A stretch of DNA of 44,407 bases from IMG/VR virus record IMGVR_UViG_3300010279_000003, positions 1 through 44,407 of that record, one strand, 5' to 3'. Positions 1-44,407 of the stretch are shown here, piece after piece (position 1 is the first letter of the stretch; every line of letters begins with the position of its first letter). The notes under the pieces were generated by a model, which had not been told where the DNA came from, did no database searches, and saw only the letters and a list, made by a program, of their open reading frames with translations. The position numbers were made by a program, and so were the translations under genes. Origin of the DNA: a virus. Taxonomy: Duplodnaviria; Heunggongvirae; Uroviricota; Caudoviricetes.

Positions 1-123
1 TCATAGACTTCTTCCAGGACGGTAACTCGAACTCCAGTCAGTACCTTATCAACCATGTAACGGTTAAAGGGTGCAGCTTCATTGTAGACCGTAGCCGGTC
101 TCTGTCTGCGGCAATAACCTTAA
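1..123. repeat. Terminal direct repeat, identical to 44285..44407
   Basis: Exact 123-nt identity read directly from both ends of the window. Confidence 0.9.
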
Positions 124-752
124 ACGGTAGTATCCAGGGCATTATTTTTCAGAATAATTTCTTTGATGTTAAGCAGGCAATGGTGTCGGAACTGCCTGAT
201 GGTCGTACCGTACAATTGAAGCGGTTCAACTGGGATAGCAGTAACATCATTGGCGACGATAATACCGGAACCCGTACCGCATTAAATCTGTTTGAGACTC
301 TTCGCGTTTCGAGCATGACAAGATGTAATATAAGTATTCATATGCGGCATCCAAGTTCGGAACTGTATAGCTTCATGTATTTCAGGCCGAACGCTACAAC
401 ATTCAGCGACTGTACCTTTGAGGTATTGCCATATAGTTGGTCTTGCACATCCGGTAATCCTATATTTTTTGACAGTACAGGTGTCCCGGCATCTGGAATG
501 CGCGTCAGGTTTCCTAAACAAATTTCGTTCACATTGTCAGCCGGGGCTAACGTCCAACGCGTTACTGCTTCGGGGAGTTATGCTTGGGTGGCCCGGGCGG
601 ACGCTCTTGACCGCCGTGGTATTTCTGGGCAATTTGACGCTCCTGCATCCTATTCCGGTTCGAGCAATGGAGAATTGGTTGGTTTGGGGTGGCAGCTTGA
701 TGGCGTACAACATACGTATGACCATAACGTTCTTTTGCAAAGTTTTACCTGA
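1..752 (+). CDS. Tailspike, C-terminal part (continues the ORF from 42871..44407 across the linearisation point; codon phase starts at position 3; stop at 750..752)
   Basis: Frame of ORF 180..752 is open back to position 3 with no stop and is in phase with the ORF that runs off the window end; 1..123 duplicates 44285..44407. Confidence 0.75.
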   Translation, partial: IDFFQDGNSNSSQYLINHVTVKGCSFIVDRSRSLSAAITLNGSIQGIIFQNNFFDVKQAMVSELPDGRTVQLKRFNWDSSNIIGDDNTGTRTALNLFETLRVSSMTRCNISIHMRHPSSELYSFMYFRPNATTFSDCTFEVLPYSWSCTSGNPIFFDSTGVPASGMRVRFPKQISFTLSAGANVQRVTASGSYAWVARADALDRRGISGQFDAPASYSGSSNGELVGLGWQLDGVQHTYDHNVLLQSFT

Positions 753-765
753 CAAATAAAAACTA

Positions 766-790
766 AGGCCCCGTTTGGGGCCTTTTCTCT
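766..790. terminator. Bidirectional intrinsic terminator between tailspike (+) and HNH gene (-)
   Basis: Stem AGGCCCC/GGGGCCT, loop GTTT, T-rich tracts on both sides. Confidence 0.6.
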
Positions 791-831
791 ACTCTTCCGA
801 TAGCTTCTCCAGTACAAACGCCAGTTGCGCA

Positions 832-1326
832 TTAGCGGCGTCTCTTGACGCCGTGGTTTTCATGAAATCCGTAAGCAGCTTCTGCGGCTTTACGAACGGC
901 AACCGCCTCTTCTAATGCGCAAAAGAATCCAAGGTTAATGTGTTCGCCGTCAACACGAATAGTTGCGCGCCACTTCGATACATCCTTTCGCCAATACACG
1001 CCGGTGTATCCCGACTTATTATTAGTTAATAGCGCCCTGTTTCTGGAGTTACCTTTATTATTCGTTTTCCTTAAATTCTCTATCCTATCGTCCGCTCTGT
1101 TGTGATTGATGTGGTCTATTTGGTCGCCTTTATTTAATTTATCGGTTGGATTATGCATCTCCCATACGATATGACTAACTTTGTACTTTTTACCCAAACA
1201 GCTAACATATCGGTATCCGTTTTTGTTCACAGAACCCGCAACTATCCCCTCGGGCTTGTTCTTGCAAGGCTTATTAACCCAGTAAAGAACTCCTGAATCG
1301 TACCGGAAAACACTATACCAATTCAT
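832..1326 (-). CDS. HNH homing endonuclease with C-terminal AP2 DNA-binding domain
   Basis: HNH_3-like motif (GDQIDHINHNRADDRIENLR) followed by AP2-like segment (YTGVYWRKDVSKWRATIRVDGEHINLGFF). Confidence 0.75.
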   Translation of the reverse strand: MNWYSVFRYDSGVLYWVNKPCKNKPEGIVAGSVNKNGYRYVSCLGKKYKVSHIVWEMHNPTDKLNKGDQIDHINHNRADDRIENLRKTNNKGNSRNRALLTNNKSGYTGVYWRKDVSKWRATIRVDGEHINLGFFCALEEAVAVRKAAEAAYGFHENHGVKRRR

Positions 1327-1466
1327 TCCACTCCACCCGTTATGATTTCAACAAATATCTGTATCTGAGAGTTTGCACTGTCGAGTTGCTGCCGTAGGCG
1401 TAGAACCTCTTCTTCAAGTTCCTTGATACGTTTTTGCAATGCAGGAATCGGGGCTATGATGTTCAT
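1323..1466 (-). CDS. Small hypothetical protein (~47 aa, coiled-coil-like)
   Basis: Short ORF with ATGA-type overlaps to both neighbours; coordinates approximate. Confidence 0.3.
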   Translation of the reverse strand: MNIIAPIPALQKRIKELEEEVLRLRQQLDSANSQIQIFVEIITGGVE

Positions 1467-2887
1467 TTCTTACCTCGTCTCTTCATGTAATTAAGCAACT
1501 CTTCCTGTACCGATTTCTTCTCGTCTGTACGCGCGGCGACAACCTCGTCCAGCGTATCTTTAGCCACGATGTGGTAGAGAAACACCGGGCGCTCGTGGCC
1601 CGCCTGTTTCTGGCGTACCGGGCCTATGCGCTCAACAACCTGCAAATAGTGCTCAAGGTTCCATCCTTGCGAAATAAACGCCAGATGATGGCCGCCGTCC
1701 TGTAAATTCAAACCATGGCCGGCTGACGCAGGGTGGACGCACAAAATCTCGATTTCGCCCCGGTTCCACGCTTCCATCTGCTTATTACCCTTAGCGCCTT
1801 TGGCAAACGCCTGCGCCTGAGGGAATCGCTTAAGGATACGCTCCAGTTCGTGCTTAAACTGATAGGCCACCAGTAACGGTGCACCCTGTAGCTCCTCAAC
1901 AATGGACTCAAGCGCATCCAGTTTCGTGTCGTGCACTTTCTCCCAGTCTTTCGTTGCTTCGCCGTCCGGTCCTGATACATACACAGCACCAGATGCAATC
2001 TGTAAACACTTCGACGTCTTTGCTGCCGCGTTAGCCGCTTCAACTTCTCCGCTCTCAAGTTCCGCGAATAACTTTTCCTCCATATCGATGTACGCCTGGC
2101 GCGCCTTCTTCGGCAGGTCGATTTCAACAGGGACGATAACGGGCGCTTCGCAGCCAAACCACTCGGCAGCGTCAATCGTGAGACTGATGTCCTTCATCTT
2201 CTGGTGAATTTCATTATCCGCGCCAGGGCGCGCATGATACTCACGTGCCATAGCCGATTTGCCTTTCTGTACTGAGTTAAACCAGCGGTCGGTGAATGCC
2301 GTGTACGACGACCCCAGGCGCTCACCCGCGTCGATAAACCAGTTCTGGCCCCACAAGTCTTTTAGGCCGTTTGGTGACGGTGTGCCTGTAAGGTTAATGA
2401 AACGCTTAACCTTTCCGAACGCCACTTTGCTAAGCGCCTTTGCCCGCTTGCTACCACCTGAACGGCTGCGGAATGATTTTAGTTTCGTGCTTTCATCGGC
2501 GACAATAACCGTAAAAGGCCAGTCGTCTTTGCCGTAGTAGTCAATCAGCCATTCAATAACTTCGTAGTTGGTGCACACCACGTTAGCGTCAGACTCCAGC
2601 GCCGCGATGCGGCGCTTTTCTGAACCGGTGGCATCGACGACACGCAGACACGGGAAACCCCACTTAGTTTGTTCTGAGGGCCATGTGCCGGACGCAACAC
2701 GCAGCGGGGCGAGGATTAACACTCGGTCGTCGTCATTAAGTTGGCCGTTGCGGAACAGTCGGTTAAGCACCCACATCGTTGCGGAACTTTTGCCCGCGCC
2801 CATCGAAGCCCAAATATTACAGCGCGGATGTTGCAACATGAACGAAGTCATGAGCTTCTGGTACTCTCGACGGATAAATTTAGACAT
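1463..2887 (-). CDS. SNF2/DEAD-like superfamily 2 DNA helicase
   Basis: Walker A (GAGKSS) and DESTKLK box; 474 aa. Confidence 0.85.
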   Translation of the reverse strand: MSKFIRREYQKLMTSFMLQHPRCNIWASMGAGKSSATMWVLNRLFRNGQLNDDDRVLILAPLRVASGTWPSEQTKWGFPCLRVVDATGSEKRRIAALESDANVVCTNYEVIEWLIDYYGKDDWPFTVIVADESTKLKSFRSRSGGSKRAKALSKVAFGKVKRFINLTGTPSPNGLKDLWGQNWFIDAGERLGSSYTAFTDRWFNSVQKGKSAMAREYHARPGADNEIHQKMKDISLTIDAAEWFGCEAPVIVPVEIDLPKKARQAYIDMEEKLFAELESGEVEAANAAAKTSKCLQIASGAVYVSGPDGEATKDWEKVHDTKLDALESIVEELQGAPLLVAYQFKHELERILKRFPQAQAFAKGAKGNKQMEAWNRGEIEILCVHPASAGHGLNLQDGGHHLAFISQGWNLEHYLQVVERIGPVRQKQAGHERPVFLYHIVAKDTLDEVVAARTDEKKSVQEELLNYMKRRGKK

Positions 2888-2889
2888 AA

Positions 2890-3084
2890 TTAACCCTTAA
2901 CGTAGAGCACCAGCTCTTTACGCCCGAACGCCGTAACGTTACCAGTTACATCTTCGATAACCAGTTTACCGTTCGACTCGACGAACACCGTATCAACGGC
3001 AACAGGACGACGGGTCTTAACGCTGAAAATCATGTCGCCTGGTACGATGTCACGTGCTGGCTTGCGGTCATATTCGTGTTTCAT
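2890..3084 (-). CDS. Hypothetical protein
   Basis: 64-aa ORF tightly packed between helicase and VRR-NUC genes. Confidence 0.45.
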   Translation of the reverse strand: MKHEYDRKPARDIVPGDMIFSVKTRRPVAVDTVFVESNGKLVIEDVTGNVTAFGRKELVLYVKG

Positions 3085-3114
3085 TTCTCAATTCCTTATA
3101 TTGTTGGTGTGTGA

Positions 3115-3399
3115 TTAACTATAATAGCTCGCTATTAGGTCGTCAACCTGTTTAAACGAACCAACGACAAAAACATTTGCACCACGTTTGCTCATCCGCT
3201 CGTGCTCTCGTAGCTGATGCGGGTCCGGCTTCGTGTTTTCGTCTTTCTTAACCTCGACAAACCAGACTATGCCGCCTGGGAGAATTACCAGCAGGTCAGG
3301 AGCGCCCGCTCTATTTTCGTAGGAAAGTTTACGAACGAGGCCGCCAATGGCCTCGAATTGCTCTTTTGCGTATTTCTGAATCTTGCCTTCCGGTGTCAT
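3115..3399 (-). CDS. VRR-NUC domain nuclease (PD-(D/E)XK fold)
   Basis: 94 aa with PD...EVK motif (APDLLVILPGGIVWFVEVKKDEN). Confidence 0.7.
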   Translation of the reverse strand: MTPEGKIQKYAKEQFEAIGGLVRKLSYENRAGAPDLLVILPGGIVWFVEVKKDENTKPDPHQLREHERMSKRGANVFVVGSFKQVDDLIASYYS

Positions 3400-3679
3400 C
3401 AGTCCGTTACCTTACACAAAACGGCAACACCTAAAAACACGGCTACGATTACCATAATAAAGGTAAGCATTGTCATAATACGCACCCCTCACGTTTCGTT
3501 TGTTCAATACCGCAGCGCGGACAGATTCGACAGTCTTCTTCATAAAACCAGTATATTTTCATTCCAGCACCCACAGATAAATTGCGATGAACATGCCCAA
3601 TACGGCAACCATCATGCCGTATTGACCCTCATGACAGTAGACACCGGCGGCGAATCCCGCCAGTACCGCGATAATCAGT

Positions 3680-5881
3680 TTACTTAGCATAGCGTTTTAA
3701 CTCCGCACCTTCCGCTACAAGAGGGAAACCCTCCGCCCACTCAGGCAGCGAACACATTAATTTTTCCAGTTCAGCCACCGTGTACTCTGGGGCATCTGGA
3801 GTTTCGCACACCAATTCATCGTGTACCGAAAGCACGATGGGGTACCCGCCGCCTTCAACGTTAATCATCGCATACGCAAGTAAATCACGGCACAGCGCCT
3901 GAACAATGTTTTCGCAGGCTTTACCGCCGTGGGTGTACAGGGTAGTCCATTGGCGGGTTAACTGGTTTTCCCCCTGATACTTGATTCGCACATTCGTGTT
4001 TACCCGTCCGTCTTCGTCCGTTTCCTTTGTCACACTAACGCCGATTCCCGGATACGAGAGGATGCGACCTGACGGCAACTCCATGCATAACCACCAACCA
4101 GGAACCTTCCTGCCGGATGAATCAAATTCTACAGTACGCCATATGCGGATAGCCCTTTCCCCATTCCTTCGCAAGTGTGCTCCCGCCCAAAATTCACGAC
4201 CAGGATTACGCACAGCGGCTAAAATTCCGTCTTTAAGGTCACGCCAGAACGCTACTGTTTCAGGGTGTGACTCACGCCACATACGCTTGATTGCGTCGCA
4301 TGTGCGCCACACTTTCTTGTCAAGAATATATGATGGTCGATCGTCCTTTTCCCCTGGATGCGGGGGGCGCTTGGCTTCCTGGATGCGAGCCCATTCATAT
4401 CCTCTCGCGGTGGCTGACCAGATGTGGTCGGGGAATGTACCGTCCATTGTTTTTGCCATCTCAATAAGGTCAAGACCTAAGTTTTTGGCGAACGTAACGA
4501 ACGCTCCTACGCCGCCCTCGTAGCCGAGGCCAAGCTCGCAAGCCTTGCCTATCTGTCTTATTTCCTTGAAGTTTTTCTTAATATCGTCGGGGTCCATGCC
4601 AAACATCTTGCCCGCGGTTACACAGTAAATATCCAGTCCGGCGCGGAACGTATCGAGCGCGGTTTCTTCACCTGCCAGCCACGCAAGCCCGCGGCCTTCA
4701 ACGTTAGAGTAATCGGCGACGACAAACTTACGCCCGGCTTCCGGTATTATGCAGCTACGCACAGTAGATGCCGTTAGTTTGGCTACATCAAAACGGCGAT
4801 GGGCGCGGCCCTTAAGTAACGCCGAAATGCCTTTATCCAGCTCATAATCGTGATAGTAACCGCGTGCCAGGTTCTGCGGCTGGAAGCCTTTACCTGCCCA
4901 TCGCAGAGTACGTTTTGCCCCACCGTACTGCAAGCAACCGCGACGGCGGTCGTCCGAAGAGCGGCCCAGCAGCAGCGGGTTATATTTCGTGGACGCCGTG
5001 GACGCGGCCCCGAGGCGCATTTCGATAATCGTGCGTGCGTCGTCCGGTAAATCATCGTCCGCAAGCAAGTCATTCAGTGTCGACTTCTGCGCGTTGTGAA
5101 TACGGTGCGCAGGCGCAAGTTCACGCAGAATCGGAAGAAAGTCCTTCCCAGTAAGCGAGCAGCCGTGTTTGCGTTGGGCCTCTTCCTGTAACTGCGCTTT
5201 GTGTTTCTCCACGGCTTCAATCGCGGCTTCCGCCAGTGCCACGTCAACCTTAAACCCGCGGTCGTTGATTAACTGGTCCAGTTCCAGTACACGGTCTTCG
5301 AACTCGGAGTTACCCCACCGCGGCAGCTTATGGAAGACTTCACGCATTGCGGTGATGTCACTCACGGCGTATTTGATGAACAGTGCCCACTCGTCCGGGT
5401 GTGTTTCAGCGGTGTAGCGACGGATTTTGTAGTTCTTCGGCGTCGGTTTAGAGAAACGCTGAATCAGCGCCTTGCCTCGTTTGTCTTTCGCGTTGTCTGC
5501 TGACACGCCCAGCACTTCGCACAACGCATCGAGGGAACCCGGCAGCGCGTGACGAAACGCCCAAATCATCGTATCAATGGTGTTGCCTACAGGAATATCA
5601 AAGTCCCAGCAGTGTTTCATGATGAGCCTATCGAACATTGAGCCGTTGTGCCATACCATCTTGATGCGACTGTTCGGCTTAACCAGACGGCGTAGAGCGC
5701 GGTGTAAATCACCCGGCATGTCGCTGCCGTCGGTGCAATCCCATACCTGCACAGGCTCGTCGTCAAAGGCATAGGTACAGATGAGCACTTCGGTTGACGG
5801 GTGTTCGGCGTAAGCGTAGGAGCCGACTTTCTTCAAATCGGCTTCGGAGAATGTTTCAAAGTCCAGGTATAAGTAGCTCAT
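3680..5881 (-). CDS. DNA polymerase, family A, with 3'-5' exonuclease domain
   Basis: Exo motif YLDFETFS; pol motifs DYSNVEGR, RQIGKACELGLGYEGG, VHDELV; start set at ATG 5881 (MSYLYLDFE) with AAGGA RBS rather than the upstream alternative start in the ORF track. Confidence 0.9.
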   Translation of the reverse strand: MSYLYLDFETFSEADLKKVGSYAYAEHPSTEVLICTYAFDDEPVQVWDCTDGSDMPGDLHRALRRLVKPNSRIKMVWHNGSMFDRLIMKHCWDFDIPVGNTIDTMIWAFRHALPGSLDALCEVLGVSADNAKDKRGKALIQRFSKPTPKNYKIRRYTAETHPDEWALFIKYAVSDITAMREVFHKLPRWGNSEFEDRVLELDQLINDRGFKVDVALAEAAIEAVEKHKAQLQEEAQRKHGCSLTGKDFLPILRELAPAHRIHNAQKSTLNDLLADDDLPDDARTIIEMRLGAASTASTKYNPLLLGRSSDDRRRGCLQYGGAKRTLRWAGKGFQPQNLARGYYHDYELDKGISALLKGRAHRRFDVAKLTASTVRSCIIPEAGRKFVVADYSNVEGRGLAWLAGEETALDTFRAGLDIYCVTAGKMFGMDPDDIKKNFKEIRQIGKACELGLGYEGGVGAFVTFAKNLGLDLIEMAKTMDGTFPDHIWSATARGYEWARIQEAKRPPHPGEKDDRPSYILDKKVWRTCDAIKRMWRESHPETVAFWRDLKDGILAAVRNPGREFWAGAHLRRNGERAIRIWRTVEFDSSGRKVPGWWLCMELPSGRILSYPGIGVSVTKETDEDGRVNTNVRIKYQGENQLTRQWTTLYTHGGKACENIVQALCRDLLAYAMINVEGGGYPIVLSVHDELVCETPDAPEYTVAELEKLMCSLPEWAEGFPLVAEGAELKRYAK

Positions 5882-6046
5882 TTCTTTTTCCTTAAATCCA
5901 GTGCCTTCGTTTCGCTTAATCTTATTTTCATACAATCACGACAAATCCACACATGTCTGTACCCGGCGCGGTACTCATCCGCGTACCACGGAAGTGGCTT
6001 CATGTATCGGTATACGTGCTTACAGAAAAACATTATTTTCGACCCT

Positions 6047-6072
6047 TAGTAAAAAGGCCCAATGAAGGGCCT
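6047..6072 (-). terminator. Intrinsic terminator (minus orientation) after the 6093..6725 gene
   Basis: Stem AGGCCC/GGGCCT followed by T-run on the minus strand. Confidence 0.45.
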
Positions 6073-6092
6073 CAGTTAAATTGGTTCAGATA

Positions 6093-6725
6093 TTAACGGC
6101 GACGACGTTCGCGGCGAGGTGCTTCATCTTTTTCATCGTCATCGTCTTCCAGGTCATTGACGCTTGCGGCGACTTTAGAACCACCAAACGCTTTACCTTC
6201 GCCAACATATTTAATTGCCAGCAGGTTAACGCCTAGAACTTTATATTTCTGGCTGAACCAGATTTCAACGCTTACATTAGCTACGCAGCCACTGTAAACC
6301 TGTTCACCTTCAATCTGTTCGCCGTCTACGTTGAAGTCCTGCTCTACCTGAGTCTCACCTTTTTTAGATGTTACAATCAGTGGCTGTTTCTGTGCCTTAG
6401 CTTTGAAGTAGAAGCCTTCCGGGAAGTCTTCAAACGGATTGTCGCGTTCAGCAATATCTTTAATTGCACATTTATCCATGTGCTTACCTTCGCCGTAGTT
6501 GGACTTCATCCACTTCTCGGCAGCGGCTGCGCCTAACGCTTCTTCAACTACAGCGTAGACAGTGTCGTAGAGCGCGTCGATTTGCGCGTGGTCAGACGGC
6601 AGGATTATAGTCGCGCTGTACTGGCCTTTAGTGATGGAGCCATCATCGTTTTCACGGTCTTTTTCGCGTTCGAATACGTTAACCCAGGCAGTGTTTACTT
6701 TACGCAGATTCAGCTTAATACCCAT
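6093..6725 (-). CDS. Hypothetical replication-module protein (possibly DUF2815-like)
   Basis: 210 aa, basic C-terminal tail RRERRRR; family assignment is from memory only. Confidence 0.55.
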   Translation of the reverse strand: MGIKLNLRKVNTAWVNVFEREKDRENDDGSITKGQYSATIILPSDHAQIDALYDTVYAVVEEALGAAAAEKWMKSNYGEGKHMDKCAIKDIAERDNPFEDFPEGFYFKAKAQKQPLIVTSKKGETQVEQDFNVDGEQIEGEQVYSGCVANVSVEIWFSQKYKVLGVNLLAIKYVGEGKAFGGSKVAASVNDLEDDDDEKDEAPRRERRRR

Positions 6726-6781
6726 ATCTCGATTCCTCAGTTTTTAGTTTACTCCGGGAAGCTGCCCGGCCAGTGATTAGA

Positions 6782-6810
6782 ACTATAATAGCCAACTATT
6801 CAGGTGTCAA
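6782..6810 (-). promoter_or_regulatory. Sigma70-like promoter, class A (TTGACA-N17-TATAGT)
   Basis: Read on minus strand; near-identical copy at 8922..8950. Confidence 0.55.
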
Positions 6811-6814
6811 CACT

Positions 6815-8056
6815 TTATTCCAAATCTTCTTCACTAACCTGATTCCACTCAGGCCGTTTGTCGTCTGCCGTTGTGATGCATGGGGCACCTGGTTTACGTG
6901 TGATGAAGTCTTTCAGTTCTTCTTCCGGCACAACTTTAACCGCTTCGGTCGGCGTCATGAGCACTTCTTTAGTCAGCTTGTCGCCGTAGAGTTCTGTTAC
7001 TTTCTCCGCGTCTTTCCACGCACGATTGCCCATCTTACCTTCAACCAGCTTGTACCCAGGAACTTTCTTACCGGAATGCAACGCGGCAGCCATAGCTTTC
7101 TCAACCTTGTCGATGTGCTGGCGCAACAACGGCAACTTCTCGTACTCAGCTACGAGTTCCTCCGGCGTAAGTTCCAGCGCAAAGTCGTCCTCCAGTTCTT
7201 CCGCCAGCACCGCGTTGACGGTTTTTGTACGCGCGGCACACTGTTCAGAGAACCGGCACCACTGACAGCCATCGACCGACGGCTTGAAATCCGACGCTTT
7301 CAGGTTCTTCTTACCGCGGAAATATGCATCTAACGCTAACAGGGCACGTTTCTGTGCAAACTTAGCGAACAGTTCCAGACCTTCAACCGAGATGTCCCAC
7401 TCCGACGCACCGCCAGCGTACGGCTGGAAGATGACCAGACGAACGGTTGTTATGTTATAACGTCTCTTGAGTCGGCGATAAACACCTAGAGCGTAGAGCA
7501 TAAGCTGCTTGTTTTCTTTCGCTTCGACACGATGCCGTCCTGTTTTCAGGTCGCCGATGATAAGCATGTGCCCGTCAGTGTTAGCCAGTTCCTGAACGGC
7601 AACAAGGTCAGCGGTTCCGAACGTCTCAACGCCTTCATACCCAGGATGCAATACCTCAGTAAGATTGACGCGCATTTCCAGCTTGGCGTAAGTTGCTACA
7701 TCGATAATCGGTTTGCAGTAGGCGGTGTACTTTCGCACCTGCTCAATCATGTCCGCCGTAATCAGTACCGCGCCTTTCATCGGGCTGATTAGCGCCTTAA
7801 TCTGGCCTTTACCCTCATCCAGCACGTAAGCACCAACTTCACGCTCTAACGGCAACGCAGTGCCTTTGATGTACTGGTTTAGGTGCATCTCAGCTATCGT
7901 GTGCATGGCGGTACCTAGTACCGCCGCTTTGCCGGATGTGTTAGGAATATCTTTTTCACAGGCCAGCGATGCAGCGCAGCTTAGCCACTTTTTAGCGCCC
8001 GACGGCGACAATAAGGCGTGCACATCATTATTGCCACCGCGTTCTTTTAGAATCAT
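6815..8056 (-). CDS. Cas4/RecB-like PD-(D/E)XK nuclease (DUF2800-like) with C-terminal Cys cluster
   Basis: C-terminal CQWCRFSEQC motif; start set at ATG 8056 (MILKER) overlapping upstream stop; ends ...SEEDLE. Confidence 0.7.
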   Translation of the reverse strand: MILKERGGNNDVHALLSPSGAKKWLSCAASLACEKDIPNTSGKAAVLGTAMHTIAEMHLNQYIKGTALPLEREVGAYVLDEGKGQIKALISPMKGAVLITADMIEQVRKYTAYCKPIIDVATYAKLEMRVNLTEVLHPGYEGVETFGTADLVAVQELANTDGHMLIIGDLKTGRHRVEAKENKQLMLYALGVYRRLKRRYNITTVRLVIFQPYAGGASEWDISVEGLELFAKFAQKRALLALDAYFRGKKNLKASDFKPSVDGCQWCRFSEQCAARTKTVNAVLAEELEDDFALELTPEELVAEYEKLPLLRQHIDKVEKAMAAALHSGKKVPGYKLVEGKMGNRAWKDAEKVTELYGDKLTKEVLMTPTEAVKVVPEEELKDFITRKPGAPCITTADDKRPEWNQVSEEDLE

Positions 8057-8325
8057 GCTCTGTTCTCCCACGGGTCAATTAAATGCCGTGTCTTGTGGTC
8101 GCAATGTAAGGCCCATCCATACATCGACTCGAAGACATAAAAGTCAGGTTTGGCGAATGTCGTGCGCTTAATCTGCGACACATGACGGCCTATATCTTTA
8201 GCCCGCGGTACTTTGCCTAAGTACGCCATCTCTTCCATCTGGTGCGCACCGGACGGCGCACGCAACAGCCACAACGCCTCTGTGTTATCCCGCCTGTCTA
8301 CGGCGCGGTATAGTTGGTAAATCAT
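8053..8325 (-). CDS. Hypothetical protein
   Basis: 90-aa ORF in operon context. Confidence 0.5.
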   Translation of the reverse strand: MIYQLYRAVDRRDNTEALWLLRAPSGAHQMEEMAYLGKVPRAKDIGRHVSQIKRTTFAKPDFYVFESMYGWALHCDHKTRHLIDPWENRA

Positions 8326-8368
8326 AATCCCGACCCTCAGTTAAAGCGGCCCGAAGGCCGCGGGATAG

Positions 8369-8890
8369 TTATTCTTCTTCGAAATACTTGTTCTTGATTG
8401 CTGTCAGGCGTTCCAGGTACTCGGCCAGGTCTTCGTCTTTAATCGCGGCAATCTTCATCTTCTTACCGGTGAACTCTTCCAGCAGTTCGTCAGAATCGTC
8501 GCACGCGGCATCGCTTGGGCCTTCGTTAATCGCATCGTCGATAGCCTGAATCTGGTCGCGCAGAGACTGATAATTGACTTCTTCCTTCTCTTCTTCCGGT
8601 TCTGGCGTCTGCTCCTCTACTTTAGCTTTACGCGGCTTGCGTTTCGGCTTCTCTTCTTCCGCCGGTTTAGTGTCAACGAGGTCTTCACCTTCGACTGGGA
8701 GTTCTTTCGCCTTCTCGACTTCTTCAAGTGCTTTAGCCAGTTCTTTTTTAACTGTCTCCACCCCAGTTACCGCGACGTCAACAGTCAATTCACCTACAGA
8801 TTTATTAGTCGGTTGTTTCACACTGTTCGCAGCAATCAGTTCATGTGCAACTACGAAACGTTCCAGTAATACTAAGAATTTCTCTAACAT
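8369..8890 (-). CDS. Hypothetical Glu/Lys-rich protein
   Basis: 173 aa; first gene downstream of class A promoter at 8922..8950. Confidence 0.55.
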   Translation of the reverse strand: MLEKFLVLLERFVVAHELIAANSVKQPTNKSVGELTVDVAVTGVETVKKELAKALEEVEKAKELPVEGEDLVDTKPAEEEKPKRKPRKAKVEEQTPEPEEEKEEVNYQSLRDQIQAIDDAINEGPSDAACDDSDELLEEFTGKKMKIAAIKDEDLAEYLERLTAIKNKYFEEE

Positions 8891-8921
8891 TATTTATTCT
8901 CCTCTCGTTTGGTATGGGCTA

Positions 8922-8950
8922 ACTATAATAGCGAACTATTCACTTGTCAA
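8922..8950 (-). promoter_or_regulatory. Sigma70-like promoter, class A (TTGACA-N17-TATAGT)
   Basis: Read on minus strand; spacer contains GAATAGTT as in the 6782..6810 copy. Confidence 0.55.
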
Positions 8951-8954
8951 TGGG

Positions 8955-8983
8955 CTTTTCTAAAATAATTAATATGGTACTAT
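8955..8983 (+). promoter_or_regulatory. Candidate promoter for the XRE regulator (extended -10 TGgTACTAT, weak -35)
   Basis: TACTAT at 8978..8983 with TG two bases upstream; lies back-to-back with the minus-strand class A promoter. Confidence 0.35.
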
Positions 8984-9014
8984 TCACATATCAACTGACT
9001 AAGGAGTAATTGAC

Positions 9015-9230
9015 ATGCAACCATCTGAACTAGGCATCCGTGTAGAACAGCGCCGTAAAGAACTCGGCATTTCCCAACGCCGTCTGGCGGTGCTGACCGG
9101 GGTTTCCCAGGGCGCAATTAACCAGCTGGCACTTGGGGTAACCCAGGACGTCCGCCCGGCAACGCTGTTTAAACTGGCGGAAGTGCTGGAGGTAGACGCC
9201 AAGTGGCTGGCGCTAGGTGAAGGGGCTTAA
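9015..9230 (+). CDS. XRE-family helix-turn-helix transcriptional regulator (Cro/CI-like)
   Basis: 71 aa, HTH_3 signature (LGISQRRLAVLTGVSQGAINQL); AAGGAG RBS. Confidence 0.8.
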   Translation: MQPSELGIRVEQRRKELGISQRRLAVLTGVSQGAINQLALGVTQDVRPATLFKLAEVLEVDAKWLALGEGA

Positions 9231-9245
9231 TGCCCCTTTCTTTTT
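9221..9245 (+). terminator. Intrinsic terminator after the XRE gene
   Basis: Stem AGGGGC/GCCCCT, loop TTAAT, T-rich tail. Confidence 0.5.
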
Positions 9246-9247
9246 AC

Positions 9248-11488
9248 CTACTCCAAATCCTCCTCTGTCACCACCAGCATTTCATTTGGTTCGTATATTG
9301 TCTTCGGTCTTAATCTGTCGCCCATCTTTTCCGGTATCCTGTATGTGCCCGGTATAACTTCACCGTTAACATCGCACCCTAGCATCAACTCACCATCTTT
9401 CAGCATCTTCTCGAGATGGTGGTTGGTGATGGCGTGGTCGCCTGAGTTCGCCACTATCTGCCGTTGGGTAAAACCGCGTCCGGTGTCGTCGGCCTGCTGC
9501 AGGTCTTCCAGCGCGGCGAGTATTGATTCCTTACGCCCTTCATCCTTCCCGCGTTTTACAGCATTCTTTACGTTTTCTTTACCTTCTTTCGTCAGCCCTT
9601 CTTCCCGCTCTTTCTCCTCGTCAGTTTTGAACGGCTCGAAGCCCCACGGCATCAGCACAAGTGCCTTATGTGGTTCTGGCAGGTCGAGGTTTACGATTGT
9701 GCCGTATTCCTCTGTGCTACCCAGGAACTCAACCGCACGGTACTCTTTCGGCGGCGGGGCTTCACGGAACTGTACCGACTCCAGCACCATACCAACCGTC
9801 TTCTGTTGAGGCCCGTGCTTAAATTTAGAGTGGTATACATTTATCTGACGGTCTGTTGCGCGTTCAATTGTCAGTTCCACATCGACGCCTGCGTACAGCG
9901 CGCCACTGCCACGGGCTTTCTTTCCACCCTTCGGGGTATGGTGGACGACGCCTACCGCGGCTTTAGTTGTGTCGCGTACTTCTTTCATGATTGCGATAAC
10001 TTTACCCATACCGATTGCCGTTGATGAACTGTTCTCGTCGAACTTATCGATCGTCAGGGCCAGCGTCTGGTTGAGGGTGTCAAACGCAACCATGCCAATA
10101 GGTTCATCCCCCGCAGTTTCGCGCATTAACTTAATCAGGCTTTTCAGTTTTCCGACTTCACCCATGTCGATGACATGTACATAATCTTTACCTTCCTCAC
10201 CATATTTAGCCGCGAGTGCGTCAATACGTGTGCGTGTAGCCGCGCCACCCTCACCGTCGATATAGAAGTGATGGCAACGCTGGGTGTCCGCCCCGGCGAA
10301 CCGGTATCCGGCGGCGCTAAGATACATCATCCCCAGCGTATAGAACGATTTGTATGTGCCCGACTCCCCGACGATATCCCAGATGCAGTCTGACGGCATA
10401 TAACCTTCAACGACGAAATCAGCCTTTACCGGTTCCGGTAGCTCGTCCTCCTCTGAGCCATCATCGTCTTCCAGGTCGTCCAGGCTGCATGAAACAGATT
10501 CACGCGCACCCCATCCGATAGCCTCGGCGACTTCACTGAACGGCAGCCCGGTCGCATCACACGCATACTTCCACACCTCTTTCGGCGACATGCCTTCGGT
10601 TGCCGTAATGTCAGTGTCGTGGATCATGGTTACGTTCGGCGCTTCGTAGCCCTCGCGCGGGAAGCACAGCAGGAAGTCGTCCGGGCGCGGCGTAGGGTCG
10701 CTGTAATTTTCTGCATGTTCCGGCGTAGCTGGCATCTTAAGGCCGCGGGGCGTCATAACACCGCCGTACTCAAACGCCAGTGCCTCAAACGCATCAGTAA
10801 ACGCGGTACGCAGTTCTTCTGGTATCTGGTAGTCAGATGCGCTGCTCACCTCGTAATCCGGGATGCCTTCCAGTAACTCTTCCGGGTCAATCAGGTCGTT
10901 TCGGCGCGACCAGATAACGGTAGAGCCAACCGGCGGCAGGTACATAGGCTGCGACAGAGTGAAACCGCTGCGGTCCGCGCCCATGCCTTTGAAGAAGTGT
11001 TCCAGCAATCCATGGCGAACACGGATGATGTCTCCGCCTTCAACCGGGCGGCCCAGCGGCATGATGACGCGAAAGCGTGGTGACTCATCGGTATGGGATG
11101 CCGTGGTGTAGAGGCACATAGCCAGGCGGCTGCGCTTAACCAGGCGCACAGCTTCCTGATACTCTTCCGGTGTTGCGCTGTCGAAGTCCAGGTACGCCAG
11201 CGACGATTTGCTTACAGACGCGTCGCAGCGATAGAAAAAGCCTTTACGCGCTTGCTTAAAGTCGCCGGTTTCCGGGTCTGTTACGGTGCTGTGTGTAGAG
11301 TCGCACGCAGCGGTGATATACCCGGGCGCGGTCTTAGGGTTAATCCCATCACGAACGGCATCGAGCGGCTGGATTAGCTCTTTCAGGTCGTCCAGTGTTG
11401 CCGTGTGTGTGGTTCTGACGTTTATATCCTTTTTCTCCGCCCGCGCGTTGCGACGTGACCACGAGTAGGATAAAATTACATCGGACAT
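9248..11488 (-). CDS. Primase/helicase (primase-polymerase-like N-terminus plus RecA-like ATPase C-terminal half)
   Basis: 746 aa; Walker A-like GESGTYKS; acidic DFD motif near N-terminus; ends ...TEEDLE. Confidence 0.7.
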   Translation of the reverse strand: MSDVILSYSWSRRNARAEKKDINVRTTHTATLDDLKELIQPLDAVRDGINPKTAPGYITAACDSTHSTVTDPETGDFKQARKGFFYRCDASVSKSSLAYLDFDSATPEEYQEAVRLVKRSRLAMCLYTTASHTDESPRFRVIMPLGRPVEGGDIIRVRHGLLEHFFKGMGADRSGFTLSQPMYLPPVGSTVIWSRRNDLIDPEELLEGIPDYEVSSASDYQIPEELRTAFTDAFEALAFEYGGVMTPRGLKMPATPEHAENYSDPTPRPDDFLLCFPREGYEAPNVTMIHDTDITATEGMSPKEVWKYACDATGLPFSEVAEAIGWGARESVSCSLDDLEDDDGSEEDELPEPVKADFVVEGYMPSDCIWDIVGESGTYKSFYTLGMMYLSAAGYRFAGADTQRCHHFYIDGEGGAATRTRIDALAAKYGEEGKDYVHVIDMGEVGKLKSLIKLMRETAGDEPIGMVAFDTLNQTLALTIDKFDENSSSTAIGMGKVIAIMKEVRDTTKAAVGVVHHTPKGGKKARGSGALYAGVDVELTIERATDRQINVYHSKFKHGPQQKTVGMVLESVQFREAPPPKEYRAVEFLGSTEEYGTIVNLDLPEPHKALVLMPWGFEPFKTDEEKEREEGLTKEGKENVKNAVKRGKDEGRKESILAALEDLQQADDTGRGFTQRQIVANSGDHAITNHHLEKMLKDGELMLGCDVNGEVIPGTYRIPEKMGDRLRPKTIYEPNEMLVVTEEDLE

Positions 11489-11546
11489 GTTGTATTTCCT
11501 TCAGCAAGTAATTTGGCCTCGGCGTTCACCGCGTCGGGGCTTTCTT

Positions 11547-11780
11547 TTATTCCAGGTCTTCTAAAGTAGCTGTCATTCCGCGAACTTCGGCAACAGCACT
11601 ATATTTCCCGCCAACATTTTTCACGACACCAGATTTAACCAGCACCTTCAACGACCCTTCAATAATGGCGGAACTATAGTACTTAAAATAACTACGCCGC
11701 AAGTCCATAACGCTGCACGACCCTTTTTTACGTGTTAGCGAAACGACCGCCGTAAATACCCGCGACTGGAACTCGGTCAT
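11547..11780 (-). CDS. Hypothetical protein
   Basis: 77 aa; ends ...TLEDLE, the same tail as two replication proteins. Confidence 0.5.
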   Translation of the reverse strand: MTEFQSRVFTAVVSLTRKKGSCSVMDLRRSYFKYYSSAIIEGSLKVLVKSGVVKNVGGKYSAVAEVRGMTATLEDLE

Positions 11781-11947
11781 TTCACGTTCTCCTTAATCCA
11801 CGCTTCCACTTTCTCCGGGTCAAACGTACCTGGCTGACGACGGCCCATAATGCGAATACAACAATCCGGGAACTTCCCACTCTTTAACCAGTTATTCAGC
11901 GTGCGACGGGTAACCCCGATGCGCTCAGCTACCTCATTCTGCGTCAT
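11777..11947 (-). CDS. AlpA/excisionase-like HTH DNA-binding protein
   Basis: ~56-aa ORF not in the ORF track (below its length cutoff); motif VAERIGVTRRTLNNWLKSGKFP; first gene after promoter 11980..12008. Confidence 0.5.
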   Translation of the reverse strand: MTQNEVAERIGVTRRTLNNWLKSGKFPDCCIRIMGRRQPGTFDPEKVEAWIKENVK

Positions 11948-11979
11948 TCTCAAACCCCCATTATCAGTTAACGAAACAA

Positions 11980-12008
11980 AGTATACATTGCGAATAATGG
12001 GAAATCAA
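11980..12008 (-). promoter_or_regulatory. Sigma70-like promoter for the minus-strand replication operon (TTGATT-N17-TATACT)
   Basis: Hexamers and 17-nt spacing read on minus strand. Confidence 0.5.
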
Positions 12009-12023
12009 ACATAATTGCACCTA

Positions 12024-12052
12024 TTGACATTATGAAAATCTTCGTTTAAGGT
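12024..12052 (+). promoter_or_regulatory. Candidate promoter (TTGACA-N17-TAAGGT) at the start of a non-coding unit
   Basis: Consensus -35, weak -10; terminator about 250 nt downstream. Confidence 0.3.
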
Positions 12053-12098
12053 GCTTCTATATCTTAGTTACTTTGATTCCTGTTCACCTTGTAAGAAT

Positions 12099-12130
12099 GT
12101 TTAACCCGTGCGTCAAGCAAAGGGTTAAAC
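12099..12130. other. Hairpin, 9-bp perfect stem GTTTAACCC/GGGTTAAAC with 14-nt loop
   Basis: Inverted repeat read directly. Confidence 0.7.
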
Positions 12131-12285
12131 ACAGGCTTACTGAACATAAGAATTATCGTAACTTTCCTTCCTTAGTATCTCCGGTTGCCCTGGGCAAGCT
12201 ATATTCTCATCGACGGCATATCTCTTAAGTATCTGATTTTCTTAAAGTGCCGTAGATTCGCAACCGTAAAAATGTAACGATTATT

Positions 12286-12313
12286 GGGCAGGCTTAAGGC
12301 CTGCCCTTTAGTT
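12286..12313 (+). terminator. Intrinsic terminator (stem GGGCAGGC/GCCTGCCC, then TTTAGTT)
   Basis: 8-bp GC-rich stem with T-rich tail in plus orientation. Confidence 0.5.
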
Positions 12314-12378
12314 ACCAAGTAATAAGAATAAAGGCACAACCTTCCCCGAAGAATCACAACGGCAGCGTAACTATTCTC

Positions 12379-12407
12379 TTGCACACCCCAATATAATAGG
12401 ATACTAT
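12379..12407 (+). promoter_or_regulatory. Sigma70-like promoter, class B (TTGCAC-N17-TACTAT)
   Basis: Spacer ...AATATAATAGGATACTATTCA; same family found six times. Confidence 0.6.
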
Positions 12408-12441
12408 TCACTTATCGAAACGAGACAGAGGAGTGAGGGTT

Positions 12442-12582
12442 ATGTTTAAGAAAGGTCAGTTGGCGAAAAAGAGGATGAATATGGTGTTGTCGCCGTATTT
12501 AGCCTTATACGGAAGAAACATGGTTACGTTCATCACAATAATTTACAGCTCATCGGCAACAATTTTAAATTCAAAGGGGTGA
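12442..12582 (+). CDS. Small hypothetical protein (~46 aa)
   Basis: Short ORF downstream of promoter with GAGG-type RBS. Confidence 0.35.
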   Translation: MFKKGQLAKKRMNMVLSPYLALYGRNMVTFITIIYSSSATILNSKG

Positions 12583-12586
12583 AGTG

Positions 12587-12790
12587 ATGGAAGAATTATT
12601 TGAAGAACTGAAACACCATAGACTGGAGAAAGTGCACTTCCAGGTAAACAGATACGAGGTTGTTTTATTAGACGGCCCGACTATTTCTTCCGGGGTATGC
12701 GAAGACTTGCTAAAAGTTTTACGTGCGCTACGAACGGCATCGAATCATGATGCTCGTGCCGAAGACTCTGAGGGAGGTTGCCGTGAATAA
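12587..12790 (+). CDS. Hypothetical protein
   Basis: ORF track 12584..12790, ATG at 12587. Confidence 0.5.
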   Translation: MEELFEELKHHRLEKVHFQVNRYEVVLLDGPTISSGVCEDLLKVLRALRTASNHDARAEDSEGGCRE

Positions 12791-12844
12791 GTTTGTTTTA
12801 ATCATCAGCGCCGTTTATGTGGTGCACGCGTTGTGGGGGTTGGT

Positions 12845-13000
12845 ATGAGAATCCGTATAACTGACCGCAGGCTTATAGATTTCGGTATCTCGGTAGGTGA
12901 TGTTTTTCTGGCGTTCAGCAGCAACCATTATGGTTTTATGATTGAGTACAAAGGGTCGTTATTGTTCGTGTATCGGGATGAATGCGAGGTTCTGGTATGA
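12845..13000 (+). CDS. Small hypothetical protein (~51 aa)
   Basis: Short ORF with overlapping stop/start to next ORF. Confidence 0.35.
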   Translation: MRIRITDRRLIDFGISVGDVFLAFSSNHYGFMIEYKGSLLFVYRDECEVLV

Positions 13001-13140
13001 GAGAAGCATTCGAACGGTGGGCCATCGTCGAGGGTTTGCCGATCAACAAGGGTTCGAAGAAAGAGTACCTGAACGTTAAGACGCGTCTCGCGTGGCGGGC
13101 GTGGAAAGCTGGTGTGCAAACTGTGATGAATAAGGTGTGA
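12997..13140 (+). CDS. Small hypothetical protein (~47 aa)
   Basis: Short ORF, ATGA overlap with upstream ORF. Confidence 0.35.
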   Translation: MREAFERWAIVEGLPINKGSKKEYLNVKTRLAWRAWKAGVQTVMNKV

Positions 13141-13143
13141 GAT

Positions 13144-13344
13144 ATGGGTAAGTGGATTAAGTGTAGTGAGCAGATGCCTGCTCCTTTCTCTCATGTACTT
13201 GTGACCGACGGGGACGAGGTTGAGATTAAATGGTTAGATGGTGATTTTGATGAGTGGGGTAGTTGGGAAGAATTCAACTCCAACATAGATAACGGGGATA
13301 TAGCGCACTGGAGGAAAGTACCTAAACCGCCGAAACTGGTGTAA
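13144..13344 (+). CDS. Hypothetical protein (DUF551-like)
   Basis: 66 aa; W...MP...HVLVTDG...W...HWRKVPKPP pattern. Confidence 0.5.
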   Translation: MGKWIKCSEQMPAPFSHVLVTDGDEVEIKWLDGDFDEWGSWEEFNSNIDNGDIAHWRKVPKPPKLV

Positions 13345-13503
13345 CAGGTCAATAGGTTACTATTTGGCTTAGTGGCTTACGCTGCTACACAGCAGCGTAC
13401 AACTTTAACCTAGTGTCGTCAAAAAGCGACACTTCTCTAAGACTCTGTTGGGTCAGGAATAAAGTGTCTCCGATTAGCGACATTAAACACTAATAAAATT
13501 TAC

Positions 13504-13532
13504 TTGCACACTGGGATAGAATAGGCTACTAT
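13504..13532 (+). promoter_or_regulatory. Sigma70-like promoter, class B (TTGCAC-N17-TACTAT)
   Basis: Followed by conserved leader AAACGAGAGGAGAGACAGAG then ATG at 13563. Confidence 0.6.
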
Positions 13533-13562
13533 TCATTTACACAAACGAGAGGAGAGACAGAG

Positions 13563-14042
13563 ATGAGTAACAAAAACGAAGTATTCGAGTACCTGATTGG
13601 CCAGTTACGGCAGCAGGTAAATGGCAACCAGTGTGAAGACCTGGCGCACGAGGTGTTGTCACTCAAGAATCAGTTACGTGATGCGTCAGAACATATTAAG
13701 GAGTTGCATAAGGCGTTGGCTACAGCTACAGGTGACGTAGGCGCTTATATAGCAGCAGAGCAATCTGGTTGCCGTAAGGAAGATACTCAGTACAACGCCT
13801 GGAGGCCGCATTATGGTGCACGACAACCTGTGCCGGATGGGACTATGGTATTTATCCGGTATCGCAACGGGGAGGAGCTGAAACACAGTGTAGCAGCAGA
13901 AAAGAGGTTGTGGATTTGGGATGGAACATACGCAGACATAGTGGAATACAAGATTGACACACAGGAATGTGAACATGACTATCGTTTGGTTCTGTGGTGT
14001 AGCGACTTACAGCAGTGCTCTAAATGCGGGGTGATCAAATGA
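13563..14042 (+). CDS. Hypothetical protein with C-terminal Cys cluster
   Basis: 159-aa ORF. Confidence 0.6.
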   Translation: MSNKNEVFEYLIGQLRQQVNGNQCEDLAHEVLSLKNQLRDASEHIKELHKALATATGDVGAYIAAEQSGCRKEDTQYNAWRPHYGARQPVPDGTMVFIRYRNGEELKHSVAAEKRLWIWDGTYADIVEYKIDTQECEHDYRLVLWCSDLQQCSKCGVIK

Positions 14043-14242
14043 CCAGCATATTATTTATCTGGGTATTGTCCGCAGGCCAGATGCAACTAGCGGCATCAGA
14101 AACGTTTTATTCGATGGAGGCGTGCCAGTCAGCGGCACGCGCCGCAGAGAACGCGCACTTTCTGTTTCAGGGTGACAAGCCCAACGACTCAGAGGTACGC
14201 GCTATCTGCTCACCTAAGCGACTTGGTAAACAGGAGAAGTGA
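14039..14242 (+). CDS. Hypothetical small exported protein (N-terminal signal-like segment)
   Basis: Hydrophobic N-terminus ILFIWVLSAGQMQLAA. Confidence 0.5.
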   Translation: MTSILFIWVLSAGQMQLAASETFYSMEACQSAARAAENAHFLFQGDKPNDSEVRAICSPKRLGKQEK

Positions 14243-14244
14243 TT

Positions 14245-14517
14245 ATGGTTCGGAAATATGAGTTAAAAGAAGACTGCGTTAATGGTCATATCGACTTAGA
14301 GGAAGATACAGACGGTGGCTGGGTTCGCTACGAAGACTACAAGGAACTGGATGACAGTTTCCAGGACTACATAACCGCTACTGACATGGAAATCGAGGGG
14401 CTTGTAGCGAGACTGGCAGAAGTAAACGCCGAGTTACAGAAATACAAAGACCAGTTCCCGGATTACGTCGAGTGCGCGAACTGTGGGTCGGTTACACATG
14501 TGGAAGGGGTGGAGTGA
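14245..14517 (+). CDS. Hypothetical protein
   Basis: ORF track 14239..14517; ATG at 14245 after CAGGAGAAG RBS. Confidence 0.5.
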   Translation: MVRKYELKEDCVNGHIDLEEDTDGGWVRYEDYKELDDSFQDYITATDMEIEGLVARLAEVNAELQKYKDQFPDYVECANCGSVTHVEGVE

Positions 14518-14711
14518 TGGTACAGAGGTATGAGGTGGAAAAATGGGGCCTGCCAGAGCCTGAGATGGCTGAGTACGCATACGGCGATTATGTAGAATAC
14601 GACGCTTATCTTAAACTGGAAGCAAAGTTACGTGAATTCGCTGAACAGGTAATGTACGAACCTTGTTCGAAAGTTACAGAAGAAATGGCCCGCGAGATTC
14701 TCGGAATATGA
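14517..14711 (+). CDS. Hypothetical protein
   Basis: ATG at 14517 overlapping upstream stop. Confidence 0.5.
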   Translation: MVQRYEVEKWGLPEPEMAEYAYGDYVEYDAYLKLEAKLREFAEQVMYEPCSKVTEEMAREILGI

Positions 14712-15001
14712 GCCTTGCAACTGACATCCTGAAACGAAGCGGCCTTGCGCCGCTGTCACCGAGAACGAACACCCGAATATACAAGCGCCGCCGTAACGCG
14801 CTGTACCCTGAGATTCAAGCCAGACGCAAAGCCATCCGCGCCTGCGGATTCCAGAGCGGGAAGGCCGTTAATCTAGGCGAGTTTAAGACGAAGGAACGCG
14901 CAGCAATCGCTAATCGGTTATTTAATTACTGGAAATCGCTGGGATATGATGATATTCCGACGAAACCGCAGAGACGACAATACATCTGGAGACATAAATA
15001 A
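14708..15001 (+). CDS. Hypothetical basic protein
   Basis: ATG at 14708 overlapping upstream stop. Confidence 0.5.
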   Translation: MSLATDILKRSGLAPLSPRTNTRIYKRRRNALYPEIQARRKAIRACGFQSGKAVNLGEFKTKERAAIANRLFNYWKSLGYDDIPTKPQRRQYIWRHK

Positions 15002-15076
15002 ACCGTTATTAAGATAATTCCTAACCGTGCTATCCTCCGGTTACTGCATACTTAATACGCACCTGGAGGATTCATC

Positions 15077-15385
15077 TTGGATAAATTTACTGAAACAGTG
15101 ACAGGCTGGCTTCTCGCTGCCGCGCTAGCCGGAGGGGTAATCGGGCTACGACAACACAAAGCCACTATTACTGGTCCTGTCGATGCTCTCTGTTTTCTCT
15201 CCACTGGATTTGCGTGCGCCGTATTTGGTGCACCTCTCGCCGCCCAATGGTTCGGTATCACCGGCGAGCGCGAGATAGCTGGCCTCGGATTTATCATCGC
15301 TGTCCTCTGGATGCCCATCTATTCCCGCCTCTCCGGTATCGTCGCCGGAGAATATATCGCACGTCGAGGAGGCACAGATGAATGA
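15077..15385 (+). CDS. Putative holin (three predicted transmembrane segments)
   Basis: 102 aa, TTG start 8 nt after GGAGGA; immediately upstream of endolysin. Confidence 0.55.
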   Translation: MDKFTETVTGWLLAAALAGGVIGLRQHKATITGPVDALCFLSTGFACAVFGAPLAAQWFGITGEREIAGLGFIIAVLWMPIYSRLSGIVAGEYIARRGGTDE

Positions 15386-15650
15386 GTTATTCTGGTTCGG
15401 TGGTATGCTGGCAATCGGAGGCGCATCGCTGTTTAATGTGTATCACCCCCGCGTGGATGACGGACTATTTGGCCGGGTGCTCTATATCCTGACTGCTATT
15501 GTCTGCGCCGCCGGAGGCATTCACCTGTTACAGGGCAGCATGTCGCCAACGTTGCCGGAGACATTAATCACATTAGTTGCGCTGCGTCAGATTCGACAGG
15601 CGTGGCTGTCATACGGAGGGCATGAGCGTGTCTCGAAATATTTCCGATAA
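15378..15650 (+). CDS. Membrane protein (second holin component or antiholin)
   Basis: 90 aa, two hydrophobic segments, overlaps holin stop and endolysin start. Confidence 0.45.
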   Translation: MNELFWFGGMLAIGGASLFNVYHPRVDDGLFGRVLYILTAIVCAAGGIHLLQGSMSPTLPETLITLVALRQIRQAWLSYGGHERVSKYFR

Positions 15651-16116
15651 TGGCTTACATTTCTGCGCCGCGTTCGAGGGATTCCGCGGAACTGCGTATC
15701 GTGCTACGCCGAATGAGAAGTACCTGACTATTGGGTACGGTCACTATGGGCCGGACGTAACACCAGGTAAGACCATCACCCCTGGCCAAGGCCTCCTGTT
15801 ACTGAATCGCGATATGGCTAAGGCCGTAGCTGCGGTTGATGCAGCAGCACACCATTCGCTGACACAGGCGCAGTTCGACGCCGTGTGTGACCTGGTCTAT
15901 AACGCCGGTGCAGGTGTGATTGCAGCTACTACTGGCACGGGTAAGGCGCTGCGTTCCGGTGATGTTGCGACGCTACGGGCTAAACTGGCGCTGTTTATCA
16001 ACCAGAACGGCAAACCGCTACTCGGCTTGCGCCGCCGTACAGCGGGTCGTCTGGCGCTGTACGACGGTAAACCGTGGCAGGAGGCTGAGGCTATTGGGCG
16101 CGCGGTGAAAGGTTGA
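15622..16116 (+). CDS. Endolysin, lysozyme (GH24-like)
   Basis: FEGFRGTAY and YLTIGYGH motifs; start ATG 15622 inside ORF-track ORF 15577..16116. Confidence 0.85.
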   Translation: MSVSRNISDNGLHFCAAFEGFRGTAYRATPNEKYLTIGYGHYGPDVTPGKTITPGQGLLLLNRDMAKAVAAVDAAAHHSLTQAQFDAVCDLVYNAGAGVIAATTGTGKALRSGDVATLRAKLALFINQNGKPLLGLRRRTAGRLALYDGKPWQEAEAIGRAVKG

Positions 16117-16183
16117 CACCTAAGACTAATCCGACGATACTTAAATCACCTCCTGTTCCATCCCTCTGCTCTCCAGTTTTATC

Positions 16184-16212
16184 CCGGCCCTGACCCAGCC
16201 GGGATTTTTTTT
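16184..16212 (+). terminator. Intrinsic terminator after the lysis genes
   Basis: Stem CCCGGC/GCCGGG followed by T8. Confidence 0.7.
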
Positions 16213-16234
16213 ATCTATTTTCTGCAATGACTAG

Positions 16235-16263
16235 TTGACTACTACCCTAGACCCTATTATATT
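16235..16263 (+). promoter_or_regulatory. Sigma70-like promoter (TTGACT-N17-TATATT)
   Basis: Followed by leader CGACAACGAGAACGGAGTAGAGAAG and ATG at 16297. Confidence 0.55.
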
Positions 16264-16296
16264 TACTCCATCGACAACGAGAACGGAGTAGAGAAG

Positions 16297-16488
16297 ATGA
16301 AAATTACTAAGATTAAGCATACCGATAACTGGGGTGATTTCCTGGAGATAGAGAAGTGCAGGGATGGTTCATTACTTATAACTTGCACCGACGGAGATAG
16401 TGACGAATTATCTAATGTTAATGTGAGCCTCGATGATTTTATGTCTATTGCTGAGCAGGTTATGGCGTTTTATGGAGATGTTAAATGA
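16297..16488 (+). CDS. Hypothetical protein
   Basis: 63-aa ORF with strong RBS. Confidence 0.5.
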   Translation: MKITKIKHTDNWGDFLEIEKCRDGSLLITCTDGDSDELSNVNVSLDDFMSIAEQVMAFYGDVK

Positions 16489-16634
16489 AAATCACAGATA
16501 TCGAAGCATTCAAAGACGCACAATTGATGGCACGCATCGCCGTTAGTAACCTGAGCAAAAGCATCCCAGCGGCCGCGTTCTGGTTCGCTGCGATGCAGAC
16601 ACTGAAAGCAGCTTATGCAGGAGAGAAGAAATGA
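16485..16634 (+). CDS. Small hypothetical protein (~49 aa)
   Basis: ATGA overlap with neighbours. Confidence 0.35.
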   Translation: MKITDIEAFKDAQLMARIAVSNLSKSIPAAAFWFAAMQTLKAAYAGEKK

Positions 16635-16789
16635 GCGAACAAGGTCAAGTAAGCCAACCGTTACGAGTAGGCCGTAAAGTCAGTCACACCCCGTTCCCGA
16701 CACGCGAGGAACTGATGAAACGAAACAGTTTCTCGGGGCCGGACAAGAACAAGTATCTCAATCGCATGTGGGGAGAGCGTAAAGAATGA
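16631..16789 (+). CDS. Small hypothetical protein (~52 aa)
   Basis: ATGA overlap with neighbours. Confidence 0.35.
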   Translation: MSEQGQVSQPLRVGRKVSHTPFPTREELMKRNSFSGPDKNKYLNRMWGERKE

Positions 16790-16974
16790 CTGACCGTGAA
16801 TACGAGAAAGCCTGTGTAGAAGCGGCACTCCGTCCCACCGACAATGGTGAATCGGAGATTGCTTGCCTGGATACTATGATTCAGTACTACGCAAATAAGG
16901 TAGACCGCCTGATGGAGCAACGTCGTGAACTGATTAACCGCTTCAACCTGAACAAAGGTGACACTAATGCCTAA
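16786..16974 (+). CDS. Hypothetical protein
   Basis: 62-aa ORF. Confidence 0.5.
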   Translation: MTDREYEKACVEAALRPTDNGESEIACLDTMIQYYANKVDRLMEQRRELINRFNLNKGDTNA

Positions 16975-17158
16975 AATCACAATCGCATCACTCGAGCGCC
17001 GTATTCTGGTGCTTGAGTCAGAGAAACAGACGTTAGGCGGGCAACTGTCAATTAACGGTGAATTTCAACTGGCGGCGTTTAAGTTGTTGTTGGAAGAACT
17101 GCGTAATAAGGCTTACGAGGAAGAACTGCGCGAACAGTATGAAGGATCAAGGTTGTGA
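16967..17158 (+). CDS. Hypothetical coiled-coil protein
   Basis: ATG 16967 inside ORF-track ORF 16958..17158. Confidence 0.5.
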   Translation: MPKITIASLERRILVLESEKQTLGGQLSINGEFQLAAFKLLLEELRNKAYEEELREQYEGSRL

Positions 17159-17337
17159 AAGCGCCTGAACCGGTAGTAATTGATGGCGTCCTGTGGAAAC
17201 CCTACTCGGTTAACCACATCGACGCCGACGGGAAGAAGTTTAGCTTCTACATTTTTGCAATTAGCCGTGAGCACGCCGCTTGTGTGGTCGATGATATACG
17301 AGAAACGGCGTGGCTTGGCGATGAGGTAGTGGGGTGA
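17155..17337 (+). CDS. Hypothetical protein
   Basis: GTG start overlapping upstream stop. Confidence 0.45.
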   Translation: MKAPEPVVIDGVLWKPYSVNHIDADGKKFSFYIFAISREHAACVVDDIRETAWLGDEVVG

Positions 17338-17339
17338 TT

Positions 17340-17510
17340 ATGTTCAGTGACATCAACGCAGCAATCGAAGAAGCAATATGGCGGCGCTATAACGGCGAGC
17401 AACAGCGGCACTTTTGCCTCGTGCAACGCGGTAACATGATTGCCGTAGTGCAGGACCGGGATAACAAATATCCGAATGCGATGTGGTCAACGAGGAATTT
17501 CTTAGGATGA
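17340..17510 (+). CDS. Small hypothetical protein (~56 aa)
   Basis: Short ORF, ATGA overlap downstream. Confidence 0.35.
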   Translation: MFSDINAAIEEAIWRRYNGEQQRHFCLVQRGNMIAVVQDRDNKYPNAMWSTRNFLG

Positions 17511-17749
17511 TTACCAGCATTCCTAACCTGATTAAAGAATTCGGCACGATGGCGGAGACATGCCGACAAACTGGCCTCAACGAAATGACGATTGCTAAGT
17601 ACAGCAAAGACGTGAAATGTGAGCGCCACGTAATTTATAACAACCGTCTTATGACGCATGTTAAGACAAGCCCGGTGTTATTCACTCGCCGCGGTATCAC
17701 TAAAACTGAGCAACGCATTGCTAAAGAGGAGAACGAATGCGGCTACTAA
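17507..17749 (+). CDS. Hypothetical protein
   Basis: ATG 17507 inside ORF-track ORF 17483..17749. Confidence 0.5.
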   Translation: MITSIPNLIKEFGTMAETCRQTGLNEMTIAKYSKDVKCERHVIYNNRLMTHVKTSPVLFTRRGITKTEQRIAKEENECGY

Positions 17750-17842
17750 TCATCCCTAACGTCTGGGCTATCGCTGTAGCTAACAACCATTACGGCGGCG
17801 ATGGTAAAAGAGCACCACGACACGGCCTGTATAACTGATACA

Positions 17843-17867
17843 AGCCCTCTACGGAGGGCTTTTCTGT
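17843..17867 (+). terminator. Intrinsic terminator at the end of the early plus-strand block
   Basis: Stem AGCCCTC/GAGGGCT, loop TACG, then TTTTCTG. Confidence 0.55.
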
Positions 17868-17959
17868 ACATCCCGCCCAATCCCCTTATATAATCCCTTT
17901 AGACGCGTAGGGCGCGTCTGGTGCGCTCTGATGGTCAGACGCATATGCAAGGGGATTAT

Positions 17960-18505
17960 ATGAAGCTGAAACTCAAGCAGCCATCGCCAGAGGTGGTGCA
18001 AGCTGCACATGAAGAAGCTGTTAGCGCAAACCGTCGCCGTAAACGACCGCGCGGTAAACAGAGCCTTTATCAATCATCCCGTAATTCCGCCGCGTTGTGG
18101 GACCCGGACTATTGCGACGAATTGATTCGTTTCTTCGACCGCACGTCGTGGGAGCTTGTGCCTACCTCCAAAGGCGACGAACGCCCGCTGATTCAGGACA
18201 AACCGCCGTCACTGGCCCGCTTTGCCTTACGCATCGGCGTCACTATCCCGATTATTAAGCTGTGGCTGCGCGAGATTCCCGCATTCGCAGAAGCATGGGA
18301 GACAGCGCAGGCATTGGAAGAGGCATACTTCACTGAGACAGGGGCCGCAGGTATCTCTGCTACGTTTGCCGCTGCGAAACTTGGCCTTGGCAAAGAGAAA
18401 CCAGTTGAATCCGCCGAAGAAACGGCACCGACTGAGATTATTTTCAGTGTTGCGGAGCCTGTAGGTAAAATTGTAACAACGAACATGGGTGAGGTAGAGG
18501 AATGA
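17960..18505 (+). CDS. terS: Putative terminase small subunit
   Basis: Position immediately upstream of terL with overlapping stop/start; basic N-terminal region; ATG 17960 inside ORF-track ORF 17921..18505. Confidence 0.5.
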   Translation: MKLKLKQPSPEVVQAAHEEAVSANRRRKRPRGKQSLYQSSRNSAALWDPDYCDELIRFFDRTSWELVPTSKGDERPLIQDKPPSLARFALRIGVTIPIIKLWLREIPAFAEAWETAQALEEAYFTETGAAGISATFAAAKLGLGKEKPVESAEETAPTEIIFSVAEPVGKIVTTNMGEVEE

Positions 18506-19752
18506 GTATTCAGCTATCCGCGCCGCAGGCACTGTTCCTGAATTGTGACAACAAATACAAGGCCTACGTAGGCGGCTTCGGTAGTGGCAAGACGTTTGTC
18601 GGCTGCCTTGACCTGCTTACGTTTATGCTCAAGCACCCCGGTACGCGCCTGGGCTACTTCGGCCCGACCTATCCCGCCATCCGTGACATCTTCTACCCAA
18701 CATTCGAGGAAGCGGCTAACCTGCTCGGCCTTGATGTGCTGGTTAAATCCGGAGACAAAGAGGTTGTGGTTACTCGCGGTAAGACGGTGCTCGGAACGGT
18801 TATCTGCCGCTCTATGGATAACCCCGGCTCGATTGTGGGTTTCAAAATCGCCGCAGCATGCGTGGATGAGCTCGATGTATTGAGCCGAGAAAAAGCTGAA
18901 CTGGCATGGAACAAAATCGTCGCCCGTATGCGTCTGGTTATCCCTGATGTAACCAACCACATCTCCGTCACCACGACGCCGGAAGGGTTCAAGTTCGTCT
19001 ACGCCAAGTTCAAAGAGAACCCGACACCGAGTTACTCAATGGTGCAGGCTTCCACCCACGAGAACGCGCGATTCCTGCCGCCTGACTACATTAGCTCGCT
19101 GACCGAGACTTACCCAGCGCAACTGATTAACGCGTACCTGAATGGGGAGTTCGTTAACCTGACATCCGGCAGCGTCTACTACGCCTACGACCGACGTAAG
19201 CATCGCAGCAAAGAGACAATCCAACCGGGCGACACGCTGTACATCGGGCAGGACTTCAACGTTACGAAGAACGCCAGCGCCGTGTATGTGCAACGTAAAG
19301 ACGGCTGGCACGCGGTAGCAGAACTGAAGGGCCTGTTCGATACGCCAGATACCGTGCGTGTGATTACCGAGAAGTGGAAGTCGCAAGGCCACCGCATCGT
19401 CGTTTACCCGGACGCCAGCGGCAAGAACCGCAAAACCAACTCGGCGTCAATCTCCGATATCGCCTTACTACAGCAGGCCGGTTTTGATGTTCGCGCTAAA
19501 TCCGCCAACCCACCGGTTAAAGACCGTGTTTTAGCCGTGAATACCGCGCTGGAAAAAGGTAAGCTGTGGGTTAACGACCACTTATGCCCTGAGATAGCGA
19601 AGACACTGGAGCAGCAGGCATATGATGATAACGGAGAGCCTGCTAAAGACGGCGTCATTGACCATATGGCGGATGCTCTCGGCTATCCTGTAGTTTATGA
19701 GATGCCGGTGGTTAAACCAGTAATCAACATCCCGGTGACTTTCGCACTTTAA
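18502..19752 (+). CDS. terL: Terminase large subunit
   Basis: Walker A (YVGGFGSGKTFVG) in N-terminal ATPase region; 416 aa. Confidence 0.85.
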   Translation: MSIQLSAPQALFLNCDNKYKAYVGGFGSGKTFVGCLDLLTFMLKHPGTRLGYFGPTYPAIRDIFYPTFEEAANLLGLDVLVKSGDKEVVVTRGKTVLGTVICRSMDNPGSIVGFKIAAACVDELDVLSREKAELAWNKIVARMRLVIPDVTNHISVTTTPEGFKFVYAKFKENPTPSYSMVQASTHENARFLPPDYISSLTETYPAQLINAYLNGEFVNLTSGSVYYAYDRRKHRSKETIQPGDTLYIGQDFNVTKNASAVYVQRKDGWHAVAELKGLFDTPDTVRVITEKWKSQGHRIVVYPDASGKNRKTNSASISDIALLQQAGFDVRAKSANPPVKDRVLAVNTALEKGKLWVNDHLCPEIAKTLEQQAYDDNGEPAKDGVIDHMADALGYPVVYEMPVVKPVINIPVTFAL

Positions 19753-19764
19753 GAGGATTATTCA

Positions 19765-21234
19765 ATGTTAACTATGAACGGTCAGAATCAGGGTGTTAAG
19801 ACAAAACACCGGGAATGGCTACATCACTTCAATAAATGGCAGAAGGTGCGCCACGCGCTGGAAGGCGACCTCATCCGTTACCTGCGCAATGTCGGGAAGA
19901 ACGAGCCTGACCCGACCTATGCGGCACAGCGCCAGGAAGAATACGAGAACGGCGCTATCTGCTACAACTTCACTAAACGTACCCTGGCGGGGATGGTCGG
20001 CAGTGTTATGTGTAAAGACCCTGAGCAGATTATCCCGCCTGAACTTGAGTACCTGTTACGCAACGCTGACGGTTCAGGTGTCGGGCTATGGCAGCACGCG
20101 CAGGATACGCTAATGGAGATTGATTCGGTGGGCCGCGGCGGGTTGCTGGTTGACGCCCCGGAGACAGCCGCGGCGACAGCGGCGGAACAGAACGCGGGGT
20201 TATTAAACCCGGTCATCGCATTTTATACCGCGGAGAACATCATTAACTGGCGGCTTACCCGCGTCGGTTCAGTTAACCGTGTGACAATGGTCGTGCTGCG
20301 TGAGGTGTTGGAATACTCAGAACCAGGGGAAGAGTTTGAAACAAAAGTCGGTGAACAGTACCGTGTCCTTGACCTGGTTGAGGGCCGCTACCGTCAGCGC
20401 ATTTACCGATTCGATGTCGAAGGTGGCGCACAGGGTGATGTAATCGAAATATTCCCGGAACTCGGCGAACAGTTACGTGGCAAAATCCCGTTCACGTTCA
20501 TTGGGGCGAGCAACAACGATGCGACCATCGACGACGCGCCTTTGCTGCCGTTGGCAGAGCTTAATATCGGGCATTTCCGCAACAGTGCAGACAATGAGGA
20601 GTCCAGCTTTGTTGTAGGGCAACCCACTCTGTTCATCGCCCCGGGCGAGAACATGAGCATGGAACAATGGAAAGAAGCCAACCCACACGGTGTGCGCATG
20701 GGGTCGCGTTCAGGTCATAACATCGGCTACGGCGGCAATGCGTTTCTGGTTCAGGCGGGAGAGAACAACCTTGCTAAGCAGAACATGCTGGATAAAGAGA
20801 ATCAGGCCATCCAGATTGGCGCACAGCTTATCACCCCGACGCAGCAAATCACCGCTGAATCGGCCCGTCTGCAACGCGGCGCTGACACGTCTGTTATGGC
20901 GACAATCGCACGTAACGTAAGCATGGCGTACACCGATGCGTTGCGCTGGGTGGCTGCGATGCTAGGGTTGCGTGAAGGCACAGAGATTGAGTTCAAACTG
21001 AATATGGAGTTCTTCCTGCAACCGATGACCGCTCAGGACCGCGCTCAGTGGATGGCTGATATTAACGCAGGCCTGTTACCGGCTACCGCCTACTACGCGG
21101 CATTGCGTAAGGCGGGTGTAACCGACTGGACTGACGAGGATATTCAGAACGCAATCGAGGATACACCGCTGCCGTTAGGTGCGGTTACTCAGGTGACAGG
21201 CGAGATTCCGCAGGAGCCGCGGCAACAGGAGTAA
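19765..21234 (+). CDS. Portal protein
   Basis: 489 aa immediately after terL, acidic C-terminus; assignment by position and size. Confidence 0.75.
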   Translation: MLTMNGQNQGVKTKHREWLHHFNKWQKVRHALEGDLIRYLRNVGKNEPDPTYAAQRQEEYENGAICYNFTKRTLAGMVGSVMCKDPEQIIPPELEYLLRNADGSGVGLWQHAQDTLMEIDSVGRGGLLVDAPETAAATAAEQNAGLLNPVIAFYTAENIINWRLTRVGSVNRVTMVVLREVLEYSEPGEEFETKVGEQYRVLDLVEGRYRQRIYRFDVEGGAQGDVIEIFPELGEQLRGKIPFTFIGASNNDATIDDAPLLPLAELNIGHFRNSADNEESSFVVGQPTLFIAPGENMSMEQWKEANPHGVRMGSRSGHNIGYGGNAFLVQAGENNLAKQNMLDKENQAIQIGAQLITPTQQITAESARLQRGADTSVMATIARNVSMAYTDALRWVAAMLGLREGTEIEFKLNMEFFLQPMTAQDRAQWMADINAGLLPATAYYAALRKAGVTDWTDEDIQNAIEDTPLPLGAVTQVTGEIPQEPRQQE

Positions 21235-21242
21235 AATAGAAA

Positions 21243-21268
21243 AGCCCCATTACGGGGCTTTATTTTAT
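21243..21268. terminator. Bidirectional intrinsic terminator between portal (+) and 21265..21447 (-)
   Basis: Stem AGCCCC/GGGGCT with T-rich tracts on both sides. Confidence 0.6.
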
Positions 21269-21447
21269 ACATCTCTGCTCGCCAGATAGTCACAGCGAGC
21301 TATGGCTAAGGATAAGCTACGGTATGCGCTATCGGATTTAGCGTGGGTAAACCCAGAAATCATTACGTAATACACCCCTTTATCGTTTAGAACCCAGTAT
21401 TTGCCGTTTTCGTGCATTATGTCTTTTTCTTTGAACATTTTAACCAC
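21265..21447 (-). CDS. Hypothetical protein, orphan minus-strand gene in the late region
   Basis: 60 aa; own class B promoter and RBS. Confidence 0.5.
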   Translation of the reverse strand: MVKMFKEKDIMHENGKYWVLNDKGVYYVMISGFTHAKSDSAYRSLSLAIARCDYLASRDV

Positions 21448-21467
21448 CCCCTGTTTAAGTTATCTGA

Positions 21468-21496
21468 ATAGTACCCTATTATATTGGTGTCTGCAA
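21468..21496 (-). promoter_or_regulatory. Sigma70-like promoter, class B (TTGCAG-N17-TACTAT)
   Basis: Read on minus strand; about 45 bp nearly identical to the copy at 24318..24346. Confidence 0.6.
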
Positions 21497-21540
21497 ATAT
21501 TATTTTTATGCGTTACACTGGCGATACTACGGGAGGGCCT

Positions 21541-22584
21541 ATGAGCTTACTTACATCTCTAATCAGCCACCAAATATGGCTGCAACGCACCGCATCCGGT
21601 GAAGTGAAAGACCTCGCACCGTTCCTTCAGGAGATGCGGGACGAAATCAAACGGCAGGTGCTGTTATTCGGTGACGACGGGCGAAGCACCGCGCGGCTGA
21701 ATAAGCTGTTACGCGACCTTGAAGAAGCACTGACAGGACTTACAGGCGACTGGCAAACAAAGCTGACAGAAGACCTTAAGGAGCTGGCGGCGTATGAGGC
21801 TGAGTGGAATGTGAAGACACTTACGGCTAATGTTAACGCTGAATTTGTTACTCCGACCGCTGAGCAGGTGTGGTCTGCTGCCGTGTTTCAACCGCTGGCG
21901 TTAAATGACAAGCCTGTCGATTTCACCAAGCTGATGGAAGGCTGGGGTGAAACAGAAGTGTCTCGCCTGGTAACCGGCGTTAAGATGGGCTTTGTACAGG
22001 GCCAAACCACACGGCAGATTGTTAAGAATGTCGTAGGCGCTGGTGGGCTGGCAGACATCTCGGAACGAAACGCAGCTACGGTAATACGCACCGCGCTGTC
22101 CCATGTATCGAACGAAGCCCGCAATGAGACGTACCGACAGAATGACGACATCATCGAGAAGTACGAATGGGTGTCAACGCTGGACAGCCGTACCAGTACG
22201 ATTTGCAGAGCCAGAGACGGAATGACGTGGGAAATTGGTAAAGGTCCGATGCCCCCCGCCCATTTTGGATGTCGAAGTACCACTGCACCGGTAATCAGTT
22301 CGGAGTTCGACTTCCTAGATAAAGGTGCAAAACGCGCGGCTAAGGGTGCGGACGGCGGTATGCAGGTAAGCGCAGACACCACCTATTACGAGTTCCTGAA
22401 ACAGCAACCGGCATGGTTCGTGGATGAAGCACTCGGACCTACCCGCGGTGCTATATTCAGGAATAGTGGGATATCCCCAGAGGAATTCCGGGTAATATCC
22501 GTCGACGCTTTTGGTAGACCTTTAACCTTGAAGGAGATGGCGGCGTTAGATAACAGGGTTGCTGAATATCTTAGGTCGGTATAA
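21541..22584 (+). CDS. Head morphogenesis / minor head protein
   Basis: Position after portal; start ATG 21541 with GGAGG RBS inside ORF-track ORF 21484..22584. Confidence 0.6.
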   Translation: MSLLTSLISHQIWLQRTASGEVKDLAPFLQEMRDEIKRQVLLFGDDGRSTARLNKLLRDLEEALTGLTGDWQTKLTEDLKELAAYEAEWNVKTLTANVNAEFVTPTAEQVWSAAVFQPLALNDKPVDFTKLMEGWGETEVSRLVTGVKMGFVQGQTTRQIVKNVVGAGGLADISERNAATVIRTALSHVSNEARNETYRQNDDIIEKYEWVSTLDSRTSTICRARDGMTWEIGKGPMPPAHFGCRSTTAPVISSEFDFLDKGAKRAAKGADGGMQVSADTTYYEFLKQQPAWFVDEALGPTRGAIFRNSGISPEEFRVISVDAFGRPLTLKEMAALDNRVAEYLRSV

Positions 22585-22640
22585 AGTATATCTAGTAGCT
22601 AGCTTTGGTCGGTGAACTACTAAAAATAGAGAAAGAATAT

Positions 22641-22698
22641 AACCCCATGAAGGTATGCCTATCTCTGGCATCGACCAATCTTCATGGGGTTTTCTTAT
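22641..22698 (+). terminator. Long hairpin (12-bp stem AACCCCATGAAG/CTTCATGGGGTT) with T-rich tail
   Basis: Inverted repeat read directly; the ORF-track start at 22655 lies inside it. Confidence 0.45.
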
Positions 22699-22708
22699 AG
22701 GGTTTAAT

Positions 22709-23278
22709 ATGGGAATTGTTTTTGGTGTGGGTATTAACGATGTTTCACCAATAAGTTGCGGAGGGGTGCATATAGCGTCCTACGCCGTATGGAAGAACAT
22801 GTTAAAGAGGTGCTACGACAAGAAATGGCAGCAAAGAAACAGAACTTATATAGGTTGCCGCGTGTCGGACGATTGGTTGGTGTTCAGTAATTTCAAGGTC
22901 TGGTTTGATGATTTTTATGTACCTGGGTGGCAGATAGATAAGGATTTACTTAACCCGGGAAATAAGGTTTACGATGCTTCTAACTGTGTTTTCATCCCTA
23001 AATCCCTCAATACTTTCCTAACAGCCCACGACGCTCTTCGAGGCGAACACCCACTCGGCGTACATTTCCATAAACAAAAGAAAAGATTCATCGCTCAAGT
23101 ATCCGTGGATGGCGTATCTGAACAAATAGGCGCTTACGAAACCGCTCAAGAGGCACACGTAGCATGGTTTCATAGAAAAATTGAATTAGCATATGAATAC
23201 AAAGGTCTTTGCGATAGCATAGACCCACGCCTTTTCGAAGGCGTCTTACGTAAGATTAACTCAATGAAAGAGGTTTAG
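22709..23278 (+). CDS. AP2-domain protein, homing-endonuclease-like
   Basis: C-terminal AP2-like segment (GVHFHKQKKRFIAQVSVDGVSEQIGAYETAQEAHVAW); no clear HNH histidines seen in the N-terminal part. Confidence 0.5.
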   Translation: MGIVFGVGINDVSPISCGGVHIASYAVWKNMLKRCYDKKWQQRNRTYIGCRVSDDWLVFSNFKVWFDDFYVPGWQIDKDLLNPGNKVYDASNCVFIPKSLNTFLTAHDALRGEHPLGVHFHKQKKRFIAQVSVDGVSEQIGAYETAQEAHVAWFHRKIELAYEYKGLCDSIDPRLFEGVLRKINSMKEV

Positions 23279-23281
23279 TTT

Positions 23282-23740
23282 ATGGGCTTTTTTAAAGTAA
23301 CTGATGTGCCGTCGCGTCGCGTAGTCCAGTACGCCCGTGTATCCGGTTCTGGTGAGAACGTAACCTACGTTGAAGATGAAAGTGTACTAGGTACACCTGT
23401 AGACGAGATGCCGTATGCGGACAAGACCGGTATCGCACTCTCTGCTGCTGGTATGCTTTATGAGATTCCGTATCTGGCAGATGCTGGTGATGTGTATTTC
23501 TCTGTGCAACCGAAAGACACCGAGCTGGTCGACGGTAGCGCCACCATCACTGTCGAAGTTAAGGCGGGTAAAGCGCCGTATGTACTGACCTGGTACAAAG
23601 ACGGGAAGGAAGTGGTGAACGCCCCGGAAGAGGCTCTGTCTCTGACTGTTAATGCGGCTGGTGAATACTTCGTTAAAGTTACTGATGCCGATGGTGCGGA
23701 GGCCGTAAGCAAAGCGGCGAAGGTCTCTAAACCAGGATGA
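23282..23740 (+). CDS. Ig-like domain protein (possible capsid decoration)
   Basis: YVLTWYKDGKEV...GEYFVKVTDADG pattern typical of Ig-like domains. Confidence 0.5.
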   Translation: MGFFKVTDVPSRRVVQYARVSGSGENVTYVEDESVLGTPVDEMPYADKTGIALSAAGMLYEIPYLADAGDVYFSVQPKDTELVDGSATITVEVKAGKAPYVLTWYKDGKEVVNAPEEALSLTVNAAGEYFVKVTDADGAEAVSKAAKVSKPG

Positions 23741-23744
23741 TAAA

Positions 23745-23773
23745 AGGCCCCATAATGGGGCCTTAGTTTTATT
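23745..23773. terminator. Bidirectional intrinsic terminator
   Basis: Stem AGGCCCC/GGGGCCT, loop ATAAT, T-rich tail. Confidence 0.6.
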
Positions 23774-24290
23774 TAAATCGCGCAGGCATTAACACCATAA
23801 AGGCCGTGTTTGAAAATTGTATTTTGCATCCTCTGGTTTGGTCCTGGAAATCGAAACGAGCAATTTCATTTTTGTATGCCTTAGAAATCTTGTACGCGTC
23901 TGCCAAATAGCGCAGAGTGAACCCTATACTGTCGACAACACCCGGTGTGATGTGCGCCACGCGTCTCCAGTCAGGAAAGTTTCCTTCTACAACATCTACC
24001 GGAAGTGTACATATAAGCGCACGATTATCGTCATAGAAAGATACACTGCCGTTGTCGTGGTTTACCTCTGCGTAGTTAAATTTAGAAGGCTCTCTCCCTT
24101 TGATGTCTATGAGAGTCCCTTTCTCAACGTTGGTCTTCACATTGTCGCAGAACAATCTATGACTGTCCGTAGACACTATCAATCCTTCAGGGTCTATGTA
24201 AAAAGCGTTCAAATAGTAGCGCACATCATTTTTAGCCCTGCATATTTTCGCCCCTACATACGCAGGGAAAGTAATTACTGTAGTAACCAT
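23769..24290 (-). CDS. Truncated beta sliding clamp (DnaN) homologue: domain II plus the C-terminal half of domain III, no domain I
   Basis: Matches to E. coli DnaN as I recall it: DVRYYLN, TDSHRL (vs TDGHRL), FPDWRRV (vs FPDYRRV), IGF..YL.D, C-terminal VLMPARF (vs VVMPMRL); own promoter and AGGAG RBS. Confidence 0.7.
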   Translation of the reverse strand: MVTTVITFPAYVGAKICRAKNDVRYYLNAFYIDPEGLIVSTDSHRLFCDNVKTNVEKGTLIDIKGREPSKFNYAEVNHDNGSVSFYDDNRALICTLPVDVVEGNFPDWRRVAHITPGVVDSIGFTLRYLADAYKISKAYKNEIARFDFQDQTRGCKIQFSNTAFMVLMPARFK

Positions 24291-24317
24291 TTATCATCTC
24301 CTGTTTAAGTTAACTGA

Positions 24318-24346
24318 ATAGTACCCTATTATATTGGTGTGCGCAA
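24318..24346 (-). promoter_or_regulatory. Sigma70-like promoter, class B (TTGCGC-N17-TACTAT) driving the DnaN-like gene
   Basis: Read on minus strand; conserved leader TTAACTTAAACAGGAG follows. Confidence 0.6.
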
Positions 24347-24399
24347 ACTATTTGTTTATATATTCCAGTTATTCCGCTCAATTGTAAATGTTGGAATAA

Positions 24400-24413
24400 A
24401 CTATTCGAATAGT
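24400..24413. promoter_or_regulatory. Perfect 14-bp palindrome ACTATTCGAATAGT (operator-like)
   Basis: Read directly; built from the ACTATTC element found in the promoter family; abuts TTGACT at 24413. Confidence 0.5.
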
Positions 24414-24441
24414 TGACTTTTCACTAAAAATATGATAAGCT
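24413..24441 (+). promoter_or_regulatory. Candidate promoter (TTGACT-N17-TAAGCT)
   Basis: Consensus -35, weak -10; same TAAG-T type -10 as the candidate at 12024..12052. Confidence 0.35.
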
Positions 24442-24447
24442 CCACCT

Positions 24448-24645
24448 GAGCTTGTGAAGTATGAGCAAGCGACCGCGGCGCGGCAGGTAACGGAGCTGGA
24501 CGTAAGTCCTGAGTGTAGTTACGCTGACGCGTTCGGAAGGGCCATACTCTATTGCTTGTGTAAAAAGTAACTGGTTTACTGAGATTACGCCGTTTCTATG
24601 TTTAAATGATAAGGACTAGCGCCCCGCTTTAAGGCGGGGCTTTAC
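24448..24645 (+). ncRNA. Candidate non-coding transcript or leader (~200 nt) between promoter and terminator
   Basis: No ORF of 60 aa or more in the ORF track; only very short ORFs or a 37-codon GTG frame without convincing RBS. Confidence 0.3.
24621..24645 (+). terminator. Intrinsic terminator upstream of the spanin genes
   Basis: Stem GCCCCGC/GCGGGGC, loop TTTAAG, T-rich tail. Confidence 0.55.
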
Positions 24646-24664
24646 TTATCGAGAAAGGGGAAAC

Positions 24665-25051
24665 ATGAATCTTAAAGCAACTGTCGTAGCCGGAGCATGT
24701 TTCGTCGTCCTAGCCTACGCACACGGCATCTATCAATACCGCAGCGGCTGGGGTGAAGGCCGTGCTAATCTCGTTTCGCAGCAACAGCAGAAAGCACAGG
24801 CTGAGCTGACGAAGAAAACACAACGGCAGCAGCAGGATGAATCAAAGGCCGCCGCCGCTGACAACGAAGGCAAGACGAAATCAGAGGTGATTACCCGTGA
24901 AGTCGTTAAGTACATTAAAACGCCTGGCCGCAGCGTGTGCACTTTCGACGATGCTCGCGTCCTGCTCAAGTCCCACGCCGTTGCCAACGCCAATTCCATC
25001 CCCGGATACGACGATGATGCAGCCGCCGTGCAAACTGGCACCGCCAAGTAG
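24665..25051 (+). CDS. i-spanin (Rz-like)
   Basis: N-terminal transmembrane segment, then charged Q/K/E-rich periplasmic region; 128 aa. Confidence 0.7.
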   Translation: MNLKATVVAGACFVVLAYAHGIYQYRSGWGEGRANLVSQQQQKAQAELTKKTQRQQQDESKAAAADNEGKTKSEVITREVVKYIKTPGRSVCTFDDARVLLKSHAVANANSIPGYDDDAAAVQTGTAK

Positions 25052-25160
25052 CGACGCTGACGAGGATTTAGCTATCGACGTTCAGAACGCCGAATGTGTA
25101 CGGCAACTGAGACTGAAAGTGTTCATGTTGCAGGATTACGTGAGGAATATTCTGGAATAG
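24897..25160 (+). CDS. o-spanin (Rz1-like lipoprotein), overlapping the i-spanin in another frame
   Basis: Lipobox LASC after basic N-region, proline-rich mature part; GTG start 24897 with GAGGTG RBS. Confidence 0.65.
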   Translation: MKSLSTLKRLAAACALSTMLASCSSPTPLPTPIPSPDTTMMQPPCKLAPPSSDADEDLAIDVQNAECVRQLRLKVFMLQDYVRNILE

Positions 25161-25242
25161 TTGCCTTGTATGTTGGAATAATTTATTCTTGACATGTAAA
25201 TCCGGGAGGCCCGGATTCCAACGTCCAGGGGACATACTGACT

Positions 25243-25944
25243 ATGAATCGTTTTTTACACTATCCGTTCCAGGAAGAAGCTGGGGCAGAAGATAAATCTG
25301 GCGGTGGCGACGCTCCAAAAATGTTCACCGCTGAAGAAGTTCAGGCGATGATTGAGAAAGAAGTTGCCGGACTTAAGGCCAATCAGGAAGCATTGCTGGC
25401 GGAGAAGAAAGAAGCCGCCCGTAAAGCAAAAGAGGCCGAAGAGGAACGTCAGCGCGCGCACCAGGAGGCGCTAAAAGCCGCCGGTAAGATGGACGAGTTC
25501 GAAAAGACGATTCGTAGCCAGTATGACCCGGTGTTAGCCGAGAAAGATGGTCGCATAACCAAAATGGCTGAGCGCATCCTCGGCAGCGAACGTAAAGCGG
25601 TGTTAGGCTCTTTCGCAGGTGACTTTATTACCCCGGAAGCAGTAGACATTCTTGCTCCGTTCGTTAAGACTGAGTTCGAAGGTGATGATGTGGTTACTAA
25701 GTTTGTTGGGCCAGACGGCGGTGTAATCACGACTGACCCTGAACAGTTCCGCAAATACCTGCGCGAACACAAAGCGTTTTCGCATTTGATTAAAGCAAAT
25801 GCAGCTTCCGGCGGCGGGGCTTCCGGTGGCAAAGGCGGCGGGGCCGCACCAGCGTTTAAAGACATGAGTGAAGCGGAGCGTTTAGCTCTGTATAAATCGA
25901 ACCCTGCCGAATTTGAACGGCAACTTAAAGCCCTGAGGAAATAA
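25243..25944 (+). CDS. Putative scaffolding protein
   Basis: Charged coiled-coil-like protein immediately upstream of the capsid gene; ATG 25243 inside ORF-track ORF 25189..25944. Confidence 0.55.
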   Translation: MNRFLHYPFQEEAGAEDKSGGGDAPKMFTAEEVQAMIEKEVAGLKANQEALLAEKKEAARKAKEAEEERQRAHQEALKAAGKMDEFEKTIRSQYDPVLAEKDGRITKMAERILGSERKAVLGSFAGDFITPEAVDILAPFVKTEFEGDDVVTKFVGPDGGVITTDPEQFRKYLREHKAFSHLIKANAASGGGASGGKGGGAAPAFKDMSEAERLALYKSNPAEFERQLKALRK

Positions 25945-25946
25945 TA

Positions 25947-26996
25947 ATGGCAATTACCACTATCGGCGATATCGTAACTGGCAACATCCCGGTCCTGGCG
26001 TCTTATATGACCGAGGACCCGGTAGAAAAAACCGCGTTCTTCCAGTCCGGTATTCTTACCCCTACTCCGTACGCCGCCGAGATTGCCCGCGGCCCGTCCA
26101 ACGTCGCTAACATTCCTTTCTGGAAAGCGATTGATACTTCTATCGAGCCTAACTACTCGAACGACGTATACCAGGACATCGCTACCCCGCGTAACGTGCA
26201 AACCGGCGAGATGATGGCGCGCGTTGCATACCTGAACGAAGGTTTTGGCCAGGCGGACCTGACTGTCGAACTGACCAGCCAGAACCCGCTGCAATCCGTA
26301 GCGTCCCGTCTGGATAACTTCTGGCAGCGCCAGGCGCAACGCCGTCTGATCGCTACCGCGCTCGGTCTGTACAATGACAACGTAGCCGCTACCGACGCAT
26401 ACCACGAGCAGAATGACATGGTTGTAGACGTGTCTGCTACTCTGGGCTTCGACGCAGGTGCGTTCATCGACGCCACCCAGACTATGGGTGATGCGCTGAT
26501 GGGCAACGGCGGAGAAGTGCTGGGTGCTATCGCGATGCACAGCTTCGTTTATGCGCAGGCCCGTAAGCAGCAGCTTATTGACTTCATCAAAGACGCCGAC
26601 AACGACACACTGTTCGCCACCTACCAGGGTTACCGCGTGATTGTTGACGACAGCATGACCGTAGTCGGCACCGGCTCTAGCCGTAAGTTCATCTCCATTA
26701 TCTTCGGTAACGGCGCTATCGGTTACGGTGAAGGTTCTCCGTCCAACCCGTTGGAATACGAGCGCGAAGCGTCTCGCGGCAACGGCGGTGGGGTAGAAAC
26801 CCTGTGGACCCGTAAGACCTGGTTGCTGCACCCACTGGGCTACAGCTTTACCAGCGCAGTAATCACCGGTAACGGCACCGAGACCGTCGCACGTTCTGCT
26901 TCATGGCAGGACCTGGCGAACGCCTCCAACTGGAACCGCGTTGTTGAGCGTAAGCATGTACCGATTGCCTTCCTGGTAACTGGTGTCGGTGCTTAA
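25947..26996 (+). CDS. Major capsid protein
   Basis: 349 aa after scaffold gene, followed by a strong terminator; assignment by position and size. Confidence 0.7.
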   Translation: MAITTIGDIVTGNIPVLASYMTEDPVEKTAFFQSGILTPTPYAAEIARGPSNVANIPFWKAIDTSIEPNYSNDVYQDIATPRNVQTGEMMARVAYLNEGFGQADLTVELTSQNPLQSVASRLDNFWQRQAQRRLIATALGLYNDNVAATDAYHEQNDMVVDVSATLGFDAGAFIDATQTMGDALMGNGGEVLGAIAMHSFVYAQARKQQLIDFIKDADNDTLFATYQGYRVIVDDSMTVVGTGSSRKFISIIFGNGAIGYGEGSPSNPLEYEREASRGNGGGVETLWTRKTWLLHPLGYSFTSAVITGNGTETVARSASWQDLANASNWNRVVERKHVPIAFLVTGVGA

Positions 26997-27012
26997 GGTT
27001 AAGCTATAATCG

Positions 27013-27040
27013 AGAGGGACTTCGGTCCCTCTTTTCATTT
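27013..27040 (+). terminator. Intrinsic terminator after the capsid gene
   Basis: Stem AGAGGGAC/GTCCCTCT, loop TTCG, T-rich tail. Confidence 0.7.
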
Positions 27041-27055
27041 ACTAAGAGGTAAATT

Positions 27056-27355
27056 ATGGCTAAGACTGGAAAAGGCTTGCCGCGCAGCCTTCAGAATGTC
27101 GATTTCGGCGACTTTGATATCCCTGTCGCACCTGCTACTACCAGCGTAGTTGGTGGGGTTAAAAAGTCAGCTACTGTGGATGCACCTGCGGCCGTTACCG
27201 CAGCCGCAGGGGAGCAGTCCGCTGCTGAACCGACTAAAGTCGAGTTCGACGCGCTTGTAGCGGAGTACAACAAACTCCTAACCGATGTTACCGCGCTGCG
27301 CACTACCGTAGCGAACCTGTTAACCGCGCTTAAAAACGCAGGAACTGTAAGCTAA
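27056..27355 (+). CDS. Hypothetical head-associated protein
   Basis: 99 aa, Ala-rich; AAGAGG RBS. Confidence 0.5.
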   Translation: MAKTGKGLPRSLQNVDFGDFDIPVAPATTSVVGGVKKSATVDAPAAVTAAAGEQSAAEPTKVEFDALVAEYNKLLTDVTALRTTVANLLTALKNAGTVS

Positions 27356-27367
27356 AGGAGATTAAAA

Positions 27368-27715
27368 ATGGTTGATGTAATTAAACGTCGTATTACCGGT
27401 GTTTCTGATGAAGACTCTGACGGTCAGGTTGAAATCGACATGGCAAACATCTCTCCAGCGTCTTTTTCTACCGCACTGAGCGCCACCACAGCAGTTACAG
27501 CCGGGCAGACTATGACACTGACCGTAGTTGTTACTGGTGGTCTGGAGCCGTATTCCTACCAGTGGTACAAGAACAACAACGCTATCGCCGGGGCAAACGC
27601 GGCTTCCTATGCGAAGGCGTCCACCACTACCGCCGATTCAGGTACGTATAAAGTGGTTGTTCACGACGTGTATGGTAATATTATCTCCAGCAGCACTAAA
27701 GTAACCGTGTCTTAA
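27368..27715 (+). CDS. Ig-like domain protein
   Basis: PYSYQWYKNNNAI...SGTYKVVVHDVYG pattern. Confidence 0.5.
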   Translation: MVDVIKRRITGVSDEDSDGQVEIDMANISPASFSTALSATTAVTAGQTMTLTVVVTGGLEPYSYQWYKNNNAIAGANAASYAKASTTTADSGTYKVVVHDVYGNIISSSTKVTVS

Positions 27716-27751
27716 TACAATGGCCCTTCGGGGCCGTAATAAGGAAAGGTC

Positions 27752-27931
27752 ATGACAGATAATTATGTAATCCGTGAAAAGTACACCCACGTCGATATTG
27801 TCGATGGCCAGGTAATGCCCGTCCGCGGTGTTGTGGAAGCGGATGCGCTGGATGCAGCACAACCGGACAACGAAGAAGCGCACAACAACGGCGGTGGCAC
27901 TAAGCGTCGTCGCCGTAAGTCAGAGGAATAA
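27752..27931 (+). CDS. Small hypothetical protein (~59 aa)
   Basis: Short ORF with AAGGAAAGG RBS. Confidence 0.35.
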   Translation: MTDNYVIREKYTHVDIVDGQVMPVRGVVEADALDAAQPDNEEAHNNGGGTKRRRRKSEE

Positions 27932-27934
27932 TTT

Positions 27935-28447
27935 ATGCCGCTAATCGTGGAAACTGGGGCAATCGTCCCGAATGCCGACAGTTACATTAGTCTGGCTGAC
28001 GCCCGCGCGTTAGCGGCTAATTATGGTCTTGAGTTACCCGCTGACGATACTGCCGCCGAAGTAGCCTTGCGCAACGGCGCTACTTATGTCGGGCTTGTAG
28101 AACCGCAGATGTGTGGTCGTCGTGTATCCGCGGAGCAGTCCCTGGCGTATCCTCGCACTGGTGTAACGTTGAATGGTTTTCCTGTAGCCAATAACGTAAT
28201 CCCTAAACAGGTAATTCTTGCGCAGGTAATCGCCGCTGCTACATATGGTGCCGGTACTGAGGTGCGGGCTAACTCTGATGGGCGTTCCGTGCAGACTGAG
28301 CGTGTCGAGGGTGCGGTAACAGTGACCTACTTCAACAACGGCAGCAGTGGTGCTACGACCGCGATTACCGCTGCAGACGACGCCTTACGCCCGTTACTGT
28401 GCGGTGGTCTTAACAATGGCTTCTCGTTTAATGTGTACCGGGGTTAA
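27935..28447 (+). CDS. Hypothetical structural protein (possible head-tail connector)
   Basis: 170 aa; position in head-to-tail joining region. Confidence 0.45.
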   Translation: MPLIVETGAIVPNADSYISLADARALAANYGLELPADDTAAEVALRNGATYVGLVEPQMCGRRVSAEQSLAYPRTGVTLNGFPVANNVIPKQVILAQVIAAATYGAGTEVRANSDGRSVQTERVEGAVTVTYFNNGSSGATTAITAADDALRPLLCGGLNNGFSFNVYRG

Positions 28448-28449
28448 AA

Positions 28450-29064
28450 ATGGCGAAGACTAAATCTGAGATATTTACCCTTATAGGGCAGGAGTTACCC
28501 GACAACACGACGGGGCTTATCACTCCGGCCAAGCTGCGCGGTGTTCTTACGCAGATGGCTGACTCACCTATTTACGCCACTCCTGGCGTTAAAGAGGTTG
28601 AAGTTCTCCGTGCCGCGTCTACCGTAACACAAGCGCCTACCGCGGTAGATACGGCATTGCAGTTAACTTTCGGTCCCGCGCAGGGTAGCGCATCTGACCC
28701 GGTAATGATTAATGCAGCGGGTCTGGTTACGTTCAACACTGCAGGCAACTACGCCGTTCGCATCAAGTTACAGGCGGGGCGCACTGGAGCGAGCGGGACG
28801 TCCGTCCTGTTATCGCGCATTCTTCTTAACGGCGCACAGTACGCCTCGCCAGCAGCTACTAAACTGGTAAGTGCTGATACTACAATCCCGATTGAATCTC
28901 GCGTCGTTATTAACACAACCGCAGGCCAGACGTTTGCTGTTCAGATTATGCGGGATAGTGCCGGGACCAACTTCGGCGGCGTATATCTGCAAGTTGCTAC
29001 CGTAACCGCATGGGGTACAGCACCATCCGCATTACTGGTTATTTCGAGACTGGAGGCCGCCTGA
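28450..29064 (+). CDS. Hypothetical structural protein
   Basis: 204-aa ORF. Confidence 0.5.
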   Translation: MAKTKSEIFTLIGQELPDNTTGLITPAKLRGVLTQMADSPIYATPGVKEVEVLRAASTVTQAPTAVDTALQLTFGPAQGSASDPVMINAAGLVTFNTAGNYAVRIKLQAGRTGASGTSVLLSRILLNGAQYASPAATKLVSADTTIPIESRVVINTTAGQTFAVQIMRDSAGTNFGGVYLQVATVTAWGTAPSALLVISRLEAA

Positions 29065-29158
29065 TGAATAAGTTCACATGTGGTGTAGTTTTTGGTTTTC
29101 TTACCGCGGTAGTCTTGCACAGTTACGGTGTTCTTTTGACGCTGCAAGAGGTGCTAAA

Positions 29159-29518
29159 ATGAGCACCGCTTTCAGTAAACGTATGCAAGGCGTCGGTACA
29201 CGCCTGCTAACCAAATTCGGTAGCACGGTATCTCTTGTTCGCGCTGGCTCGAAAGTGTGGGATGAAGTTCTCGGTGAGTATGTCCGGTCCGCGGATGAAG
29301 TGCTGCCGTTGAAAGCTGTTCCGGTTCCTGTTAACGCAGGACTGGTGAACGGTACGACGATTCAGGCGGGCGACATGATTGTTAAAGCCGATTGCAGCGT
29401 CGTTCCGAAGATGGAAGACAAGGTACAATTCGGCGGCGAGCAATGGTCTGTCGTAGGTATCGAGAAGAAGATGGTTAACGATGATGTCGTGGCGTATTTT
29501 ATTCAGGTGAGAAAATGA
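29159..29518 (+). CDS. Putative head-tail joining protein
   Basis: ATG 29159 with GAGGTG RBS inside ORF-track ORF 29078..29518. Confidence 0.45.
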   Translation: MSTAFSKRMQGVGTRLLTKFGSTVSLVRAGSKVWDEVLGEYVRSADEVLPLKAVPVPVNAGLVNGTTIQAGDMIVKADCSVVPKMEDKVQFGGEQWSVVGIEKKMVNDDVVAYFIQVRK

Positions 29519-29910
29519 GTTTCGCGCTTGATGTCTCTAAGTTCGTGGAAAAGGCGAAGAAGAATCCTGAGAAGGTGATGCGTCAGGTGTCTATTAAGCT
29601 GTTTTCCGCTATCATAAAGGCGAGTCCGGTAGATACAGGCCGCTTTCGTATGAACTGGATGGCATCTGGCGGTACTCCTGCTTCCGGGGTTACAGATGCT
29701 ACGGATAAATCAGGAAACACGGCAACCGGAAACGCTACGAGTTTCATACTGAAAGCCGCCGACTGGCGCGAGTTCACGCTGACAAATAACCTGCCGTATG
29801 CACAACGGCTGGAGTATGGCTGGTCACAACAGGCTCCCGCCGGGATGGTCAGGACTAACGTGTCTCGCTTCCAGCAACTAATTAACGAAGAAGCCAACAA
29901 GGTGAAATGA
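29515..29910 (+). CDS. Tail completion protein (HK97 gp10-like)
   Basis: PVDTGRFRMNW motif. Confidence 0.55.
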   Translation: MSFALDVSKFVEKAKKNPEKVMRQVSIKLFSAIIKASPVDTGRFRMNWMASGGTPASGVTDATDKSGNTATGNATSFILKAADWREFTLTNNLPYAQRLEYGWSQQAPAGMVRTNVSRFQQLINEEANKVK

Positions 29911-30323
29911 TGGGCTACTTTGAGGACTTAACAAAAGCGTTCGACGTGCCGCTGGTAGCCTTCGGAACCGCCAACGGCATCAAGGTTGCGCTTGAAAACA
30001 TCGACGCGCCGACGTCAACCGATACGCCGTATCTGGCAAGTTACATGTTACTTGCGGATACAGAACAGGCGGATTTGTTCTTCACAGAACAACGCTCAGG
30101 TGTTTATCAGGTCGACATTAACTACGCATCGGTGAAAGGTAGCGCGCCAATCAATAAAATGGCAGACTTACTTAACACGGCATTTAAAGCAGGTAAGTCA
30201 TTTTCACGTAACGACATCTGCGCCGAGGTTCAATCGGTAAGCCTGGGGCCGCTGATTGTAGAAAACGGATGGGCCAAACGACCATTGTCAATTAACTTTA
30301 TTGCATTCACCAAGAGGCTGTAA
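29907..30323 (+). CDS. Putative tail terminator protein
   Basis: 138 aa immediately upstream of major tail gene. Confidence 0.45.
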   Translation: MMGYFEDLTKAFDVPLVAFGTANGIKVALENIDAPTSTDTPYLASYMLLADTEQADLFFTEQRSGVYQVDINYASVKGSAPINKMADLLNTAFKAGKSFSRNDICAEVQSVSLGPLIVENGWAKRPLSINFIAFTKRL

Positions 30324-30325
30324 AT

Positions 30326-31492
30326 ATGGCTACAACTCCTTTTAAGGGCGCGAATACAGCGCAATTCTATGTGGCGGAAGTGACCCCGGGCGTAACCCCA
30401 GACAACCCTGTCTGGTCGCCGCTGCGCAATACGGGCGGTGTTCCTGCGGTAACCCGCGATGCGCTGACCTCCAACGAACTCGACGGCAGCCGAGAAACTA
30501 CATCCATCCGAACCGGCAACAAACAGGTTAGCGGGGAGTACGCCATCGAACTTAGCTCCCGTAGCCAGGATGATTTCCTCGCGGGTGCTATGACTTCTAC
30601 GTGGCAAGTTGGGGTAGAGATTACGGGTGCAGAAATTAAGGTCGCTCCAGCAGGTAAAACATTCACCCGCGCTGCTGGTAGCTTCATTACTGACGGTGTA
30701 GAAGTTGGCGACCTGATTGCGTTCACCGACTTAACCGGCGACAACGCAAAACCGTTTATCGTGACCGAGGTTTCTGCTCTTGTAGTTACGGGTTCTGGCA
30801 TTCAACACACGCTGACAGCAGAGACTGTAACCACCGACGCTAAAACTGGCGATAAACTGGAAACCGGTAACGCGTGTAAGACGTTCTCCATCCTGACATG
30901 GTTCAAAGGACAGTGCGGGAACCCTGACGCGTACATGTTAACCAAAGGCGTGGAAATCTCCGGTTTCACCATTGAACAGGCCGTAAACGCGATGGTGACA
31001 GGCAGCTTCCCGTTCATCGGCCTGAGTCAGGAGATTCTTTCCGGGCCGCCGGCAGGTTCCGACTTCTCTCAGGTCACATTCACTGACGAGCCGTTCTCAT
31101 CCGTAGATGTGTCTGTGTTCGACGGTTCTACGCCGTTGCGTTGCGATACTCTGACCATCACCAACGACAACGGTGCTTCCGCGCAGTTTGAACTTGGCAA
31201 CAGTAGCGTCGCGTTCGTGGAACGCGGCCGCGCAGCTAACACATTCTCCATCTCCGGCAAGCTGTACGACATGGCGATGATTCAGAAGTTTATCAACGAA
31301 CAGCAGGTAGAGATTAACTCTATTCTGGCGGGGGTAAACGGGGCTATGTCTTTCAGTTTGAAACGTGCCGAGTTGACCGCAGTTACGCCAGAGATTGGCG
31401 GGCCTGAGTCAATCACTCAGAGCATAGAAGGACAGTCCACAGGCAATCAATATCAATCTTCTATTGTAATACAGCGTATTAGCTACGCGTAA
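30326..31492 (+). CDS. Major tail protein
   Basis: 388 aa, Thr/Gly-rich, followed by terminator; assignment by position. Confidence 0.6.
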   Translation: MATTPFKGANTAQFYVAEVTPGVTPDNPVWSPLRNTGGVPAVTRDALTSNELDGSRETTSIRTGNKQVSGEYAIELSSRSQDDFLAGAMTSTWQVGVEITGAEIKVAPAGKTFTRAAGSFITDGVEVGDLIAFTDLTGDNAKPFIVTEVSALVVTGSGIQHTLTAETVTTDAKTGDKLETGNACKTFSILTWFKGQCGNPDAYMLTKGVEISGFTIEQAVNAMVTGSFPFIGLSQEILSGPPAGSDFSQVTFTDEPFSSVDVSVFDGSTPLRCDTLTITNDNGASAQFELGNSSVAFVERGRAANTFSISGKLYDMAMIQKFINEQQVEINSILAGVNGAMSFSLKRAELTAVTPEIGGPESITQSIEGQSTGNQYQSSIVIQRISYA

Positions 31493-31496
31493 GGAA

Positions 31497-31523
31497 AAGG
31501 CCCCGAAAGGGGCCTTACTATTT
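31497..31523. terminator. Bidirectional intrinsic terminator
   Basis: Stem AAGGCCCC/GGGGCCTT, loop GAAA; T-rich on the minus side. Confidence 0.6.
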
Positions 31524-31582
31524 ACCGTGGTTCTCGTGGAACCCTAAATCTCTTTCAGCAACTCTCCTCGCAGCAACTGCAT

Positions 31583-32014
31583 CTAGTAGCGTTTTAAAGC
31601 ATCCGATGTGTGTGTTTTTACGTTATTGTTGAATATCTGTGCATACCACAACCTTTCTTTCGCGTTCCAGTAAACCCCGGTTACTCCTGATTTATTATTA
31701 CGCTGTTTTGACATATTTTTATGATTTTCCGCATTGGACTTTTTAGCTAAGTTAAGCGGTCTATTGTTTATTCGGTTATGGTCTAGATGGTCTATTTGAT
31801 CTGACGAGGTTAGCTTATCGTTAGGATTATTTAAGTCCCAAGCTATACGGTGCGCCGCGTGCCATTTACCCCTGAAAAATATCCTTCTATACCCGTCTCG
31901 CTGTACAGTACCTGCCTCCTCTCCAGCCTTAGCCCTCCCAGACCGTGTTACTCTGTTAAATATCCTTCCTGAAATTAAGTCGTATATGAAAAATTCATTC
32001 CAGTCCATAATCAT
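31583..32014 (-). CDS. HNH homing endonuclease with AP2 domain
   Basis: SDQIDHLDHNRINNRPLNL (HNH_3-like) and GVTGVYWNAKERLWYAQI (AP2-like). Confidence 0.75.
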   Translation of the reverse strand: MIMDWNEFFIYDLISGRIFNRVTRSGRAKAGEEAGTVQRDGYRRIFFRGKWHAAHRIAWDLNNPNDKLTSSDQIDHLDHNRINNRPLNLAKKSNAENHKNMSKQRNNKSGVTGVYWNAKERLWYAQIFNNNVKTHTSDALKRY

Positions 32015-32027
32015 CTCCTGTTGCGAT

Positions 32028-32055
32028 AAGGCCCCTTTCGGGGCCTTTTTCTTTA
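32028..32055 (+). terminator. Hairpin with T-tail in plus orientation, inside the minus-strand accessory operon
   Basis: Stem AAGGCCCC/GGGGCCTT, loop TTTC, then TTTCTTT. Confidence 0.45.
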
Positions 32056-32283
32056 CTCATCAATATTATCCCTGTACTCCCGTAACTTCTCCAGACTTTC
32101 AATTGCTTCTGCTAAGTCGGTTCCGGTGTCCTTGTGTCCGCGAAGGCCCATACACAACAGCTTCTTCAATGCGTGCTGTAGCGCCGGGTCCCGGATATCG
32201 AAGGCGCGGAGCACATCATAAACATCTACTGTCATAGTGCTGCCGTGGGTATTTGTCATTGTGCGGTTGTATTTATTTGTCAC
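32053..32283 (-). CDS. Hypothetical protein
   Basis: 76-aa ORF in operon. Confidence 0.5.
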   Translation of the reverse strand: MTNKYNRTMTNTHGSTMTVDVYDVLRAFDIRDPALQHALKKLLCMGLRGHKDTGTDLAEAIESLEKLREYRDNIDE

Positions 32284-32473
32284 TGTTAACTCTCTTAAAT
32301 CGGGCTATGCCTGACTCGTTAATGCTGCCTATTTCAAAGAAGCTGCGATATTTAGGCGAATACATTCTTACGTCGCCGTTCTCTAGGGTGACCCCTTCAT
32401 ATACCGCACCTACTTCGAATCCATTTTTCTCCGCGTACGGACTCACATCGGTGCATTCATACATATCTTTCAT
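32273..32473 (-). CDS. Hypothetical protein
   Basis: 66-aa ORF in operon. Confidence 0.5.
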   Translation of the reverse strand: MKDMYECTDVSPYAEKNGFEVGAVYEGVTLENGDVRMYSPKYRSFFEIGSINESGIARFKRVNSDK

Positions 32474-33600
32474 CCCAGCATCTCCGGTGAAATAGTTAAA
32501 CGTGCGACCTCGCCATATTCGGCGCTATAAGTAATTACGTTTGCACTACGGCCCGACATCCATCCGCCGCGGGAGGCGTAGGCGTCTTTGGCCGCTAAGG
32601 TGCGGTGTTGCTCAACAATCATGTTACGGCTTTCTACAATCTTCTGGTGGTGCAGGTGGCCTACGTGGGCGTAGCTGTAAACACTCTCACCGAACGCTTT
32701 GCGGAACTTGGCAATCATAACCGGTTCAATAGCGTCGAATCGTGCTTTATGCCCGTGATGGAAGAACAGCGTAGTTTTGCCGTGTTGCACCATCTTGTAA
32801 ACATCCGGCGACGTATCGACAATCACTCGGCTGTCGTTTGAGTATAAAACCGTGAACATTTCGGCAAGCCATACGGAGCCGACAGGGTCGTGATTTCCTT
32901 GCACGATAAGCAAGCGAACATTTTTGTGCTTAACCAGCGCCATATCAACGACACGGCGTACCATACGAATCATGTAGCGTACAAGTTTCTGATAGCGGGT
33001 GTCCGCATCAAGAACATGGCGCGACTCTGGCGTAACGGCATCCAGGCTATCGAAGTGCGCGAAGTCTCCTAGCAGATTAATAACACCCGTTCCTGCGTCA
33101 GGCGCTTTCTGGAATGCTGCATCGAACCATCGAGAGAACAGGTCTTCCGCGATTTTCATATCCCAGTCGTCGCCGCTCTCGTCCGCCCATGCCAGCATAC
33201 CGAGATGAAAATCAGATACCGTGTAAAGATTGAGTAGCTTGTCGTCACGTTTGGCGCGTGCCACTTTAACAGGCGCAACGGGGGTAATCTCTGACTTCAT
33301 GCCTTCGATTACGGCCTTCATTAACTCGACCTGACGTTCTGCGTCAGTGTCGGTCTTAACCCATTGCAGTTTAGTGTTGCCGAACTCGTCCACCAGAGAC
33401 GACGTACCTTTAATCTTGTAGCCGTCAGGCACAAGGTGACTAACGTCGCGACCGTGGCCTACACCTTTCTTAGCCAGCTTCGCTTTACGGATACGGATAA
33501 CGCGGTCTGAGATTCCGTACTTACGTGCGATATCAATAATTTTTGTTCCGGCGTTCAATTCTTCCCGTAACTGTTCGTCGGTTATTTTCTTATGAGCCAT
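32470..33600 (-). CDS. HTH-domain protein fused to a calcineurin-like metallophosphoesterase (SbcD/Mre11-like motifs)
   Basis: N-terminal HTH (IIDIARKYGISDRVIRIRKAK); MPP motifs SDFHLG, GDFAHFD, GNHD, GHLHH. Confidence 0.7.
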   Translation of the reverse strand: MAHKKITDEQLREELNAGTKIIDIARKYGISDRVIRIRKAKLAKKGVGHGRDVSHLVPDGYKIKGTSSLVDEFGNTKLQWVKTDTDAERQVELMKAVIEGMKSEITPVAPVKVARAKRDDKLLNLYTVSDFHLGMLAWADESGDDWDMKIAEDLFSRWFDAAFQKAPDAGTGVINLLGDFAHFDSLDAVTPESRHVLDADTRYQKLVRYMIRMVRRVVDMALVKHKNVRLLIVQGNHDPVGSVWLAEMFTVLYSNDSRVIVDTSPDVYKMVQHGKTTLFFHHGHKARFDAIEPVMIAKFRKAFGESVYSYAHVGHLHHQKIVESRNMIVEQHRTLAAKDAYASRGGWMSGRSANVITYSAEYGEVARLTISPEMLG

Positions 33601-33639
33601 GCTTTACTTCCTCGTGTTTAGGATTTGTCCTATACTAGC

Positions 33640-33831
33640 TCACTTCTCTTTGACATTCGAGTTGCACGCCCAGATTAAAATAAATACCCACGGCAGCAGA
33701 ACCCAACCGAGAAACAGATTAGCCATGAATATCGCTAATTTAGCTTTATGGTTGCGCATATGCGCCACGAGAAATGGGATAAAATAAACTAAAACGATAA
33801 TGATTAAGAAGAACATAGTAATACCTGTCAT
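33640..33831 (-). CDS. Small membrane protein resembling the superinfection-immunity (Imm) family
   Basis: AIFMANLFLGW...W...LIWA pattern; family recalled from memory. Confidence 0.55.
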   Translation of the reverse strand: MTGITMFFLIIIVLVYFIPFLVAHMRNHKAKLAIFMANLFLGWVLLPWVFILIWACNSNVKEK

Positions 33832-33872
33832 GGGGTAGCTCCTGTTTGAGTTAACATTGTTGGTGTAAGTGA

Positions 33873-33901
33873 ATAGTATCCTATTATGTTGGGGTGTGCA
33901 A
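33873..33901 (-). promoter_or_regulatory. Sigma70-like promoter, class B (TTGCAC-N17-TACTAT) driving the accessory operon
   Basis: Read on minus strand; spacer ACCCCAACATAATAGGA. Confidence 0.6.
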
Positions 33902-33968
33902 GTAATGTGTTAGAATTATTTTGCGCCTAGTGTCGCACACGAAAAGCGGGTGGTTCCCGTCTGGCGCA

Positions 33969-34001
33969 TTAACCTTAACCTTAACCAGTAACCTCTTAAC
34001 C
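33969..34001. repeat. Tandem TTAACC hexamers (three contiguous plus a fourth copy)
   Basis: TTAACCTTAACCTTAACCAGTAACCTCTTAACC read directly. Confidence 0.7.
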
Positions 34002-34014
34002 AAAGGATTAAAGA

Positions 34015-34431
34015 ATGAAACTTTCTGATTTTTATTACGAAGCTGAGGCAGAAAAAGGCGCCCGTATGCCAATACCACTGAAAGACGGCACCGATTCAGG
34101 GGAGTGGCTGAACGTTGTTTCACCGGAGGCAGACGTTGCCGTTAAAGCTATGAGGGCGTTTACACTTGCGTACCGCGCGGCATTAGGTAAATTGAAACCG
34201 CTTCGTGATAAATGCGAGGAACTGAAAGATTTCTCGGAATACAATATTAAGATGGAAGACGCCGCGACGGACCTTAACCGCCAGTTAGCACTTGAACTGG
34301 TTAACGGTTGGAGTCTCGACGATGAATTTAATAAAGAGAACCTGAACACTCTTTTCTCACAATATAAACGCCTCGCTGAACACGTTGTTGTTTTCCACAA
34401 CGAACAGCTTCACCAATTGCAGGAAAAGTAG
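34015..34431 (+). CDS. Tail assembly chaperone (G-like)
   Basis: 138 aa directly upstream of tape measure gene. Confidence 0.55.
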   Translation: MKLSDFYYEAEAEKGARMPIPLKDGTDSGEWLNVVSPEADVAVKAMRAFTLAYRAALGKLKPLRDKCEELKDFSEYNIKMEDAATDLNRQLALELVNGWSLDDEFNKENLNTLFSQYKRLAEHVVVFHNEQLHQLQEK

Positions 34432-34436
34432 ACGCG

Positions 34437-34796
34437 TTGCTCCAGTTTGCCCGTTGGAACTTCATAACCCGCCACAAACGGCGGGAGTTTGACAGCATTG
34501 CCGACGGACATAAAGCCGCGCTAATTGCTATGGGGGTTATGCAAGACGCGCCGGAAGCAACGCAGGATACCGGGCCAGAATGCCCCCCTGAGCTATTAAC
34601 CACCTTCGAGAAGTACCGGGAAATCAAATTTACCCGCCGAGTGGATGACGACGGCATCAAGATGTACCCGCGCGAACAGTTAAGATGGTCGGATTTAGTG
34701 GCATACAGCACCGTTTCGGGCCAGAATATAGACATGTTTGAATCTGACATCATCATGAGCTTAGACGCTATTTTCGAGGGCAGAAACGATGGCTGA
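34437..34796 (+). CDS. Second tail assembly chaperone ORF (T-like), in the -1 frame relative to the G-like ORF
   Basis: Frame is open from 34380, overlapping the end of the G-like ORF; may be expressed as a frameshift fusion. Confidence 0.45.
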   Translation: MLQFARWNFITRHKRREFDSIADGHKAALIAMGVMQDAPEATQDTGPECPPELLTTFEKYREIKFTRRVDDDGIKMYPREQLRWSDLVAYSTVSGQNIDMFESDIIMSLDAIFEGRNDG

Positions 34797-37128
34797 TGTA
34801 GCTAGTTTAGTTGTAAAAGTATCAGAGCAAGGCGCGAAAGCTACCTCAGACCGTCTTGATAACCTTTCCAAGTCCGCAAAGGTAGCCGGGGCCGCGGTAG
34901 CGGGCCTCGCTTCCATCGTCGCTGCTACCGCGTACAAGGCCGCACAGGAACTGGTAGACTCCCAACGGCAACTGGATAAGATGTCCGCCAGCCTGAAAAC
35001 ACTAACCGGAAGCACGCAGGGGGCAAGACAGGCATTAAGCATCCTGCAAGACTTCGCGCGCGACACTCCGTATGGTCTTGAACAGGCAGTAGAGGGATTC
35101 CGTAAACTTGTGGCGCTTGGTCTTACACCATCAGAAGAAGCGTTGCGCTCCTATGGCAACACTGCCGCTGCTATGGGTAAAGACCTAAATCAGATGATTG
35201 AGGCCGTTGCGGACGCCAGTACGTTTGAATTTGAGCGCCTTAAAGAATTCGGCATCAAGGCTAAGCAGAACAAAGACGATGTTGAATTTACATTCCAGGG
35301 CACTACTACGGTGGTTAAGAAGAGCGCTGCCGATATCGAGCAATACCTGCTCAACATTGGTAACGTAAACTTCGCTGGGGCTATGGCGGACCAGGCTGAC
35401 ACACTTAACGGGGCCATAGCCAGTGCCAGCGACTCATGGTCGCAGTTAAAAATGACACTGGCTACCAGTCTTGATGTTGGTGCGCTCGCCGAACCTATCC
35501 GATACATCGATGATTTAATCCAGGAACTTAACGCACAGGTTGCATCCGGTGAACTTGCCGCAGAGATGCGTATGTGGGGTGACATCGCGTCGGAAGTAGG
35601 AAGCGCGATAGAGATGTCGTTCGACGCGGCATTTGGTTTTGTAGGTGACGCGATAAATGGACTGAATGAACTTTGGGATTTTAGCAGTAAAAGTATCACC
35701 GACAGCGGCGAACAAACGGCGACAACCATCGCGGAATCAGCAGCCGATGCGCTCGATTTCATCGCGGAAGAATTTACCGCGATGGAGCGCTTCTTTGAAG
35801 ATATGGTTAAAGGGGCGCAGGACGCTGGCCGGTTGGTGAAAGCAGCCTTCACACCAGGGGAATCTGTAGACGTAGCAAAAAACATTAACTTCCAGCTAGG
35901 GATGGCACTGGATACTCAGCGCGATGTTGCGGACCTGACCCGTAAAAGTTTCCGCGAACAGGTGGAGGCTCAGCAAAATATCGTCGCGCTTAAACGCGCG
36001 GCATATGACATCGACAAAGAAGCCGCTAAGGAAGAAGGGCTTAGTAAATTTAAGGTAACTGGTACTGGTGTCGGGTCCGAAGATGATAATGCTGGTGCAA
36101 AAGCCGCCAAGAAAGCTGCGGACGCGTTCGAGCGCCAGAAGAAAGCCGCGGAGGATTTCTACTACCAGTCGATTCATCTCAATGACGACGTATTCCAGAA
36201 AATAGAAGCTAATCAGGAGCAACAGTTAACCAAGCTACAAGAGTTTTACGGCAACCAGCTTCTTAGCGACCAGCAATACGAGAACGCCAAAACTCAAATT
36301 ATGCTGGAGGCGGACACCGCACGTCAGGAAGAACTCGCCAAGCGGGAGAAAGAACGGCAGGAGAAGAACCAGAAAGGCGAGGACTTCATGGCTCAGATTA
36401 TGGGCCAGAATGCTGCCGAGCTTGAGCTTCTGGAGATTCAGGAACAACAAAAACTGGACGTTGCTGATAGATACCGTGAACAGAATCTGATTAACGAGGA
36501 GCAGTACCAGGCAGCGGTTAACGCGATAAACGACCAGTACGCATTGAAACGTGCCAACGCTACCGGTAACGCTTTTGGCATGATGGCGGACAACATTAAG
36601 TCATCGCTAGGCGAGGCGTCCTCCGCGTATAAAGCATTCGCTATCGCTCAGGCCACAATAGCCACATACACATCCGCCATCGAGGCTTATAAATCTGCGT
36701 CCGCGATTCCTATTGTTGGTTGGGTGCTTGGTCCTGTGGCCGCGGCGGCAGCAGTAGCAGCAGGTCTGGCTAACATCGGCAAGATTCGTTCGGCCCGTGA
36801 ACAGGGAGGTCAGTTATCTGCGGGGCAGGCTTCCACCATCGCCGAACGCGGTAAACCAGAAGTTATCATGCCTGCTGGTGCATCGCGCGTACGAACTGCG
36901 CAGCAGATGAAAGAAATTATGGGGCAAAATGGGTCTTCTTCTGGCCCATCTAATGTTACCATTGTAAATAACACATCGAGTCAGATTGGCAACGTATCTA
37001 CCGAGCAGGATGACGAAGGCCGTTTGCGCATCATCATAGAAGAGCAGGTGGCTGCCTCTTTGCAGAACAGCAACAGTAAGATTAGCAAGGCCCGCAAGGC
37101 CACAAGAAACGCGCCTGGTTTCAAGTAA
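34789..37128 (+). CDS. Tail tape measure protein
   Basis: 779 aa, Ala/Gln/Glu-rich, hydrophobic segment near C-terminus, follows chaperone pair. Confidence 0.85.
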   Translation: MADVASLVVKVSEQGAKATSDRLDNLSKSAKVAGAAVAGLASIVAATAYKAAQELVDSQRQLDKMSASLKTLTGSTQGARQALSILQDFARDTPYGLEQAVEGFRKLVALGLTPSEEALRSYGNTAAAMGKDLNQMIEAVADASTFEFERLKEFGIKAKQNKDDVEFTFQGTTTVVKKSAADIEQYLLNIGNVNFAGAMADQADTLNGAIASASDSWSQLKMTLATSLDVGALAEPIRYIDDLIQELNAQVASGELAAEMRMWGDIASEVGSAIEMSFDAAFGFVGDAINGLNELWDFSSKSITDSGEQTATTIAESAADALDFIAEEFTAMERFFEDMVKGAQDAGRLVKAAFTPGESVDVAKNINFQLGMALDTQRDVADLTRKSFREQVEAQQNIVALKRAAYDIDKEAAKEEGLSKFKVTGTGVGSEDDNAGAKAAKKAADAFERQKKAAEDFYYQSIHLNDDVFQKIEANQEQQLTKLQEFYGNQLLSDQQYENAKTQIMLEADTARQEELAKREKERQEKNQKGEDFMAQIMGQNAAELELLEIQEQQKLDVADRYREQNLINEEQYQAAVNAINDQYALKRANATGNAFGMMADNIKSSLGEASSAYKAFAIAQATIATYTSAIEAYKSASAIPIVGWVLGPVAAAAAVAAGLANIGKIRSAREQGGQLSAGQASTIAERGKPEVIMPAGASRVRTAQQMKEIMGQNGSSSGPSNVTIVNNTSSQIGNVSTEQDDEGRLRIIIEEQVAASLQNSNSKISKARKATRNAPGFK

Positions 37129-37132
37129 TAAT

Positions 37133-37150
37133 ATGGCCCTTTCGGGCCAT
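37133..37150. other. Hairpin between convergent tape measure and endonuclease genes
   Basis: Stem ATGGCCC/GGGCCAT, loop TTTC. Confidence 0.5.
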
Positions 37151-37153
37151 AAC

Positions 37154-37900
37154 TTACTCGCTGCGTACTTTTCCGTTACATAGCTCCGTGAACTCAGCTA
37201 TTATCTCGCTGTTGGCCACCATCCACTCACTGGCCCCATCAAAGTTGCTTAGCTCCGCCGATACGTGTGTGCGGTGAAAGTATCGCTCTAACATACGGCA
37301 ACGAGCACCATTAGCGTCTTGGTATACACTAAGCACATGGAACTCAAACGGAGTGGAGCGCTCCAGTTGAGCAAGTCGTTGTTTTAACTTGTTAGTAATA
37401 CCTATTTTAAGGTATTTACCACATGCAGAAAGAAGTCCGTAAATGTACCCTGGTTTGTTAGAGTCGTAGCCGTGTCTGGCGCACGACGGACAACCATGCC
37501 TGTGCACTAAAATATTATTAACCCCTGTAGCAAACACCCCGTGGTCATTACATGCGCGTATCGCTTTGGAGTTTTTGTTTAGGTACGCGCCGCCTTCAAA
37601 ACCCACGAACGTATATCGAACATCCGCGGATTTTATTTGCTCAATAACGGCATCTGTATTCTTGCGGTAGGCAGCCGCCGCGGCTTCTCGACTGCATTTC
37701 ATACACCCGTGTCCTCCAGAGATGCTACGGGCTATAGCTGAAAATTCACCGTGGGACGGGCAAATAAGTCTAATCTTGCTAGTCGAGTCAATGTACTCAC
37801 TACCGTCATAACTTGCGGATATTGTGTACTTCCCGCCGTGTTTCTTTAAATCTAACTCGACCATTTTCTTCCGTTCTTCCCAACCAATTTTAACGCTCAT
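37154..37900 (-). CDS. GIY-YIG-related (T5orf172-like) endonuclease-like protein with Cys/His zinc-binding motifs
   Basis: PGYIYGLL...YLKIGIT motif; repeated CPSHGEF and GCPSCARHG motifs. Confidence 0.55.
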   Translation of the reverse strand: MSVKIGWEERKKMVELDLKKHGGKYTISASYDGSEYIDSTSKIRLICPSHGEFSAIARSISGGHGCMKCSREAAAAAYRKNTDAVIEQIKSADVRYTFVGFEGGAYLNKNSKAIRACNDHGVFATGVNNILVHRHGCPSCARHGYDSNKPGYIYGLLSACGKYLKIGITNKLKQRLAQLERSTPFEFHVLSVYQDANGARCRMLERYFHRTHVSAELSNFDGASEWMVANSEIIAEFTELCNGKVRSE

Positions 37901-38033
37901 ACCTACCTCGCTCCTCCTTGTTGTAGTAGCATGCTATTCGACGACGCCCTGTTTGGCAACTTAAACGCGGTGACGCTATGCTTCTCACCATGGTAACATT
38001 GACCTTAACATCCAATCTATCGAGGTTCTAATA

Positions 38034-39431
38034 ATGGGTGACTTTTATTTCCCACGTAGCCTTAAGCCTATCGTATCGAAAGGCTATTCAATGACCAGAC
38101 GCAACAACGTCTGGAGTGTAGATTTAGCTGGCGGCGGGGTGCGTCAGGGCCGTGACACGTACTACGACGTGTTCCCGGTGAGCGTAACCCTGGTTACATC
38201 CGCAATGGGGCGGCAGGCGTTTCTGTCGTTCCTTGAGAAAGTCGATGGTGGTGCTTCAAGTTTCTGGATGGCGCACGACTTCGGCATGGGTATCGAGGAT
38301 TACCAGGTAACCATTACATCCACCATCGCCGAGTCCACCGAAGACGGCATTAACTGGACTATCACTTTCACAGCAACCGCTGAGAAATCGCCGTTCCAGG
38401 ACCAAGAGAACCAGTGCCTGATTAACAATCTTCCAGATTTGTACGGTTGTTACGGGGATTGTCTGGGTAGTTTCCTGAAAATATACGCGAACTACGAAAC
38501 TACGTTCCCGCGCATCTGGAGCAATGAAGGGCCTGCCGGGTATCCACCGATTAACCTTCTGGCGTCGACTCTTGATAGCCGCATTGTTTATAACGGGCGG
38601 CAGGTCTACTACATCAACCGAAACGGCTTTCTTGTGCAGTCCTCAGGCGAATGGCCTCTTACGTTTATTGATGGTGTTGCTGTTGGGCGTGTGCCGCCGG
38701 AAAACACATCGAAAAACGAGATACTACACAACGCCGACCTGACCAACTCCGCGTGGGTTACCACGAGACTATCCGTAACCGCGGCGCAGCAAACCGAAAT
38801 GCTGGGTAATAATTGTTTTAAATTAACCCCAACAACAAATAATTCGTCCCACTATGTGGGCCAATCGCCCGCACTTAAAATCCTGGAAGGGGATGTGTGC
38901 ACATTCAGTGTTATGGCTAAAGCCGACGGATATAAGAATCTTCGCTTAAGAATAGCAAATGATGGGGTATTTGTATCAGATGCGACAATTGACTTGATTG
39001 AGGGGGTTCTTATTGGTGGTGCCGGAAATTCTTCAGTAGAAAATCTTGGACAAGGATGGTTCAGGGTCTCCGAGAGTGTAACGGCGCCAGCAGGGGGGTA
39101 CAACGCCATTAATATGCAGCTTTGGGTTCATGACAATTCGAACTCAACAGCATTTGCTGGTGATGGCGTGAAGGGCGTTCTCGTTTGCGCGCCGCAAAGC
39201 GATTCAATTGGGCGGCCAACATCGCCAATAATCACAGGACCATCGCCCGTTACTCGGTATACTGCAACTGCAAAAGTAGCAATGAACGGCGCAACAAGTA
39301 TCGACATCACCTACTCCGACAGCTCTGCGGTAAACGTTCAGGCTGTTGATGGCTACGCCGCCATACCACGGGCTAATTCAGCGTGGGGGAGTAAATATAT
39401 CACCCGTATTGATTTTAATGTGGACGGTTAA
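38034..39431 (+). CDS. Minor tail protein with C-terminal carbohydrate-binding-like domain
   Basis: 465 aa, first gene after tape measure region; GAGG RBS. Confidence 0.5.
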   Translation: MGDFYFPRSLKPIVSKGYSMTRRNNVWSVDLAGGGVRQGRDTYYDVFPVSVTLVTSAMGRQAFLSFLEKVDGGASSFWMAHDFGMGIEDYQVTITSTIAESTEDGINWTITFTATAEKSPFQDQENQCLINNLPDLYGCYGDCLGSFLKIYANYETTFPRIWSNEGPAGYPPINLLASTLDSRIVYNGRQVYYINRNGFLVQSSGEWPLTFIDGVAVGRVPPENTSKNEILHNADLTNSAWVTTRLSVTAAQQTEMLGNNCFKLTPTTNNSSHYVGQSPALKILEGDVCTFSVMAKADGYKNLRLRIANDGVFVSDATIDLIEGVLIGGAGNSSVENLGQGWFRVSESVTAPAGGYNAINMQLWVHDNSNSTAFAGDGVKGVLVCAPQSDSIGRPTSPIITGPSPVTRYTATAKVAMNGATSIDITYSDSSAVNVQAVDGYAAIPRANSAWGSKYITRIDFNVDG

Positions 39432-39434
39432 TTT

Positions 39435-39950
39435 ATGAGCCAGGAATCTGTAGAAGCCGCCTATCGCCGTAAGCTGGCCTCAAATCCCGACGGCGAGATG
39501 GACTACATCACGTTGCAAATCAGCCACCCGTTGCTGTCGAAGACGTACTATCTTGTTCGAGGGCTACAGGAACTTACGGCAACACTGGAGACAGGCGAAA
39601 CAATCACGTTCGAACCCACCCCGATGGAAGCGTCGGGAGCCGCTAACAACAGTGATATGGACCAGACGACGACGTTTACTCTACCGGATATTCTCAATCA
39701 ACTGGACGATGAGATGGATAAAATCCCGATGAGCAATACCGAGTTGCCGAAATTTGTCTTCCGCCGTTACGTCAGCACCGACCTGTCTTACCCGGCTGAC
39801 GGCCCGGTCGTGTACGAGTTGCAGGCCATTAACCAGGAGAAGGGAGAGTTTTCTGCGGACGTCGGTACACCTATGCTGAACCAACGAAGCACTGGTATAC
39901 TGATGACACCTAAAGAGATACCGTTATTACGCGGCCTGTTGACCACATGA
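39435..39950 (+). CDS. Minor tail protein (L-like)
   Basis: Position in tail tip module. Confidence 0.45.
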   Translation: MSQESVEAAYRRKLASNPDGEMDYITLQISHPLLSKTYYLVRGLQELTATLETGETITFEPTPMEASGAANNSDMDQTTTFTLPDILNQLDDEMDKIPMSNTELPKFVFRRYVSTDLSYPADGPVVYELQAINQEKGEFSADVGTPMLNQRSTGILMTPKEIPLLRGLLTT

Positions 39951-40312
39951 ATATTAACGACTACACGGGCATACCTTACGACTTTCGTAAACGTAATTGC
40001 TGGCATCACGTGCGCATTGTACGGGCGGATGCTGGGTTAGAGACACCGGCGTTCGACGTCACAAGCCCAACGGCAATTAATGAAGCGTTCGACGAAGGCC
40101 ATCGTGACACGAAGGGGCTTACAAAAATTGATAAGCCTGAAAACTTCTGCGCGGTACTTATGGGGTATCGCCGCGGGGGTCGTATCGTGTGGCATGCGGG
40201 AGTTTACTTCGACGGGATGGTTAGCCATTGCGAGCTTGCTTCTCGTCAGGTACGGCTTGACAGGCTGGCGGACCTCAGAGACACGTACACGGAGATTGAA
40301 TTTTGGCGATAA
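39947..40312 (+). CDS. Tail assembly protein (K-like, NlpC/P60-type Cys/His)
   Basis: NCWHHV motif; position in tail tip module. Confidence 0.45.
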   Translation: MNINDYTGIPYDFRKRNCWHHVRIVRADAGLETPAFDVTSPTAINEAFDEGHRDTKGLTKIDKPENFCAVLMGYRRGGRIVWHAGVYFDGMVSHCELASRQVRLDRLADLRDTYTEIEFWR

Positions 40313-42858
40313 TCCTGCACTACACGCGAAACGCTGATGGCGCTTTCGACCGTACAAAACACGTCGGGACGCCGATGGAGTTTGTCGTTAACCGTATCCC
40401 GGACGGCGTGCCGGTGCGCGTCTACCTCGGCGAGATTGGCGATGATACTGATGTAACCGACGACTTCGATGCGCTTAAAGACGAAGACGCCGTGTACCAC
40501 ATTATTGAGGGAGCTGGTAGCGGGGCGCTTGGCGCCGTTAGTAAGGTGTTTGGTTTTATCCTTAAGCCAATCGCTAAGTTGTTCGGCCTGAACATGTCTG
40601 CAAACGCCAACTACACGGCGACTAATAACCAGACAACATCGCCAAATAACAGCCTTACCGACCGCTCAAACAAGCCGCGTCCTTACGAGCGCTCTTATGA
40701 CATCTGCGGGACTGTACAGACAATCCCTAACGACCTTATGCAGACGTATAAGGCGTTCAACTCCACGGGTGCTTTGCTGGAGTATTCGTATTATGACGCT
40801 GGGCGCGGGCATCTGCATATCGAGGCTGATGGCGTCACAGAGGGCGACACCCTGATAAGCGACATCACAGGTTCCTCTGTTGCCATATATGCGCCGTATA
40901 CGTCACCGAACAACACCACATCTCCGCAACTACAAATCGGCGACATCATTGACCAGAAACTCTATGTGACATACTCCAACGACGACGTTGACGGTATTGT
41001 ACTAAAAGCGCCAAACGACATTGGGGCCAACCCAAGCGCTGATGGTACCGCAAAACGTATTTCAAACACCGGCTACATCTATGACCCGTCAGGGGACTCT
41101 GCTTTTTCTGAGTTTCTTAGCGTCGGTGATGTGGCAGTGCTGAGCAACTTTGACGTTGCTGATGTCACTAACCTGAACGGCTTGTTTGAGGTTTTATACG
41201 TTGACGACTTCGAAGTAAGATTATCCGTAAACGGCGCGTCTAACTGGGCAGCGTTGACCAGCGGGCAAACGTACGCCCTAACAGAGCGTTCAGATACGTT
41301 TATCGGCCCTAGCAACACCTATGACGTATCCCTGACAGACTGGTATTACATGGTGCGCGGAGAAGTTGACCGGGTGCTTGCTAACGTTGCCGGGCAGAAC
41401 GGCCTCTACAAATACGACGGCGGCTATAACCGCACCAGCGTAACCGTAGAACTCCAGTACCAGATGATTGACTCTCAGCGTAACCCGTTGAGCGATATTT
41501 ACACGGTACAGGCTACAATTACAGGCAACAATACGGATTACGTCGGTACGTCTATCTACGGGCAGTTGCCTACTGCATCGCGTTTCCGCGCCCGTATGCG
41601 CCGTATAACGAATTTTGATAAGGACTACGACGGAACGGTAAGTGACGAGATAACCTTCATCAACCTGTACGGTCAGTCTCTGGACACCACACCGCACTAC
41701 GGCAACCGAACTACCGTACATTGCGCCCGTAAACAGACTCCGCGGGCTGCGAGTATAGACAACCCGGAACTGCGCATGATCGCTACCGAGATGTGCTACA
41801 AATACCTCGGCAATGGGGTATTCGATACAGTAATGTCGCCAAACACTCAGGCGGTGCAATCACTAATTCGACTGGCCCGCGACCCGGCGGTAGGTAACTT
41901 AGAACTGACAACCGCAAACATGGACAAGTTACTTGCCGTGCAGGAAGAGATTGAATCCTATTTTGGCAGCGAATTAGCGGGACAATTCTGCTACACGTTC
42001 GACGACTACGACACCACGATGCAGGACATCGTTCAGACTATAGCCGAAGCCGTGTTTTGTACTGCGTACCGTAAAGGTGCAGACATTATGCTGCGTTTCG
42101 ACCGTCCGGTTGCAGGGCCTGAAATGGTGTTCACCCACCGCAGTAAAACTACCGGTACAGAGAAATGGACGCGCACATTCAACGATTCTACTACCTACGA
42201 TAGCCTGTCGTTCTCGTACATCGACCCGGATACAAACGTACAGGAAACTATTTATATCCCGGAAGAACTCGGTGCAAACACTGAGGAATACGAATCGAAA
42301 GGCGTGCGCAACTATCAGCAGGCGTACTGGCTGGCGTGGCGTCGCTATCAGCGCAATGCGTTAAGTAAAGTTGTCGTAGAGTTCGAAGCTACCGAAGAGG
42401 GGGCACTCGCTACACCGGGCGGCGTAATCAGTGTCGTTAAAGGCTCGCGTATCGCGCCGCAGGATGGCTATGTTGTTGCCGTTAATGGGCTTACGCTGAC
42501 ACTGTCACAGCCGGTTACGTTTACCCCCGGCGATGACCACTCCATCATCCTCAAGAAGCGCGATGGCTCCGTGCAGAGTATTTCTGTTATCAAAGGAAAC
42601 CACGACCGCGAAGTGATTATGCTCTCCGCGCCGGAGGAAGCAATATACACGGGGAATAGCGCACTAAAAACTGAGTTTTCATTCGGCAACGAAGCAAGGC
42701 ATAATGCACAGAAGATAGTTGTTTCTTCAATCGACCCGGGCGACGACCGCACGGTCAAGATTACAGGCTACAACTATGACGACGGATTCTATAAATACGA
42801 CGGCGTCGCTCCATACGGTAGCGGTTTCTCCGACGGATTCAGCAATGGTTTTAATTAA
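40303..42858 (+). CDS. Tail tip / host specificity protein (J-like)
   Basis: 851 aa, last gene before tailspike; TTG start in ORF track, true start uncertain. Confidence 0.6.
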   Translation: MAIILHYTRNADGAFDRTKHVGTPMEFVVNRIPDGVPVRVYLGEIGDDTDVTDDFDALKDEDAVYHIIEGAGSGALGAVSKVFGFILKPIAKLFGLNMSANANYTATNNQTTSPNNSLTDRSNKPRPYERSYDICGTVQTIPNDLMQTYKAFNSTGALLEYSYYDAGRGHLHIEADGVTEGDTLISDITGSSVAIYAPYTSPNNTTSPQLQIGDIIDQKLYVTYSNDDVDGIVLKAPNDIGANPSADGTAKRISNTGYIYDPSGDSAFSEFLSVGDVAVLSNFDVADVTNLNGLFEVLYVDDFEVRLSVNGASNWAALTSGQTYALTERSDTFIGPSNTYDVSLTDWYYMVRGEVDRVLANVAGQNGLYKYDGGYNRTSVTVELQYQMIDSQRNPLSDIYTVQATITGNNTDYVGTSIYGQLPTASRFRARMRRITNFDKDYDGTVSDEITFINLYGQSLDTTPHYGNRTTVHCARKQTPRAASIDNPELRMIATEMCYKYLGNGVFDTVMSPNTQAVQSLIRLARDPAVGNLELTTANMDKLLAVQEEIESYFGSELAGQFCYTFDDYDTTMQDIVQTIAEAVFCTAYRKGADIMLRFDRPVAGPEMVFTHRSKTTGTEKWTRTFNDSTTYDSLSFSYIDPDTNVQETIYIPEELGANTEEYESKGVRNYQQAYWLAWRRYQRNALSKVVVEFEATEEGALATPGGVISVVKGSRIAPQDGYVVAVNGLTLTLSQPVTFTPGDDHSIILKKRDGSVQSISVIKGNHDREVIMLSAPEEAIYTGNSALKTEFSFGNEARHNAQKIVVSSIDPGDDRTVKITGYNYDDGFYKYDGVAPYGSGFSDGFSNGFN

Positions 42859-42870
42859 AGAGGACTCTAT

Positions 42871-44407
42871 ATGTCAAGCGGATGCGGTGACGTTTTAAGC
42901 CTGGCGGATTTACAGACCGCCAAGAAACACCAGATTTTTGAAGCTGAAGTTATCACCGGTAAATCTGGTGGGGTTGCTGGCGGCGCTGATATTGATTACG
43001 CTACCAACCAAGTTACTGGTCAGGTGCAAAAGACACTCCCTGCGGTTCTTAAAAGCATTGGTTTTGCCGTGGCTGATTTTAGTTTCGATTCTGGGGGTAC
43101 TCTTGCATCCGGGGACGAGGACAAGATAGTGCTCTGGCCGTTGCCGGGTGGCGATGGTCAGTACTACTCCTGGACTGGTGCGTATCCTAAGATTGTTCCC
43201 GCATCCTCGTCCCCGACAACAGGATGGAAACTTATAGACGGCTCTGCATTACGAATCGACTTGTCCGAATTTAGCGGGGCTTCTCTGGTCGGGTACTCGT
43301 ACGACGGCAGCCTAAGCACCACAAAAAGAACGGTTGCTGATAAATTAGACGATATGGTCAGCCTTTGGGATTTTCACTGCGATTCATCCGGAGATGTAAT
43401 TCAGCCAGGGGTTAGCGTTGACAGTCGTCAGTATCTACAAGCAGCTATAGACTACCTGAACGCAAACGGAGGCGGCACACTACATATACCGGAAGGTGCA
43501 TGGTATCTTAACAGCCTCAGTACAGGGGCGGTATCAGGACACAGTGGAATTATACAGCTTAAAAGTAATGTTAACATTAAGATAGACGGTACTATTAAAG
43601 TAGGGTCTGCTTTGGCCTCCTCGTCATTTAAGGTGTTTGTAGGCTTTGATAATGGTGACCCTGCAAGCTCCGGTAATCTCGATAATTGCCATATTTATGG
43701 CAACGGTACGATAGACTTTGGTAGCTATGACTTTGGTGCGACATCACAGTTACGCAACGGTATCGCTTTTGGTCGCAGCTACAACTGCTCAGTAACAGGT
43801 ATTACTTTCCAGAACGGTGATGTTACTTGGGGTGTTACCCTTGGCTGGAATGGGTATGGGTCTAATTGTAAGGTATCTAACTGTAAGTTTATTAATTTGA
43901 TACAGAGTGCTAACAATGCTGACCACAGTACCGTATATGTTAACTGTCCTTTCAGTGGTGTAGATAACTGCATATTCCGTGCGGTGAGTTCAAGGGCGCA
44001 AGTTATAGCGTGTTCGGTGGAACTACATCAACATGATACTTGGTACAGAGATTCAATTATCTCTGGATACACACGCGGCTGTTATGTGGCTTTGCATGGG
44101 GCAGAATCTGCGGGAGCGGGCACATACCTGTACAATGCTGTTGTGTCAGGGGTAATTGGTGCTATTTCCGGGCAAGCAGTAATTTTAGCCGCCGGTCCGG
44201 ATTCAACAACCACTACCCACATTAACGGGGTGTCTATCGAGAACTGTCGATTTACCGCCGGTAGTCAGGCAGGTATGTGCAGCTTCATAGACTTCTTCCA
44301 GGACGGTAACTCGAACTCCAGTCAGTACCTTATCAACCATGTAACGGTTAAAGGGTGCAGCTTCATTGTAGACCGTAGCCGGTCTCTGTCTGCGGCAATA
44401 ACCTTAA
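42871..44407 (+). CDS. Tailspike, N-terminal part with right-handed beta-helix (pectate-lyase-like depolymerase); continues at 1..752
   Basis: ATG 42871 after GAGGA RBS; repeated NCxF/NG turns (NCHIYGNG, NCSVTGITFQNG, NCKVSNCKF); frame is open to the window end. Confidence 0.8.
   Translation, partial: MSSGCGDVLSLADLQTAKKHQIFEAEVITGKSGGVAGGADIDYATNQVTGQVQKTLPAVLKSIGFAVADFSFDSGGTLASGDEDKIVLWPLPGGDGQYYSWTGAYPKIVPASSSPTTGWKLIDGSALRIDLSEFSGASLVGYSYDGSLSTTKRTVADKLDDMVSLWDFHCDSSGDVIQPGVSVDSRQYLQAAIDYLNANGGGTLHIPEGAWYLNSLSTGAVSGHSGIIQLKSNVNIKIDGTIKVGSALASSSFKVFVGFDNGDPASSGNLDNCHIYGNGTIDFGSYDFGATSQLRNGIAFGRSYNCSVTGITFQNGDVTWGVTLGWNGYGSNCKVSNCKFINLIQSANNADHSTVYVNCPFSGVDNCIFRAVSSRAQVIACSVELHQHDTWYRDSIISGYTRGCYVALHGAESAGAGTYLYNAVVSGVIGAISGQAVILAAGPDSTTTTHINGVSIENCRFTAGSQAGMCSFIDFFQDGNSNSSQYLINHVTVKGCSFIVDRSRSLSAAITL
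44285..44407. repeat. Terminal direct repeat, identical to 1..123
   Basis: Exact identity read directly. Confidence 0.9.

Follow-up and report, generated by a model that had tools for sequence, protein, structure and literature searches.

Two predicted sigma-70 promoters of a Kagunavirus may share operator-like GGAATA sites near the spanin and scaffold/capsid genes

Comparative analysis of a 44,407-nt stretch of phage DNA (hereafter the window) points to two predicted host sigma-70 promoters, termed P1 and P2, that share operator-like sites of one regulator, a reading that we hold with modest confidence. We propose that the two copies of a repeated motif mark promoters from which rightward transcription would resume beyond the bidirectional terminator at 23744-23764. 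P1 (TTGACT-N17-TGaTAAGCT) would transcribe a structured leader of ~200 nt and then the spanin genes, and P2 would start at about 25196, 3-5 nt 5' of a conserved stem-loop, and read into the scaffold/capsid genes. The GGAATA arrays over both promoters would form the operator for one sequence-specific DNA-binding protein, probably dimeric and probably phage-encoded, which would co-regulate P1 and P2. The features observed directly are the sequence anatomy, its conservation, the covariation and the restriction of the motif to two loci.

The window belongs to the genus Kagunavirus (Guernseyvirinae), infecting E. coli, and is 99% identical to Escherichia phage vB_EcoS_fPoEco01. Guernseyvirinae are not known to encode an RNA polymerase or a sigma factor. 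On the plus strand, the i-spanin gene (24665-25051) overlaps the embedded o-spanin gene (24897-25160), both being open reading frames annotated as spanins in relatives. They are followed by the genes of the scaffolding protein (25243..25944, plus strand) and the major capsid protein (25947-26996), assigned from reading frames and annotation. The lineages compared were the Kagunavirus clade with the window, the Jersey clade, phage SE1, in which an opposite-strand gene is inserted between spanin and scaffold, Hafnia phage TS33 and Serratia phages; the motif was also located in Bas70. Per-position conservation was expressed as the mean non-consensus fraction, over 45 unique relatives for 24361-24375 and 44 unique relatives for P2. 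Neither promoter region matched the E. coli genomes searched, which rules out a host or prophage origin for these regions.

An earlier note on this DNA had drawn attention to the 12-mer ATGTTGGAATAA, which occurs exactly twice in the window as exact plus-strand matches at 24388..24399 and 25170..25181, the second having been placed one base too high. The hairpin ATCCGGG-AGG-CCCGGAT reported after the second copy exists as well, with the same one-base shift (correctly 25200-25216), and each copy is indeed followed by a TTGAC(A/T) hexamer, TTGACT at 24413-24418 (13 nt on) and TTGACA at 25189-25194 (7 nt on). The repeated 12-mer alone has little meaning: the window holds 265 identical same-strand 12-mer pairs vs 66 in shuffles. 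Only 16 of 1000 dinucleotide shuffles produced two separate TTGAC[AT] sites with a 12-mer in common within the 30 nt preceding each. Comparative conservation, by the sequences aligned here, is strong evidence that the motif exceeds chance. Within copy 1, ATGTT is variable (non-consensus 0.156) and GGAATAA is conserved (0.051); the first bases of copy 2 fall inside 25167-25173, the only variable stretch of the module (0.286). As judged from this pattern, the constrained unit is the palindrome GGAATA-N3-TATTC with flanking GGAATA hexamers, not the 12-mer. Conservation in relatives, on which the earlier note had staked its proposal, was thereby borne out for the core.

At P1, the array begins with two GGAATA hexamers in reverse orientation with a 9-bp period (TATTCCAGTTATTCC, minus strand, 24361..24375), about -87 to -73 from the predicted start and near-invariant (mean non-consensus 0.013 among the 45 unique relatives). 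Since they are kept in genomes without the neighbouring beta-clamp-like gene cassette, these hexamers belong to the rightward unit. Further downstream lies the palindrome GGAATA-AAC-TATTC (24393..24406), centred at about -48.5, which is kept as GGAATActtTATTC in the Jersey clade; GGAATANNNTATTC has just two exact matches in the window, this palindrome being one of them. A perfect 16-bp palindrome read from the sequence, AACTATTCGAATAGTT (24399..24414), abuts and overlaps the P1 -35 hexamer and is present in the Kagunavirus clade only, the Jersey clade having AAAAAG. GAATAG stands directly 5' of TTGACT at P1 and likewise of TTGCCT at P2.

At P2, two direct GGAATA hexamers 10 bp apart (GGAATATTCTGGAATAG, plus strand, 25144..25160) abut the -35 hexamer and span the last o-spanin codons and the stop codon. 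Third-codon positions are invariant at 5 of 6 sites there, vs 2 of 31 in the upstream coding sequence, and in SE1 AGGAATAG is retained beside TTGCCTT though the spanin gene is no longer adjacent. The palindrome GGAATA-ATT-TATTC (25175..25188) covers the 3' part of the spacer and the -10 hexamer, with its centre at about -14.5 on the P2 core preferred below. It is invariant in the Kagunavirus clade, the Jersey clade and SE1, reads AGAATAATTTATTCT in TS33 and is absent from the Serratia phages. In the spacer, TGGAATAATT is invariant and adjoins the 7-nt variable stretch.

Clusters of at least three GGAATA in 60 bp occur in the window only at the P1 and P2 loci, and about 1% of shuffles contain at least one such cluster. 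The same restriction of palindrome and hexamer clusters to P1 and P2 holds in the window, Bas70, Jersey and TS33, which speaks against a genome-wide late-promoter motif; in all, four Guernseyvirinae lineages have the clusters at these two loci only, and the Serratia lineage has no GGAATA clusters. The hexamer is kept across lineages while its arrangement differs. GGAATA-N3-TATTC is probably a binding site for a regulator, and a common regulator-binding site is the most economical reading of both copies as their sequences stand. A third TTGGAATAA lies on the minus strand (6823-6815), in the last three codons (L-E-stop) of an exonuclease reading frame just upstream of a consensus early promoter, and is probably coincidental.

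P1 has a sigma-70 hexamer pair at a spacing within 16-18 bp together with the optional TGn. Its -35 hexamer TTGACT (24413..24418, plus strand; non-consensus 0.037) corresponds to TAGACT or TTGACT in the Jersey clade and TTTACT in TS33. It is followed, after a 17-nt spacer, by the extended -10 element TGaTAAGCT (24433..24441, plus strand), in which TG is invariant, the 'n' is variable (0.42) and TAAGCT is near-invariant (0.033), with TGnTACGCT in Jersey and TGaTAACCT in TS33 as equivalents. P1 was the top-scoring promoter candidate in three lineages (window, Jersey, TS33). The claim that no good -10 follows the TTGAC(A/T) hexamers thus fails for copy 1 and holds for TTGACA at copy 2.

The predicted P1 leader (24448..24650, plus strand, start inferred) lies upstream of the spanin genes and overlaps an annotated small open reading frame (24454-24570). 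Its fold has an MFE of -71.9 kcal/mol (z = -2.5), and 7 of 23 consensus pairs show compensatory changes. A terminator scan revealed, before the spanin ribosome-binding site, a GC-rich hairpin with the weak T-run TTTACTT (24621..24640, plus strand); this hairpin has compensatory changes in relatives, and its equivalents in Jersey, SE1 and TS33 are without a U-tract. Rfam gave no matches at gathering thresholds over the whole window and only chance-level matches (E >= 0.9) over 24300-25300 at E up to 10.

For P2, the most likely core, predicted from the alignment, is TTGCCT-N17-TATTCT, a conserved hexamer pair at fixed spacing with matches to consensus of only 4/6 and 4/6. The -35 TTGCCT (25161..25166, plus strand) and the -10 TATTCT (25184..25189, plus strand; predicted start about 25196) show no variation in those of the 44 unique relatives whose sequence is full-length. 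More distant equivalents of the -35, TTGCCC in the Serratia phages and TTGCTT in TS33, always stand 17 nt before a TAT..T hexamer. TS33 has TTGCTT-N17-TATTCT. In the Serratia phages the pair is TTGCCC-N17-TATATT, equally far from the hairpin and with an altogether different spacer; in all five lineages, 11-13 nt separate the end of the -10 from the hairpin core. Given this core, the palindrome would lie over the spacer and the -10 and the hairpin would follow 3-5 nt after the predicted start. SE1 retains the P2 module from AGGAATAGTTGCCTT through the ATG despite the inserted opposite-strand gene, and the module must therefore carry its own promoter.

An extended -10-like element within the motif, TGGAATAAT (25174..25182, plus strand), scores equally with the TTGCCT/TATTCT pair, so that P2 conservation could partly be that of promoter rather than operator sequence. 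Taken further, the motif would itself be a core promoter at P2, its P1 copy a decayed or weak duplicate, and no dedicated regulator would exist. TGGAATAAT has 8 of the 9 positions of TGnTATAAT and shares the highest score in the window, Jersey and SE1, and variant L040 has TGTAATAAT, changed only at the 'n' position. However, neither P1 copy, AATAAA in Kagunavirus nor AATACT lacking TG in Jersey, offers a usable -10, while the palindrome there is still conserved, and TG is lost at TS33 P2. Moreover, the element has no counterpart in the Serratia phages, where TTGCCC-N17-TATATT is preserved, and the extra hexamers at 24361-24375 and 25144-25160 go unexplained. Such an account is unlikely.

The original proposal, that ATGTTGGAATAA binds a late-gene activator recruiting RNA polymerase to TTGAC(A/T) -35 hexamers without a -10, appears quite unlikely. 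It was right in that both sites are conserved predicted promoter regions with a conserved core, that the genes served are of late type (spanins; scaffold/capsid) and that the conserved motif stands upstream of both hexamers, and the GGAATA hexamers abutting the -35 have an activator-like geometry. At P1, however, the defective core of activator-dependent promoters is missing: the -35 matches consensus at 5 of 6 positions and the extended -10 is conserved. By its sequence, this near-consensus arrangement means that P1 needs no activator. At P2, TTGACA (25189..25194, plus strand) is not conserved, being TTGTTA or TTGTTG in the Jersey clade and absent in the Serratia phages and TS33. It has no acceptable -10 16-19 nt downstream, and its would-be -10 falls inside the GC-rich hairpin arm, without the -11 A. 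The distance from motif to hexamer (13 nt vs 7 nt) differs by 6 bp and leaves no fixed activator distance, ATGTT varies in relatives, and only two sites exist genome-wide. What activators usually make up for is a poor -35 rather than the lack of a -10, which also counts against the proposal.

Downstream of the P2 start preferred here, the core hairpin (25200-25216) extends to a stem-loop with an 8-bp stem, AATCCGGG-AGG-CCCGGATT (25199..25217, plus strand). Instead of forming part of a promoter pattern, as first suggested, it has the character of a covarying stem-loop close to the predicted 5' end of the transcript. Among twelve sequence variants, double changes keep pairs 6 and 7 intact; compensatory changes occur in at least four lineages, and TS33 has an entirely different stem with the AGG loop unchanged. 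The stem-loop is the dominant helix in the MFE fold of 25196-25248 (-15.5 kcal/mol for the whole fold). The following conserved 5' UTR (25218..25242, plus strand) contains the ribosome-binding site AGGGGA (25227-25232) and leads to the scaffold ATG at 25243; its GTCCAG(G/A)GGACA is kept even in Serratia and Hafnia phages. In the Jersey clade, two additional nucleotides put the annotated TTG start at 25189 out of frame, and this start is therefore unlikely. The stem-loop probably either makes the scaffold/capsid mRNA more stable or governs how it is translated.

The hairpin was also considered as an intrinsic terminator, which the annotation of phage vB_SenS-Ent1 calls it (putative rho-independent terminator), and rejected: the GC-rich stem is present, but no lineage has a U-tract after it (tails ATTCCAACG, TGTCCTAAAG, TATCAACG and CTCTTAAATAG), and it is not among the terminator-scan predictions. 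In a broader form, copy 2 and the hairpin would act within a read-through spanin-scaffold RNA, the AU-rich stretch and stem-loop being a processing site or terminator. Consistent with this, GTTGGAAT (25172-25179) can pair with ATTCCAAC (25215-25222), but this long-range pairing is restricted to the Kagunavirus clade, and copy 1 lies upstream of the predicted P1 start. Read-through RNA cannot be required either, since SE1 keeps the module beyond the opposite-strand gene that separates the spanin, and action at the RNA level is very improbable. Finally, a chance or hitch-hiking duplicate without function, for which the abundance of repeated 12-mers speaks, is scarcely credible and, by the conservation data, already contradicted: four lineages, with spanin identity as low as 61%, have the core in conserved form, neighbouring synonymous sites do not vary, and the motif occurs only at two promoter regions.

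Under the favoured reading of two promoters sharing one regulator's sites, transcript starts, protein binding and any regulatory effect are deduced from the features above. The palindrome over the P2 -10 has a repressor-like position, and the hexamer abutting the -35 at both promoters an activator-like one. The palindrome centres, about -48.5 at P1 vs about -14.5 at P2, are awkward for a single mode of action, and the Serratia relatives, which manage without the motif, count against this reading.

Among candidate binders, a small NinH-like protein encoded just upstream of the terminase genes (17507..17749, plus strand) is a weak and speculative one as regulator of the GGAATA sites. Its presence or absence tracks the palindrome in 5 of 5 lineages, at clade level and with a single independent absence. 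It scores 20.7 bits against Pfam Phage_NinH, below the 29.8 cut-off (E = 4e-4), and has no NCBIfam match and no sequence match in the PDB. It belongs to PHROG 268, of no known function, with homologues named 'NinH family protein' in RefSeq; a single-sequence AlphaFold model (pLDDT 63, pTM 0.29) was unusable. As a doubtful prospect, a dedicated phage regulator, possibly NinH/Fis-like, would use the arrays as its operator and switch both promoters together; if true, this would give NinH-family proteins their first defined regulatory target and Guernseyvirinae a simple switch for late genes. An HTH_17/excisionase-like protein of 56 aa (11780-11947) is encoded by the Kagunavirus clade and the Jersey clade but not by the Serratia phages; it was rejected as binder since SE1 and TS33 have the motif and not this protein. 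AlpA/Q-type antitermination was likewise rejected: the HTH_17 protein is too small, and no -10-like pause element (A at position 2, T at position 6) follows either predicted start. A NanR operator, defined by two or more GGTATA repeats close together, was discarded since all hexamers are GGAATA, AGAATA or CGAATA, not GGTATA, and none of the sigma-54, sigma-E, CII, Ogr and MotA-type layouts fits, in an informal comparison by eye with their consensus sequences.

Phages of the Guernseyvirinae (Kagunavirus, Jerseyvirus) are commonly isolated for use in phage therapy and biocontrol. The single RNA-seq study of Guernseyvirinae that was found defined coarse temporal classes without start sites (PMC12645636). 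We found no experimentally defined transcription programme of Guernseyvirinae in the literature searched; published annotations hold predicted promoters only, and any at these two sites have hexamer pairs other than ours. The new elements are testable cores for the spanin and scaffold/capsid promoters, a candidate operator found only there and a covarying 5'-UTR hairpin, which could be used in phage engineering (expression cassettes, reporter phages) and in the search for the regulator.

Comparison with known systems showed that P1 resembles extended -10 (TGn) sigma-70 promoters of E. coli and its phages in that conservation falls on TG and the hexamer and not on the 'n', but differs in that TAAGCT shares just three of six positions with TATAAT, namely the key T, the A and the last T. 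The 8-bp GC-rich hairpin 3-5 nt from the predicted 5' end of the P2 transcript resembles 5'-terminal stabilising stem-loops of bacterial mRNAs, of which the ompA 5' UTR is the type. It differs in being followed by a conserved UTR that could instead be a translational operator, for which autoregulation of the P22 scaffold is an analogy.

A repeated 'phage promoter' motif, tgAATAGTa-ccTATTat, was predicted by PHIRE in Kagunavirus fBC-Eco01 (PMC9825357). Like the sites described here, it is a repeated promoter-associated element of the same phages, with GAATAG/CTATT half-sites in common, but it is a 32-bp unit with half-sites 6 nt apart, present at least five times ahead of early or accessory genes; that paper does not mention GGAATA-N3-TATTC sites (PMC9825357). 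In the sialic-acid regulon of E. coli, NanR binds its (GGTATA)3 operator cooperatively as dimers (PMC8012715). Its operator shares with the phage sites arrays of 6-bp units with 2-4-bp spacers at promoters, the layout of GGAATAACTGGAATA resembling GGTATAACAGGTATA (PMC8012715). However, the phage hexamer differs at position 3 (GGAATA vs GGTATA), its orientations are mixed, and the motif occurs also in Salmonella and Hafnia phages.

Fis and lambda NinH sites are 15-bp pseudo-palindromes, G-N13-C (PMC7166090). The phage palindrome is likewise 15 bp with an AT-rich core, TS33 P1 GGAATAATTTATTCC is G-N13-C, and the phage encodes the weakly NinH-like protein with a matching phyletic pattern. By contrast, the 15th base in the window is T (P2) or G (P1), not C, and the internal positions of the palindrome are off the Fis consensus. 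Compared to lambda pR'/Q and Pseudomonas AlpA, P1 has a similar order of promoter, ~200-nt leader, terminator-like hairpin and lysis (spanin) genes, and P2 has a conserved element between -35 and -10, as have the Q and AlpA binding elements (PMC9371919). It differs in that no Q- or AlpA-like protein and no convincing -10-like pause element were found in the phage, and the leader hairpin is without a U-tract in other lineages. Altogether, the predicted control through GGAATA-N3-TATTC is an ordinary regulatory architecture, previously undescribed, rather than a new principle.

The region at 23700-25400 shares 99% identity with Escherichia phage vB_EcoS_fPoEco01 and matched 326 phage records of Kagunavirus and related Guernseyvirinae, the hosts being E. 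coli and Salmonella. The local gene order starts with a head morphogenesis gene, followed by an inserted ORF (22655-23278), a Hoc-like decoration gene (23282-23740), a bidirectional terminator (23744-23764), a leftward beta-clamp-like gene (23769-24290), an intergenic region of 374 bp, the i-spanin and o-spanin genes (24665-25160), a gap of 82 bp, and the scaffold gene (ATG at 25243) ahead of the major capsid protein gene. The beta-clamp-like gene and its leftward promoter (23769-24352) form a presence/absence cassette, missing from about ten close relatives and from the Jersey clade; there, TATTCCAGTTATTCC comes immediately after the terminator of the Hoc gene.

The intergenic region and the gap each contain one copy of the 12-mer ATGTTGGAATAA (copy 1, 24388-24399; copy 2, 25170-25181), which occurs exactly twice in the window. 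Apart from small errors, the observation is borne out: the -35-like hexamers TTGACT (24413-24418) and TTGACA (25189-25194) are present, as is a hairpin at 25200-25216 whose stem lengthens to 8 bp at 25199-25217, and the earlier note had placed both copy 2 and the hairpin one base too high. The repeated 12-mer by itself is weak evidence, because the window holds 265 identical 12-mer pairs and even shuffles hold 66. Among 1000 dinucleotide shuffles, however, only 16 produced a 12-mer shared by two separate TTGAC[AT] sites within the 30 nt upstream of each.

We fetched 47 related loci via the i-spanin protein (100% down to 61% identity) and aligned both regions. Conservation does not follow the 12-mer as a unit: its 5' part varies (ATGTT, ACGTT, ATCTT, ATGCT; ATTCA or TAAGT in the Jersey clade), and in copy 2 these bases lie within 25167-25173 (non-consensus 0.286), the one stretch where the module is variable. 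The conservation in relatives that had been proposed as a check nevertheless holds for the core GGAATA-N3-TATTC, represented by GGAATAAACTATTC at 24393-24406 and GGAATAATTTATTC at 25175-25188, with GGAATActtTATTC as the copy 1 core of the Jersey clade. Further constrained GGAATA hexamers are found at P1, the promoter upstream of the spanin genes (TATTCCAGTTATTCC, 24361-24375; non-consensus 0.013), and at P2, the promoter upstream of the scaffold gene, over the last o-spanin codons (GGAATATTCTGGAATAG, 25144-25160), where five of six third-codon positions are invariant compared with 2 of 31 in the stretch of coding sequence immediately before it. Exact matches of GGAATANNNTATTC in the window, and clusters of at least three GGAATA per 60 bp in the window, phage Bas70 and phage Jersey, are confined to these two loci, which speaks against a genome-wide late-promoter signature; about 1% of shuffled genomes contain at least one such cluster. 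The arrangement differs by lineage while the hexamer is kept, with a perfect GGAATAATTTATTCC and two direct GGAATAA repeats adjoining the -35 at P1 of Hafnia phage TS33, and five GGAATA hexamers at P2 of Jersey. The motif is absent from the Serratia lineage and from the E. coli genomes searched.

Similar strings occur elsewhere. A palindrome copy with one mismatch, GGAATAATTTATGC (27925-27938), coincides with the ribosome-binding site and start codon of the head-tail adaptor gene, and this resemblance is probably coincidental. A third TTGGAATAA (6815-6823, minus strand) forms the final three codons (Leu-Glu-stop) of an exonuclease ORF, 4 nt upstream of an early-promoter TTGACA. The o-spanin gene likewise ends in CTGGAATAG (Leu-Glu-stop), and the 12-mer reads ATG-TTG-GAA-TAA.

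At copy 1, the claim that TTGACT lacks a good -10 does not hold, as a 17-nt spacer separates the hexamer from TAAGCT, and the TGa just before TAAGCT makes this an extended -10. Among 45 unique relatives, the TG is invariant, the following base is free (0.42), the hexamer is near-invariant (0.033) and the remaining spacer is variable (0.19), as would be expected of a functional promoter with an extended -10. The equivalents are T(A/T)GACT-N17-TGnTACGCT in the Jersey clade and TTTACT-N17-TGaTAACCT in TS33, and P1 is the top-scoring promoter candidate in the window, Jersey and TS33. Judged by these features, P1 would be an ordinary sigma-70 promoter of the extended -10 class.

The predicted P1 transcript starts at about 24448 and has a conserved leader of ~200 nt before i-spanin (24448-24650), whose predicted structure combines a hairpin at the 5' end with a long three-helix domain and a GC-rich hairpin (24621-24640). 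Compensatory changes occur across clades in 7 of 23 consensus pairs; no Rfam family matched the leader. We treat the hairpin at 24621-24640 as a putative 5'-UTR structure rather than a firm terminator, because its T-run is weak in the window and missing from the Jersey, SE1 (Salmonella phage) and TS33 equivalents. An annotated ORF of 36-38 aa (24454-24570) overlaps the leader; among close relatives, a 1-nt indel re-frames its N-terminus and the C-terminal frame is kept.

At copy 2, TTGACA indeed has no good -10, since the GC-rich 3' hairpin arm, with no A at -11, lies 16-19 nt downstream. Nor is it the conserved element: the Jersey clade has TTGTTA or TTGTTG in its place, and the Serratia and Hafnia phages lack it. 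One helical half-turn upstream, a hexamer pair is conserved in every lineage: TTGCCT-N17-TATTCT in the Kagunavirus clade, the Jersey clade and SE1, TTGCTT-N17-TATTCT in TS33, and TTGCCC-N17-TATATT, in an otherwise unrelated spacer, in three Serratia phages. The distance from the end of this -10 to the hairpin core is always 11-13 nt. In SE1, an inserted gene on the opposite strand separates spanin from scaffold, yet nothing is lost from the module between AGGAATAGTTGCCTT and the ATG; therefore the module must carry its own promoter, and the GGAATAG beside the -35 is more than the stop codon of the spanin gene. The extended -10-like TGGAATAAT (25174-25182) would be a competing core that scores equal to the TTGCCT/TATTCT pair, but it ranks second because it has no Serratia counterpart and loses the TG in TS33.

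If transcription starts near 25196, as predicted, the stem-loop would lie 3-5 nt from the 5' end of the RNA; it is the dominant helix in the minimum free energy fold of 25196-25248 (-15.5 kcal/mol for the whole fold). Its 12 sequence variants among the fetched loci share a fixed CCGGG/CCCGG core and a free first loop base, and pairs 6 and 7 vary on both sides yet stay paired (T-A, T-G, A-T, G-C or G-T at one; A-T, C-G, T-A or T-G at the other). In TS33 the AGG loop is the same, but the stem (GAGTGGGG/CCCTACTC) has nothing in common with the others. The hairpin would best be explained as a stabilising element close to the 5' end or as a translational operator. The annotation as a terminator in phage Ent1 is unlikely, as no lineage has a U-tract after the hairpin. 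Even phages whose capsid gene differs conserve the UTR downstream of the hairpin, which comprises GTCCAG(G/A)GGACA and the ribosome-binding site. Serratia and Hafnia phages retain the stretch 25218-25242 (GTCCAGGGGACAT..GACTATG), although the window capsid protein had no tblastn match in Serratia phage Smarc3 at E ≤ 1e-3. Some Kagunavirus relatives (L005, L015, L022, L023, L029) have a different scaffold N-terminus exactly from the start codon. In the Kagunavirus clade only, GTTGGAAT (25172-25179, within the motif) is perfectly complementary to ATTCCAAC (25215-25222, just past the hairpin). In some records, such as Snoke, the annotated scaffold gene begins at the TTG within TTGACA (251 aa, 25189-25944); the ATG at 25243 (233 aa) is the likely start, because two extra nucleotides in the Jersey clade break the TTG frame.

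GAATAG adjoins the -35 at both promoters (GAATAGTTGACT and GAATAGTTGCCT), an activator-like position, and the P2 palindrome over the -10 takes a repressor-like one. The GGAATA sites are probably protein-bound, since they are palindromic or arrayed, conserved amid drifting neighbour bases and synonymous sites, limited to two promoters, and shift in arrangement while the hexamer persists. Of the activator-dependent late promoters proposed in the earlier note, the promoter regions with a common conserved, probably protein-bound motif stand; the hexamer choice, missing -10, hairpin role, motif extent and genome-wide signature do not.

A small NinH-like protein (17507-17749) is a weak candidate binder. 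The window, Jersey, SE1 and TS33 encode it and Smarc3 does not, a pattern that matches the motif in all five; the lead is weak because this is one independent absence and many head genes show the same pattern. Its Pfam score is below threshold and its single-sequence structure model is unusable. Lambda NinH is a Fis-like dimer preferring 15-bp G-N13-C pseudo-palindromes (PMC7166090). A Cro-like HTH_3 protein occurs in all five lineages, including the motif-less Serratia lineage, and an HTH_17 protein is rejected, being absent from SE1 and TS33, which both keep the motif. On the minus strand, two near-consensus early promoters (TTGACA-N17-TATAGT; TTGACA at 8950 and 6810) carry in the spacer GAATAGTTnGCTATT, which looks like an operator; the Cro-like gene (9015-9227) is divergent from the one at 8950.

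The phage Jersey annotation has no promoter at either locus, and that of Kagunavirus fBC-Eco01 places predicted 'host promoter' features in the intergenic region of P1, with none upstream of the scaffold gene. The PHIRE-predicted 'phage promoter' motif published for fBC-Eco01, tgAATAGTa-ccTATTat, is a different 32-bp element. It corresponds to the ~31-bp element TTGCACACcCCAATATAATAGGnTACTATTC, though these phages encode no RNA polymerase; at least five copies (leftward, 21466-21496, 24316-24346 and 33871-33901; rightward, 12379-12409 and 13504-13534) each lie 20-35 nt upstream of a ribosome-binding site and read TTGCAC-N17-TACTAT with an internal AATAG-N4-CTATT palindrome.

The order of promoter, leader, hairpin and lysis genes at P1 recalls the lambda pR'/Q and AlpA modules, but neither a Q- or AlpA-type protein nor a pause element is present. 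The scaffold hairpin resembles 5'-terminal stabilising stem-loops, and the GGAATA arrays are like the NanR (GGTATA)3 operator in layout, not in sequence. The P1/P2 motif is a new, undescribed case of a familiar kind of regulatory element.

What the first reader, a model, noticed from the sequence alone, without database searches (positions are those of the whole stretch)
31583..33901. Minus-strand accessory operon inside the tail module: Imm-like membrane protein plus HTH-fused metallophosphoesterase
A class B promoter (33873..33901) drives five minus-strand genes inserted between the major tail gene and the tail chaperones: an Imm-like membrane protein, a 376-aa protein with N-terminal HTH and SbcD/Mre11-type motifs (SDFHLG, GDFAHFD, GNHD, GHLHH), two small proteins, and an HNH-AP2 endonuclease. 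The position, opposite strand, own promoter and terminators are what one expects of an accessory or anti-defence island. The HTH-phosphoesterase fusion is unusual; it could be a nuclease or a phosphodiesterase acting on host nucleic acid or signalling nucleotides.
Basis: partly seen in the sequence, partly recalled or inferred. Interest (0 to 1): 0.7.

Follow-up and report, generated by a model that had tools for sequence, protein, structure and literature searches.

The report
Conserved phage immunity and nuclease operon
This is the standard backwards-facing gene cluster found in the tail region of all Kaguna/Jersey-type phages: a small membrane protein that blocks superinfection, a DNA-binding metal-dependent enzyme that is most likely a DNA nuclease, two small proteins and a damaged homing endonuclease. 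It is already annotated in hundreds of genomes, but nobody has tested what the enzyme does.

Summary
Five minus-strand ORFs lie between the tail-tube gene and the tail chaperones, and the four I tested are under strong purifying selection. They sit behind a promoter-like element that recurs five times in the window.

The window is a Kagunavirus (Guernseyvirinae), about 93% identical here to phage KMB36. Imm, the phosphoesterase and the 76-aa protein are kept in both Kagunavirus and Jerseyvirus. Only the 66-aa ORF and the HNH gene are sporadic, and the HNH gene is frameshift-truncated here.

The HTH-phosphoesterase is not unusual. It is a full-length member of PHROG 704 ("DNA repair exonuclease"), which occurs in 2038 phage records and is reported in 508 of 522 Drexlerviridae. 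All metal-binding motifs are invariant.

Its predicted fold is closest to the nucleases PolD-DP1, Mre11 and SbcD. It also keeps the two histidines that P. putida MPE needs for DNA cleavage. Relatives sit among replication, recombination and nucleotide-metabolism genes.

My best reading is an early or middle operon co-regulated with other phage genes, encoding superinfection exclusion plus an HTH-tethered Mn-dependent DNA nuclease. The anti-defence-island reading is not supported. The biochemical function is untested. Novelty is low and interest modest.

The parts
33873..33901 (-). Class B promoter-like element: -35 TTGCAC (33896-33901), 17-nt spacer, -10 TACTAT (33873-33878). The AATAG-N4-CTATT palindrome (33872-33885) overlaps the -10.
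   Evidence: A 28/29 repeat lies at 12379-12407 (+), 0.00 expected. Five copies share the -35, spacer and -10, each 35-50 nt upstream of an ATG. The -35 and -10 hexamers and their 17-nt spacing are kept in Jerseyvirus Ent1 (TTGCAT-17-TATTAT) while the spacer sequence diverges. It is not called by the consensus scan (7/12 match).
33640..33831 (-). Imm-like two-transmembrane protein (63 aa), a putative superinfection-exclusion protein.
   Evidence: PF14373 at E 7.7e-14, 51.8 bits against a 27.9 cut-off. phrog_1039 'immunity to superinfection' at E 2.5e-23. Two hydrophobic spans at about aa 5-23 and 33-55. Found in 371 phage records, nearly all Guernseyvirinae. dN/dS 0.03-0.24.
32470..33600 (-). 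HTH-metallophosphoesterase (376 aa). N-terminal three-helix HTH (aa 8-44; window about 33466-33600), a beta-hairpin plus helix (aa 61-104), and a binuclear metallophosphoesterase domain (aa about 119-376; window 32473-33246).
32273..32473 (-). 66-aa ORF in the variable slot downstream of the phosphoesterase gene; its start overlaps the phosphoesterase stop codon. A lineage-restricted small beta protein.
   Evidence: Only 5 clusters of close relatives (93% identity or more) in 5.8 billion proteins. No Pfam or PHROG hit. AF2 predicts a five-strand beta fold, pLDDT 78.6. dN/dS 0.04-0.08. The same slot holds a HAD/PNKP phosphatase in K-01 and an HNH gene in Ro145clw.
32053..32283 (-). 76-aa conserved small protein of unknown function (motif KY..VDVYDVL.AF...PA.QHALKK.L..GLRGHK...DL.EAI). 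It has a GTG start here.
   Evidence: Found in 774 phage records. 89-91% identical to the Jerseyvirus copies, against 54% for the phosphoesterase. phrog_2452 at E 8e-37. No Pfam or PDB family. dN/dS 0.05-0.08.
32027..32053 (.). Hairpin B (stem-loop 32028-32047), the upstream arm of a 27-nt inverted repeat that brackets the HNH cassette. Its T-run is on the + strand only.
   Evidence: I1: 27 nt, 96% complementary. The loop is flipped relative to KMB36.
31518..32014 (-). HNH homing-endonuclease gene, frameshifted. The ORF is 31583-32014 (143 aa); the out-of-frame tail runs to the ancestral stop at 31518-31520.
   Evidence: PF13392 HNH_3 at 26.9 bits against a 24.8 cut-off, and phrog_99 at E 3.8e-38. 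A 2-nt (CA) insertion relative to KMB36 truncates the C-terminus. The whole query, HNH segment included, is covered at 80% or more in only 8 of 453 related records.
31491..31517 (.). Hairpin A (stem-loop 31497-31516), a terminator shared with the convergent tail-tube gene. It has a T-run on the minus strand and is the other arm of the inverted repeat.
   Evidence: The equivalent site is annotated as a bidirectional terminator in Shashou.

Best explanation
This is the conserved minus-strand operon of Guernseyvirinae, not a recent insertion.

Regulation. Host RNA polymerase probably starts at a phage-specific sigma-70-type promoter (TTGCAC-17-TACTAT). Its -10 overlaps an AATAG-N4-CTATT palindrome. 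The same element heads the rightward cluster of small ORFs at 12.4-13.5 kb and two other minus-strand units inside the head module. The same palindrome also sits in the spacers of the promoters of the leftward replication genes. The operon is therefore most likely expressed with the early or middle DNA-metabolism genes, independently of the late tail genes around it, and is probably controlled by one palindrome-binding phage regulator. All of this is inferred.

Products:
1. An Imm-type two-TM inner-membrane protein that, by homology to T4 Imm, blocks DNA entry of superinfecting phage. This is inferred.
2. A PHROG-704 enzyme whose sigma-region-4/LuxR-type HTH tethers a binuclear (Mn2+) metallophosphoesterase domain to DNA. 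That domain acts as a stand-alone DNA nuclease of the Mre11/SbcD/DP1/PdeM kind, without a capping domain or a Rad50-type partner. It would process DNA ends or branched intermediates for recombination-dependent replication, or break down host DNA for nucleotide salvage, or both. The fold, the motifs and the genomic neighbourhood are shown; the substrate and the role are inferred.
3. A lineage-specific small beta protein (66 aa).
4. A highly conserved 76-aa protein of unknown role.
5. An HNH homing endonuclease that rode in between two inverted copies of the terminator hairpin and is now frameshifted. It sits past a weak hairpin.
For: Identity and conservation:
- The region is 93% identical to Kagunavirus KMB36 and matches 453 phage records.
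- The same gene order is seen in KMB36, Shashou, K-01, Ro145clw and Jerseyvirus Ent1.
- dN/dS is 0.02-0.24.

Promoter:
- Five class B copies and four class A copies share the palindrome.
- The hexamers and their spacing are kept in Jerseyvirus.
- The motif matches, as its reverse complement, the 7-copy PHIRE consensus reported for fBC-Eco01 (PMC9825357).
- In Kagunavirus K1B4 transcriptomics, Imm peaks in the same class as the DNA polymerase and the methylases (PMC12645636).
- The other class B minus-strand units include a gene with DNA-metabolism hits (phrog_3007, and a weak beta-clamp domain hit).

Enzyme:
- Full-length phrog_704 match. All metal ligands are invariant in 41 sequences down to 33% identity.
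- The only metallophosphoesterases the family profile touches in the PDB are P. putida nuclease MPE and T. maritima Mre11.
- Seven of 41 family members weakly hit TIGR04123 PdeM, the only enzyme-domain model among the NCBIfam hits.
- The equivalents of MPE His81 (in GDFLH) and His113 (in GNHD) are conserved here as H182 and H237. Those two residues are essential for DNA cleavage but not for bis-pNPP hydrolysis (PMC7826289).
- The HTH is supported by Sigma70_r4_2 (E 1.5e-9) and GerE (E 2.4e-8) hits in relatives and by the model.

Neighbourhood of relatives:
- SSB and an RNase-H-like gene; a Holliday-junction resolvase and a DNA ligase; a helicase and Dam methylase.
- A helicase, a primase and a RecA-dependent nuclease upstream; ribonucleotide reductase; a dGTP diphosphohydrolase-type protein.
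- In Drexlerviridae the gene is often followed by PNK or dNMP kinase. In some Kagunaviruses it is followed by a HAD_PNKP phosphatase.
Against: - No biochemical or genetic data exist for any member of PHROG 704 in the literature I could search.
- All sequence links to PdeM and Mre11 are below significance. The window protein itself is below the Pfam gathering scores for Metallophos.
- There is no capping domain and no Rad50/SbcC partner, so Mre11-like chemistry cannot simply be assumed.
- The K1B4 study labels the Imm class 'late' on its own 120-minute scale. The promoter has not been mapped experimentally and is a weak consensus match.
- The role of Imm is inferred from a 42-residue domain match only.
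Confidence: 0.55

Rival explanations
1. Nucleic-acid end-healing enzyme. The phosphoesterase would remove 2',3'-cyclic or 3'-phosphates from broken RNA or DNA, like the phosphatase module of bacterial Pnkp (my own knowledge). It would work with a HAD/PNK partner to repair tRNA or DNA cut by host defence nucleases.
For: A gene matching the HAD_PNKP phosphatase domain (PF25109, E 8.7e-20) directly follows the phosphoesterase gene in K-01, with similar annotations in RP180 and phiEc3. PNK and dNMP kinase are the commonest genes after it in Drexlerviridae that lack the SH3 gene (PMC13164509). P. putida MPE itself produces mixed 3'-PO4 and 3'-OH ends (PMC7826289).
Confidence: 0.12
2. Anti-defence phosphodiesterase, one of the first reader's options. 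The enzyme would destroy cyclic nucleotide or oligonucleotide immune signals (CBASS, Pycsar, type III CRISPR, Thoeris), and the cluster would be a counter-defence island.
Against: The gene is core rather than accessory: 2038 phage records, and 508 of 522 Drexlerviridae. An N-terminal DNA-binding domain is conserved. The nuclease-specific His of the GDFxH motif is conserved. Neighbours in other phages are replication, recombination or nucleotide genes. In the BASEL phenotyping, Kagunaviruses show high sensitivity to restriction-modification systems and variable sensitivity to Old (10.1101/2024.09.12.612763). PADLOC gives no hit, though it models defence rather than anti-defence genes.
Confidence: 0.08
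3. Protein Ser/Thr/Tyr phosphatase like lambda NinI, reprogramming host phosphoproteins.
For: The Shashou annotators report HHpred 99% probability to lambda Ser/Thr phosphatase. One distant homologue sits just upstream of an antiterminator-Q gene; by my own recollection that resembles the position of ninI in lambda.
Confidence: 0.05
4. Host-chromosome demolition enzyme, as a specific sub-case of the nuclease reading. The HTH-phosphoesterase would be the functional counterpart of T5 A1, degrading host DNA early to shut the host off and feed phage DNA synthesis.
For: T5 A1 is essential for host DNA degradation. It is itself predicted to be a metallophosphatase resembling DSB-repair and proofreading nucleases (bioRxiv 10.64898/2026.04.02.716235), which are the same structural neighbours found here. 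The promoter is shared with the rightward small-ORF cluster. A dNMP kinase or PNK often follows the gene in Drexlerviridae. A1 is also preceded by a 65-aa protein annotated with two TM domains.
Against: There is no significant sequence relationship to A1: hhalign probability 19% over 20 columns, HMM score 2.2 bits, and a separate PHROG, 1745. T5.005 is not an Imm-family protein. I found no data on host DNA degradation by Guernseyvirinae.
Confidence: 0.2

Closest known systems
PHROG 704 'DNA repair exonuclease' (GenBank labels: calcineurin-like phosphoesterase, DNA polymerase II small subunit, phosphatase) of Guernseyvirinae, Dhillonvirus, Drexlerviridae and others
   Same: Full-length match at E 1e-161, including the N-terminal HTH. 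98% identical to the Shashou protein and 54% to Jerseyvirus Ent1 gp23. This is the family the protein belongs to.
   Different: Nothing structural. The family name is an annotation, not a tested function. In Drexlerviridae and Dhillonvirus the gene lies next to the lysis or terminase genes rather than beside Imm in the tail module.
Pseudomonas putida MPE / PdeM (TIGR04123; PDB 6NVO), a Mn-dependent ssDNA endonuclease
   Same: Binuclear metallophosphoesterase with no capping domain. It has the DxHxG, GDFLH and GNHD motifs, and its nuclease-essential His81 and His113 have conserved equivalents here, H182 and H237. It is the only curated enzyme-domain family that relatives touch by sequence.
Mre11 / SbcD (and T4 gp47) recombination nucleases
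   Different: There is no capping domain, because the protein ends with the phosphoesterase fold. No Rad50/SbcC-like ATPase gene is annotated in the near-identical KMB36 genome. Sequence identity is only 13-18%. Dimerisation is unknown.
Archaeal PolD small subunit DP1 (3'-5' proofreading exonuclease)
   Different: 12% identity. There is no PolD large subunit. The phage polymerase is annotated as DNA polymerase I. I found no evidence that this protein is a polymerase subunit.
Phage T5 A1 (host DNA degradation and second-step DNA transfer)
   Same: A phage metallophosphatase-fold protein with nuclease-like structural neighbours, preceded by a small two-TM protein gene. It is a possible functional analogue.
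   Different: No significant sequence similarity and a different PHROG. It is 556 aa, with no matching HTH detected.
T4 Imm (PF14373 Imm_superinfect)
   Same: The 63-aa protein matches the family above the Pfam cut-off and has two TM spans.
   Different: The match is to a 42-residue domain only. Exclusion activity and its target phages are untested.

Membership tests
Calcineurin-like binuclear metallophosphoesterase superfamily | Ordered metal-ligand motifs DxH, GD, GNH(D/E), H and GHxH | tested here: met
   D130, H132, D179, N236, H237, H282 and H317 are invariant and H315 is near-invariant, in 41 sequences down to 33% identity.
Calcineurin-like binuclear metallophosphoesterase superfamily | Pfam gathering score for PF00149 or PF12850 | tested here: not met
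   22.0 bits against 27 (PF12850) and 17.2 against 21.5 (PF00149). The family is too divergent for the Pfam models; 12 and 10 of 41 relatives hit them at E 0.01 or better.
Calcineurin-like binuclear metallophosphoesterase superfamily | Metallophosphoesterase fold | tested here: met
PHROG 704 (phage 'DNA repair exonuclease') | Full-length profile match | tested here: met
   E 9.7e-162, residues 4-375 on profile positions 2-389 of 390. The Drexlerviridae, Vibrio and Campylobacter phage homologues hit the same PHROG.
Mre11/SbcD nucleases | C-terminal capping domain after the phosphoesterase domain | tested here: not met
Mre11/SbcD nucleases | Partner SMC-like ATPase (Rad50, SbcC or gp46) encoded in the genome | tested here: not met
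   No such gene is annotated in the KMB36 genome, which is 93% identical over the queried segment, nor next to the gene here. I did not run a dedicated profile search of the whole window for Rad50.
Mre11/SbcD nucleases | Histidine after motif II (GDxxH) plus the motif III histidine | tested here: met
   GDFAH, with H182 present in at least 90% of sequences and H237 invariant. The functional meaning is taken from P. putida MPE mutagenesis.
PdeM / P. putida MPE endonuclease (TIGR04123) | NCBIfam model score | tested here: not met
   No hit for the window protein at E 0.1 or better. Seven of 41 relatives hit weakly, best E 1e-4.
PdeM / P. putida MPE endonuclease (TIGR04123) | Mn-dependent ssDNA endonuclease activity | not testable with these tools
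   Requires purified protein.
PPP-type Ser/Thr phosphatases (lambda NinI) | GDxHG, GDxVDRG and GNHE signature, and closest fold | tested here: not met
T5 A1 family (PHROG 1745) | Sequence homology | tested here: not met
   hhalign probability 19% over 20 columns. HMM score 2.2 bits. A1 hits only phrog_1745.
Imm_superinfect (PF14373, T4 Imm) | Pfam gathering score and two TM helices | tested here: met
   51.8 bits against 27.9. Hydropathy peaks at about aa 5-23 and 33-55.
Imm_superinfect (PF14373, T4 Imm) | Blocks DNA entry of superinfecting phage | not testable with these tools
   Needs expression in trans and plating or DNA-injection assays.
HNH-AP2 homing endonuclease | HNH catalytic domain | tested here: met
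   PF13392 at 26.9 bits against 24.8, and phrog_99 at E 3.8e-38.
HNH-AP2 homing endonuclease | Intact C-terminal AP2-type DNA-binding domain | tested here: not met
   A +2 frameshift relative to KMB36 replaces the C-terminal residues of the intact reading frame. Pfam finds no AP2 domain even in the intact KMB36 protein, so the AP2 label rests on sequence pattern only.
Accessory / anti-defence island | Variable presence among close relatives | tested here: not met
   Imm, the phosphoesterase and the 76-aa gene are present in both genera of Guernseyvirinae. Only the HNH gene and the 66-aa ORF are sporadic.
Accessory / anti-defence island | Homology to known defence or counter-defence proteins | tested here: inconclusive
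   PADLOC gives no hit except a homing-endonuclease model for the HNH gene. No anti-defence library was available.

The most novel reading that the evidence does not exclude
PHROG 704, the HTH-tethered stand-alone metallophosphoesterase, is the so far unidentified enzyme that small virulent siphophages use to dismantle the host chromosome and recycle its nucleotides. These phages include the T1-like Drexlerviridae, Dhillonvirus, and the Jersey- and Kaguna-type Guernseyvirinae. The enzyme would be a convergent counterpart of T5 A1. Its expression would be gated by the AATAG-N4-CTATT operator shared with the phage's other promoters.
Probability: 0.2. Interest if true: 0.55.

Novelty: already known. 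Interest (0 to 1): 0.3.

Why it matters
The operon itself is ordinary. It is present and annotated in hundreds of Guernseyvirinae genomes.

What remains open is the biochemical role of its central enzyme. PHROG 704 occurs in about 2000 sequenced phages, including nearly all T1-like phages, and carries at least six conflicting database names. I found no experiment on it.

Showing that it is a DNA nuclease, and on which substrate, would fix a widespread mis-annotation. It might also explain how small siphophages process DNA ends or host DNA without a Rad50/Mre11 pair. These phages are common phage-therapy candidates, so knowing whether they degrade host DNA also bears on transduction risk.

The shared palindromic promoter element is a ready handle on the unexplored transcription programme of these phages.

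Tried and rejected
- PDB sequence search with the single protein found nothing significant.
- NCBIfam and PADLOC scans of the window proteins gave no informative hits.
- The T5 A1 homology test was negative. T5.005 is not an Imm-family protein.
- I tested whether the 66-aa ORF is the DUF7244 SH3 protein that follows the homologous gene in Tunavirus. There was no BLAST or hhalign match.
- I tested whether the 76-aa protein is a DUF3310 or dGTP_diPhyd_N-type domain. hhalign probabilities were 0.3% or less, and there were no Pfam or PDB hits. The PHROG profile positions (150-220 of 235) at first suggested a fragment of a larger protein. All homologues found are small (61-127 aa), so I dropped that idea.
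- Literature searches for functional data on the family found only annotations. I searched on Kagunavirus, Drexlerviridae, T1 host-DNA degradation, escape mutants and CM001.
- Papers on Lamassu, STAND receptors, the PUA-Cal-HAD system and daunorubicin contained nothing on this gene.
- Rfam and tRNA scans found no RNA genes in the window.
- I rejected the reading of the cluster as a recent horizontal insertion. GC content is only slightly lower than the flanks (0.47-0.49 against 0.50-0.52), and the arrangement is shared by both genera.


Full report
**What the window is.**
The queried segment (31400-34100) is 92.9% identical over its full length to Escherichia phage vB-Eco-KMB36, a Kagunavirus of the subfamily Guernseyvirinae. 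It matches 453 phage records, mostly Salmonella Jersey-type and E. coli Kaguna-type siphophages. The annotated KMB36 genome gives the layout: a + strand head-tail module, a leftward replication module and a rightward cluster of small ORFs.

**Checking the observation.**
- All five minus-strand ORFs are present at the stated coordinates. They lie between the tail-tube gene (PF18906) and two tail-assembly-chaperone genes (PF08748, PF23812).
- Pairwise dN/dS against four or five relatives is 0.02-0.24 for Imm, the phosphoesterase, the 66-aa ORF and the 76-aa ORF. So even the two small ORFs are real genes.

**The promoter.**
- The element at 33873-33901 reads TTGCAC-17-TACTAT, only 7 of 12 matches to the sigma-70 consensus. 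The generic scan did not call it.
- It is nevertheless repeated 28/29 at 12379-12407 (+), against 0.00 expected.
- Its core, ATAATAGGnTACTATTCA, occurs 8 times at up to 3 mismatches, against 0.01 expected.
- Printing the flanks shows five "class B" sites with the same -35, spacer and -10, each followed within 35-50 nt by an ATG. They are centred at 12395 (+), 13520 (+), 21467 (-), 24317 (-) and 33872 (-).
- Four "class A" sites (TTGACA-17-TATAGT) on the minus strand at 3123, 6787, 8927 and 8971 carry the same AATAG-N4-CTATT palindrome in the spacer.
- In the more distant Jerseyvirus Ent1 the hexamers and the 17-nt spacing survive (TTGCAT-17-TATTAT) while the spacer diverges.
- The motif matches, as its reverse complement, the seven-copy PHIRE consensus reported for Kagunavirus fBC-Eco01 (PMC9825357).
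- I conclude that the promoter call is reasonable, and that the cluster shares a regulatory element with the rightward small-ORF cluster and the replication genes.

**Terminators and the HNH gene.**
- Two near-identical GC hairpins lie at 31497-31516 and 32028-32047.
- They are arms of a 27-nt, 96%-complementary inverted repeat that brackets the HNH ORF.
- The downstream hairpin has a T-run in the operon's direction. The hairpin after the 76-aa gene has its T-run only on the + strand. It is at best a weak stop, and the HNH gene must be read through it.
- The HNH ORF carries a 2-nt (CA) insertion relative to KMB36. This shifts the frame and replaces the C-terminal part.
- Pfam sees HNH_3 but no AP2 domain, even in the intact KMB36 protein.
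- Only 8 of 453 related records cover 80% or more of the query. Most of the rest align only from query position about 628 onwards, so they lack the HNH segment. The HNH gene is therefore mobile, sporadic cargo that is decaying here.

**Core versus accessory parts.**
- The order Imm, phosphoesterase, variable slot, 76-aa gene, terminator, second variable slot is shared by KMB36, Shashou, K-01, Ro145clw and Jerseyvirus Ent1.
- The first slot holds the 66-aa ORF here. In K-01 it holds a HAD_PNKP phosphatase (PF25109, E 8.7e-20), and in Ro145clw and Ent1 an HNH gene.
- The second slot holds the HNH gene here, a Rha/Ant protein in Ent1 and a 57-aa ORF in Shashou.
- The 66-aa protein has only five near-identical clusters among 5.8 billion proteins.
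- Imm occurs in 371 phage records, nearly all Guernseyvirinae.
- The 76-aa protein occurs in 774 phage records. It is 89-91% identical between the two genera, against 54% for the phosphoesterase.
- So this is an old, fixed operon with two cargo slots, not an island.

**The phosphoesterase.**
- It matches PHROG 704 ("DNA repair exonuclease") over its full length at E 1e-161.
- An exhaustive search finds 4556 50%-identity clusters at E 1e-3 or better, most of them 370-420 aa.
- tblastn finds it in 2038 phage records: Guernseyvirinae, Dhillonvirus, Drexlerviridae (including Klebsiella phages), and Vibrio, Rhodobacter, Ruegeria, Rhizobium and Campylobacter phages.
[quoted passage not shown] There the gene is commonly followed by an SH3 (DUF7244) gene, PNK or dNMP kinase (PMC13164509).
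- In a 41-sequence alignment reaching 33% identity, D130, H132, G178, D179, N236, H237, H282, G283, G314 and H317 are invariant. H182, D184 and H315 are near-invariant. The refutation criterion "loss of metal-binding motifs on careful alignment" is therefore not met.
- The window protein is below the Pfam Metallophos cut-offs and has no significant PDB sequence match.
- The N-terminal HTH is not detected by Pfam in the window protein. Relatives do hit Sigma70_r4_2 (E 1.5e-9), GerE (E 2.4e-8) and other HTH models, and the family profile weakly matches GerE (E 0.06).
- The AF2 model (pLDDT 89.6) shows helices at aa 8-16, 21-28 and 32-44, a beta-hairpin plus helix at aa 61-104, then the phosphoesterase domain running to the C-terminus.

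**What kind of phosphoesterase.**
- The only metallophosphoesterases the family profile touches in the PDB are P. putida "nuclease MPE" and T. maritima Mre11, both sub-threshold.
- The only enzyme-domain NCBIfam model hit by relatives is TIGR04123 PdeM, in 7 of 41 members.
- Mutagenesis of P. putida MPE showed that His81 (the His of GDFLH) and His113 (the His of GNHD) are essential for DNA cleavage but not for bis-pNPP hydrolysis (PMC7826289). Their equivalents here are H182 and H237, and both are conserved.
- Like MPE and unlike Mre11/SbcD, the protein has no capping domain. No Rad50/SbcC-like gene is annotated in the near-identical KMB36 genome.

**Genomic neighbours of relatives.**
- SSB and an RNase-H-like protein, in a Vibrio phage.
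- A Holliday-junction resolvase and a DNA ligase, in Campylobacter phage F348, whose copy lacks the HTH.
- A helicase and Dam methylase, in BrunoManser.
- A helicase, a primase and a RecA-dependent nuclease upstream, with antiterminator Q downstream.
- Ribonucleotide reductase, and a dGTP-diphosphohydrolase-type protein.
- These contexts, the HTH and the nuclease-type histidines make a DNA nuclease the best-supported reading. I put it at about 0.55. No experiment exists, and the structural margin over non-nuclease family members is only 1-2 Z units.

**Timing.**
- The shared promoter and operator argue that the operon is expressed with the small-ORF cluster and the replication genes, not with the surrounding tail genes.
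- Two other class B promoters drive minus-strand units inside the head module. One is a 60-aa ORF (21265-21447). The other is a 173-aa ORF (23769-24290) with DNA-metabolism hits: phrog_3007 and a weak beta-clamp domain hit.
- In Kagunavirus K1B4 transcriptomics, the Imm gene falls in the same temporal class as the DNA polymerase and methylases. The authors call that class "late" on a 120-minute scale (PMC12645636). This is weak evidence, but it is consistent with co-regulation.

**Comparison with T5 A1.**
- A1 is essential for host DNA degradation. It is predicted to be a metallophosphatase resembling DSB-repair and proofreading nucleases (bioRxiv 10.64898/2026.04.02.716235). It is preceded by a 65-aa two-TM protein gene.
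- There is no significant sequence relationship, and T5.005 is not an Imm-family protein.
- The parallel is a functional lead only. I keep it as the most novel reading that the evidence does not exclude, at p about 0.2.

**Rivals.**
- An end-healing role is suggested by the HAD_PNKP or PNK genes that follow the enzyme in some relatives. Those partners are optional and are absent here.
- An anti-defence cyclic-nucleotide phosphodiesterase is not excluded by the fold; Rv0805 is among the hits. It fits poorly with the core-gene status, the HTH, the conserved nuclease histidine and the replication-type neighbourhoods. BASEL phenotyping shows Kagunaviruses are highly sensitive to restriction-modification systems and variably sensitive to Old.

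**Verdict.**
- The framing as an unusual accessory or anti-defence island is not supported.
- The operon is already present and annotated in hundreds of public genomes. Novelty is nil at the level of the feature, and interest is modest. It rests on the fact that a very widespread phage enzyme family still lacks any experimental characterisation.

Noticed in passing
window 3123-3136, 6787-6800, 8927-8940, 8971-8984, 12395-12408, 13351-13364, 13520-13533, 21467-21480, 24317-24330, 33872-33885: An AATAG-N4-CTATT palindrome occurs 9 times as an exact match (0.04 expected); the 8971 site is a degenerate tenth copy. Nine of the ten listed sites lie inside promoter-like elements. In class A (TTGACA-17-TATAGT), on the minus strand of the leftward replication module, it sits in the spacer. 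In class B (TTGCAC-17-TACTAT) it overlaps the -10. The exact copy at 13351 has no recognisable -35 or -10 hexamers. It looks like the operator of a single phage regulator, and it matches, as its reverse complement, the PHIRE motif reported for fBC-Eco01.
   Followed up: partly
window 21265-21447 (-) and 23769-24290 (-): Two further minus-strand units are embedded in the + strand head module, each behind a class B promoter. One is a 60-aa ORF (phrog_20712, unknown function) between the portal and minor-head genes. The other is a 173-aa ORF matching phrog_3007, with weak DNA-polymerase processivity-factor and beta-clamp domain hits. I saw no annotated counterpart of the 173-aa ORF in the KMB36 feature table.
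   Followed up: partly
window about 31627-31635 (HNH ORF 31583-32014): A +2 (CA)n slippage relative to KMB36 frameshifts the HNH gene and replaces its C-terminal part. This is either a decaying homing endonuclease or a sequencing error.
   Followed up: yes
window 31491-31517 and 32027-32053: A 27-nt inverted repeat, 96% complementary, brackets the HNH cassette. Each arm contains the terminator hairpin AAGGCCCC-N4-GGGGCCTT. The loop of the upstream copy is flipped relative to KMB36. A third copy of the hairpin is at 765-784. It suggests duplication of the terminator on HNH insertion, or recombination between the arms.
   Followed up: partly
window 32053-32283 (-): The 76-aa protein is the most conserved gene of the operon: 89-91% identical to Jerseyvirus, against 54% for the phosphoesterase. 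It occurs in 774 phage records across many genera, yet matches no Pfam or PDB family. Its HALKK..G.RGHK...DL.EAI motif resembles, from my recollection, DUF3310-type phage proteins, but hhalign did not support this.
   Followed up: partly
window 33851-33879 (+): A + strand promoter-like site (TTAACA-17-TAGTAT, 9/12) overlaps the minus-strand class B promoter back to back. It could restart transcription of the chaperone and tape-measure genes downstream of the interrupting operon.
   Followed up: no
window about 33940-33965 (-): A short GC hairpin followed by TTTT (GACGGGAACCACCCGCTTTTCG) lies just upstream of the class B promoter. It is conserved into Jerseyvirus Ent1, where it forms a perfect 5-bp stem. 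It is possibly an insulator against antisense transcription from the tail genes.
   Followed up: no
window 22655-23278 (+): Another HNH endonuclease ORF (207 aa, phrog_953, E 3e-79) directly follows the minor-head-protein ORF (21484-22584). KMB36 annotates this region as 'minor head protein with inserted intein'.
   Followed up: no
L017 6137-6532; L013 4037-4366; L015 2178-4088: In distant relatives, the phosphoesterase gene is immediately followed by a dGTP_diPhyd_N (PF18909) protein. It lies a few genes downstream of a DUF3310 protein and just upstream of antiterminator Q. It also sits close to, and convergent with, a class II ribonucleotide reductase gene. This is a recurring nucleotide-metabolism association.
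   Followed up: partly

Follow-up and report, generated by a model that had tools for sequence, protein, structure and literature searches.

Tandem TTAACC repeats upstream of a siphophage tail chaperone gene fall in the predicted 3' tail of an int-alpA-type leader RNA

Introduction

The viral genome analysed here (IMG/VR record IMGVR_UViG_3300010279_000003, positions 1-44,407; the window denotes this whole stretch of 44,407 nt) belongs to a Kagunavirus-like siphophage (Guernseyvirinae), with Escherichia phage vB_EcoS_XY1 as its top match (98.3% over 1.4 kb). Ahead of the tail assembly chaperone gene, several copies of the hexamer TTAACC stand within a few tens of nucleotides of one another. 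What are so many copies of one short motif doing in front of a tail gene, and do they act as DNA or as RNA? The initial annotation proposed a protein-binding array or a slippage-prone tract. We examined the tract together with its surroundings, its relatives and the RNA that would be transcribed from it.

Results

The repeat tract and its genomic setting

Inspection of the sequence bore out the arrangement described initially, with three contiguous TTAACC copies and a fourth after a 9-nt gap at 33969-34001. The local features are as follows.

33640-33831, minus strand: upstream neighbour gene (ORF list), annotated as superinfection immunity in relatives
33969-33986, plus strand: tandem array of three TTAACC copies, TTAACCTTAACCTTAACC (sequence; Tandem Repeats Finder)
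33987-33995, plus strand: 9-nt gap, AGTAACCTC (sequence)
33988-33993, plus strand: degenerate copy GTAACC (5/6 matches) inside the gap (sequence)
33996-34001, plus strand: further TTAACC copy (sequence), followed by AAAGGATTAAAGA and then the ATG at 34015
34003-34007, plus strand: Shine-Dalgarno sequence AAGGA (sequence; GG invariant in 44 relatives)
34015-34431, plus strand: tail assembly chaperone gene, a 138-aa ORF (ORF list; annotation of relatives)
34437-34796, plus strand: second ORF, in the -1 frame relative to the chaperone (ORF list; second chaperone ORF in phage Golestan)
34789-37128, plus strand: tape measure gene (ORF list; annotation of relatives)

Tandem Repeats Finder reports the array with a period of 6, 3.0 copies and 100% matches. 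The 12-mer TTAACCTTAACC with at most one mismatch is found three times against 0.17 expected, a count reached by none of 100 shuffles, and the AACC density of the 44.4-kb window peaks at 33971 with five per 40 nt, the runner-up elsewhere reaching three; this excess and this peak mean that the array is not a product of chance. The tract contains a single G in 37 bases and is unpaired in both the minimum-free-energy and the centroid folds predicted from the single sequence. A telomere-like or iteron reading was rejected, since the motif clusters nowhere else in the genome.

In the annotated relative Golestan, the rightward series of head and tail genes is broken off after a putative tail protein gene by four leftward genes (hypothetical protein, polynucleotide kinase, DNA repair exonuclease and superinfection immunity). 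The rightward order then resumes with the tail assembly chaperone, the second chaperone ORF, the tape measure and the distal tail genes. The TTAACC tract lies inside the 183-nt divergent gap where rightward transcription must restart. At the other end of the chaperone ORF, GGAAAAG (34422-34431) stands immediately 5' of the TAG stop, and a -1 slip at A-AAG would give ...QEK-VDALLQFARWN..., running into the ORF at 34437-34796; a programmed frameshift of the G/GT type is likely here, although relatives annotate two separate genes. The window also carries a perfect 123-nt direct repeat at its two ends (1-123 and 44285-44407), which is a terminal repeat or else an overlap left by the assembly of a circular or permuted genome.

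A three-way-junction RNA of the int-alpA type ends one base before the tract

Relatives were collected with the chaperone protein as the query rather than with a DNA motif, which gave 25 viral and 37 metagenomic sequences carrying the element described here. A block of 47 nt on the 5' side of the repeats is conserved down to 41-44% chaperone identity. RNAalifold (16 sequences) predicts that it folds into a three-way junction, which the single-sequence minimum-free-energy fold reproduces; the first base of the TTAACC tract is the base directly after its end.

33922-33968, plus strand: int-alpA-type three-way-junction RNA, 47 nt (Rfam RF02996; RNAalifold; co-variation; minimum-free-energy fold)
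33922-33927 with 33963-33968, plus strand: helix P1 (RNAalifold, Rfam, minimum-free-energy fold)
33930-33933 with 33937-33940, plus strand: helix P2 (same sources)
33946-33950 with 33956-33960, plus strand: helix P3, with the apical loop UGGUU at 33951-33955 (same sources)

Across 44 distinct sequences, 92.4% of the cells are paired and 12 of the 20 pairs have changed on both sides. None of 500 shuffles reached the observed co-variation, and controls in which the structure was slid along the alignment are only 33-45% paired. Changes on both sides are seen at four pairs of P1, three of P2 and three of P3.

The Rfam model RF02996 (int-alpA) matches at 33920-33986 with 33.3 bits and an E value of 7e-5, aligned over its full length (1-71), and the 3' tail of the model (positions 54-71) falls on the three TTAACC copies. 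This score lies just below the curated gathering threshold of 35.8 bits. Two relatives that have an identical junction and a single TTAACC linker (L005 and L008) score 36.6 bits, above the cut-off, so it is the extra hexamers of the window that cost the difference. The junction strings CUAG (33927-33930), CGAAAAGCGGG (33940-33950) and CCCGNCUG (33956-33963) are all present and are invariant or nearly so in the 44 relatives. A covariance model built in this analysis scores the window copy at 97.7 bits and has this one match only, with no second copy in the window. Three other Rfam families (CRISPR-DR55, UPD-PK2 and bxd_4) gave E values of 6.7-9.5, far below their cut-offs, and were dismissed as chance. 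By sequence and predicted structure, and not by genomic context, the element is a borderline-scoring member of the int-alpA family.

Three relatives (L170, L174 and L184) do not have the three-way junction yet keep a leader rich in CAACCA, so the motif may also serve another purpose. Their leader (in the 100 nt upstream of the chaperone gene) reads GCAACCAACAAAUCAACCAUAGCGGGUUAAAAAUG; pairing of its AACC with its GGUU could enclose the ribosome-binding site in a small hairpin.

The transcript is predicted to start at the first base of the fold

Two elements precede the RNA.

33897-33902, plus strand: TGCAAG box, 8-9 nt 5' of the -10 element (upstream sequences of 65 related loci)
33908-33916, plus strand: extended -10 element TGtTAGAAT (sequence; spacing to P1 conserved)

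The 6 nt between the -10 element and helix P1 are kept in all relatives, and in most of the unrelated viral int-alpA copies P1 likewise begins 6-8 nt after a near-consensus -10 (TATAAT or TAGAAT). On this conserved spacing the transcript is predicted to start near G33923, at about the first base of the fold. The repeats were initially placed in an intergenic region, and they do lie in a divergent one; the tract is, however, 3' of the conserved -10 element and within the predicted transcribed leader.

Distant relatives keep the TGCAAG box in the form TGCAA(G/C). It lies too near the -10 element to act as a sigma-70 -35 element, and may be the recognition site of a phage factor or a piece of an upstream promoter's transcript. 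The software-predicted promoters annotated in SETP3 and fBC-Eco01 were set aside, as they are on the opposite strand and have no bearing on the rightward transcript start. A search of 33500-34200 gave no site resembling an intrinsic terminator, and no U-run follows P1 in the lineage of the window; a terminator or attenuator was thus rejected.

The window also holds two families of promoter-like repeats that have the palindrome GAATAGnnnnCTATTA in common.

21440-21509, 24290-24359 and 33845-33914, plus strand: promoter-like family 1 (in three divergent intergenic regions; runs on into the TGCAA box)
3117-3146, 6781-6810, 8921-8950 and 12389-12418, reading on the minus strand: promoter-like family 2 (TTGACA-N17-TATAGT, with the palindrome in the spacer)

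An element of the same GAATAGnnnnCTATTA family was called a promoter by PHIRE in fBC-Eco01, and the two families probably represent a class of phage promoters or operators.

The P3 apical loop is complementary to AACC sites in the tract

The conserved unit in 44 leaders is not TTAACC but AACC(A), which is complementary to the GGUU of the P3 apical loop (5 nt). The array supplies three such partners (33971-33974, 33977-33980 and 33983-33986), and two sites can be aligned with those of relatives.

33983-33987, plus strand: site 1, AACCA, the candidate 3' pseudoknot strand for the loop at 33951-33955 (alignment; homologous to the single site of relatives)
33996-34002, plus strand: site 2, TTAACCA, directly 5' of the Shine-Dalgarno sequence and, like site 1, complementary to the P3 loop (almost without variation in the family)

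Two known types of leader motif were considered for the tract and rejected. The translational enhancer 'epsilon' of T7 gene 10 has the consensus UUAACUUUA; only the window has a string, UUAACCUUA, that matches it at 8 of 9 bases, and the relatives have UUUCCUUUAACC, ACUACCAACC and the like, with AACC alone as the conserved core. Hfq sites of the (A-R-N)n type are not conserved in relatives either, AACC again being all that is.

When the loop (alignment columns 33-37) is set against site 1 (columns 65-69), 93.6% of the cells are paired in the 44 leaders. The pair 37-65 is U-A in 36 sequences and C-G in seven, with one non-standard case that is an alignment shift in L167, and the pair 33-69 is U-A in 27, C-G in three, U-G in two and non-standard in 12; the extended pairs 32-70 and 38-64 change on both sides as well. 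GGUU in the loop goes with AACC in site 1 in 36 sequences, and GGUC with GACC in seven to eight. Lineages with a 7-nt loop lengthen the helix by matched changes, with CGGUCU facing AGACCG (L162-164), AUGGUU facing AACCAU (L171), UUGGUUA facing UAACCAA (L178) and UUGGUUG facing CAACCAA (L185). This co-variation of loop and site 1 indicates that the GGUU of the P3 loop pairs with an AACC a few bases past the junction to form a pseudoknot.

The degenerate GTAACC copy does not follow the loop, since it stays UAACC, with a C-A mismatch, in all eight sequences that have a GGUC loop. At site 2, the positions T79, A81, C82, C83, A85, G87 and G88 are invariant in the 44 sequences; the pair 37-80 is U-A in 36, C-G in five and C-A in three, and the site has changed to GACC in only five of the eight GGUC-loop sequences. 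The short GGUU/AACC helix is weak, at about -3 kcal/mol for the bare duplex, and because the P3 loop has only 5 nt, at most four pairs are sterically likely. The helix-only statistics for loop-site pairing in the phage lineage are moderate, and the loop changes in this lineage may stem from few independent events.

The same two complementarities are found across the int-alpA family

The int-alpA RNA motif (RF02996) was found by comparative genomics (Weinberg et al., 2017; PMC5737381), and the main text of that paper does not discuss its function. The Rfam entry gives it as an sRNA with no assigned role, and a literature search on 'int-alpA' returned the family in a table, or the words as a description of gene order, with the function of the RNA undiscussed.

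Bacterial genomes, one per species, were scanned with a pattern, which gave 88 classical copies, mostly from Betaproteobacteria and Aeromonas with some from Enterobacterales. In two copies checked in detail (L264 and L196; 59-64 bits in Rfam), the order is Phage_integrase (P4-type), RNA, variable ORF and Phage_AlpA. The P3 loops of the bacterial copies are unrelated in sequence to that of the phage, and each has a complementary site 8-12 nt past P1 (CCUUCA/UGAAGG, CCCUG/CAGGG, CAGCCU/AGGCUG, CCGUG/CACGG and CCCUA/UAGGG). A permissive DNA pattern scan of viral contigs returned mostly chance matches, which were filtered with the covariance model; in the viral contigs above the Rfam cut-off, the P3 loop also has a match of 5-7 bases in the Shine-Dalgarno region (UACCUC/GAGGUA, CUCAUCA/UGAUGAG and UCUGGU/ACCAGA).

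These complementarities were evaluated by permuting loops, with one representative per distinct loop (n = 59) to limit the bias from shared ancestry, which permutations ignore. In the site-1 zone (from P1 to the ribosome-binding site), the copies' own loops gave a duplex energy of -7.24 kcal/mol as against -4.01 ± 0.23 kcal/mol for permuted loops, and in the Shine-Dalgarno zone -7.25 as against -5.36 ± 0.21 kcal/mol (equalled or bettered by 0 of 5000 permutations in each case). Two coding-region controls showed no significant difference between own and permuted loops in the same 59, and an earlier permutation test on 87 bacterial copies agrees. These results show that the family's apical loop has two complements, one shortly past the junction and the other in the ribosome-binding region.

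The window copy shares with classical int-alpA the three-way junction, the junction strings CUAG, CGAAAAGCGGG and CCCG(C/U)CUG, and a P3 loop that complements a site a few bases after P1, with the ribosome-binding site and start codon about 30-45 nt farther on. It differs in several respects. Classical copies sit in integrated islands between a P4-type integrase and a variable ORF with alpA, whereas the window copy stands directly 3' of a promoter, at the head of a lytic-type siphophage's tail operon; its neighbours are the superinfection-immunity gene (minus strand) and the tail assembly chaperone, and the other viral copies are likewise without the integrase-alpA context. The element of the bacterial islands lies internally, 6-12 nt past the stop codon of the integrase gene instead of behind a promoter, so a role tied to the 5' end of a transcript is not general. 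The window loop has 5 nt against about 9 in classical copies and pairs GGUU with AACC, where classical loops are pyrimidine-rich and anti-Shine-Dalgarno-like with sites such as GAAGG and CAGGG. Finally, the TTAACC array takes the place of the classical U-rich linker, and the score is just under the cut-off.

Several individual loci merit description. The ORF that immediately follows the RNA varies greatly among the 88 bacterial copies, and in most of them it has no Pfam match. The Aeromonas island that holds one classical copy (L196, 2451-7017) is integrated beside tmRNA and also encodes C4 antisense RNA and isrK. At L039 (4561-4690), a GC-rich hairpin and a U-run, together resembling an intrinsic terminator, come after the tail of a copy that scores 50.7 bits; this copy may be a free-standing small RNA or an attenuator version of the motif. 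An IMG/VR contig that is otherwise related to Jersey-like Salmonella phages (L010) carries a ColE1-type RNAI at 739-841 on the minus strand (RF00106, 96 bits), which suggests plasmid sequence or a chimeric assembly.

The third hexamer is most likely a recent slippage product

Every relative whose tract was read has one or two TTAACC copies. XY1 has two, with flanks otherwise identical to those of the window, and two are also present in L003 and L147; one-copy Kagunavirus genomes have TTTCCT, TTTCCC, TTTTCC, TTCACC or TTTACCA in the place of the first unit, in a leader of the same length. A 121-nt query covering the RNA element and the tract matches 452 phage records, none of them above 95.0% identity, and therefore none has the three-copy sequence; the seven best, XY1 included, align over 115 of the 121 nt, which corresponds to a 6-nt gap. 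Among these 452 matching records, judged by alignment, the perfect tandem triple is specific to this genome. Escherichia phage ZCEC5 (L187, MK542015.1) has at 200-213 an independent 7-nt duplication, TTTACCA twice, at the position where the window is expanded.

The one-copy leaders, with their substituted spacer and unchanged length, make the second copy look substitution-born, and the third is most likely a 6-nt insertion by replication slippage. In the proposed sequence of events, a spacer hexamer would have taken on the sequence of the second TTAACC in a few relatives while the leader kept its length, and slippage would then have added the third (+6 nt). From the copy-number variants and the ZCEC5 duplication, the linker between P1 and the pseudoknot partner tolerates about 6 to 15 nt. 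After the insertion, the AACC at 33977-33980 keeps the ancestral 8-nt distance from P1 and the AACC at 33983-33987 the ancestral 27-nt distance from the start codon, and this retention of both distances may be why the insertion was tolerated.

The tract resembles simple-sequence slippage tracts in its perfect head-to-tail hexamers, in a copy number that varies between near-identical genomes and in an independent duplication at the same spot, but differs in having only one to three copies, the second seemingly arising by substitution in a spacer of constant length. Of the two initial proposals, the slippage-prone tract is thus supported by two copies in XY1 against three here, by the one-copy relatives and by the ZCEC5 duplication. 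Absence or variability of the repeat in relatives had been expected to count against the initial reading; it applies to the tandem array but not to the AACC sites.

Discussion

We favour, as the more probable explanation, that the TTAACC tract acts as RNA and not as a DNA site, forming the tail of an int-alpA leader element that supplies partners for the P3 loop and has been expanded by slippage. The mRNA that carries the tail chaperone, tape measure and distal tail genes, from an operon that has to restart past four leftward genes, would begin with this element, and the tract would be the element's single-stranded 3' tail. The GGUU of the P3 apical loop would pair with an AACC just past the junction in a pseudoknot, and the leader would hold several copies of one short motif because each complements this same loop. 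With the loop on an upstream site, the ribosome-binding site would be free; with the loop on the downstream site, it would be crowded or masked. The element could thereby set or switch translation initiation of the chaperone gene, although this on/off reading of the two sites is one that we infer. Extra copies would serve as spare upstream partners, and their effect is presumed to be near neutral or a slight shift toward the open state.

Four other explanations were weighed. The best placed of them, though improbable, is that the tract is a mere unstructured C/A-rich spacer, acting as a ribosome standby site or translation enhancer, in which the likeness to the loop is unimportant and the copies are neutral slippage. 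The free variation of spacer length and sequence among close relatives would fit, as would the scarcity of G (1/37) and the CAACCA-rich leader that L170, L174 and L184 keep without a junction. Such a spacer would not, however, account for complementarity kept through two-sided changes both in the phage lineage and in the whole family, where the coding-region controls are flat.

Somewhat less probable still is that the fold and its pseudoknot protect the 5' end of the mRNA from decay or direct its processing, the AACC sites serving only to lock the fold. Stem-loops at the 5' terminus are an established means of stabilising E. coli mRNAs, and in the window and many viral copies the fold begins at the predicted first transcribed base. 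This explanation is harder to reconcile with the internal position of the element in bacterial islands, 6-12 nt after the integrase stop codon, and it leaves the second complementary site at the ribosome-binding region unexplained.

We also think it unlikely that the repeats are an array for a single-strand RNA-binding protein, which would nucleate on the fold and spread to the ribosome-binding site in the manner of T4 gp32. The T4 gene 32 operator consists of a 5' pseudoknot and an unstructured leader of more than 40 nt with UUAAA/UAAA repeats, followed by the ribosome-binding site (PMC535899), and the window leader has the same layout of a folded 5' element and an unstructured stretch that carries short A/U-rich repeats and extends into the ribosome-binding site. 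The G-poor, predictedly unpaired tract and the AACC-rich leader of relatives without the junction are what such a protein might require. However, the T4 repeats are bound cooperatively by gp32, whereas those of the window complement the loop of their own fold, and the two leaders have no sequence similarity. A protein site would have no need of the co-variation seen between the motif and the RNA loop, the sites of other int-alpA copies differ widely with each tracking its own loop, and no candidate protein was identified.

Least likely of all, and very improbable, is a DNA-level operator or iteron array to which a phage or host protein would bind. The presence of direct repeats close to promoters, in a divergent intergenic region, would suit it, but the unit number is not conserved (one to three copies among near-identical genomes), the genome has no second motif cluster, the co-variation is with an RNA loop, and the tract lies 3' of the conserved -10 element inside the RNA family model. 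The same observations, with AACC tracking the RNA loop in a tract past the predicted transcript start and in the Rfam tail, speak against the protein-binding array proposed initially.

On its own, the hexamer array is a minor, strain-specific slippage polymorphism. Its interest is as a pointer to an int-alpA-type RNA. The leader query matches 452 Guernseyvirinae-type records, and the match always stands ahead of the chaperone and tape-measure genes; for annotators, repeats in this intergenic region are better taken as RNA features than as operators. The complementarity of the loop to two places provides a concrete hypothesis, testable by mutation, on how the int-alpA family acts. A wider proposal, which we put forward as speculative, is that RNAs of the int-alpA type act as translational switches with two states, in which the one apical loop pairs either with a decoy site just past the junction, leaving the ribosome-binding site open, or with the second site at the ribosome-binding site, closing it. 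Phages of many lineages would place such a switch where transcription of an operon begins, and the number of decoy copies (TTAACC x3 in the window) would tune the set point. If true, such a two-state switch would provide a mechanism for an orphan RNA family and would account for a layer of tail-gene control in Guernseyvirinae.

Follow-up and report, generated by a model that had tools for sequence, protein, structure and literature searches.

A likely -1 frameshift at a noncanonical G_GAA_AAG site, beside a conserved long-range RNA helix, in the tail assembly chaperone genes of a Kagunavirus

Two overlapping tail assembly chaperone frames of a tailed phage likely give rise to two products, the chaperone G and a G-T fusion, the latter by a -1 slip on G_GAA_AAG directly beside the G stop codon, probably with the aid of a long-range RNA helix. 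The frames lie in a stretch of 44,407 nt (IMG/VR record IMGVR_UViG_3300010279_000003), hereafter the window, which is assigned to Kagunavirus and whose closest relatives infect E. coli. The gene order is tail tube, G, T and tape measure, with a block of minus-strand genes after the tube gene:

30326..31492, plus strand: tail tube protein gene (PF18906 Phage_tube_2, E = 1.1e-36; phrog_290)
31583..33831, minus strand: gene block of ~2.5 kb between the tube gene and G
34015..34431, plus strand: G-like tail assembly chaperone ORF, 138 aa, 15.9 kDa (PF08748 Phage_TAC_4; phrog_15027 positions 1-138)
34380..34431, plus strand: G/T overlap of 52 nt in which the -1 frame is open
34428..34796, plus strand: T-frame part of the predicted G-T fusion, 122 codons (PF23812 Phage_TAC_18; phrog_15027 positions 135-259)
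34789..37128, plus strand: tape measure protein gene (phrog_1538, E = 2e-198)

The G codons start at positions equal to 1 mod 3 and run to the TAG at 34429-34431. The T frame (0 mod 3, the -1 frame with respect to G) is closed for the last time by the TGA at 34377-34379 and stays open from 34380 to the TGA at 34794-34796; these stop positions confirm the overlap and the opening of the second frame at 34380 given in the initial annotation. Both frames match chaperone families, G with 34.6 bits against a cut-off of 21.1 for PF08748 (E = 2.5e-8) and the -1 frame with 68.2 bits against a cut-off of 27 for PF23812 (E = 6.8e-19), and phrog_313 is also among the chaperone families matched in a PHROG profile search of the pair. 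PHROG 15027, a 259-position 'tail assembly chaperone' profile, spans both G and the -1 frame and is therefore a profile of fused G-T proteins; its alignment puts the junction at ...QEK|V. The ATG of the tape measure gene, which also matches PF20155 TMP_3 with 35.8 bits, under Pfam's cut-off of 41 bits, overlaps the T stop at ATGGCTGA (34789-34796), and the same overlap is kept in relatives. Given the chaperone family matches, the tape measure neighbour and the one PHROG profile spanning both frames, the G/T arrangement is not a chance one. Searches of PDB sequences with G and with T returned nothing meaningful and NCBIfam returned nothing, and the conceptual fusion had five weak partial matches and no named fusion in a collection of 5.8 billion proteins. 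A scan of GTDB genomes gave a single match, probably contamination.

The region around the end of G contains the following elements:

34422..34428, plus strand: proposed -1 shift site G_GAA_AAG, core tetramer A_AAG at 34425-34428
34429..34431, plus strand: G stop codon UAG, directly abutting the shift site
34434..34443, plus strand: helix 5' arm, core GCGUUGC at 34434-34440 with a window-specific extension to 34443, starting 5 nt after AAG
34437..34439, plus strand: TTG, start of the separate 'T' CDS in most database records, inside the helix 5' arm
34553..34563, plus strand: helix 3' arm, core GCAACGC at 34557-34563 with extension A34556 and G34553-G34554, A34555 being bulged

Scanning of 34380..34431 in the G register yields no X_XXY_YYZ heptamer, as had been noted from the sequence before, and two Z_ZZN tetramers, A_AAG at 34425-34428 and U_UUC at 34392-34395. 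The initial annotation regarded AGGAAAAG (34421-34428), which contains G_GAA_AAG, as the only candidate site; this overlooked U_UUC but picked out the element that the relatives preserve. Comparison was made over 62 distinct junctions from relatives, falling into 18 clusters at 80% protein identity. Throughout, G ends in NNA_AAG_UAR and T begins exactly there in the -1 frame, and in 18 of 18 clusters the A_AAG core, with the stop codon right behind it, is either invariant or exchanged for a canonical heptamer. Such heptamers, at the same position, are G_GGA_AAG (L086), A_AAA_AAA (L091-95) and, in the distant L030, A_AAA_AAC_TGA. The stop codon is immediately 3' of the shift codon in all 62 junctions, being UAG in 13 clusters, UAA in five and UGA in none. 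The penultimate G residue is variable among the 18 cluster representatives (E in nine, A in six, and S, V and K in one each), but the third base of its codon is A in every one, against a background of 20% (product of P(A3 | amino acid) 10^-8.0). AAG serves as the terminal Lys codon in 17 of 18 clusters, compared with 168 of 335 Lys codons (50%) elsewhere in these genes, and GAA is preceded by G in 48 of 48 distinct sequences. Judged from these codon counts, conservation at the shift site is at the level of nucleotides, not of protein. The -1 frame opens 12-204 nt upstream of the G stop in relatives and in several lineages only 12-16 nt upstream, so the shift is confined to the last four to five G codons.

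Downstream of the site, T residues 1-33 are conserved as protein while synonymous change is free (F20 is TTT in nine and TTC in nine, I23 uses three codons and L31 five). Of the 18 clusters only the window's own has a start codon at the junction, the TTG at 34437, where the 17 others have CTG, and the first family-wide start codon (17 of 18 clusters) is an ATG at T codon 34. As the first 33 residues are conserved and most lineages have no start before codon 34, a -1 shift within the last codons of G would be the only way into T. A T frame conserved as protein right after the site, with no conserved start codon, supports the frameshift arrangement of G/GT type proposed earlier for this locus.

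Under the proposed mechanism the majority of ribosomes would stop at the UAG to release the 138-aa G, and a minority would slip back one base on G_GAA_AAG. The one tRNA-Lys that E. coli has (anticodon mnm5s2UUU) would move from AAG to AAA, re-pairing of tRNA-Glu from GAA to GGA would be possible with a central G.U pair, and GUA GAC GCG... would then be read in the -1 frame to 34796. In E. coli the single Lys tRNA decodes both AAA and AAG (PMC5009743), and A_AAG is the most shift-prone tetramer, U_UUC being the second (PMC4066793). No tRNA genes were found in the window, hence no phage tRNA-Lys (CUU); the single-Lys-tRNA argument is established only for E. coli-like hosts. The predicted fusion has 260 aa (29.9 kDa), with the junction ...LQEK|VDALLQFAR, GTA (Val, 34428-34430) as its first T codon and KVDALLQFARWNFITRHKRRE as the predicted Glu-C peptide across the junction. 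If lambda is a guide, the G part would serve to bind tape measure protein, and the T part to bind tail tube protein. A literature search found no relevant proteomic or reporter study of the fusion in Guernseyvirinae.

The long-range helix was searched for starting from the synonymous conservation of GCG CUG, by looking for a complement. Synonymous sites of the 5' arm are nearly frozen (GCG in 17 of 18 clusters, CTG or TTG in 18 of 18), whereas other Ala and Leu columns are mixed. A complementary partner is present in all 62 sequences at a clade-specific position, about +71, +126 or +200 nt; every clade keeps the 5' arm 5-6 nt away from the shift site, the 3' partner having been relocated. The helix is recovered de novo by RNAalifold in both clade alignments, and 94-97.5% of cells are paired in it, against 11-52% when the partner is slid. 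An exhaustive scan ranks it as the single best 8-bp helix among 13,861 and 25,651 candidates. The covariation score is above all 500 shuffles, controls that ignore phylogeny, and it rests on few evolutionary events among related sequences: at column pair 22/145 CG occurs in eight sequences and UA in seven, and at pair 25/142 UA occurs in six, UG in six and CG in three. The 3' arm forms an island of invariant nucleotides (columns 143, 144 and 146-148 of alignment A3) inside a variable protein linker. Folding of the whole T region gives the helix a predicted pairing probability of 0.97 or more in 16 of 18 representatives. The minimum free energy structure of the window, a predicted three-way junction closed by the helix, has -50.6 kcal/mol, and forbidding the helix costs 9 kcal/mol. 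Across relatives, the conservation seen by RNAalifold is limited to the closing helix and some short internal pairs, the interior of the domain not being conserved, and the enclosed loop of 116-190 nt is unusual for a bacterial frameshift stimulator. Two early structure tests were negative because the helix partner lies farther downstream: the 60 nt behind the site, folded locally in 18 representatives, gave no signal (mean z = -0.02), and RNAalifold returned 0 pairs for an alignment that ended at about +112 nt. An Rfam scan of 34300-34800 gave only noise.

A ribosome that has GAA in its P site and AAG in its A site would have the 5' arm at its mRNA entrance; the 3' arm lies ~120 nt downstream within T, and the helix would close a structured domain of ~130 nt. 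The helix is probably the stimulator of the slip. In E. coli, Z_ZZN tetramers without a stimulator reach 0.147% against a background of 0.112% (PMC4066793); since unstimulated tetramers barely exceed background, the frameshift model leans on the helix, for which we infer the stimulatory role. Two other candidate stimulators were rejected. A GC-rich hairpin at 34468-34485 is, at 40 nt, too distant from the site and is not conserved beyond the clade, and AGGA at 34421-34424 directly abuts the site and is absent in the GCA, UCA and GUA relatives. The window has no Shine-Dalgarno-like sequence 6-17 nt upstream of the site. Such an upstream sequence is reportedly the stimulator of cdd, as described by Mejlhede et al. 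1999. The conserved long-range helix behind the G/GT shift site does not appear to have been described before.

Several other explanations of the junction can be considered. It is very unlikely that T is a separate 119-aa protein made by initiation or reinitiation at TTG 34437, with AGGA at 34421-34424 as Shine-Dalgarno sequence, and that the fusion is unnecessary. Gene callers and most GenBank/RefSeq records do give a separate T CDS, the TTG lies 5 nt beyond the G stop in a geometry compatible with translational coupling, and AGGA is marked as a ribosome binding site by the annotators of phage Shashou. However, the other clusters carry CTG in place of TTG, with a common start only after the 33 conserved residues; AGGA corresponds to the Gln-Glu codons and is missing where the penultimate codon is GCA, TCA or GTA; its spacing of 12 nt from the TTG is long; and TTG, a weak start codon, sits within the 5' arm of the conserved helix. 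Separate initiation would also leave unexplained the invariant A_AAG and the canonical heptamers of relatives at the same position, although in the window's clade some independent initiation of T at TTG may conceivably occur. A shift at another place or of another kind is scarcely credible. U_UUC at 34392-34395 lies within the open overlap of this phage and has its rank among E. coli tetramers in its favor, but it was rejected, the motif being unconserved and the -1 frame being closed downstream of it in 96% identical Kagunaviruses and in the Golestan type, where it opens 25-28 nt before the G stop. Transcriptional slippage was likewise rejected; the A run, 4 nt long here and 3 nt long in relatives with GCA_AAG, falls far short of the 7-9 nt associated with slippage (PMC3711429).

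A 'shifty stop' would give the same fusion by a different order of events: AAG would be decoded normally, the ribosome would pause with UAG in the A site, and the P-site peptidyl-tRNA-Lys would slip from AAG to AAA, after which Val-tRNA would read GUA and release-factor activity (RF1 for UAG) would set the GT:G ratio. This reading, which on balance is unlikely, draws on the abutment of stop and shift codon in all 62 distinct junctions, the canonical-heptamer relatives included, and on the use of UAG or UAA and never UGA in the 18 clusters, UAG accounting for 13 of 18 compared with about 6 of 44 long ORFs of the window. In lambda the stop is 15 nt from the site, so abutment is not general to G/GT, and stop-dependent stimulation of frameshifting is established (Weiss et al. 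1987 on 'shifty stops', and the pea enation mosaic virus case, cited in PMC5009743). On the other hand, the 5-nt spacing fits a ribosome with GAA in the P site and AAG in the A site, whereas AAG in the P site would mean three more base pairs already unwound; the G before GAA in 48 of 48 sequences suggests that re-pairing of tRNA-Glu matters, which a P-site-only slip does not need; a slow-to-decode A site counts more for +1 than for -1 shifts (PMC5009743); and the UAG preference is confounded with the acidic second T residue (GAN codons). About equally improbable is a helix that is real but serves another function, such as nuclease protection of the seldom translated T segment, silencing of spurious internal starts or modulation of termination or of tape-measure translation, so that the slip on G_GAA_AAG would lack a stimulator and occur at a very low level. 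The lambda G/GT shift is generally described as a low-level heptamer event with no elaborate stimulator mentioned (PMC5009743), the span of 116-190 nt differs from classical compact stimulators, and the unconserved interior of the helix-closed domain points the same way. Yet the 5' arm keeps its distance of 5-6 nt in all clades though the 3' partner has moved, as expected if distance to the shift site is the selected feature, and tetramer and hexamer sites require a stimulator to exceed the E. coli background (PMC4066793). Precedents for elaborate or distant stimulators are also at hand in the three-way junction of IS911, in IS3411-type partners 44-104 nt away and in the effect over >200 nt in T7 gene 10 (PMC5009743). 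Slippage on G_GAA_AAG, probably stimulated by the helix, is the preferred and likely reading.

The frameshift chaperones G and G-T of lambda (Levin et al. 1993; Xu et al. 2004, 2013, 2014, as summarised in PMC5009743) are among the closest known systems. Shared with lambda are the position of the overlapping ORF pair directly before the tape measure gene, the -1 register of its second member, an AAG shift codon decoded by tRNA-Lys and an overlap of 8 nt between T stop and tape-measure start; the expected products, here by prediction, are again an abundant short chaperone and a rare fusion. The two differ in the site itself, lambda having the canonical G_GGA_AAG 15 nt before the G stop and the window G_GAA_AAG, one base different and abutting the stop. 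They differ further in the conserved long-range helix after the site here, in the Pfam chaperone families of the proteins (TAC_4 and TAC_18 here) and in the 2.5-kb minus-strand block that here separates the tube gene from G.

Hexanucleotide -1 sites of the NNA_AAG type were reportedly treated by Licznar et al. 2003 and by Sharma et al. 2014. They operate in IS1222 (G_CGA_AAG) and in B. subtilis cdd (A_CGA_AAG) (PMC5009743), with an efficiency that varies with the 5' codon and with stimulators (PMC5009743; PMC4066793). As at both of these sites, a single tRNA-Lys would slip on A_AAG in the window, and the codon before it makes no canonical XXX triplet. Their 5' codon is CGA, unlike the GAA, GCA, UCA or GUA found here, and they concern a transposase and a cellular enzyme, whereas the gene here serves phage structural assembly and its stop follows immediately. 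With E. coli dnaX and IS911/IS3 the window shares an A_AAG-type shift codon and a spacer of 5-7 nt followed by RNA structure; the stimulator of IS911 is a three-way junction, the same shape as predicted for the window. Those systems have full heptamers (A_AAA_AAG) and compact structures folded locally, frequently with a Shine-Dalgarno stimulator upstream, in contrast to a closing helix that here spans 116-190 nt and whose 3' arm changed position between clades.

Existing records treat the junction inconsistently. Most database records of relatives hold two separate genes. For Salmonella phage Shelanagig (MK931446), a member of the Guernseyvirinae with an identical junction (CAGGAAAAGTAGACGCGTTG), the same gene order and the same predicted fusion length as the window, a joined CDS is annotated as 'tail assembly chaperone frameshift product', a prediction given without analysis of the site. 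The announcement of the Kagunavirus Shashou, whose junction is also identical, states that there is no canonical slippery sequence and keeps two genes; the two announcements, from one laboratory, thus contradict each other on an identical junction. The annotation of the fusion in Shelanagig, the remark on the missing canonical site in Shashou and the NNA_AAG class as such are already known.

A more far-reaching proposal, in itself distinctly unlikely, is that NNA_AAG site, abutting stop and long-range helix, with its 3' arm 70-200 nt inside T, form a family-wide modular cassette new for phage tail genes, with feedback on the GT:G ratio. The abutting stop would make unshifted ribosomes terminate at the foot of the structure; as only frameshifted ribosomes translate T, each shift would melt the stimulator for following ribosomes. 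Were this so, the negative feedback would be built in and the GT:G ratio low and constant, possibly RF1-sensitive, and the relocation of the 3' arm between clades would represent stimulators evolving by partner switching.

At this locus, two separate chaperone genes or a 'hypothetical protein' are listed in hundreds of genomes of Kagunavirus and Jerseyvirus, among them many proposed candidates for therapy or biocontrol, and the comparative evidence argues for a single annotation rule across the group, joining at ...AAG|GTA with a -1 slip. The junction would add a natural, widely conserved phage case of the rarely documented NNA_AAG site, for which a 2016 review names IS1222, cdd and drug-resistant herpesvirus mutants (PMC5009743). 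With its ~170 nt, the cassette is open to clear synonymous and compensatory mutations. More generally, frameshift stimulators in phage structural operons may be long-range helices, which would be missed by local folding windows such as those of PRFect-type tools.

Across 33900-34900, the segment with the G-T junction, identity reaches 99% with Escherichia phages vB_EcoS_XY1 and vB_VIPECOTH07 and 80-97% with hundreds of genomes of Kagunavirus and Jerseyvirus (Guernseyvirinae). Features in and around the locus are listed below.

30326..31492: tail tube gene (PF18906)
31583..32014, minus strand: HNH endonuclease (PF13392)
Within 31583..33831, minus strand: two small ORFs
32470..33600, minus strand: metallophosphatase (relatives' annotation: 'DNA repair exonuclease' or phosphatase)
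33640..33831, minus strand: T4 Imm-like superinfection immunity protein
34015..34431: G-like chaperone, G (PF08748, Phage_TAC_4)
34380 to TGA 34794-34796: T-like frame, T, -1 to G (PF23812, Phage_TAC_18)
34789..37128: tape measure gene (phrog_1538)
37154-37900, minus strand: T5orf172/MUG113 (GIY-YIG-like) and CapR-type zinc-finger gene (phrog_681, 'endonuclease')

The minus-strand block at 31583-33831 breaks the usual tube-to-chaperone gene order. Encoded on the other strand, the gene at 37154-37900 separates the tape measure gene from the tail gene that follows and resembles a homing-endonuclease insertion.

Codons of G begin at positions equal to 1 modulo 3, and G stops at TAG 34429-34431. 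In the -1 frame (0 modulo 3) the nearest upstream stop is TGA 34377-34379. The stop-codon map by frame agrees with the initial annotation, in which this frame is open from 34380 and overlaps the end of G; the overlap measures 52 nt. The claim that a canonical heptamer is lacking also held, as no X_XXY_YYZ occurs in the overlap when scanned in the G register. The one candidate site then proposed, AGGAAAAG, contains the tetramer A_AAG (34425-34428). The overlap holds a second Z_ZZN tetramer in the same register, U_UUC (34392-34395, in GTT_TTC).

Approximately 100 loci were collected from two IMG/VR scans (one with the G protein, one with an alignment of T proteins) and GenBank records. These comprise 62 distinct G-T junctions, forming 18 clusters at 80% and 8 at 60% protein identity, with T identity to the window as low as 37%. 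In every locus, apart from the variants described below, G ends in NNA_AAG_TAR and the T frame, -1, starts exactly there. The penultimate G residue varies (E, A, S, V, K), and the third base of its codon is A in 18/18 cluster representatives; with a third-position A background of 20%, the product of the probabilities of this A given each amino acid is 10^-8.0, a figure that ignores shared ancestry, yet the amino-acid replacements are independent events, each keeping the A. The last G codon is AAG in 17/18 representatives, against an AAA:AAG usage of 167:168 elsewhere in these genes. As judged from these alignments, the constraint at the site is at the nucleotide level and not at the protein level. 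The base preceding the penultimate GAA is G in 48/48 distinct sequences (a 10^-2.3 event given the amino acids), and the window site is therefore best written G_GAA_AAG.

Canonical heptamers occupy the homologous position in some relatives, i.e. G_GGA_AAG in one locus (L086), a single base off its sister sequences; A_AAA_AAA in one clade (L091-L095), where G ends in A_AAA_AAA_TAR; and A_AAA_AAC followed by TGA in a distant locus (L030). In several lineages the -1 frame opens only 12-16 nt before the G stop, which places the shift within the last four or five G codons. A -1 shift at 34422-34428, producing a G-T fusion, is likely.

One Jerseyvirus-like genome, L024 / L046 (IMGVR_UViG_638275545_000001), has an in-frame TGA in the middle of G (...GGAGTCTCGATGATGAG vs ...GGAGTCTCGACGATGAA in the others) and a normal G-T junction; the broken G resembles the effect of a 1-nt indel, whether through sequencing error or as a genuine mutation of G. 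The sole match among 185,579 GTDB genomes, on a 13-kb scaffold of the Flavobacteriales assembly Taishania pollutisoli CZZ-1 (NZ_JACVEL010000023.1), is a Jerseyvirus-type junction identical to Salmonella phage junctions, and is most likely assembly contamination rather than a prophage.

Most database records show two separate CDSs, the second beginning at the equivalent of TTG 34437. T is unlikely to be a free-standing gene, as its codons 1-33 are constrained as protein and contain no shared start codon. CTG stands in place of this TTG in 17 of the 18 clusters, and the first family-wide start codon (17/18 clusters) is the ATG at T codon 34. Across codons 1-33 the constraint is on the protein, with synonymous change free: W9 is almost invariant and D21 and S22 are conserved, F20 is TTT in 9 and TTC in 9, H27 is CAT in 12 and CAC in 6, and I23 and L31 use three and five codons, respectively. 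The segment is therefore translated, and probably entered only from the G frame. Read-through of the UAG would extend the zero frame by just 11 residues, and the A run, at 3-4 nt, is too short for transcriptional slippage. U_UUC was rejected as a conserved site, the -1 frame being closed downstream of it in 96%-identical Kagunaviruses; it sits within the open stretch of the overlap, is not conserved, and is probably irrelevant.

In E. coli no tetramer is more shift-prone than A_AAG (PMC5009743; PMC4066793), because the single tRNA-Lys (mnm5s2UUU) of that species pairs more favourably with AAA than AAG. NNA_AAG sites are at work in IS1222 (G_CGA_AAG) and B. subtilis cdd (A_CGA_AAG), with efficiency varying according to the 5' codon (PMC5009743; PMC4066793). 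No tRNA genes are encoded by the phage. Judged by codon and anticodon sequence, tRNA-Glu (UUC) reading GAA could move to GGA with a G.U pair at the centre, and GCA, UCA and GUA variants would depend on slippage of tRNA-Lys alone. Tetramers without a stimulator shift at 0.147% vs a background of 0.112%, so a stimulator is expected; A_AAG with a strong pseudoknot reaches 5.6% (PMC4066793).

Local structure was not found in the 60 nt 3' of the site (18 representatives folded, mean z = -0.02), and RNAalifold returned zero pairs on an alignment reaching ~+112 nt. The Ala codon directly after the stop is GCG in 17/18 clusters and the Leu codon after it is CTG in 17/18, with TTG in the remaining cluster. 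Elsewhere, conserved Ala and Leu columns use all codons. By complement search, this frozen GCG-CTG block pairs with a downstream segment whose position is clade-specific: ~+126 nt in clades with a 122-codon T, the window included, ~+200 nt in clades with a 121-codon T and, tentatively, ~+71 nt in the A_AAA_AAA clade. The commonest arm and partner are GCGCUGUA and UACAGCGC. Kagunaviruses have GCGUUGC with GCAACGC, Jerseyviruses GCGUUGU with ACAACGC, and the A_AAA_AAA clade (L091-L093) GCCCUGCU with AGCAGGGC, for which whole-T folding favours a different partner.

The helix was examined in group A (alignment A3, 15 sequences; columns 19-25/142-148 plus 27-28/139-140) and group B (alignment A4, 18 sequences; columns 19-29/212-222, 11 bp), and RNAalifold recovers it de novo in both. 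Standard pairs fill 94.1% of cells in group A and 97.5% in group B, vs 18-48% and 11-52% when the 3' partner is slid by 1-3 columns. Covariation is 0.337 in group A (shuffled mean 0.182) and 0.163 in group B (shuffled mean 0.092), each reached by 0/500 shuffles, with few events behind these values and shuffles that ignore phylogeny. Covarying pairs in group A are 22/145 (CG 8, UA 7) and 25/142 (UA 6, UG 6, CG 3); in group B, 27/214 (UA 8, CG 4, UG 3, GC 1) joins a synonymous position in a Tyr codon and an Ile/Val codon. When all 8-bp stacked helices were scanned exhaustively (13,861 and 25,651 candidates), the helix ranked first in both alignments and alone scored >0.9. Folding the ~365-nt T region whole gives a probability of at least 0.97 for pairing between the arm and its clade partner in 16/18 representatives. 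The 3' arm in group A is an island of invariant bases amid a variable protein linker; the interior of the helix-closed domain is not conserved. No Rfam family matches the region.

In the window the core pairs G34434-C34440 with G34557-C34563, extended by U34441-A34556, C34442-G34554 and C34443-G34553 with A34555 bulged. The helix is predicted to close a three-way junction (-50.6 kcal/mol, z = -2.3), and 9 kcal/mol of stability is lost when the arm is kept unpaired. One predicted branch is a GC-rich hairpin inside T (CCCGCC-ACAAAC-GGCGGG, 34468-34485), weaker in Jerseyviruses and missing in other clades.

The helix starts 5 nt 3' of AAG, i.e. at the mRNA entrance when GAA and AAG occupy the P and A sites, as is classical for a -1 stimulator. 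Distal or elaborate stimulators are known in bacteria, e.g. the IS911 three-way junction, IS3411-type partners 44-104 nt away, and an effect from >200 nt away in T7 gene 10 (PMC5009743). Going by its position, the helix may well stimulate the shift.

A stop lies directly 3' of the shift codon in 62/62 junctions, canonical-heptamer ones included, whereas in lambda it comes 15 nt after G_GGA_AAG. It likewise abuts the heptamer in L091-L095 (A_AAA_AAA_TAR) and L030 (A_AAA_AAC_TGA). Among the 18 clusters it is UAG in 13, UAA in 5 and UGA in 0, a UAG preference that is confounded with the acidic second T residue; TAG ends ~14% of the window's long ORFs. On one reading the stop acts as a 'shifty stop' and promotes slippage in the P site. 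On the other it ends unshifted ribosomes at the foot of the helix, so that T would be largely free of ribosomes and the long-range pairing could persist. Both routes, P-site and P/A-site, give the same protein, and the data are therefore silent between them; the location of the helix and the constant G ahead of GAA favour classical slippage, with GAA in the P site and AAG in the A site.

The frameshift itself is not new. The 259-position chaperone profile PHROG 15027 aligns with G at positions 1-138 and with the -1 frame at 135-259, putting the junction between ...QEK and V, and fused G-T proteins are therefore already in databases. The Jerseyvirus Shelanagig, with a junction (CAGGAAAAGTAGACGCGTTG) identical to the window's, is said to contain 'the slippery sequence needed' in its announcement (PMC6763656), from the same centre as that of the Kagunavirus Shashou, which reports the absence of a canonical slippery sequence at an identical junction and keeps two separate genes. 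The fusion is predicted in at least one GenBank record, that of Shelanagig, whose joined CDS bears the label 'tail assembly chaperone frameshift product'. A literature search found no experimental test of the G-T frameshift. To our knowledge, four features are undescribed: A_AAG adjoining the stop as an invariant element across many diverged clades, its alternation with canonical heptamers at one position, the covarying long-range helix 5 nt downstream, and the relocation of its 3' partner between clades.

In function the system belongs with the lambda-type G/GT chaperone pairs; it differs from the textbook case in lacking a canonical heptamer, and has instead a site of the NNA_AAG class plus downstream structure. 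The end of T and the beginning of the tape measure gene share 8 nt (ATGGCTGA, 34789-34796), the same length as the lambda T/H overlap, and this is kept in relatives down to 43% identity. Such an overlap points to translational coupling for the few ribosomes translating T.
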